A DNA stretch of 63,762 nucleotides, from IMG/VR virus record IMGVR_UViG_2571042862_000001; one strand, written 5' to 3'. This DNA comes from a virus (Duplodnaviria > Heunggongvirae > Uroviricota > Caudoviricetes). Below, one piece after another: positions 1 to 63,762 of this stretch. Within the stretch, counting starts at the first letter, position 1; every line of letters begins with the position of its first letter. The translations under genes were made by a program, and so were the position numbers. The notes under the pieces were generated by a model. It was given only the letters and a program-made list of their open reading frames with translations, did not search any database and had not been told where the DNA came from.

Positions 1-1031
1 GCCTTGACTGCTTTCGGTGTGGCGGCCAGCACTTCGGACGTACTGTCAGTAGCACTACTGAGCTGAGTGATGCCTTTCGCTGTCAATGAAGCTGTTGGCA
101 CACCAGTGATCTGATTCCAGGGATGTGTATGACTGGATGGTGCCTTTCCGGCAGCTAGATCGTATGCAGCTTTAACCGCTTTTGGAGTTGCAGCTAATGT
201 TTCAGAAGTGCTGTTGGTGTCGCTACTGAGCTGAACTATCCCTTTTTGAGCCGTGGTTGCATCCTGGGCTGTATACTTCCCGTTAGCCAGGTCATATGCT
301 GCCTTGACTGCTTTCGGTGTGGCGGCCAGCACTTCGGACGTACTGTTAGTAGCACTACTGAGCTGAACTAATCCCTTTTGCGTTGTGCTTGCATCCTGCG
401 CCGTATACTTGCTTTTCGCCAGATCGTAGGCTTTTTTAACTGCCAGCGAACTCGCAGCAACATCACTTCTGGTACTGGTTACAGAGTCTGAAATATCAAT
501 GCCGATCGTGCGGTTGATACGCTCGGATGTATCAATCATCTCTTGAGTAATGGTAGATACGCCAGCAGGGATATTCACCGTACAAACCAGCAGTTCCCCA
601 TCACCTAACTGATATGAATCGGTATAGGTTCTGGCAACAAATTCAGCTGCATGAATATGTGACGCGGTATTCACCTGATAGGTATCTTCTCCAAGAAGGT
701 ATCTTCCCTTCAGCACAATTGCATATTTCTTGCCTGCGTTAAGTGCAAGAGATATATCCTTACGATGCTGAATAGTTACCTGGTAGAATTCACCAATATC
801 CACTGACGCCGCGCCAGCGGTTTTATCTCCATCCACTGAGGTGATTAACAGGTTCATCCCACCGCCAGGCTTAGGCAAGAAACCAGCATAAAATCCCGGG
901 TCAACAATTCCCCTGAATTTTCGGTTTAGAGCGGCTGACAGATATGGTTCGTGGTATTGCACATCAGCCACCAGAGCCAACGACTCGGGTGATGGGTAAG
1001 TAACCGATGTAACAACTGTAACGTCATTCAT
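1..1031 (-). CDS. tail fibre protein, N-terminal part (start codon at 1029-1031; gene continues beyond window start)
   Basis: Minus-strand frame opens with MNDVTVVTSVTYPSPESLALVADVQYHEPYL and runs off the window; it contains tandem ~120-bp units encoding ..SSATNSTSEVLAATPKAVKAAYDLANGKYTAQDATTAQKG.. repeats typical of P1/Mu-type tail fibres. Confidence 0.8.
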   Translation of the reverse strand, partial: MNDVTVVTSVTYPSPESLALVADVQYHEPYLSAALNRKFRGIVDPGFYAGFLPKPGGGMNLLITSVDGDKTAGAASVDIGEFYQVTIQHRKDISLALNAGKKYAIVLKGRYLLGEDTYQVNTASHIHAAEFVARTYTDSYQLGDGELLVCTVNIPAGVSTITQEMIDTSERINRTIGIDISDSVTSTRSDVAASSLAVKKAYDLAKSKYTAQDASTTQKGLVQLSSATNSTSEVLAATPKAVKAAYDLANGKYTAQDATTAQKGIVQLSSDTNSTSETLAATPKAVKAAYDLAAGKAPSSHTHPWNQITGVPTASLTAKGITQLSSATDSTSEVLAATPKAVK

Positions 1032-1042
1032 CAAGCATATCC

Positions 1043-1477
1043 TTATGCTGTAGTCGAGTTTATGGCCATAACTGCGGTATATGTTTTGCCCACATACAGC
1101 GAGTCTTCTTGGACACAAATAATGGCGATTGGCTTATTCTCGTTATCCAGAACAACCAGAGTGTTGAATGGGTAGTTTTTCCCTTCCTGCAACTGACTTT
1201 GATCAAGGTCCATTCGGACAGTAATTATCCCGCCTGAGTAGGTTGGGACGAGGTTGATGGTGCAAAATTGACTGGTCAGTTCTGCCAGATCGAAAGCCTT
1301 TGGCAGTTCTCCAATCTCATAAGTGCCATCTCCTTTCTTAGTAACCAGTGAACTGGTACCGAAAACGGCCTTGCTGATTAAAAATCGAGAGCCTTTGTTA
1401 ATGGACGATTCAGCGCGCCGCTGATAGTAATAGTCCAACAACTGACTCTTATAGAGGTTTGTTGAGACGTCAGACAT
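1043..1477 (-). CDS. tail fibre-associated structural/assembly protein (position of P1 R)
   Basis: 144-aa ORF immediately upstream of the fibre gene in the same operon; no diagnostic motif. Confidence 0.4.
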   Translation of the reverse strand: MSDVSTNLYKSQLLDYYYQRRAESSINKGSRFLISKAVFGTSSLVTKKGDGTYEIGELPKAFDLAELTSQFCTINLVPTYSGGIITVRMDLDQSQLQEGKNYPFNTLVVLDNENKPIAIICVQEDSLYVGKTYTAVMAINSTTA

Positions 1478-1555
1478 GATTTTCCCTAATCAATGTTGTG
1501 AAGCCTCATTGTAAGATAAGTAACTTGTCACCCCGCCCTGCGGACGGGGTGATTG

Positions 1556-2395
1556 TCACGCATCGCTATCCAACAGCAAATCATCTGCGCGGGTGCGATC
1601 AAACGTAGGCGTTGCTTTCACAATAGTGCCGCCCGGCGTTGCAGTGATCGGGGCGTTAATCGACGTAACTTCAGTAAGCGAAGTTGTATCCGAAGTTTCA
1701 AACCAGCAGAATGCTTTTTCGGTATCAGAAATCTCATTCAAAGTGATCATGTCGGCCTGTTCATTTACAACAACCGACAAATAGAGCGTAAGCCCATCAA
1801 ACACTATATGCAGTGGCAGTAGAGGCTTTACGAACTGATTAAACTTTCTGAGAATTTCTTCTGTAATTGCGGACTGATCTATCGATCCAGTAATACCCAT
1901 TGTCCGGGCCAGGTCGTTTATGGGAATACTGATCATTCCTCTGGAAGTCAGAAACATCTCGCCGAATGTGCCGCCGGTGGTTTCCAGTGTGCTTTCTGGA
2001 ATCAGGACCGTGCCATAGGGATGACGTTCAAAGTCCACCGGAGCATATATGGGATCCCATAAAACCGATATACCGTTAAATTCGCGATAAATTGTCTGGT
2101 TTATAGGGCGTTCAGTACCCTTAAAATGGATCTCATCAAACCGCTGTTGTAACAACATCGGAACGGAAGATGAATTCGACGTTCTGATAGTAAAAAACTG
2201 GCCAAGTTCATTTGTCCTAGTCTCCAGATCCTCCTTGCTCATGGAGAAAATAGACTTCCGGTTGGTAATTCGCTCCAACCATGGGTCAACAAAGGTGTCC
2301 ATCATTGACTGAACCAAATCAGCCAATGATTTATAAAGTAATGACTTTTGCTTAGCTGATGTAAGCCGGTTATTAAACCAGGAACGCTGCATCAC
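1556..2395 (-). CDS. baseplate protein (gpI-like by synteny)
   Basis: 279-aa ORF, overlaps upstream gene by 4 nt (translational coupling); order W-like/J-like/I-like/fibre. Confidence 0.4.
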   Translation of the reverse strand: MMQRSWFNNRLTSAKQKSLLYKSLADLVQSMMDTFVDPWLERITNRKSIFSMSKEDLETRTNELGQFFTIRTSNSSSVPMLLQQRFDEIHFKGTERPINQTIYREFNGISVLWDPIYAPVDFERHPYGTVLIPESTLETTGGTFGEMFLTSRGMISIPINDLARTMGITGSIDQSAITEEILRKFNQFVKPLLPLHIVFDGLTLYLSVVVNEQADMITLNEISDTEKAFCWFETSDTTSLTEVTSINAPITATPGGTIVKATPTFDRTRADDLLLDSDA

Positions 2396-3825
2396 TCCTC
2401 CTCATACGAAATATTAAAGGTGGAGTTTTCTGTATCCAGATAAACGAAATCGTAAAAGCCGTTGGACTCATTCCACTCGACAAATTCCAGATAAAAGTCG
2501 CGGAAATAGCCCAGCGTTTCGATAAACGCCCAAACGTCTTTTTTCTTAATCAGGATGTACTTTCCGACGCGGTTCGGATCAAAGAAAGTTGAATCGCGCC
2601 CAAATTTTGTTTCCAGTGCCGACTTCAGCTCATCGGTCACGTTCTCAATGGTCAGGCTTGCCGATATCCGCCCGGTGATGGTGATCTTAAAGGGTAGTTT
2701 TCTGACCTCTTTATACGAGAATTTCTTGTTCAGTTCATTCGGTACCTTCTTAAAGGCAGTCAGGATCATTTCTTCAAGCTCTGACTGGCTTTTATTTGGA
2801 TGCCATCCTGAAATAAATATCTTATTGATATTCTGAACATTATAAGCACCATCTAATTTCTCTTGCTGGCCCTCGCCCCATGCTTTTACCCAGGACAGGC
2901 CAGGGATGTTCCGCACCAGAAAATACGTATAGTCCCCGCCCCATACGACCTGATCATCATAGGCAAGGTAATATTGTGCACGGTTACGTGTGATCTCCGT
3001 TGTTTCGGCATCGGTACCTGCGGTTATTGGTGTCGTTGTCTTAACTGAAATCAAATTAGCTAAATTAGCCGCAGAATCGACAGGCGTCAGGTTTTGGCCA
3101 GCAACCAGGGTTATATCGCCGTTGGTGCACCATACTTTAAGCGTAATTGTCGAGCCTTCTGGCGGTATTTGCCCAATTAGCCCATCGCCGAATCGAACCC
3201 CCAACTGCTCGGATGGTTTATAAAACTCAACGTAGACCTGGCTTTTACTACCGGCTAACCGGAACATAGTGCTGGAAGACCACTGCGTGGTCTTACCATC
3301 GGTAGTCACGAATACTTCCAGCTTATAGCAGACAGCAGTGAGAGACTTTGATAACACGACTTCCAGAAATTCTTTGGCTGCCGTAACGGTATATGTCACC
3401 TCCTGAATTTCCAACTGCGCCACTTCTACCGTACCGGTGCCGTCAACCAATCTGCATACATCCATAGTCATGTAAGGGTACTGGTCGTCAGATATTAAAG
3501 GCATGTTTTTGGGGATTACCGCTGGGGCATCTTCACTTGTGGCGGTGATCTCAATCATCCCCGATGACGGTGTTGGCTTGGTACCAACGTAACTATTCGT
3601 TTCTGCCGCAGCCAGGATAGAGGAACGCCGCGTCGCGGTCGATATAAAGCCTTCAGCCAGCGCCGCATCGGCATATTGAAAACACCTGTACACAATCTGG
3701 GTAATAAACAATGTCAGCATCGAGACAAATTGAGAGCCGACAAACTTCGACCAGAATGAGTCTTTCTCGACAAGCTCTTCAAACTCTGCACGAATACTGT
3801 CTTTAGTCGGTGTTGTTTTACTCAT
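2392..3825 (-). CDS. baseplate wedge protein (gpJ-like by synteny)
   Basis: 477-aa ORF between a gp25/W-like small protein and the I-like gene; 4-nt overlaps at both ends. Confidence 0.45.
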   Translation of the reverse strand: MSKTTPTKDSIRAEFEELVEKDSFWSKFVGSQFVSMLTLFITQIVYRCFQYADAALAEGFISTATRRSSILAAAETNSYVGTKPTPSSGMIEITATSEDAPAVIPKNMPLISDDQYPYMTMDVCRLVDGTGTVEVAQLEIQEVTYTVTAAKEFLEVVLSKSLTAVCYKLEVFVTTDGKTTQWSSSTMFRLAGSKSQVYVEFYKPSEQLGVRFGDGLIGQIPPEGSTITLKVWCTNGDITLVAGQNLTPVDSAANLANLISVKTTTPITAGTDAETTEITRNRAQYYLAYDDQVVWGGDYTYFLVRNIPGLSWVKAWGEGQQEKLDGAYNVQNINKIFISGWHPNKSQSELEEMILTAFKKVPNELNKKFSYKEVRKLPFKITITGRISASLTIENVTDELKSALETKFGRDSTFFDPNRVGKYILIKKKDVWAFIETLGYFRDFYLEFVEWNESNGFYDFVYLDTENSTFNISYEEE

Positions 3826-4181
3826 AGCACCACGTCCTGTGTGATAGTTATGTCCCTGATACGAATGGATATTTTCAACTTATCAAAAGCATCTCCCTCG
3901 GCTACTGACAAGCCAGAAATCGGTATGTCGGGTAAATCTACCGTCAGTTTTTGCAAAAGCATTGCCTCAACCGCAATTTGAACATGCGACAAGTTGGTCG
4001 GTTCGTGTTTAAACTGCGGTAAAACATTGCCCCATGACGGATCTCCGTATACCTCACCCTGATAAGTGTTTAGCCACTCATATAAACGAGCGCCCCAGGC
4101 CTCCTCCTGGGACTCATACGTTTTTACGCCGGATAACTCCAGCGTCAGTAAAGGATCAATTTCATTATTGTTGGCCATCAA
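3822..4181 (-). CDS. small baseplate protein (gp25/GpW-like)
   Basis: 119-aa ORF directly downstream of the tape-measure-like gene, overlapping both neighbours by 4 nt. Confidence 0.4.
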   Translation of the reverse strand: MMANNNEIDPLLTLELSGVKTYESQEEAWGARLYEWLNTYQGEVYGDPSWGNVLPQFKHEPTNLSHVQIAVEAMLLQKLTVDLPDIPISGLSVAEGDAFDKLKISIRIRDITITQDVVL

Positions 4182-7100
4182 TCAACTCTCGCGTAGTCAT
4201 TCATCAACGGATCATCAATTGACAGTGGTACCGTGCGCATAACGCCCGGCTGAGGCGTGCTGACCTTTACGACAGTTCCCTGGCCTTTCGCCGAGTCTTT
4301 GGTGTGCTCTTCAATCCTGGCAAGCAATGAGGTCATCTGCGCAAACAGCCGCTTCGTTTCACCATCAAGTGAAACGGTATTATCAGCCAACTGCATTGTC
4401 GGCTTGGCACCGGAACCGCCAAGGTCACTAATAACCTGCCCGTCTATCTGCATACGACCGGTTGGTTGCTGCAAATCGTTGGCGGCAGTCGTCACCTGGG
4501 ACGTGGAGGCTGGTTGAGGAGAATTATTTGAGCGCATTCCCCGGGCATTAATGAGTTTGTCATACAGCCCATCAATCCCCATTTGTGCACCGAGTTGGTC
4601 AAAGTAACTTGAGTTGTTTGCTACCGGACGCGCCTCTTCAACTGGCATCGGGGTATCAACATACACATTGCCAGCTGCTGTTGCGGTCCCCTTCCCTCGT
4701 GCACGTTCTTCGAGCGTTCCCTGAACGACTTCCCGACGCATACCCCGGCCATTCATGAATTTGTTGACCAGATCGTTAACGCCAACAGCATTGCCGATTT
4801 TGTCTACCAGACCGCCTTTCTCAAACGGGCTATCACCAGGGGTAAACGCCAAGCCAGTAGACTGATCGATAACAGCGTTATCAGGCAGTGGTCCCCTCAC
4901 TCCATATTGCGCCCCACCCTGTGCTCCTGCTCCAGGTGTATAGATTTCACCACCTAAATAGCGAGCACGATGAGTATTGACCTTGATCGCGTACTCACGG
5001 TTTTCTTTCGATAAGTCACCTGTGCCTTTTTTCCACTTATTGATAGTGCCAAACCCAGCGTTATATGCAGTGATGGCCTCGTTTAAGTCTCCATTGGCTT
5101 GCTTCAGATACTTGCTCATGAGAAGAGCCGCAGCTTCTGCCGATTTTTCCGGATTAAAAGAATCTTCCCGGGATAATCCAGTTTCCTCACGAGCAACGCT
5201 CGTAAACTGGAACATTCCGAGAGCGCCACCACTTAGCTTTCCATTTGGTGATCTTGTAAGCGTAGATTTTGCGTTAGGATCACCACCAGATTCAGTTGCA
5301 GCGATCGCGTAAAGAGTACCTTCAGGAAGGCCATATTTATTCTCTAGTTCAGCAAAATACGGAGCCAACTTATCGAGATTTGCCTTACCTTCAGCGCCAA
5401 GACTTCCGACTTTTACATCCAAGTTGCCATTATTGTAGGTATCCGCAGCTTTCTGAATGTCATTCCTGGTGCCAGTGGTATTAAGCGAGGATGATGACGA
5501 GCTATTTTGACCAATAGCTTTATCAATTTTCTGCAACGCGCGATTGCCCGTTTCTACGGCATTTGCATTGATAATCTGATTGGCAGTTTGTTTAACTGTT
5601 TTATTGCTATCTTTCGCTGTGTCCAGTGCCGCATTTATCACGCGGGTAGCAATATTACTCTGTTTGGCATCGGATTCAGTTTTAGAATTAGACGTCTCCT
5701 GGTGGCTATTAACCGGAGCTTTTAACTCTGGAGTGATTTCTTTCGCATTAGCCTCGCCGATCGGATTGGGTATTTTTGATACAATCATTGCCGCAGGGGT
5801 ATTTTTAACGGCATCAACCGCTGCATCTAATGCTTTACCGGGTAAATTTTTAACCCCATCCCAAATATTACCAGCCGCCTCTTTAATGTGTTTCCCTGGG
5901 TTCTTAATGAAATCAATTGCACTATCAATTGCATCACTGAAAACCTGTTTCAGGTTATCGACAGTAAAGAAGTCTTTGATGGCATCCAGCTTTTCAAGCA
6001 GCTTATTAGATGTATCGCTAAACCATGCTGAAACAGCATCACCAATCTTTGCTGTGTAATCATCGAACTTGGTAGAAATGGTGTCGCCAAGGTTAGAAAT
6101 ATATGTTTCTAAGTTGGTAATCCCACTATCAATGGCCTGGGCAATACTTTCCGTCGAAAATGATTGCAACATATTGCCGATATCCTCAAATCCAAGTGAT
6201 TTGAGAACATCACCAATAGCACTGCTAATACCAGATACCAGTCCCCCCAAATCAAGAACATTGGCTAACGTATAAGCGGCTTTTTGCTGGAATGATGGAT
6301 CTTGTCCTGATTTAAGCCCAAACGCTCGACGTTGCGCTTCTGTATCATTCCAACCGGTTACCGCATCATAAATACCTCCAGCCACTGTGCCGACTAGGGG
6401 AATTGCGCGTAACGCCCCTTTACCAACTGCCTTTAATCCAAGTTTACCTGCTGCCCGGGCAGTCAAATCTCCGCCTTCATGGGCGAGAGTCTTCTTGCCA
6501 CCACCGCGTAGCATTCCTACAAGTTTCTTTGCCCCCAGAGCGCCAAAAGCGAGTGCTCCAGCTTTTTTCAGCATGCCACGCCCCATTAACAACGACACGA
6601 CGCCACCGGCCCCCTTCCCTAACAGGCTAAATAGTTTGGACAGCAAGCCGCCCTTCTTTTTCCCGGTGTTTTTGGCTATCTGATCAAGGGCGCTGAGAAT
6701 CTTGTCATTGCCCTCTTTAATTTCGCTGGTCTGCTCCTGAAGTTCCTGAACAGTCCGTTTTTGGGTGTTAACCTGAACGACATCGGCACTATTTTGCGAT
6801 TTACGCCTAAAAAAACCTTTTCTACGGCTGTTATCGTCATTGCCACGAATCACATCGGCAATAGACTTTCTGGCACCATTAAGCGATCCACCAACTTCTT
6901 TTGATATCCCGCCAAGCTCCTTCCCTGCTGCCCACAATGGACCAGCAACGGCATAACCTAACGCATCGACGGCACGAGTCTCTGAAGGGTTACCTATGCC
7001 TTCAGCTACTTTTGACAGTTTTTTTAATAAACCTGATTCAGCATTTAGACGCTCATCATCCTCTTTGCGCCTGGCCTTTTCAGCACGTTCAGCACGTTCA

Positions 7101-7609
7101 GCACGGGCATCTTCCGCTGCGGCCTTACTCCCTGACTTTCCAATAAAACGACCACGCGCATCGCGTTGGTTTTGGCTTTTTTGCGCACCGCCTTTTTGAT
7201 CGAACATTTCGCGAGCGTGTTCGGCTGCTTCGGTCCGTTGTGCCTTTATATCCTCTGGTATAGCCTTCCTGCGTCGTTTTTTACCCTTTGGTGTAGTTGA
7301 TTTGGCCTGCTGTTCCTGTTGAGCAATGCCCTCCTGAACTACACGAGAAACGTCCCCTAAATTAAGCCGTTTCATTGCGTCAACAATAGGGTCCACTGAT
7401 GGCGCATTGGTCACAAAGTCAGGACGTGAATTTTCGATTGTGCGATTTAATGCCGACACACTGCGAGAGACAGGATCAACAGTTGCAACGCGTCCCCCTT
7501 TCAAATCTTCAACAGCTTCCCGGATACCTGCAAGCTCTTCCAGCTCTTTTGCGCTGGCGGTTTCAACTGTCCTTATAACATCGTCAATGTTGGCGTTTTT
7601 TCTTTCCAT
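4178..7609 (-). CDS. sit: Sit-like tape-measure/injection protein with soluble lytic transglycosylase domain
   Basis: 1143-aa ORF; SLT motifs GTLYAIAATESGGDPNAKS ... GMFQF ... AITAYNAGFG (approx nt 4970-5400); Gly/Lys-rich low-complexity stretch; ERAERAEK 9-bp tandem repeats. Confidence 0.85.
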   Translation of the reverse strand: MERKNANIDDVIRTVETASAKELEELAGIREAVEDLKGGRVATVDPVSRSVSALNRTIENSRPDFVTNAPSVDPIVDAMKRLNLGDVSRVVQEGIAQQEQQAKSTTPKGKKRRRKAIPEDIKAQRTEAAEHAREMFDQKGGAQKSQNQRDARGRFIGKSGSKAAAEDARAERAERAEKARRKEDDERLNAESGLLKKLSKVAEGIGNPSETRAVDALGYAVAGPLWAAGKELGGISKEVGGSLNGARKSIADVIRGNDDNSRRKGFFRRKSQNSADVVQVNTQKRTVQELQEQTSEIKEGNDKILSALDQIAKNTGKKKGGLLSKLFSLLGKGAGGVVSLLMGRGMLKKAGALAFGALGAKKLVGMLRGGGKKTLAHEGGDLTARAAGKLGLKAVGKGALRAIPLVGTVAGGIYDAVTGWNDTEAQRRAFGLKSGQDPSFQQKAAYTLANVLDLGGLVSGISSAIGDVLKSLGFEDIGNMLQSFSTESIAQAIDSGITNLETYISNLGDTISTKFDDYTAKIGDAVSAWFSDTSNKLLEKLDAIKDFFTVDNLKQVFSDAIDSAIDFIKNPGKHIKEAAGNIWDGVKNLPGKALDAAVDAVKNTPAAMIVSKIPNPIGEANAKEITPELKAPVNSHQETSNSKTESDAKQSNIATRVINAALDTAKDSNKTVKQTANQIINANAVETGNRALQKIDKAIGQNSSSSSSLNTTGTRNDIQKAADTYNNGNLDVKVGSLGAEGKANLDKLAPYFAELENKYGLPEGTLYAIAATESGGDPNAKSTLTRSPNGKLSGGALGMFQFTSVAREETGLSREDSFNPEKSAEAAALLMSKYLKQANGDLNEAITAYNAGFGTINKWKKGTGDLSKENREYAIKVNTHRARYLGGEIYTPGAGAQGGAQYGVRGPLPDNAVIDQSTGLAFTPGDSPFEKGGLVDKIGNAVGVNDLVNKFMNGRGMRREVVQGTLEERARGKGTATAAGNVYVDTPMPVEEARPVANNSSYFDQLGAQMGIDGLYDKLINARGMRSNNSPQPASTSQVTTAANDLQQPTGRMQIDGQVISDLGGSGAKPTMQLADNTVSLDGETKRLFAQMTSLLARIEEHTKDSAKGQGTVVKVSTPQPGVMRTVPLSIDDPLMNDYARVD

Positions 7610-7690
7610 GATCTTATCGCCTACCGTTTCGGTTTAAGTTTTTCTTCCAGTTTCTCCAACAGGAAAAACGCATAGGATTCAGTAAGCCTT

Positions 7691-8572
7691 TCAGCGTCCT
7701 GAATCGGTATACCCCCATACAAAACCAGGTTGGACACTAAGGTCTGATAGCTTTTCAATCCCCACCTGTGGAATGAAGTCGGTAGCCCGAAAGGGCACCC
7801 ACAGACGGGTATACGCACCCTCTGTGGACTCCTTTCTATCCTGATTTGGGCATTTATGCGGCGGGAGACGAAGACGCATTTCACCTTTATCGATGTAGCA
7901 CGGTAAACCATGTTCGAGCTTTTCATGAGCCAGTCGGATGTGTGCCGCCAGCTTCATAAATTCAGTATCAATGGCCATCTGTTTAATCGTTTCATAACGA
8001 CGCTCAGCCTGATCTTCACGAGTACCACTAACATCGTTATAAAGCTCACACTGATAAGCGAATTCCCAAAAACGCAAATCAACGATCGCTTCTTTGAATT
8101 CCGCGTCGTCTTCAGGTGGCAATGCTGCACGGCGCATCTCCAGCATTTCCATTGCCCAACCATCAAGCGGCACGATACGCCATTGATAAGGTACTCCCTC
8201 TACAGGCACCTCAATATCGTCAATGAACGGTTCCACTTCCAGGACCTGGATATCTTCAGCCAGAGCATTCATATCGCAATCGTAATAATGCTCTTTACCG
8301 CAATGTTTACAGGTGTAGGTGAATGTCTCGACCGGTGTTTCACGGGAGCCGGTAAATATCCACCATAACGCGGTAATCCGGTCCTGCGCCGTCCATGTCA
8401 GGGGATCATGTTTCGCGGGTTCAGCCAGCAAGGCTTTTAAATACGCCGTTGTCTGTTGTTCTTGTTCCTCCGGTGTTATCGAGTTGAAACGCATCGCATC
8501 AGCAATATTTGGCTGACGGAACTGGATCAATTCAGTTGGCCGCGATGGTAGCGGGAAAAGGGGTAAAAGCAT
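7691..8572 (-). CDS. tail morphogenesis protein
   Basis: 293-aa ORF in tail operon; no motif recognised. Confidence 0.4.
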   Translation of the reverse strand: MLLPLFPLPSRPTELIQFRQPNIADAMRFNSITPEEQEQQTTAYLKALLAEPAKHDPLTWTAQDRITALWWIFTGSRETPVETFTYTCKHCGKEHYYDCDMNALAEDIQVLEVEPFIDDIEVPVEGVPYQWRIVPLDGWAMEMLEMRRAALPPEDDAEFKEAIVDLRFWEFAYQCELYNDVSGTREDQAERRYETIKQMAIDTEFMKLAAHIRLAHEKLEHGLPCYIDKGEMRLRLPPHKCPNQDRKESTEGAYTRLWVPFRATDFIPQVGIEKLSDLSVQPGFVWGYTDSGR

Positions 8573-8586
8573 CCTTGCTCCTTAAT

Positions 8587-9198
8587 TCAAAGAGAAAAAC
8601 TAAAGCCCAGAAGGGAAGCCAAAGAACTTGAGGATTGGTTAAACGTGCTGTGCAATGCGAAGGTCATTGGGAATGACTTAAATTCCGTAACCTGATCCCG
8701 CGCATAGGTGACATCGCCGGTAGTGACCGGGAATACCGTCATCTCATTTTCCAGTTTGGTTAAGCCGGAAGACAGCAACCGATAAATACGCACATTGAGC
8801 AAATATTTAGACGGTATATTCCCGGTACCGTCCGGATTGATCACCCGACTTTTTGCCGTCTTAAACCAGTCCAAAACGAGGCCATCAACGGTATCCCTGA
8901 CCATCATTGTTATCTGCCCAGGCGAACGCTCTGTTGGTTGAAGGATATTCCCTCCGCCGATTTTAATCGTTTCATATTCGATGCTGTAATCGTGGTAGGT
9001 AATGTCTTTGGCAAAGAAGTCTGCCCCCTCCAGTCCATCAACTTCGACAGAGAACTGCCATCCTTGCGCGAACAGCATTTTGTTCATGATGATTGACGTC
9101 AGCTTACCAACTTCCCGCTCACCAACGCCGGAGCCAAATAATGTCGTCGTTAATGCCGAAGATACATAAGACTTTACTGAAGCAACATTAAGCCCCAT
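8587..9198 (-). CDS. tail structural protein (possibly tube)
   Basis: 203-aa ORF in tail operon upstream of the tape-measure-like gene. Confidence 0.35.
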   Translation of the reverse strand: MGLNVASVKSYVSSALTTTLFGSGVGEREVGKLTSIIMNKMLFAQGWQFSVEVDGLEGADFFAKDITYHDYSIEYETIKIGGGNILQPTERSPGQITMMVRDTVDGLVLDWFKTAKSRVINPDGTGNIPSKYLLNVRIYRLLSSGLTKLENEMTVFPVTTGDVTYARDQVTEFKSFPMTFALHSTFNQSSSSLASLLGFSFSL

Positions 9199-9208
9199 AT
9201 CAGCCCCC

Positions 9209-9799
<591 letters not shown>

Positions 9800-9929
9800 T
9801 TAACCGATTCTACGAGTAGTCATTTGTTCATTGAGTAGGAATATTGTTGTCTGGGGGGTAATCAGTGTAGGTGGAATGAGGGATATGATATGGTTATCAC
9901 ATAATCAGGTTGTTTTGAGTAAAACAATA

Positions 9930-9956
9930 AAACGCCCTTTAATGGGCGTTTTTTTA
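9930..9956. terminator. bidirectional rho-independent terminator
   Basis: hairpin aacgccctttaatgggcgtt flanked by A-run and T-run. Confidence 0.6.
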
Positions 9957-9984
9957 AAACTTAAATTGACTATCCTTTCAAATA

Positions 9985-10764
9985 CTATTTTAATTCTATG
10001 TAATTTTTAAATTCTCCCTCATATTTATACATGATGCTATCAAATCCTTCCATTACATCAACGAATTGTTGTGAACATTCCGGCTTCCAAGGCGTACACT
10101 TACGAACCATATCCATTTTTTTCTTATCCTTCGTTGTATCGACTAAGGATAGGTACCCTATAAAATTCATCATCTGAACAGGATCTTGATTTGTGAATAT
10201 ATATTTGACGTTTTGCTTAGTAGGTGAAAAAGAATCAAAAGCAGGGAACATATATTCACCAGAAAAAGAGAGTGCAGCATCAATGACGTCTGTTGCAGGA
10301 GTGCAGTTGCTCAGAATTGGCACTAAGCTAAAATTAGCACCTGAGCACACTGCATATATATCATCCCCTTTTTTTAGTTTTAACAGAGAGTCTTGCTTTG
10401 AATCCAATATTTTCAATTTGATATAATTTAGTGGCGTTGCATTTTCCCCTGGAGTAAATAACTCTACAATTGGTTTATTATTCACCATTCTTATGGATTT
10501 TATTTCACCATACACAATTGGAATTGTGTTCCATTTTTCCTGAGCAGCAAATTCATTATCTTTAAAATCATTAACCAACTCAGATGGCAAATGATAACCA
10601 AATTGATTGTTCATTGCTTTCGAAGCAAATCCAGACAAATAGAATGCCCTTACTAAATCATAATCTTTCTTTGAGGTAGAAAGCCAATCTGGCAATTTAT
10701 TATCAGCTATCGCGCTTCCAGCAAAAATAGCACAACAAAATGTTATTACATTAAATAATTTCAT
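9985..10764 (-). CDS. secreted protein with signal peptide (superinfection-exclusion Sim-like position)
   Basis: ORF visibly AT-rich; signal peptide MKLFNVITFCCAIFAGSAIA from internal Met (track ORF 9985..10797). Confidence 0.5.
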   Translation of the reverse strand: MKLFNVITFCCAIFAGSAIADNKLPDWLSTSKKDYDLVRAFYLSGFASKAMNNQFGYHLPSELVNDFKDNEFAAQEKWNTIPIVYGEIKSIRMVNNKPIVELFTPGENATPLNYIKLKILDSKQDSLLKLKKGDDIYAVCSGANFSLVPILSNCTPATDVIDAALSFSGEYMFPAFDSFSPTKQNVKYIFTNQDPVQMMNFIGYLSLVDTTKDKKKMDMVRKCTPWKPECSQQFVDVMEGFDSIMYKYEGEFKNYIELK

Positions 10765-10771
10765 TTTCCAT

Positions 10772-11089
10772 TCACTCATTAATCGGTTTAAACTCACTAA
10801 TTAATTCACCAAGACTATTTGGGTATGCTTTATAAATAACATACTCCGAAGAGCCATCTGAATATTGGTAAACCCCATAACAGACCAGTTTATTTATTCC
10901 TTTCTGAATAGTTTTTTGATTATAAGAATCAACCACTGTTATTCCATATGACGATAATATTTCGTTATATTCTTCAATAAGAGCTTTTCTTGTTTCCACT
11001 GAATTACAATCTACCTTCGAAAAGTCAACTTCATCAGCAAAAACATTAAATGTTAAAAAGGAAAGCACTAAAAACAAACGAATCAGCAT
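10772..11089 (-). CDS. small secreted protein
   Basis: signal peptide MLIRLFLVLSFLTFNVFA; AT-rich; same operon. Confidence 0.45.
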   Translation of the reverse strand: MLIRLFLVLSFLTFNVFADEVDFSKVDCNSVETRKALIEEYNEILSSYGITVVDSYNQKTIQKGINKLVCYGVYQYSDGSSEYVIYKAYPNSLGELISEFKPINE

Positions 11090-11110
11090 AAATCCACTCC
11101 TACGCATGGA

Positions 11111-11242
11111 TTAATAGTCATTGATCGCAAAGGCGTAAACTTGCCAAAGGTATTTCGTATAATCGGTACAAATCTCCTTTACGCTTGATGCTGCATTAAC
11201 AGTCCCAGCCATAAATAATAACGATAGTAATAGTTTTCTCAT
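11111..11242 (-). CDS. small secreted peptide (43 aa)
   Basis: Not in ORF track (under 60 aa); ATG preceded by aggtgagg RBS; MRKLLLSLLFMAGTVNAAS signal-like N-terminus. Confidence 0.35.
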   Translation of the reverse strand: MRKLLLSLLFMAGTVNAASSVKEICTDYTKYLWQVYAFAINDY

Positions 11243-11338
11243 TATAACCTCACCTGCCTTATAACCCATTTAGGGTACATATTTTCGCCTTTAAAAAAAA
11301 GAGGTTATTAGATCCAACTGTGTATTTATTAAGCAGAT

Positions 11339-11355
11339 AATGCTCTAATAAATTT
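11339..11355 (+). promoter_or_regulatory. C1 repressor operator (immI promoter)
   Basis: AATGCTCTAATAAATTT, 16/17 match to ATTGCTCTAATAAATTT. Confidence 0.7.
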
Positions 11356-11519
11356 GTATTTTTAAGTCACGAATGCTATCTTTTCGCATCATATTGACCT
11401 TTTAATCGTTCAGGCTTATAGTTCCGCCGTCGTAGCAAATTCTGCGACCGGGTTTAGCAGCCTGAATGATTGTGCGGACAGCCGCAGATATCCGATATTG
11501 CGGTATTTTTGTGTCCGTA

Positions 11520-11640
11520 AAACCGCGTTACGCCCAAATTATGGTGGGACGTGATGGGGAGGCTTCGGCCTGCTGGTTTCACAATCGCCAGTCTGCTAAC
11601 CCCGTCACGTCCTGCCACCTGTTTAGCAGCGGGTAGCAGG
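11520..11640 (+). ncRNA. c4: c4 antisense repressor RNA region (approximate bounds)
   Basis: Non-coding leader between operator and icd with mutually complementary short elements (ggacgtgatgggg vs ccccgtcacgtcc); position as in P1 immI. Confidence 0.35.
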
Positions 11641-11669
11641 TTGTTAAACCTGATTGTGAGGCCGTAACT

Positions 11670-11891
11670 ATGGTTAATGCCAATCCTTGCGCACGCCCAG
11701 AATTCATCTGGCGTTTCTATTCCTGTAAAAAACACCACTATCACTTCGTTATCGCAGCAACTGAAGACGAAGCACGCTCTCAATTGCCTGATGGCCCCTG
11801 CATTTTTACTGCCCGTTTTTCAACTAACTCGCGCAATTCACTTAGTTACTGGAGCCTCCCCTTCTCTGCCGACGTTCAGGGGGGTTTATGA
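11670..11891 (+). CDS. icd: Icd cell-division inhibitor
   Basis: 73-aa ORF directly upstream of ant, overlapping it by ATGA. Confidence 0.7.
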   Translation: MVNANPCARPEFIWRFYSCKKHHYHFVIAATEDEARSQLPDGPCIFTARFSTNSRNSLSYWSLPFSADVQGGL

Positions 11892-12931
11892 AAAAACCTC
11901 TCGTCACCCGTAATGACATAGCCGAAGCGATCGCCCTGCATACTGCCTGTATACCGACACGGGAGATCCCCGGCGCAATTGCCAACTATTTCATGATAAC
12001 CAGGCGTTTTTATACCCGAACAGATAAGGCTGTGATCAACAGGCTACTGATAGCCGAGATCAGGGATTATTTGATTGAACAAGGACGTCTACGTTACGCA
12101 ACGGTGGCAGCAGAAATGAGAAAGGAGGCACATAGAATGACCAGTAATAATTTGAATGTTAAAAAACCAGCACCTGTTGCTTCAGCAACGCCAGCACCAG
12201 CCGTGAATGTCATCCCCACCACCGGAGACACAATCGACAGCCTGACACTGTTAAAGATGGTCAATGAAGCGCGTAAGTTATGTGGGGAACCAGAGGTTCG
12301 GAACAACAAATTCATCGAAAAAATACTCGACGAATTAGAAGGTGAGGACGGTTACACAAAAAGTGCAACCGTGCCGCCAGGTGGCGGTACGCCTATGGTT
12401 GTCATAACCATGACCTACAAACAAGCCCTGCGAGTCGCCGCGCGCGAATCGAAAGCGGTCCGCCGTTCGCTGATCGACAAACTGGAAGAATTGCAGCAGG
12501 CAAACTCCCCTACCCCATCGATCCCCCAAACATTACCAGAAGCCCTACGCCTGGCTGCCGAGTTGGCAGAACAGAAATTGCAGCTGGAACAACAGCTGGT
12601 GGCCGCAGCCCCTAAAGTCGATTTTGCCGACCGGGTATCAGTGGCTAATGGAATCCTGATCGGGAACTTTGCAAAGGTCGTTGGACTTAAGCAAAACGCC
12701 CTTTTCTCATGGTTGCGCCAGAACGGCATTCTCATGGCTTTTGGTGCGCGCAAAAACGTACCGCGCCAGCAGTACATTAACGCCGGGTATTTCACGGTGA
12801 AAGAAGTGGTGCTGGATGATGAAAATGGCTACCAGATACGGCTGACGCCCCAATTAACGGGTAAAGGCCAGCAGTGGTTAACTCGCAAGCTACTTGATGC
12901 TGGTTTGTTAAAACCAGTAGCAATAGGTTAA
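11888..12931 (+). CDS. ant: antirepressor Ant
   Basis: 347 aa; C-terminal Ant/KilAC-type domain shared with kilA product (LPEALRLAAELAEQK...GKGQQWL). Confidence 0.8.
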   Translation: MKKPLVTRNDIAEAIALHTACIPTREIPGAIANYFMITRRFYTRTDKAVINRLLIAEIRDYLIEQGRLRYATVAAEMRKEAHRMTSNNLNVKKPAPVASATPAPAVNVIPTTGDTIDSLTLLKMVNEARKLCGEPEVRNNKFIEKILDELEGEDGYTKSATVPPGGGTPMVVITMTYKQALRVAARESKAVRRSLIDKLEELQQANSPTPSIPQTLPEALRLAAELAEQKLQLEQQLVAAAPKVDFADRVSVANGILIGNFAKVVGLKQNALFSWLRQNGILMAFGARKNVPRQQYINAGYFTVKEVVLDDENGYQIRLTPQLTGKGQQWLTRKLLDAGLLKPVAIG

Positions 12932-12942
12932 CAAAAGAAAAA

Positions 12943-12968
12943 ACCTGCCAGCAAACTGGCAGGTTTCT
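12943..12968 (+). terminator. rho-independent terminator after ant
   Basis: cctgccag-caaa-ctggcagg followed by tttct. Confidence 0.6.
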
Positions 12969-13008
12969 GAGCAGATCGACCAACCCGATCTGGATCGAGT
13001 CAGAAAAA

Positions 13009-13025
13009 TTTGCTCTAATAAATTT
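13009..13025 (+). promoter_or_regulatory. C1 operator upstream of kilA-repL
   Basis: TTTGCTCTAATAAATTT. Confidence 0.6.
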
Positions 13026-13094
13026 CGTTTTCTAAGTGCAAAGAATCACCATTTCGAGCTGGTGATTGAAGGTTGATGCAAATTTGGAGAAAAA

Positions 13095-13895
13095 ATGCAA
13101 CAAACATTCAATGCGGATATGAATATATCAAACCTTCATCAAAATGTCGATCCTTCAACCACTCTGCCCGTTATTTGTGGTGTTGAAATTACGACCGACC
13201 GCGCTGGCCGTTACAACCTTAATGCTCTACACAGAGCGAGCGGACTCGGTGCCCATAAAGCGCCAGCTCAATGGCTAAGAACGCTGTCAGCTAAACAGCT
13301 CATCGAAGAGCTTGAAAAAGAAACTATGCAGAATTGCATAGTTTCGTTCGAAGGCCGTGGCGGCGGCACTTTTGCCCATGAATTGCTCGCAGTGGAGTAC
13401 GCTGGTTGGATTTCTCCCGCGTTTCGGCTGAAGGTAAACCAGACATTTATCGACTATCGAGCTGGAAGATTACAACCTGCTATTCCGAAGAGCCTCCCAG
13501 AAGCTCTCCGTTTGGCTGCCGACCTGGCAGAGCAAAAGCAACGGCTGGAGCAAAAAATGCTGATGGATGCACCTAAAGTCGAATTCGCCGAACGCGTTGC
13601 TACCGCCAGCGGGGTTCTAATCGGCAACTATGCCAAAGTGCTCGGCCTGGGCCAAAACTATCTCTTCACCTGGCTGCGTGATAACGGAATTCTGATCGCA
13701 ACCGGTGAACGCAGGAACGTCCCCAAACAAGAATACATATCCCGTGGGTATTTCACCCTTAAAGAAACCGTGATCGATACAAGCAATGGAAGCAGGATTT
13801 CTTTCACGACTCGTATAACCGGCAAAGGTCAGCAGTGGCTGATGAAGCGATTGCTTGATGCTGGTGTGCTGGTACCTGTCGCGGCAACGCGCTAA
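13095..13895 (+). CDS. kilA: KilA (KilA-N domain plus Ant-like C-terminal domain)
   Basis: 266 aa; N-terminal KilA-N-like region; C-terminus paralogous to Ant. Confidence 0.8.
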   Translation: MQQTFNADMNISNLHQNVDPSTTLPVICGVEITTDRAGRYNLNALHRASGLGAHKAPAQWLRTLSAKQLIEELEKETMQNCIVSFEGRGGGTFAHELLAVEYAGWISPAFRLKVNQTFIDYRAGRLQPAIPKSLPEALRLAADLAEQKQRLEQKMLMDAPKVEFAERVATASGVLIGNYAKVLGLGQNYLFTWLRDNGILIATGERRNVPKQEYISRGYFTLKETVIDTSNGSRISFTTRITGKGQQWLMKRLLDAGVLVPVAATR

Positions 13896-13924
13896 CAGAC
13901 GTAGTAAGAACCACCAGCATTGTA

Positions 13925-14767
13925 ATGCTGGCTAAAGTCACTTTCCTGAGCTGTATAACGATGAGCGATTTTACTTTTTCTGGCTATGAATTGGCCTGCT
14001 TTGTAACACACTCCGGTCTATCCCGTAGCGCCGGGCATATCCTGTCGCAATGTGCAAATCTCGCGGCAACAACCAGTGAATACTTCATTCACAAGCCTCA
14101 CCGCCTGATCGCGGCAGAAACTGGTTATAGCCAATCAACCGTCGTTCGTGCATTCCGTGAAGCTGTAAACAAAGGAATCCTGTCTGTAGAGATTGTTATC
14201 GGCGATCACCGTGAACGTCGCGCTAACCTGTACCGGTTTACACCATCCTTTTTGGCCTTCGCACAACAAGCCAAAAATGCGCTGATTGAAAGCAAATTAA
14301 AGATCTCTTCAGCGGCAACCAAGGTTAAAGCTGTTCTCGCTAAGACATTGGCTTTATTTAATTTTTTATCCACACCCCCATGTCAAAATGATACCCCCTC
14401 CCCCTGTCAGGATGACGTGGCAATAAAGAATAAGAAGTCACAAGTTAAAAAAACAAAAAGATCAGTTTCCGGCGGTGCCGGAACGACCAGACTCAAAAAA
14501 TTGACTTCATGGATCGCTGAGGCAAAAGCAAAGGCTGACAATCTGCGGTTATCCAAAAAACGCGCTCAAAAACATGAGTTCAAGCAGAAAGTAGAGGCGG
14601 CAGCGCGGAAATATGCTTACCTGAAGAACAAGCGTTCTCCTGATATTGGCGGGATATCAAACTTCGATAATCTGCCGCATTGCATGACGGTAAACGAAGC
14701 TCTGGATATGGTCCTATCTACAAGAAAAGAAAAGGAATTTTATATTCCAACTGGTTTTCGCGGATGA
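13925..14767 (+). CDS. repL: RepL lytic replication initiator
   Basis: 280-aa ORF immediately after kilA as in P1 lytic replicon. Confidence 0.7.
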   Translation: MLAKVTFLSCITMSDFTFSGYELACFVTHSGLSRSAGHILSQCANLAATTSEYFIHKPHRLIAAETGYSQSTVVRAFREAVNKGILSVEIVIGDHRERRANLYRFTPSFLAFAQQAKNALIESKLKISSAATKVKAVLAKTLALFNFLSTPPCQNDTPSPCQDDVAIKNKKSQVKKTKRSVSGGAGTTRLKKLTSWIAEAKAKADNLRLSKKRAQKHEFKQKVEAAARKYAYLKNKRSPDIGGISNFDNLPHCMTVNEALDMVLSTRKEKEFYIPTGFRG

Positions 14768-14862
14768 TCGCGAATGATAGAATCTTTACGTGTATTTAAC
14801 GCTCAATACACACTATTTTGTCACCAGTATTATTTTTAACGTTTTTATAGGTAACTTTTTCC

Positions 14863-15378
14863 ATGAAAAAAGTAGTTTTAACGGCCCTTCTGGCATGTGC
14901 CTTGGGGGTTGCTGGGACTGCCTCCGCATATCAGCACACACTCTCCTTAGACTTTGCCCAAGGAAGCGCAACGGTTAAAGGCGGAGATATAAAAGATCCA
15001 AAAGGCGTGAATATTAAATATCGCTACGAAATGGATTCTACGTGGGGTGGATTAGCTTCGGTCACTTACGAAAAGTCAAACACAAACCTATGGAATGCCG
15101 CCAAAGCCAAGGTTGAGTATGCCTCATTTACTTTTGGTCCGTCATACAGATTCAATGAATTAATGAGTGCATACGGCTTGGTGGGTTTAAGCCATGCGGA
15201 TGCAACAGCAAAACTGAATGGACAGTCATATGCTGGCTTTGGAACCGATTTTGCTTATGGACTTGGGCTTCAATTTAACCCATCTCCGCAGTTTGCAGTT
15301 GATCTCTCGTATGAACGTTCTAAACCAGGTGATCTAAGCAATAGCATTTGGATGCTTGGTGTCGGTTACCGATTTTAA
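14863..15378 (+). CDS. OmpX/Ail/Lom-family outer membrane beta-barrel protein
   Basis: signal peptide MKKVVLTALLACALGVAGTASA; motifs NIKYRYE, GLGLQFNP and C-terminal GVGYRF as in OmpX/Ail. Confidence 0.85.
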   Translation: MKKVVLTALLACALGVAGTASAYQHTLSLDFAQGSATVKGGDIKDPKGVNIKYRYEMDSTWGGLASVTYEKSNTNLWNAAKAKVEYASFTFGPSYRFNELMSAYGLVGLSHADATAKLNGQSYAGFGTDFAYGLGLQFNPSPQFAVDLSYERSKPGDLSNSIWMLGVGYRF

Positions 15379-15387
15379 CTATTTAGT

Positions 15388-15415
15388 CCCTCTGCCCTAC
15401 GCAGAGGGATTTATA
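15388..15415 (+). terminator. rho-independent terminator
   Basis: tccctctgc-cctac-gcagaggga then T-rich tract. Confidence 0.6.
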
Positions 15416-15425
15416 CTTTGCTCTG

Positions 15426-15689
15426 GTGATATTCGTTATGTTCATTGAGACTAACGCTATGACTATCCTGGTATCTATTCCCATCTATATACTAATTGGT
15501 GGACTGATATACGCATTAAGTCGATATATTTTGCGAGCTAATGCAGAAATGGCCTGGTGGGATCGTTTTTGGATAATGATTTTTTTTGGCATATTCTGGC
15601 CATTAGGGATCATGTTTGTTGCAACATTTCTTCTGATGTGGATATTCACCCTTCCAGGTGATTTCTATAGAAAAAAAACCAGACATTGA
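15426..15689 (+). CDS. small integral membrane protein
   Basis: 87 aa, two hydrophobic segments. Confidence 0.35.
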   Translation: MIFVMFIETNAMTILVSIPIYILIGGLIYALSRYILRANAEMAWWDRFWIMIFFGIFWPLGIMFVATFLLMWIFTLPGDFYRKKTRH

Positions 15690-15876
15690 TACACCCGCTG
15701 CGGTGTGCTTGAGGCTATCAGCTTCAGGTATTACCCGAAAAGCAGATAGAAGAAAGCCCCAGTAAACATTATGCGTCCCGCACAACGCTTAACATTAACC
15801 GGGGCCATACCTATGCTTAGCGTACTTAGATTAATCCTCTCCTCTGTCAAGGAGCAAGGAATTTTTTACTGCACTG

Positions 15877-16509
15877 CTATGCCGCCTTTCCCGTTATAGA
15901 TTCAGCAACCAGAACAACCCCATGCTTACTTCGATCTGGGTGTTCACTCCATATCTCGGATTCAGGAATACTTACCCCGTCATAGCAAACACGTTCGCCG
16001 TCAAACGGGTAATACTGAGCGGCATCGGTGTCGAGGATAAACACTTTTAGCTCGGAAGAGCGACGGGCGATGTGTTGCCAAAGAGCTTTTCCACCTTCGT
16101 ATTGCTCATTATCACTGAGCAAAACAACACCAGCTTTTGAGGCTACGGTTTCGTAAACAAAAGTGGCTAAACCGACATCCCGGACGATTCCATCAACCAC
16201 GATACCTTCAATCTGGGCAACATCGCTATCCTCCCAGAACTTCCTTACCAGTACGCCTTCAAGCTGCGGGCGACGTTGAAGTTCAAGAGTAGCGACAACC
16301 TTATGCCGCATATCACCATCGATAACAGAAGGCGCAGCCTCTATTACAGCTGCAAATGGGGTTTTGGAATCCCATATAACCTGGTAAAGCACACCCTGGA
16401 TGGTAACGCCGTCCAGGATCGAAAATCGACGAGCGACAGTACCCGGGGAGTACGACATTGGAATCACAGCCATTTTAGAGTCCCCCTTTAACAGTACAGG
16501 CACAAACAT
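15877..16509 (-). CDS. virion morphogenesis protein
   Basis: 210-aa ORF, last gene of head/tail operon. Confidence 0.35.
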   Translation of the reverse strand: MFVPVLLKGDSKMAVIPMSYSPGTVARRFSILDGVTIQGVLYQVIWDSKTPFAAVIEAAPSVIDGDMRHKVVATLELQRRPQLEGVLVRKFWEDSDVAQIEGIVVDGIVRDVGLATFVYETVASKAGVVLLSDNEQYEGGKALWQHIARRSSELKVFILDTDAAQYYPFDGERVCYDGVSIPESEIWSEHPDRSKHGVVLVAESITGKAA

Positions 16510-16602
16510 CTACCTCAATACTTGTAGTTTATTAGAACATTAATAATCTAGCATAAAACTCCAGACAATGTTATCGATGCATGTTTATATAAAATAGTTA
16601 TA

Positions 16603-16628
16603 AAAAAAGCTCCCGAAGGAGCTTTAAA
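16603..16628. terminator. bidirectional terminator
   Basis: aaagctcc-cgaa-ggagcttt flanked by A/T runs. Confidence 0.55.
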
Positions 16629-16644
16629 ATACAAGGGATGACTC

Positions 16645-17154
16645 TTAATCCCACTCAATCCAGTTGTAGACGATACGAAGTGACGGACGCACAGCGGCAG
16701 TCACATCTTCGGTACTAAAGTCGATTGCATCACTGTAGATTTTGCAGTCCAACATTTCAATTGTTGTAGCAGCTTTTGTCACAGCGTTAACCCCGGAAGA
16801 TTTGGATTCAGGGGTAGCAGCCATCGTGATATCAACATAGTCCTTCGCCGCAATGCGATCCTTGATGAACTGAAGAATATCGCCTTCGATAGTCTCCACG
16901 CACTGGACCTGGATTTCCCCAGAGTTTCGAATTGGTCCGTGCTGGTTGAACTTCACACCATTCGGACCATAGTCTTCCACATCCTCGCGAGTCATTTCAG
17001 GGATTTGCGACGTGCGAACCAGTACGCTGATATCTTCATGGCCTGCAAAAGTGAGCTGGAATTCAGAAGATACCAGTCGTTCGCCTTTGGCCGCGTTGGC
17101 AGTATAGCGGCCCTTAATAAATTTACGGTTTCCCTTAGTGTTATTGTGCCCCAT
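16645..17154 (-). CDS. virion structural protein (baseplate/tube-like)
   Basis: 169-aa ORF in structural operon. Confidence 0.35.
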   Translation of the reverse strand: MGHNNTKGNRKFIKGRYTANAAKGERLVSSEFQLTFAGHEDISVLVRTSQIPEMTREDVEDYGPNGVKFNQHGPIRNSGEIQVQCVETIEGDILQFIKDRIAAKDYVDITMAATPESKSSGVNAVTKAATTIEMLDCKIYSDAIDFSTEDVTAAVRPSLRIVYNWIEWD

Positions 17155-17165
17155 ATAAAATCCTT

Positions 17166-17747
17166 TTACTGGAACGCCCGAACAATATCGGAGCTGTTAT
17201 ATATCGAAGAACCGGTCAACTGGAGGTTGACGGTGTTTTTCAGGAAATATCCATTACTGTCCCTTGGCGCATCGAGATCAAAACTTAAGTCCTGGATAGC
17301 GACATCGGTGATGTTGATCCGGCGACCAATGTTTAGCGTCACACGCTCCGGGATTCGACCACCAACATTGGCCGCTTTTAGTTCCGGGCTAATCATGGCT
17401 GTCAACGCGGCGATAGCGCCTGAAACTTCAATGAATGGATTGTTCAAAGCAATGAAAGTTACGGGCAGCGTGAACGTCGGCGGTGTCCCCCCTTCCCAAA
17501 CCATTAAGCTATTCCAACGGGCAACCGACGTTGTTTCAGTACCTACTTGCACAAAACCACCCAGAGCACCAGAAACAGACCCCATGGACATACCGGTAAA
17601 CGGCGCTTCCCAATTCTGGGCCATGTTCATTGCTGCCCCCTGGCTGATATATCCGGTAACCTGGTACTGAGAGTTCGTTAAAGTAACTTTCAGATATGGC
17701 GATACACCGTCAGCCTGGCTGTAAACCCCATAAGCTATAGGAGCCAT
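17166..17747 (-). CDS. virion structural protein
   Basis: 193-aa ORF in structural operon. Confidence 0.35.
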   Translation of the reverse strand: MAPIAYGVYSQADGVSPYLKVTLTNSQYQVTGYISQGAAMNMAQNWEAPFTGMSMGSVSGALGGFVQVGTETTSVARWNSLMVWEGGTPPTFTLPVTFIALNNPFIEVSGAIAALTAMISPELKAANVGGRIPERVTLNIGRRINITDVAIQDLSFDLDAPRDSNGYFLKNTVNLQLTGSSIYNSSDIVRAFQ

Positions 17748-17782
17748 TCAAGTTAAAGGCCGGAGTTCTCCGGCCTCCTCCT

Positions 17783-18598
17783 TTAGCCAAGGCGCTTACG
17801 GCGCAGTTTCATTGACTTTTTGCGGGCAAGTTTTGCCGCGCCGGTCTGGGCTTTTCGACGCGCTTTTTTCAGCGCCGATTTTTGAGCCGCAGTCAGACGT
17901 TTTTTACGCAGGCGTTTACGGATGAGTTTGATCTCACCGTTACGAACAACCTTCTTAAATGCTTCAGTCAGCATTTCATCAGAAGTGCCAGCAACAACAA
18001 ACGCCGCTTCCAGTTCGTCGCGGTCGTCGCTATCTAAACCAGCGATAGAGGCACCAACATCAGCAGCAGCGTCGTCGTCCTCATCGTCAGCCAGTGCTTC
18101 GATCAGGTCATCATCTACACCGCATGCTGCGAGGAAGTCAGCAACATTTGCCCATGCTTCGTTATAGGCATCGTCCTGTTCTTCTGTAACTTCGGAGTCG
18201 TCGTCATCAGAGATACCAGCGATAGCCTGAACGAAACCATCAAGGGAGTCGAAAGTCAGATCACCGCTATCAGCCCAGGCGAAAACGGCGTCGGCCGCAT
18301 CACTCAACGCATTCTGCATAGCACTTCGATTTGCAGCTTCCAGAATCATCTGGTGCGCCTGTTCGACGGTCCATTCTTTACCGTCTTTCCCTTCCAGGAT
18401 TTGCTCAGGAGCCTGGGCAGATGGAACGTTATCGTTAGTCTGTGCCGCCGGTTCCGGATTATTATTAATAACCGGATCTGTTGGCGGTTCGGCGCTTGCT
18501 CGGGCAGACTCCATCAGCTGCACAGGATCAGAGTTCAAAGCGAAACGAGACAGTCCATTCCCCAAAAATGCCCCGGATTGAAAAAAGTTTTTGCTCAT
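17783..18598 (-). CDS. virion-associated protein with acidic core and Lys/Arg-rich C-terminus
   Basis: 271 aa; Asp/Glu-rich middle, C-terminal KRLRKKRLTAAQKSALKKARRKAQ; GC-rich hairpin ggccggag-ttct-ccggcc just downstream. Confidence 0.4.
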   Translation of the reverse strand: MSKNFFQSGAFLGNGLSRFALNSDPVQLMESARASAEPPTDPVINNNPEPAAQTNDNVPSAQAPEQILEGKDGKEWTVEQAHQMILEAANRSAMQNALSDAADAVFAWADSGDLTFDSLDGFVQAIAGISDDDDSEVTEEQDDAYNEAWANVADFLAACGVDDDLIEALADDEDDDAAADVGASIAGLDSDDRDELEAAFVVAGTSDEMLTEAFKKVVRNGEIKLIRKRLRKKRLTAAQKSALKKARRKAQTGAAKLARKKSMKLRRKRLG

Positions 18599-18607
18599 TG
18601 TATTCCC

Positions 18608-20197
18608 TTACTTAATAAGCAGCGGTACGCCCTGGATACGACGGGCTACGCCAGTCGGGCAGCAGGCCCAGACTACTTCCCATTTATCGAATTCCGCCTG
18701 CGTAACTTTCAGCACATACGGTTCTGTACCGTCAGCATCAGGATCACGAGGAGCCACCAGAGCGCCGGAGGCGACAAAGCGATCTAAAAGTTTGGTCATC
18801 CCTTTAGTCAGGCCAGCCGCAGTAATACCGTCCGGGCTATGCTTCATCTGTCGGGCTAACTGGACAAAGAAACGGCTGATTGCATTCATCAGGGATGGGA
18901 CGTGCTGGAAGTGCAGATAGTTATCCTGCGTGCAGCAAGTTAAAGCATCGTCGATGATCATCTGGCCAGAGGTGCCAACAGATACTTTATTGAGACGGCC
19001 CTTGACCATTGCTTCTTCGTCCGGGGTATCTTCCGGATACAGCGGTTGAATTGACGCACGAGCAATGACGGCACGTTCTTCACCAGCCGGTGAGTAATGC
19101 CAACCGCCGACATCAGAGTTTTTCTTGACGCCACGAGCTTTCGCCGCATACGCCACGCCAGACAGACCAAAGACCACACGGGATTGGGTCCATTTGTCTT
19201 TGCAGGAGAACGGGTAGTGATAGACAGAACAGCTTACATAATCGGTACCAAGTAAACCGGTATCCTCAACAGCTGGTAGTGCTTCTGCGTACGTTAATGT
19301 CGGTTTGACATCAAAGAAGCCATCAATCAGGCGATCTGCACAGATTTTACCTAATGCGGTGATAGCCGCATTGTCATAGCAGCCCAGGCCAAGAACAGCG
19401 GTGTACATGTACGGCGCATTGTTCAGAACTTTCACCGCACGCAGGTACGTAGCGGTTGAGATTTTCGACTGATCGCCGTTGGTACCGCCAGTGAACGCCA
19501 ACGATTTTTTGTTTGTTACTTTCGCTGTCGAAATCAGCTCTTCATTAACAACCGCGCGCAAATATTTAGAACGGGCTTCCAGAGCCGTAGGCAGATAACA
19601 CAAGCGGCCCATGTCATCTTTCGCTTCTTCCGCCAAAGACACAGTGTGTGTCTCCAGGGTCGTTACCACGCCGAGCGAAGTCGTCTGGGTCAGTTTTAAG
19701 AGGAAGCGTTCATTACCCGCGCTGTCCGCTGTTGCCGTTTCGATGGTTAACTCACGGGTAGGTGAAATACACGGATCACCATCATCAACGTAGATAGCAA
19801 AGGCTTCGCCACTATCAAGTTCAATTTCAGAACCGTATGGCAACGCACTGTAAGCCGGTTCGCCTGATTCATCGAACATAATAATCGGGAACTTCGCATC
19901 ATCCGGAACAGCGCGAACAACGTAACCAGACGTTTGCTGAATAGCTTCGTATACATGGCGAATTGGTTCGAACTGTGAGCCGGAAGACGGCTTCAGCGGT
20001 TCGCCGAGAACATCTTCGTAATTGGACTCAGTAACCGCAAGAACAGTAAACGGCTTGCCACGCGCAAATACGCCAATACCAGCCCACAAGCTGCTATTTA
20101 ATGCAACACCGGTAGATAACGTCGCATCGGCATTGATCGGGCTAACCGCGACGCCGGATGCATTACCTAATGACTGTTGAATTGAATATTGAGACAT
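18608..20197 (-). CDS. probable tail sheath protein (by size and position)
   Basis: 529-aa ORF between putative major head gene and smaller tail genes. Confidence 0.4.
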   Translation of the reverse strand: MSQYSIQQSLGNASGVAVSPINADATLSTGVALNSSLWAGIGVFARGKPFTVLAVTESNYEDVLGEPLKPSSGSQFEPIRHVYEAIQQTSGYVVRAVPDDAKFPIIMFDESGEPAYSALPYGSEIELDSGEAFAIYVDDGDPCISPTRELTIETATADSAGNERFLLKLTQTTSLGVVTTLETHTVSLAEEAKDDMGRLCYLPTALEARSKYLRAVVNEELISTAKVTNKKSLAFTGGTNGDQSKISTATYLRAVKVLNNAPYMYTAVLGLGCYDNAAITALGKICADRLIDGFFDVKPTLTYAEALPAVEDTGLLGTDYVSCSVYHYPFSCKDKWTQSRVVFGLSGVAYAAKARGVKKNSDVGGWHYSPAGEERAVIARASIQPLYPEDTPDEEAMVKGRLNKVSVGTSGQMIIDDALTCCTQDNYLHFQHVPSLMNAISRFFVQLARQMKHSPDGITAAGLTKGMTKLLDRFVASGALVAPRDPDADGTEPYVLKVTQAEFDKWEVVWACCPTGVARRIQGVPLLIK

Positions 20198-20257
20198 AAC
20201 TTTCCCTGTTATGCGCCCCGCACGGGGGCGCTATGTTAAACGGAGAACTTCCCCTGA

Positions 20258-52553: not shown

Positions 52554-53186
52554 ATGACCAAAATTAACTATCAGGCACTGCGTGAGGCGGCAGAACGTGC
52601 AATTCCGGCAATGGAACGCCTGTTAATGTTGCCAGTTGATGATGATCTGATAAGCGAACAGGAACTTAAAGATTACGGTTTGGATATTGATGCGCTCAAC
52701 GCCTTCAAATTTCTGGCCGGACCAGTAACCGTGCTGGCACTGCTGGATGAACGGGAAAGAAACCAGCAATACATAAAACGCCGCGACCAGGAGAACGAGG
52801 ATATTGCGCTAACGGTAGGGAAGCTGAGAGTTGAGCTTGAGGAAGCAAAATCAAAACTCAACGAGCAGCGTGAGTATTACGAAGGTGTTATCTCGGATGG
52901 GAGTAAGCGTATTGCAGAACTGGAAGCGCGGGAAATAAAACCAGCCAAAGGTGAAGTTCTGGTCGTTGTATCTGGTTTTACTGGTTGCGGAAAAAGCGCC
53001 ATTGCCGGGGAAATAGAAATCGCGATGAAGGCTATTGGTGTATCGGTTAAGTGGACTAATGGCGATGCAGAAAAGCGCATGACTGGCGCTGACTGGCTGA
53101 CTGCGATTGAGATGTACAAACCAACTGTGCGCATCGTGGAAGTTAATGTGCCCCGCGCCGCTGGCATTCGCATCAAAGGAGAGTGA
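52554..53186 (+). CDS. Ead/Ea22-like protein (paralogue C)
   Basis: N-terminus TKINYQALREAAERA. Confidence 0.45.
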   Translation: MTKINYQALREAAERAIPAMERLLMLPVDDDLISEQELKDYGLDIDALNAFKFLAGPVTVLALLDERERNQQYIKRRDQENEDIALTVGKLRVELEEAKSKLNEQREYYEGVISDGSKRIAELEAREIKPAKGEVLVVVSGFTGCGKSAIAGEIEIAMKAIGVSVKWTNGDAEKRMTGADWLTAIEMYKPTVRIVEVNVPRAAGIRIKGE

Positions 53187-53340
53187 TATGGCTAAGTACA
53201 TCGTGACTATCGAAGGATTTAATGATTGCAAGGTTGTTGAGTTTGAAGCAGACACGCCAGAGGATGCCGAAGAAATAGGCAGAGACATATTCTATGAAGA
53301 ATGCAACTACGGCGTATCACCTGCTACAGAGGACTAACAC

Positions 53341-53925
53341 ATGACCACTTTAACCGACAAAGAACTGATTAAAGAAATCAAAGAGCGTATCAGCAGCCTG
53401 GACGTTCGAGACAATATTGAACGCCGGGCTTATGAAATTGCACTGGCATCGCTGGAAGCAGATCCAGTTGCTTATATTTTCAAACATCCGGCTGGAAAAT
53501 TATTCTGGGCTTTAACGGATGAAAGCAATAAAGAGCAATCGGACGTTATTCCTGTTTATGCCGCCCCTCCAGTGCCAGTAGTACCTGAAGAAAAACCAAT
53601 GCCTAATCCTCTTAAAATGTACGCGGTTGATGCTGTTGCCGCTATTGCAGAGGTGAGAGGCTGGAACGCCTGTCGTGCCGCTATGCTTCAGAGTCAAGGT
53701 AATTGCATTAAGGATGGTTGGATAAGCTGTAGTGAGCGAATGCCGGATAGCAAAACAGCCGTTCTTGTTGCCAGGGAGTTTGACAGGAAAGGTGACTGGC
53801 GAATGAAATGGGCGACTTACATACCGGGGCATCCTGACGCTAATGATGGTTGGATAATTCCTGGTGCGTCGTGGAAACCGTCACACTGGATGCCGCTACC
53901 AGAACCGCCGCAGGAGGCGAAATGA
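53341..53925 (+). CDS. DUF551-like phage protein
   Basis: C-terminal WISCSERMPDS ... W..W.PLPEPP pattern. Confidence 0.45.
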   Translation: MTTLTDKELIKEIKERISSLDVRDNIERRAYEIALASLEADPVAYIFKHPAGKLFWALTDESNKEQSDVIPVYAAPPVPVVPEEKPMPNPLKMYAVDAVAAIAEVRGWNACRAAMLQSQGNCIKDGWISCSERMPDSKTAVLVAREFDRKGDWRMKWATYIPGHPDANDGWIIPGASWKPSHWMPLPEPPQEAK

Positions 53926-55142
53926 TGGATGTAAAAGAGAAGGTTTTGCAGGTGATGCGTTCCCGGGCTGCCCTGCAAGATAAAGCTCTCGGCGGGGAAT
54001 ATCCATTCAGGATGGCAACCTGGAATCTGCGGTTGGCAATGGAGAAGGAATTTCCTGATGAAGAATGGCGTTCGGCAGATTTGCGCAAAATTCTTATGGA
54101 GATGGCTAAAGACGGAACAGTATCCAAAGATACCCATGCCAGCCGGATTGGTCAGGCGGTATGGAGACTGGAGGTGAGGTAATGGCTAACCTGCAACTTG
54201 CCGTCAAAGGTGAATACTTCGATGCCATGATTCGCGGAGAGAAAACAGAAGAGTATCGCCTGTGTAATGACTACTGGAATAAGCGAATCATGTTCCGGGA
54301 ATATGACCGCCTGATTATCACAAAGGGATATCCGAAGCGCGACGATTCCAGCCGCAGAATTGATGTTCCGTATGACGGATATGAAATCAAGACAATCACA
54401 CATCCACACTTCGGTGATAAACCGGTAAAGGTGTTCGCGATAAAAGTGAAGATTAATAGCTAAATTTCAATTAACGCGGAGTAATTATGTGGCGCGGTAA
54501 TAATCATGGCGGAAGCCAAATGATACTTACCGAATATCAGCTAGACCACAAAACCAATAAATCACGTTCAGTATATTTGCTTCGGCACAATAGCCGCGTA
54601 AGGAATACCGTGCTGGAGCAAAATCTGACCGTCGAAATGGATAATTTTGGGAACTTCAAGCCAACAATTGCGCTTGATGATTTCCCGCGTGGTTTAAGCG
54701 AAAGAGAAGCAATGCTGAAATTAGCAGAATGGCTACAAAGATTAAGCATTGCTATTGAAGATAACTGGTCTGAACCTTAAATTTATATGATGACACTAAA
54801 ACATTTTCTTGACCGCCCATTATGGGCGGCGGCCGCAGGCTATGACTTTAATTATATGGATTGCATGTCTTATACTGCCAATGCATACGACCATTCGTTC
54901 AGCCTGCTATTTAATTCTTTAAGAATATTGCCGGAAACAGAAGTTGGAGAGCTTCATTTATGGCTATTGGGCTTTATCGCGGCTGTCGTTGGTATTGCTG
55001 TATGGCCTTTTATTTTCTGGCTGGTGGCTGTTGTAGTGTGGTTTAAGTGCAAGACATACCGGAAAAAGTATTTCTTAGGTGATGGAATGACTGATATTGC
55101 CAAAATGAACATTGAAAAATGGACTAAGGAATGTGAAAAGAA

Positions 55143-55874
55143 ATGGCGCAAAAAGAAATGACCAGAATCACTGAAGAGCGTATATCAGAGATTATTTCCC
55201 GTATCGAAATGTATGGTCACGGCGCTGGATACACGGCAGATGAGGTATTGGAGCTTGCCCAAATAGCGTTAGCAACCTGCAAAGACGGTGAGAGTATAAA
55301 GCTGATTGACTTGTTGGTGCAGGAGCTGCCAAAGCGTGGAGGGTGGCCTGATGATGTGCTCGATTGTCGCATGGTTAGAGAGGACTGCTGTGAACCATCA
55401 TATGGTTTCTTTGCTTTTGGCTCTGATCCAGAGAAAAGCCCGCGTGGGCGCAATTTTTGCCTTGAGGTCAGGCTTCCGATAAGTAACCTTGATCGCGAGG
55501 AATACACGGAAATAATTTCGCGCAAACAATACGAAGAGGCTCTTGAAGCATCCAATAAGTTAAATTTTGAGCAATGGCTGGGGCAACAACGCGAAAAAAT
55601 CGACTTGGACTGCGGTTGTGTGTCTACTGAAACATTCATGCACTGGTTGCGGGTAGCTTATGAGGATGGCAACCATCCGGATTTTCCGGATAGTTCCCAA
55701 CAATCGCCCAAGAAAAGCGTAAAAACCACTCTGGAAAGAGGCTATCTTGAGGCCGCATTAAAGATTAAGCCGGGCCATACGCTAGGCGTCATTGATGCCA
55801 TGTTGGTTCATGAAATGGCGAAGGCTTTATTGCCGCTGGTGGCTGATAAAATTCCGAATAAAGCCGATATCTGA
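55143..55874 (+). CDS. hypothetical protein
   Basis: 243-aa ORF followed by terminator. Confidence 0.35.
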   Translation: MAQKEMTRITEERISEIISRIEMYGHGAGYTADEVLELAQIALATCKDGESIKLIDLLVQELPKRGGWPDDVLDCRMVREDCCEPSYGFFAFGSDPEKSPRGRNFCLEVRLPISNLDREEYTEIISRKQYEEALEASNKLNFEQWLGQQREKIDLDCGCVSTETFMHWLRVAYEDGNHPDFPDSSQQSPKKSVKTTLERGYLEAALKIKPGHTLGVIDAMLVHEMAKALLPLVADKIPNKADI

Positions 55875-55885
55875 TCACCATGCTA

Positions 55886-55917
55886 AAATCCCCTCAATTC
55901 ACAGAGGGGATTTTTGT
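55886..55917 (+). terminator. rho-independent terminator
   Basis: aaatcccctc-aattcaca-gaggggattt then ttgt. Confidence 0.65.
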
Positions 55918-56186
55918 ATATGTTGCATAGAGTTTTATGGAAAAGCGTTATTGTCGGCGCGATACTGGCTATATCTGGGTGTGCAATGGTGCAATACAAC
56001 GACGGTGAAAAGGTAAGCATCCAGTCAGATGGCTGGTATGGGATGGATAGTCTGCAAAAAACCGCAGATAAAGCCTGTCAGCAATATGGGAAGTCTAAAG
56101 CAGTATATCAGCATAGCGCGAACGCTAACCCTCATCTAGCGCCCGGTTCTGGTGTTCAGAATACCATCTGGAAATGTGAGCCTTAA
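55914..56186 (+). CDS. small lipoprotein
   Basis: lipobox AISGC after hydrophobic leader. Confidence 0.5.
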
Positions 56187-56188
56187 AT

Positions 56189-56440
56189 ATGAGCGACTGG
56201 AATATTGCAGCTAAAAGTCAGGAAGAACGGGATAAGGTTAACGTTGATCTGGCTGCCAGCGGTGTGGCGTACAAAGAGCGATTGAACATACCTGTCATAG
56301 CTGAACAGGTAGCCCGCGAGCAACCAGAGAATCTGCGCACCTATTTCATGGAACGGCTACGGCACTACCGGCAGTTAAGCCTCCAGTTGCCAAAAGGGAG
56401 CGATCCGGTGTATCAGAACGAGGATGCACCAAAAAAATAA
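56189..56440 (+). CDS. hot: homologue of DNA polymerase III theta subunit (HolE)
   Basis: [36 protein letters not shown] parallels E. coli HolE. Confidence 0.85.
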
Positions 56441-56527
56441 CGGCAAGATGGGGGAGAAATGTGATTAACCCCCAGCGTGGCGCGCCTACAAACCCCGCTT
56501 TCACAAACTATGCCTTTTCAATGTATA

Positions 56528-56543
56528 CTGTATGAATAAACAG
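56528..56543 (+). promoter_or_regulatory. LexA (SOS) box upstream of humD
   Basis: CTGTATGAATAAACAG matches CTGT-N8-ACAG. Confidence 0.8.
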
Positions 56544-56563
56544 TATCATTAAGGTAAAACGCT

Positions 56564-56953
56564 ATGGGCTTCCCTTCTCCTGCGGCGGATTATGCAGAGA
56601 GCCGCATTTCTCTTGATCAGCAACTAATCAGACATCCTTCCGCGACCTACTTCATGCGGGCGGCAGACAGCCATCACCGTGAGGGAATATTGCAAGGTGC
56701 TTTGCTGGTGGTTGATTCCTCACTTACTCCGGTTGATGGTTCACTGCTTATATGCGCTATGGATGGTGAATATCGCATAAAGAGATACAGGAAATATCCG
56801 CGCCAGCACCTGGAGGATTTAAGCACCGGGAAGAAAGAGGCGTTACCAGTAGATGACGATGGATGCACGGGGAGTAATGCTGTTTTTGGTGTGATCACTC
56901 ATGTCATCAATGATGTCCGAAGTGGGGAATTTGATGATTGTCCGGTGATTTAA
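56564..56953 (+). CDS. humD: HumD, UmuD' homologue
   Basis: GFPSPAADYAE..HPSATYF.. aligns with UmuD from its cleavage-site region onward. Confidence 0.85.
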   Translation: MGFPSPAADYAESRISLDQQLIRHPSATYFMRAADSHHREGILQGALLVVDSSLTPVDGSLLICAMDGEYRIKRYRKYPRQHLEDLSTGKKEALPVDDDGCTGSNAVFGVITHVINDVRSGEFDDCPVI

Positions 56954-57019
56954 GCTGCAAAGTGCTGGTGCTTTATACCTGTGAAGTTTATAGTTGTGTA
57001 CACATAACGAGTACATGAG

Positions 57020-57247
57020 GTGTTTATGCAATCCATTAACTTCCGTACCGCGCGCGGCAACCTTTCTGAAGTGCTCAACAATGTTGAAGCCGGGGAAGAG
57101 GTTGAAATCACCCGCAGAGGCCGTGAGCCAGCAGTAATTGTCAGCAAGGCTACTTTCGAAGCCTACAAAAAAGCGGCGCTGGATGCTGAATTTGCATCCC
57201 TGTTTGACACCCTGGACTCCACCAACAAGGAACTGGTTAACCGATAA
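57020..57247 (+). CDS. phd: Phd antitoxin
   Basis: 73 aa [32 protein letters not shown].. ; overlaps doc start. Confidence 0.9.
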
Positions 57248-57627
57248 TGAGGCATATATCACCGGAAGAACTTATTGCGCTTCATGATGCGAATATAAAC
57301 CGCTACGGCGGCCTGCCGGGAATGTCAGATCCGGGTAGGGCAGAGGCCATTATCGGGAGAGTTCAGGCCAGAGTTGCCTACGAAGAGATCACCGACCTTT
57401 TCGAAGTCTCCGCCACCTACCTGGTGGCTACAGCGAGAGGGCATATATTCAATGATGCCAATAAGCGTACCGCGCTAAACAGTGCGCTGTTATTTCTACG
57501 CCGTAACGGGGTGCAGGTATTTGATTCACCTGAACTGGCAGACCTTACTGTAGGCGCTGCGACTGGCGAGATATCTGTATCTTCTGTCGCCGACACGTTA
57601 CGTAGATTGTATGGTTCTGCGGAGTAG
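57247..57627 (+). CDS. doc: Doc toxin (Fic-fold kinase)
   Basis: 126 aa with HxFx(D/N)ANKR-type motif [11 protein letters not shown]. Confidence 0.9.
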
Positions 57628-57838
57628 ATTAATGGCACGCAAATACAACAAATTGTCCCGTGAAGCGTTAAAGATGCTTCTTGATGGCGTGAGTCGCCGC
57701 AAGGTAAAGCAATACCTGGTTGGTAAGCAAATTGGAGTCAGGACCGCTATTGCTGTGTTATGCCGTCAGGAAATGGTTGCGCTTAAACAGAGAATGCCGG
57801 GCAGCAGATAAAGCCCAATCAGTGATGAAAGGTGTGAT

Positions 57839-58882
57839 GTGAAAGCCGTAATTACTCCCTTTGTACAGAAAGAGCTTGGCCTCGCCACGTTCAAAGTGGA
57901 TCAGGAGGTCAGAAAGCTGGTGGAGGCTGGCCGTAAATTTATTATGGAGCCGGTGCCGCGTGAGTTAATCGAGCACATGGAAGACGGCCTCGTTGTTACC
58001 GAGCAAACCATGGCAACAAATGAGGCGTTGCAGCCGTTTTTTAACAGCGATGAACTGTTTCGCCGTATTGGTGGAATTGACGCGCTGGTGGCGTGGTTGC
58101 GTAGGAAAGAGGGTCAATGCCAGGCCGCAGATCGTAGTTGGTGTGACAACCATATTGTCCACGCTGAACGAGACAATAGCGCGGTGTTGTTGTGCTGGCA
58201 TCACGATAACCATTATCGGATGCGTGGTTTTAATGAGCTGAAAGAAACGCTGCACAATAATCGCGTTAACTGGATACTGGATGTCGCCCGTCAGGAAATG
58301 GGCCTTTCAAATAGCCATGATTTAAGTATTCAGGAGCTGTGCTGGTGGGCTTTCATGCGCAACATGATGCACCTGATGCCGGAAGAAGTCTGCCGCATAT
58401 CAATAAATAAGATGAAGGCTACTCCGCAGGATAGCGGACCTCTGAAAGAGGCGGATATTCGCCCGTATGACGATCGCGCTACAGCATATGTTCAGATGAT
58501 GGAAGAACGCGCCGCGCCGATGCGTGCAAAAGTATGCCCTGTGGATGTTGACTCCGACCCTGGCATGGCGCATTTCAAAATACCAAAACTGCAATCGCTA
58601 AAAATACCTGAGTACATGGACTTTGTTGCTTCCCGTCCATGCTGTGGGTGTGGAGCTGCGGGAGCTGGCGCTCACATTACGCCTTATATCGTTCGTCATA
58701 GTCGATTATGCGCGCATGACATTTACGCAATTCCTCTGTGCCAGTCATGCCAGCGTGATATTGAGCGTGACCGCGATAATTGGGAGAAGACGCACGGTAG
58801 GTTGGCGATGCATCAACGATTGTTCTTTGATTACGCGCTTGGAGTGGGCGTTATCACAAGTCATTCGTCGAGTGTTAGATAA
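57839..58882 (+). CDS. Cys-rich hypothetical protein
   Basis: 347-aa ORF; C-terminal CCGCG..H..CQSC cluster. Confidence 0.35.
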
Positions 58883-58883
58883 A

Positions 58884-58900
58884 ATTGCTCTAATGTATTG
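58884..58900 (+). promoter_or_regulatory. C1 operator upstream of lpa
   Basis: ATTGCTCTAATGTATTG (partial match). Confidence 0.45.
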
Positions 58901-58970
58901 ATATTTCTTTAATCGAGGGTATTATATTCCACGTTGATTAGTTGACATGGGCTAATCAGTAGGTGACAGG

Positions 58971-59423
58971 ATGTTACTTAACTGGCAGGGACGCCACTTC
59001 ATGGAAATAAATCACTCACGAATAACATCGTACGAGATTGCGGATTACATGATCCGCACTAAATCTCTTCTATCAGCGAAAGAACTCGCAGCAATTCTTG
59101 AAAAGGAATACCCGCATCTGGATGTCGATAAGCGCGATGTTTATCTGCGCTTAAAGGCTATCGCTGTGTCTAAGTATTCGTCTGTTTTGATTGATGACAG
59201 TACACGCCCACGTAGATTTCAGATCCACTCTCTGAATCCTGAATTCTTTCGCCGTAGCCGCGCTCCGCGCCGGTTTGATGAAAAACTCCAGAATGAACTC
59301 TATATGACGCAGGACGAAAAGGAACGCCGGGAGCACCAGCCTTGGGTAATGGCGCGTCAACTTTTCAATAAGGTGGCCCGTCAGCACCGTCATTACGGTA
59401 ATGCCACATCCGCACGTATCTGA
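58971..59423 (+). CDS. lpa: late promoter activator Lpa
   Basis: ~150-aa basic ORF between the operator and pacA; assignment by synteny. Confidence 0.55.
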   Translation: MLLNWQGRHFMEINHSRITSYEIADYMIRTKSLLSAKELAAILEKEYPHLDVDKRDVYLRLKAIAVSKYSSVLIDDSTRPRRFQIHSLNPEFFRRSRAPRRFDEKLQNELYMTQDEKERREHQPWVMARQLFNKVARQHRHYGNATSARI

Positions 59424-59508
59424 TTGATTGCTTGCCCGTTCCGGGCCTTTTGACATGTGACTTTCGTTACCCTCGCGTCAAAAAGAGTTTTTACGAAAGG
59501 AAGCATAA

Positions 59509-60702
59509 GTGACCTGGGACGATCACAAGAAGAATTTTGCTCGCCTGGCGCGAGATGGTGGTTACACCATCGCACAGTATGCCGCCGAGTTTAATCTTAA
59601 CCCTAATACCGCACGTCGTTATCTCCGTGCCTTCAAAGAAGACACCAGGACTGCGGACAGCCGCAAGCCAAATAAGCCAGTCAGGAAGCCACTAAAAAGC
59701 ATGATCATTGATCACTCTAATGATCAACATGCAGGTGATCATATTGCGGCTGAAATAGCGGAAAAACAGAGAGTTAATGCCGTTGTCAGTGCCGCAGTCG
59801 AGAATGCGAAGCGCCAAAATAAGCGCATAAATGATCGTTCGGATGATCATGACGTGATCAACCGCGCCCACCGGACCTTACGTGATCGCCTGGAACGCGA
59901 CACCCTGGATGATGATGGTGAACGCTTTGAATTCGAAGCTGGCGATTACCTGATAGATAACGTTGAAGCGCGGAAGGCCGCGCGCGCTATGTTGCGTCGG
60001 TCCGGGGCCGATGTTCTGGAAACCACTCTTCTTGAAAAGTCTCTTTCTCATCTCCTTATGCTGGAGAACGCCAGGGATACGTGTATTCGCCTGGTGCAGG
60101 AAATGCGCGATCAGCAAAAAGACGATGATGAAGGTACTCCGCCTGAATACCGTATCGCGAGCATGCTAAACAGCTGTTCCGCGCAGATAAGCAGTCTGAT
60201 CAACACCATTTACAGCATCCGGAATAACTATCGAAAAGAAAGCCGGGAGGCGGAAAAGCACGCTTTGTCTATGGGGCAAGCTGGCATTGTTAAGCTGGCA
60301 TACGAACGAAAGCGTGAAAATAACTGGTCAGTGCTGGAAGCGGCTGAATTCATCGAGGCGCATGGAGGAAAAGTGCCGCCCCTGATGCTGGAGCAAATCA
60401 AAGCCGATCTGCGTGCTCCTAAGACCAATACCGATGATGAGGAAAACCAAACAGCATCTGGCGCTCCATCACTTGAAGATCTGGATAAAATCGCGCGAGA
60501 ACGGGCCGCCAGCCGCCGCGCTGATGCGGCATTGTGGATTGAGCATCGTAGAGAAGAAATTGCCGATATCGTCGATACAGGTGGTTATGGTGATGTCGAT
60601 GCGGAAGGCATATCAAACGAAGCATGGCTTGAACAGGATCTGGACGAAGACGAGGAGGAAGACGAAGAAGTTACCCGCAAACTGTACGGGGATGATGATT
60701 AA
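59509..60702 (+). CDS. pacA: terminase small subunit PacA
   Basis: 397 aa; contains the pac hexamer repeats; acidic C-terminus. Confidence 0.85.
59702..59861 (+). other. pac packaging site
   Basis: 4 then 3 copies of TGATCA/G hexamers (each containing GATC) flanking a ~90-bp core inside pacA. Confidence 0.7.
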
Positions 60703-62186
60703 TGGCCAGAAGTTGCGTAACGGACCCACGTTGGCGCGAGCTTGTGGCGCTATATCGTTATGACTGGATTGCGGCCGCTGATGTGTTGTTTGGGAAGACA
60801 CCAACCTGGCAGCAGGATGAGATCATTGAGTCCACGCAGCAGGACGGCAGTTGGACAAGTGTGACCTCCGGCCATGGTACTGGTAAATCGGATATGACGA
60901 GTATCATTGCAATACTCTTCATCATGTTTTTCCCCGGCGCTCGCGTCATTCTGGTCGCTAACAAAAGACAGCAAGTCCTTGATGGTATTTTCAAATACAT
61001 AAAGAGCAATTGGGCTACTGCTGTTAGCAGATTCCCGTGGTTGTCGAAGTATTTCATTCTTACAGAAACGTCTTTTTTTGAGGTGACTGGCAAGGGTGTT
61101 TGGACAATATTGATAAAGTCCTGTCGCCCCGGAAATGAGGAGGCGTTGGCTGGTGAACACGCCGATCATCTCTTGTATATCATCGACGAAGCGTCGGGTG
61201 TGAGTGATAAAGCATTCAGTGTGATAACAGGTGCGCTGACCGGTAAGGATAACCGTATTCTGCTTCTTTCCCAGCCTACGCGACCTTCAGGCTATTTCTA
61301 CGATTCACACCACAGACTAGCTATTCGCCCGGGAAATCCTGATGGATTGTTTACTGCGATAATACTGAATAGTGAAGAATCTCCGCTTGTAGATGCAAAA
61401 TTTATACGAGCAAAACTTGCGGAGTATGGCGGTCGTGATAACCCCATGTACATGATCAAAGTACGTGGTGAATTTCCCAAATCTCAAGATGGCTTTCTTC
61501 TTGGTCGTGATGAGGTTGAGCGGGCGACGCGGCGAAAGGTCAAGATTGCCAAAGGATGGGGCTGGGTTGCATGTGTTGACGTTGCTGGTGGCACAGGACG
61601 AGATAAGTCCGTTATTAATATCATGATGGTGTCCGGCCAGCGAAATAAACGCCGTGTAATCAACTATCGTATGCTGGAATACACAGACGTTACAGAAACG
61701 CAGTTAGCCGCCAAGATTTTCGCAGAATGTAACCCAGAACGGTTCCCGAACATAACCATAGCTATTGATGGCGATGGCTTGGGGAAATCGACGGCTGATC
61801 TAATGTACGAACGCTATGGCATTACCGTCCAGCGTATCCGCTGGGGTAAAAAGATGCACAGCCGTGAAGATAAAAGCCTTTATTTCGATATGCGCGCTTT
61901 CGCGAATATTCAGGCGGCAGAAGCTGTAAAATCAGGGCGTATGCGGCTTGATAAGGGGGCTGCGACTATAGAGGAAGCATCAAAGATACCGGTAGGGATA
62001 AATTCCGCAGGTCAATGGAAGGTGATGTCAAAGGAAGATATGAAGAAAAAACTCAACCTGCACTCACCGGACCATTGGGATACATATTGTTTCGCTATGT
62101 TGGCGAACTATGTTCCCCAAGATGAAGTGCTTAGCGTCGAAGACGAAGCGCAGGTTGATGAAGCTCTGGCATGGCTTAATGAATAA
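60702..62186 (+). CDS. pacB: terminase large subunit PacB
   Basis: 494 aa; ATPase/nuclease-type terminase; start overlaps pacA stop. Confidence 0.8.
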
Positions 62187-62211
62187 CAATTTGACCATGC
62201 CGGATGGAAAA

Positions 62212-63063
62212 CTATTGCGCGCTTTCGGGGTTGCTGTTTACTGGCTGCCCCTTCTTAGTTTTACGGCTGCGCGTAACTGATGCGGCTGATTTGACCTTTT
62301 TCTCTTCGCGAGTGATGGCAATTTGTTTTTTTACATTTTCAATATCTGCCAGGCGATATATTTTTGCCTGCGGCCAGCGGTCGCAGATGATCGGTTCTAT
62401 AGAGTCATAAAGGCTAAATTTTGCTTTCTCGAATTCACCGTTGATGATGATTCCATCACGGAGAGTTTCATCGCAGATAAACACACCACACAGCGGCACA
62501 TGGTAACTAACTGATTTACCATCATTGTAGTTAGGGCTACTGGAAATGTAATGGACGCGCAACATTGTTTCGCTAAAGCCGTGTACACGCATACGGAATT
62601 TTTCATCCTCCGGGTACTGCTTCATTAGCTCTTTTGTTGCTTCCAGGTTCTCTATGTATTTCGCACTGTGCTCATTGATCCCTGCGCTTTTCTGGATGCG
62701 AATGTCCTTATCAATCAGATGAATAATGCGGCCAGCGGTCATGTTGACGCTGTTCACAGCTTCTGTCTGATAAGTCGTAACCTTACGCACACCGCGAAGG
62801 ATGTTAGGCACTGGATATAAAATAGTCTTTGGGATATTGAGGTCTGGGTACTGTTCCAGTTCCCGCGCCATTAAAGTCCATTTATCAATTTCAGCCTGAA
62901 TGCTGTCAGTTTCTTTGAACGGCAGAACGACAACCGGGCGTACAGGACGACCGTCGCTGGCGGCATCAACGTGTTGGGCGCGTGCAACAGCTTTTTTTAG
63001 AAAGAGATCCCTGAAGCTGACGAACTCCTGGTACAGTTGTTCGCCGTAGACATAATTTATCAT
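62212..63063 (-). CDS. c1: C1 master repressor of lysogeny
   Basis: 283-aa ORF convergent with pacB; its cognate 17-bp operators are distributed throughout the window. Confidence 0.85.
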   Translation of the reverse strand: MINYVYGEQLYQEFVSFRDLFLKKAVARAQHVDAASDGRPVRPVVVLPFKETDSIQAEIDKWTLMARELEQYPDLNIPKTILYPVPNILRGVRKVTTYQTEAVNSVNMTAGRIIHLIDKDIRIQKSAGINEHSAKYIENLEATKELMKQYPEDEKFRMRVHGFSETMLRVHYISSSPNYNDGKSVSYHVPLCGVFICDETLRDGIIINGEFEKAKFSLYDSIEPIICDRWPQAKIYRLADIENVKKQIAITREEKKVKSAASVTRSRKTKKGQPVNSNPESAQ

Positions 63064-63173
63064 TGATCCTCCTCCAGAATTGACATGGCCAACAACTCAC
63101 AGCGGATTACACTGGGAGTTGTTGGCCACCATTATAGAAGGATCCAACGAAAATAATAGATTTATTAGTGCAT

Positions 63174-63383
63174 TTATTGTGAGTCTGGCTGGTTAGTGGC
63201 CATGAGATATTCGATTGTGTCAGTGAGATCATCCAGGTCGTCTTGGGTGATGCGGTACTCCTGATTGGATATCTTTGAGTAGTGTTCAGCAATGGCGCGG
63301 GCAGCGTCGGTTTCGGCGGGGTCTACAGATAAAGCGTTAGAGCAATGTCTAACGTCGTCGATGGTTGGTGGAATGAAAGCCAT
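63174..63383 (-). CDS. coi: Coi, C1 inactivator
   Basis: 69-aa ORF upstream of c1 with gtgagg RBS. Confidence 0.75.
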   Translation of the reverse strand: MAFIPPTIDDVRHCSNALSVDPAETDAARAIAEHYSKISNQEYRITQDDLDDLTDTIEYLMATNQPDSQ

Positions 63384-63621
63384 AATTATGCCTCACTGTA
63401 TTGACAACACAGAGCCTGAAGCTCTGACCTACTGTTTCACCCATGATCCATGCTGGGGTAATCTAACAACATTGCGCTGTGTGTAAGATGAGCAATGCAT
63501 AGCTGTAATGCCGTTGTATAAGGTTTCCCTGTTTGCTCATTTCCTTCTGAGCCGCTCTACAACGCTGAAGACACATTAAATAGTGAATCCAAAGTCGTAT
63601 TACGAAACGGCGGCAAAACTA

Positions 63622-63721
63622 TAATTTATTAGAGCAATTGTCAAACAACTATGAAAAACAATCCAGTTTTTGGCTGGTGGAGTGGGATTTTTCTCTCAAA
63701 ATTTATTGCTCTAATAATTCT
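63622..63721. promoter_or_regulatory. cluster of C1 operators upstream of coi-c1
   Basis: TAATTTATTAGAGCAAT (reverse) and ATTGCTCTAATAATTCT (forward). Confidence 0.7.
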
Positions 63722-63762
63722 TGATTTTTATGCGCTGCTGGACGTAAACTCCTCTTCGGACC

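Follow-up and report, generated by a model that had tools for sequence, protein, structure and literature searches.

Imm and Sp of phage T4, SieA of P22 and gp15 of HK97 are integral inner-membrane proteins that block the entry of phage DNA. Llp of T5, Cor of phi80 and N15, Ltp of Streptococcus TP-J34 and TraT of the F plasmid are lipoproteins that are exported and act outside the cytoplasm. Among these, Llp and Cor mask the protein receptor FhuA; the receptor of P1 is LPS. Ltp blocks DNA injection after adsorption has taken place, as is also the case with Sim, the superimmunity system of P1. The P1 work of Devlin in 1982, of Kliem and Dreiseikelmann in 1989 and of Maillou and Dreiseikelmann in 1990 is said to have found that the simC precursor is processed by removal of its signal peptide. 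Expressed SimC reportedly excludes superinfecting P1 after adsorption and before its DNA is established in the cytoplasm, and we know of no reported effect of Sim on adsorption.

Sim is like Imm, Sp, SieA and gp15 in being a phage-encoded envelope protein that allows adsorption and stops genome entry, and like Llp, Cor, Ltp and TraT in being exported and acting outside the cytoplasm. It differs from both sets. Unlike Imm, SieA and gp15, mature SimC has no hydrophobic segment past its cleavable signal peptide, and unlike the lipoproteins Llp, Cor, Ltp and TraT, the Sim proteins have no lipobox. Searches with Pfam, PHROG, NCBIfam and PADLOC revealed no sequence similarity of Sim to Imm, Sp, SieA or gp15.

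That sim confers superinfection exclusion in P1 is stated in passages of two papers (PMC9177967, PMC8546580) citing Kliem and Dreiseikelmann 1989 and Devlin et al. 1982, and a passage of a third, referring to Maillou and Dreiseikelmann 1990, names simC as the superinfection-exclusion gene (PMC2409434). In a genome-wide CRISPRi screen, simA, simB and simC were non-essential for lytic growth of P1 (PMC10695390). P1-like phage-plasmids have eight variable regions of low G+C, among them simABC (PMC9603915), and horizontal acquisition of simABC has been stated as well (PMC6906374, PMC9603915). The operon, its role in P1 exclusion and its status as a recent, low-G+C acquisition are already published; what we add here is the relic nature of simA, the simB-simC module, a catalogue of the cassettes that occupy the same slot, and the link of SimC to the family PF12869.

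The sim operon and its P1 flanks

The minus strand between positions 9985 and 11269 of the window (the whole stretch of 63,762 nucleotides that was analysed) represents, with a probability of about 93%, the simC-simB-simA ("superimmunity") operon of a P1-type phage-plasmid. When positions 9700-11500 were compared with phage genomes by megablast, they matched P1 (NC_005856, 46501-48301) over their full length of 1801 nt at 98.6% identity, and a base-by-base comparison of the same stretch gave 26 substitutions and no indels. In P1, the aligned stretch holds pmgC, simC, simB, simA and Oc4, and the P1 annotation was carried over to the window, the two sets of coordinates differing by 36,801 throughout. 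As the alignment is gap-free and the same annotated genes occur at the same position, we regard the locus as the canonical P1 sim operon. The sequence-only reading had proposed a sim-like exclusion module in the position that sim occupies in P1; with this identity and the same P1 flanks, the module is sim itself. Sim of P1 (NC_005856 46786-48070, M34382) has the same operon, flanks, terminator and low G+C as found here.

At the protein level, SimC is identical to its P1 counterpart in 258 of 259 residues, the single change being N215K (259-aa numbering), and SimB is 100% identical (105/105). SimA agrees in 40 of 43 positions, with P7S, G33W and H34Q in the 43-aa product; a fourth difference from P1 falls into the annotated N-terminal extension of the 52-aa form. 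All three products matched PHROG profiles: SimC phrog_14355 (E 2e-191), SimB phrog_14329 over positions 1-105 (E 3e-71), and SimA with an E-value of 1e-20.

The gene order in the colinear alignment is that of P1, with the late tail operon LPsit-pmgC-tub-pmgB-sit followed by sim and then by immI (Oc4, c4, icd, ant). Transcription of sim leads away from c4, so that the operon stands back-to-back with Oc4, the C1 operator of immI (c4-icd-ant). Beyond Oc4, the P1 annotation gives the c4 promoters, C4 RNA, icd, ant1/ant2 and kilA. Rfam detected the a1b1 target at 11416-11468 and the C4 antisense RNA at 11537-11622, both above gathering score, and an ORF listing of 8500-13500 shows plus-strand ORFs of 347 aa and 266 aa after the three minus-strand frames. 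The late promoter LPsit (9807-9825) and the C1 operator Oc4 (11339-11355), both transferred from the P1 annotation, contain no substitutions. The promoters PsimB (11241-11269) and PsimA (11307-11333) are predictions carried over from the same annotation, and two substitutions relative to P1, at 11333 and 11336, lie in or near the predicted -35 region of PsimA. A promoter scan of the AT-rich sim DNA was uninformative, as it returned 5 sites where 8.8 were expected. On the minus strand, 33 nt past the simC stop codon, a terminator-like hairpin consisting of a 9-bp stem and a subsequent T-run (9929-9952) separates sim from the late tail operon.

The ORF listing gives three consecutive minus-strand frames, 9985-10797, 10772-11107 and 11111-11269, all of which are intact in the window. 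Within them, simC (sim; 9985..10764, minus strand) encodes a 259-aa precursor from the ATG at 10764, simB (10772..11089, minus strand) a 105-aa precursor from the ATG at 11089 with two cysteines in the mature protein, and simA (11111..11242, minus strand) a product of 43 aa from the ATG at 11242. The lengths of 259, about 105 and 43 aa given by the sequence-only reading correspond to exactly these starts. Each gene also has an alternative start farther upstream. For simC, the P1 RefSeq record uses the ATG at 10779, 15 nt upstream (264 aa), and the mechanical ORF begins with a GTG at 10797; for simB, the P1 annotation uses the ATG at 11107 (111 aa), and for simA, P1 RefSeq uses the ATG at 11269 (52 aa). 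Better Shine-Dalgarno sequences stand before the downstream starts, namely AGGAG 8 nt ahead of 11089 and GGTGAGG ahead of 11242. The start of the 259-aa SimC is also that of 'sim region ORF 2' in the GenBank record M34382 from 1990 and is used by a protein cluster of 777 members (P0001), and the 105 aa of SimB equal the length of its PHROG profile. The mature proteins are unchanged whichever start is chosen. The 43-aa ORF, which had been reported as missing from the ORF track, lies below the usual listing threshold of 60 aa; RefSeq/PGAP likewise leaves simA uncalled in most plasmids. In these plasmids, RefSeq labels the sim genes 'hypothetical protein' and omits simA. That the element is a P1-type phage-plasmid with an intact classical exclusion operon matters mainly for annotation.

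An exchangeable cassette slot between LPsit and Oc4

The operon lies in a low-G+C exchangeable cassette slot (9828..11340) bounded by LPsit and Oc4. The slot has 33.1% G+C, compared to a mean of 47.4% (sd 2.8) for windows of the same length, and is the lowest region in the 63.8-kb window. Along the profile, the flanks have a G+C of 0.45-0.54 and the region from about 9750 to 11400 one of 0.30-0.35, and GC3 is 0.23-0.36 in the sim genes versus 0.47-0.53 in pmgC, tub, pmgB and ant1. The G+C scan thereby bears out what had been noticed from the letters alone, namely that the region is richer in AT than the flanking genes. The suggestion of horizontal acquisition that had been attached to this difference gains support from the unrelated cassettes that fill the same slot in P7 and other P1-like plasmids.

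The borders of the slot were determined by local BLAST of positions 9200-12000 against P7 and three P1-like plasmids. Homology always stops at 9827/9828, directly upstream of LPsit, and restarts either at 11341, at Oc4 (P7 type), or at 11103 in the types with a long SimA-domain gene. In P7, the cassette consists of the gene for the lipoprotein upf50.5 (lipobox LSGC) followed by that for a DUF5384 protein. The match of upf50.5 to TraT is weak, with an E-value of 7e-5 under the Pfam cutoff, and this TraT-like lipoprotein belongs to the P7-type cassette and not to the sim cassette studied here. The cassette of pRHB12-C02_3 encodes a 172-aa 'simA domain protein', a 168-aa protein and an SH3-domain protein, while p2_115106 and pM121-2 have genes for proteins of 215 aa and 158 aa. 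In an all-against-all comparison of the cassette proteins, the only links were those between SimA and the 172-aa and 215-aa proteins and between the 168-aa and the 158-aa protein. The slot carries at least four alternative cassettes.

The whole sim operon occurs in 137 plasmids of PLSDB at 97-100% identity, the P7-type cassette in 168, and the cassette for the 215-aa and 158-aa proteins in 81, or in 125 when partial matches are counted too. Among complete E. coli genomes, the whole sim operon was found in 127 of 5426, and of the 253 places that match it in whole or in part, 249 are on plasmids. Cassettes of envelope proteins are exchanged at the pmgC/Oc4 slot, which could guide searches for further exclusion genes.

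SimC as an exported protein with a PF12869-type domain

Signal peptides were assessed with a crude home-made script that scores n-, h- and c-regions and applies the -3/-1 rule. For SimC, the predicted cleavage site follows MKLFNVITFCCAIFAGSAIA after residue 20 (AIA/DNK; signal codons 10705-10764), which would leave a mature protein of 239 aa and 27.4 kDa that is acidic and has four cysteines. SimB is predicted to be cleaved behind MLIRLFLVLSFLTFNVFA after residue 18 (VFA/DEV), giving a mature protein of 87 aa, and SimA behind MRKLLLSLLFMAGTVNA after residue 17 (VNA/ASS), with 26 residues remaining. All three predicted sites are of the AXA, Sec type, and the signal-peptide-like starts that had been noticed on the three ORFs are thus recovered as predicted export signals by the home-made rule. 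Over the ATG-ORFs of the window with at least 100 aa, 4 of 84 passed the same test, two of them being SimB and SimC; given this low pass rate, three adjacent positives are far from chance. A lipobox of the form [LVI][ASTVI][GAS]C is absent from SimA, SimB and SimC, and the same test finds the LSGC of P7 upf50.5. No hydrophobic segment follows the signal peptides: beyond residue 35, the maximal 19-residue Kyte-Doolittle value is 1.25 for SimC and 0.45 for SimB.

Relatives of SimC are few. A single-sequence search gave 4 matches and a profile search 13, and the same 13 were returned at a laxer E-value. HMMER (phmmer) over 1.84e9 representatives retrieved 15 clusters at E <1e-3, among which only three are full-length: P0002 with about 83-84% identity, P0005 with 39% and P0014 with 28%. 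Truncated or chimeric SimC fragments are common among the remaining clusters. The distant homologues all start with signal or anchor sequences, and the cysteine pairs Cys140/154 and Cys223/230 (259-aa numbering) are kept in homologues of 28-39% identity, which fits disulfides formed in the oxidising periplasm.

Some of these relatives lead to PF12869 (tRNA_anti-like), an OB-fold family to which the C-terminal domain of C. difficile TcdC, for instance, belongs (PMC3575817). With the gathering score at 23.5 bits, SimC itself scores 19.0 bits (E 1.1e-3) and P0002 15.4 bits, both below the threshold; P0012, P0015 and P0014, which phmmer connects to SimC with E-values of 9.6e-9, 7.3e-4 and 6.4e-5, score 53.8, 43.7 and 25.9 bits, respectively. 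An hhalign comparison of the SimC clade with P0012/P0014/P0015 gave a probability of 98.9% and an E-value of 3e-17 over SimC residues 60-157. The motif common to SimC and PF12869 members reads NDFxxNExAAxxK[WY] ... G.I ... KKGD.I.A.C.G ... C. As judged from these profile comparisons, the part of SimC from residue 60 to residue 157 is a homologue of the PF12869 OB-fold domain. Unlike PF12869, SimC has an additional helical segment at the N-terminus and, at the C-terminus, a helical domain of ~100 residues, both of which are present in only a few close relatives. Structure prediction did not extend this picture. AlphaFold2 models of SimC from alignments of 2 and 4 sequences reached pLDDT values of 32 and 38, with a low-confidence central order of strand-strand-strand-helix-strand-strand that would suit an OB fold but to which we attach no weight, and since both models are unusable, the domain assignment of SimC is one of sequence homology alone. 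Neither the SimC profile nor a PF12869-like profile retrieved anything meaningful from the PDB sequences, and a search of NCBIfam with the Sim proteins gave no matches.

In an unrelated phage-like metagenomic contig, the gene of the PF12869-type relative P0015 directly adjoins two HTH_3 repressor-type genes. A place beside repressor genes is the classic position of exclusion genes.

These features suggest how Sim may act. Mature SimC would be a 27-kDa protein of the periplasm, soluble and with disulfide bonds, in which N-terminal helices are followed by a PF12869-type OB-fold (residues 60-157) and then by a C-terminal domain that is again helical. The OB-fold domain might bind a target that becomes accessible only in the course of infection. 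Candidates are proteins of the tail tip or ejected proteins, the Sit transglycosylase/tape-measure protein among them, and the envelope structure that such a protein has to cross. By doing so, SimC could hinder penetration of the tail tip or the trans-envelope DNA conduit, and genome transfer would be aborted after adsorption. Masking of a receptor by SimC appears unlikely because P1 uses LPS, and the lack of a membrane segment in mature SimC makes a channel block of the Imm/SieA/gp15 type appear unlikely. A PF12869-related OB-fold in SimC may help work on how Sim blocks the entry of P1 DNA.

Combined with the gene history described below, this leads us to a tentative overall reading to which we would give less than even odds. 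According to it, simA would be a fossil of a gene for a 172-215-aa protein, simB-simC a portable periplasmic exclusion module, and SimC the experimentally characterised founder of a class of exclusion proteins that are exported, have a PF12869-type OB-fold, bind a component of the incoming tail tip or ejection conduit in the periplasm and may also occur in unrelated temperate phages, P0015 being an example.

It could be argued instead that the natural role of the operon is another envelope function, for instance keeping out unrelated phages or serving as a 'moron' for host fitness, and that P1 self-exclusion is an effect of overexpression. In the P1 sim work of 1982-1990, the exclusion phenotype was reportedly obtained with multicopy clones, which would be compatible with such an effect. 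The phenotype is nevertheless presented as a specific exclusion of P1 in the titles cited in PMC8546580 and PMC9177967. The company that sim keeps could also speak for a broader envelope role, as the alternative cassettes encode exported proteins or lipoproteins too, including the TraT-like (E 7e-5, sub-cutoff) and DUF5384 proteins, and an Ail/Lom outer-membrane protein is encoded in another variable slot of this element; however, the distant relative P0015 sits next to a repressor pair in a phage-like contig, and PADLOC-DB gave no match to a defence model at E <= 0.01 for Sim or the proteins of the alternative cassettes. Taken together, we consider a different natural role rather unlikely, and P1 exclusion by an exported OB-fold protein is the reading that we follow here.

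simA as a probable stub and simB-simC as a module

The 47 codons of simA appear to be a vestige, the 5' stub of a gene for an exported protein of 172-215 aa that is intact in other P1-like plasmids. Residues 10-47 of SimA (52-aa numbering) correspond nearly residue for residue to the N-termini of the 172-aa and 215-aa proteins. Over the whole of SimA the identity to these proteins is 84-85%; past residue 47 the sequences diverge, and SimA then ends in a stop codon. At the junction, the long genes read GAT GAA TCC ATG CGC AAG AAG, and P1 and the window read TAT TAA TCC ATG CGT AGG AGT GGA TTT ATG. This DNA alignment shows that the simA stop is a change of GAA to TAA inside the old long frame, that the annotated P1 start of simB (ATG 11107) has its homologue in a Met codon within the long gene, and that the AGGAG ahead of ATG 11089 was supplied by the junction sequence. 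The long proteins have a weak match to PF14566, just under threshold, at residues 24-109, and because this match crosses the breakpoint, the long form appears to be the intact one. In PLSDB, the similarity to the query is confined to its simA end in about half of the matching plasmids.

Selection on the three genes was assessed by counting substitutions against six other alleles. In simA there are 3-4 nonsynonymous versus 0-2 synonymous changes, a ratio of roughly 4 to 1 (dN/dS about 1), and the allele of the E. albertii plasmid pEA16-1_1 has a 1-bp indel. simA thus behaves as if it evolved neutrally, like unconstrained sequence; the counts are small but consistent. simB has 0 nonsynonymous versus 3-4 synonymous substitutions among P1-type alleles, and its dN/dS against a more distant, metagenome-derived allele (Logan contig L009) is 0.18; for simC, dN/dS is 0.19-0.41. 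By these ratios, simB and simC are under purifying selection, which is strongest in simB among the three genes.

The same P1-like Logan contig contains simB and simC in a transplanted position, matching 9904..11080 (minus strand) of the window at 89.6% identity. Its order is Oc4, a gene for a 107-aa membrane protein, simB, simC, the 215-aa gene, the 158-aa gene and pmgC. simC is 83% identical there, the 215-aa SimA-domain gene is intact, and simB-simC stands without the stub. As far as this arrangement tells, simB and simC move as a two-gene module. The sequence-only reading had described a trio of small secreted proteins; the three ORFs and their signal peptides stand, but in view of the alignments and the substitution pattern the locus is better read as a simB-simC module accompanied by a simA stub.

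If SimA, SimB and SimC were the working parts of one three-component exclusion machine, the layout of the operon would be readily accounted for, as the genes share one orientation at distances of 3-22 nt and all three products have signal peptides. An accessory role is also implied by the P1 annotation, which speaks of a 'putative superimmunity accessory function', and in most alleles the simA frame is still open and preceded by a strong Shine-Dalgarno sequence. However, the frame of simA is that of the first 47 codons of a longer gene interrupted at the simB-simC junction, its changes are mostly nonsynonymous, it is frameshifted in pEA16-1_1, and simB-simC of the Logan contig does without it. 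The signal peptide of SimA is better read as inherited from the displaced longer gene. A three-component machine therefore seems improbable to us, and we favour a two-gene module in which SimA, the vestigial stub of a displaced gene, would probably be dispensable. For the study of the P1 DNA-entry block, the relic nature of simA would make simB-simC the functional unit.

That the whole cassette is a decaying, non-functional remnant is highly improbable: simC is frameshifted in some relatives, and the protein database has many SimC fragments that are truncated or chimeric, but all frames are intact in the window, simB and simC appear to be under purifying selection, and the whole operon is present in 137 plasmids at 97-100% identity. 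The frameshifts in question are single-base indels that split simC in the phages 673R5 and 813R1 and the plasmid pNJS001-1. These three relatives suggest that simC is often dispensable, or else that the records contain sequencing errors.

For SimB, we infer a role as the co-inherited, strongly conserved exported partner of SimC, with which it probably acts. Paralogy of SimB and SimC was considered and rejected (BLASTP E 0.85). The wider relatives of SimB are gathered in phrog_13054, which has a profile of 276 aa.

Probable origin and surroundings of simA

Comparison of simA (11103-11269) with two sequences bearing a long SimA-domain gene (L004, 2649-3167; L005, 2493-3140) and with the Logan metagenome-derived P1-like contig L009 (1921-2568) showed that simA corresponds to the first 47 codons of a gene encoding an exported protein of 172-215 aa. 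The same comparison traced the simA stop codon to a GAA to TAA change. The longer gene is whole in about 125 other P1-like plasmids, and one of its internal Met codons is homologous to the ATG at 11107, which is the simB start in the P1 annotation.

On L009 (from Logan SRR14689322), the simBC module and the alternative 215+158-aa cassette lie in tandem. Here, the place of the simA stub, between the C1 operator Oc4 and simB, is occupied by a gene for a 107-aa predicted membrane protein (209-532), which is without a Pfam match. In the window, Oc4 directly adjoins the predicted promoter PsimA. Substitutions relative to P1 occur at 11333 and 11336, in or beside the predicted -35 hexamer, which reads CTTAAT in the window and TTTAAT in P1.

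Conservation of the sim operon and breaks in simC

The sim operon (9985-11269) is 100% identical to positions 57324-58608 of NZ_CP122664.1, a 67,952-bp plasmid from the porcine E. coli ETEC4073. In RefSeq, the two larger sim genes of this plasmid are designated 'hypothetical protein', and simA is left without annotation. Within simC, a run of seven A residues is located at 10369-10375. Phage vB_EcoM-673R5 and plasmid pNJS001-1, which are independent records, each have simC split by a single-base indel at this homopolymer. In a third record, 813R1, simC is broken elsewhere. Such splits could reflect real slippage or pseudogenisation, or they could be long-read sequencing errors.

Differences from P1 outside the sim operon

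The plasmid maintenance region (22135-26842) gave no megablast match to P1 and encodes ParB (22190-23191), ParA (23208-24404), a T5orf172-domain protein (24573-25382) and a Rep3-type initiator (25675-26559). The partition/replication module therefore differs from that of P1. Likewise without a megablast match to P1 is 14704-16602, the place of rlfA/rlfB/pmgF in P1. It harbors a plus-strand gene (14863-15378) for a 171-aa outer-membrane beta-barrel protein of the Ail/Lom family (PF06316, 81 bits; PF13505, 87 bits) with a signal peptide. While tRNA-Asn adjoins tRNA-Thr in P1, the window has an extra tRNA-Tyr (GTA) between them (34152-34238, plus strand).

A 6.8-kb stretch lying between the pmgT region and phd (49962-56802) is unmatched in the compared P1 derivative. 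This stretch, which is equivalent to the region described in the literature as variable region 8 of P1-like phage-plasmids, is a mosaic. Some of its pieces have their matches in other P1-like phages (humD/UmuD-like, hot, UpfN, polynucleotide kinase), others in lambdoid/Stx phages (ead/Ea22-like, DUF551, DUF4752).
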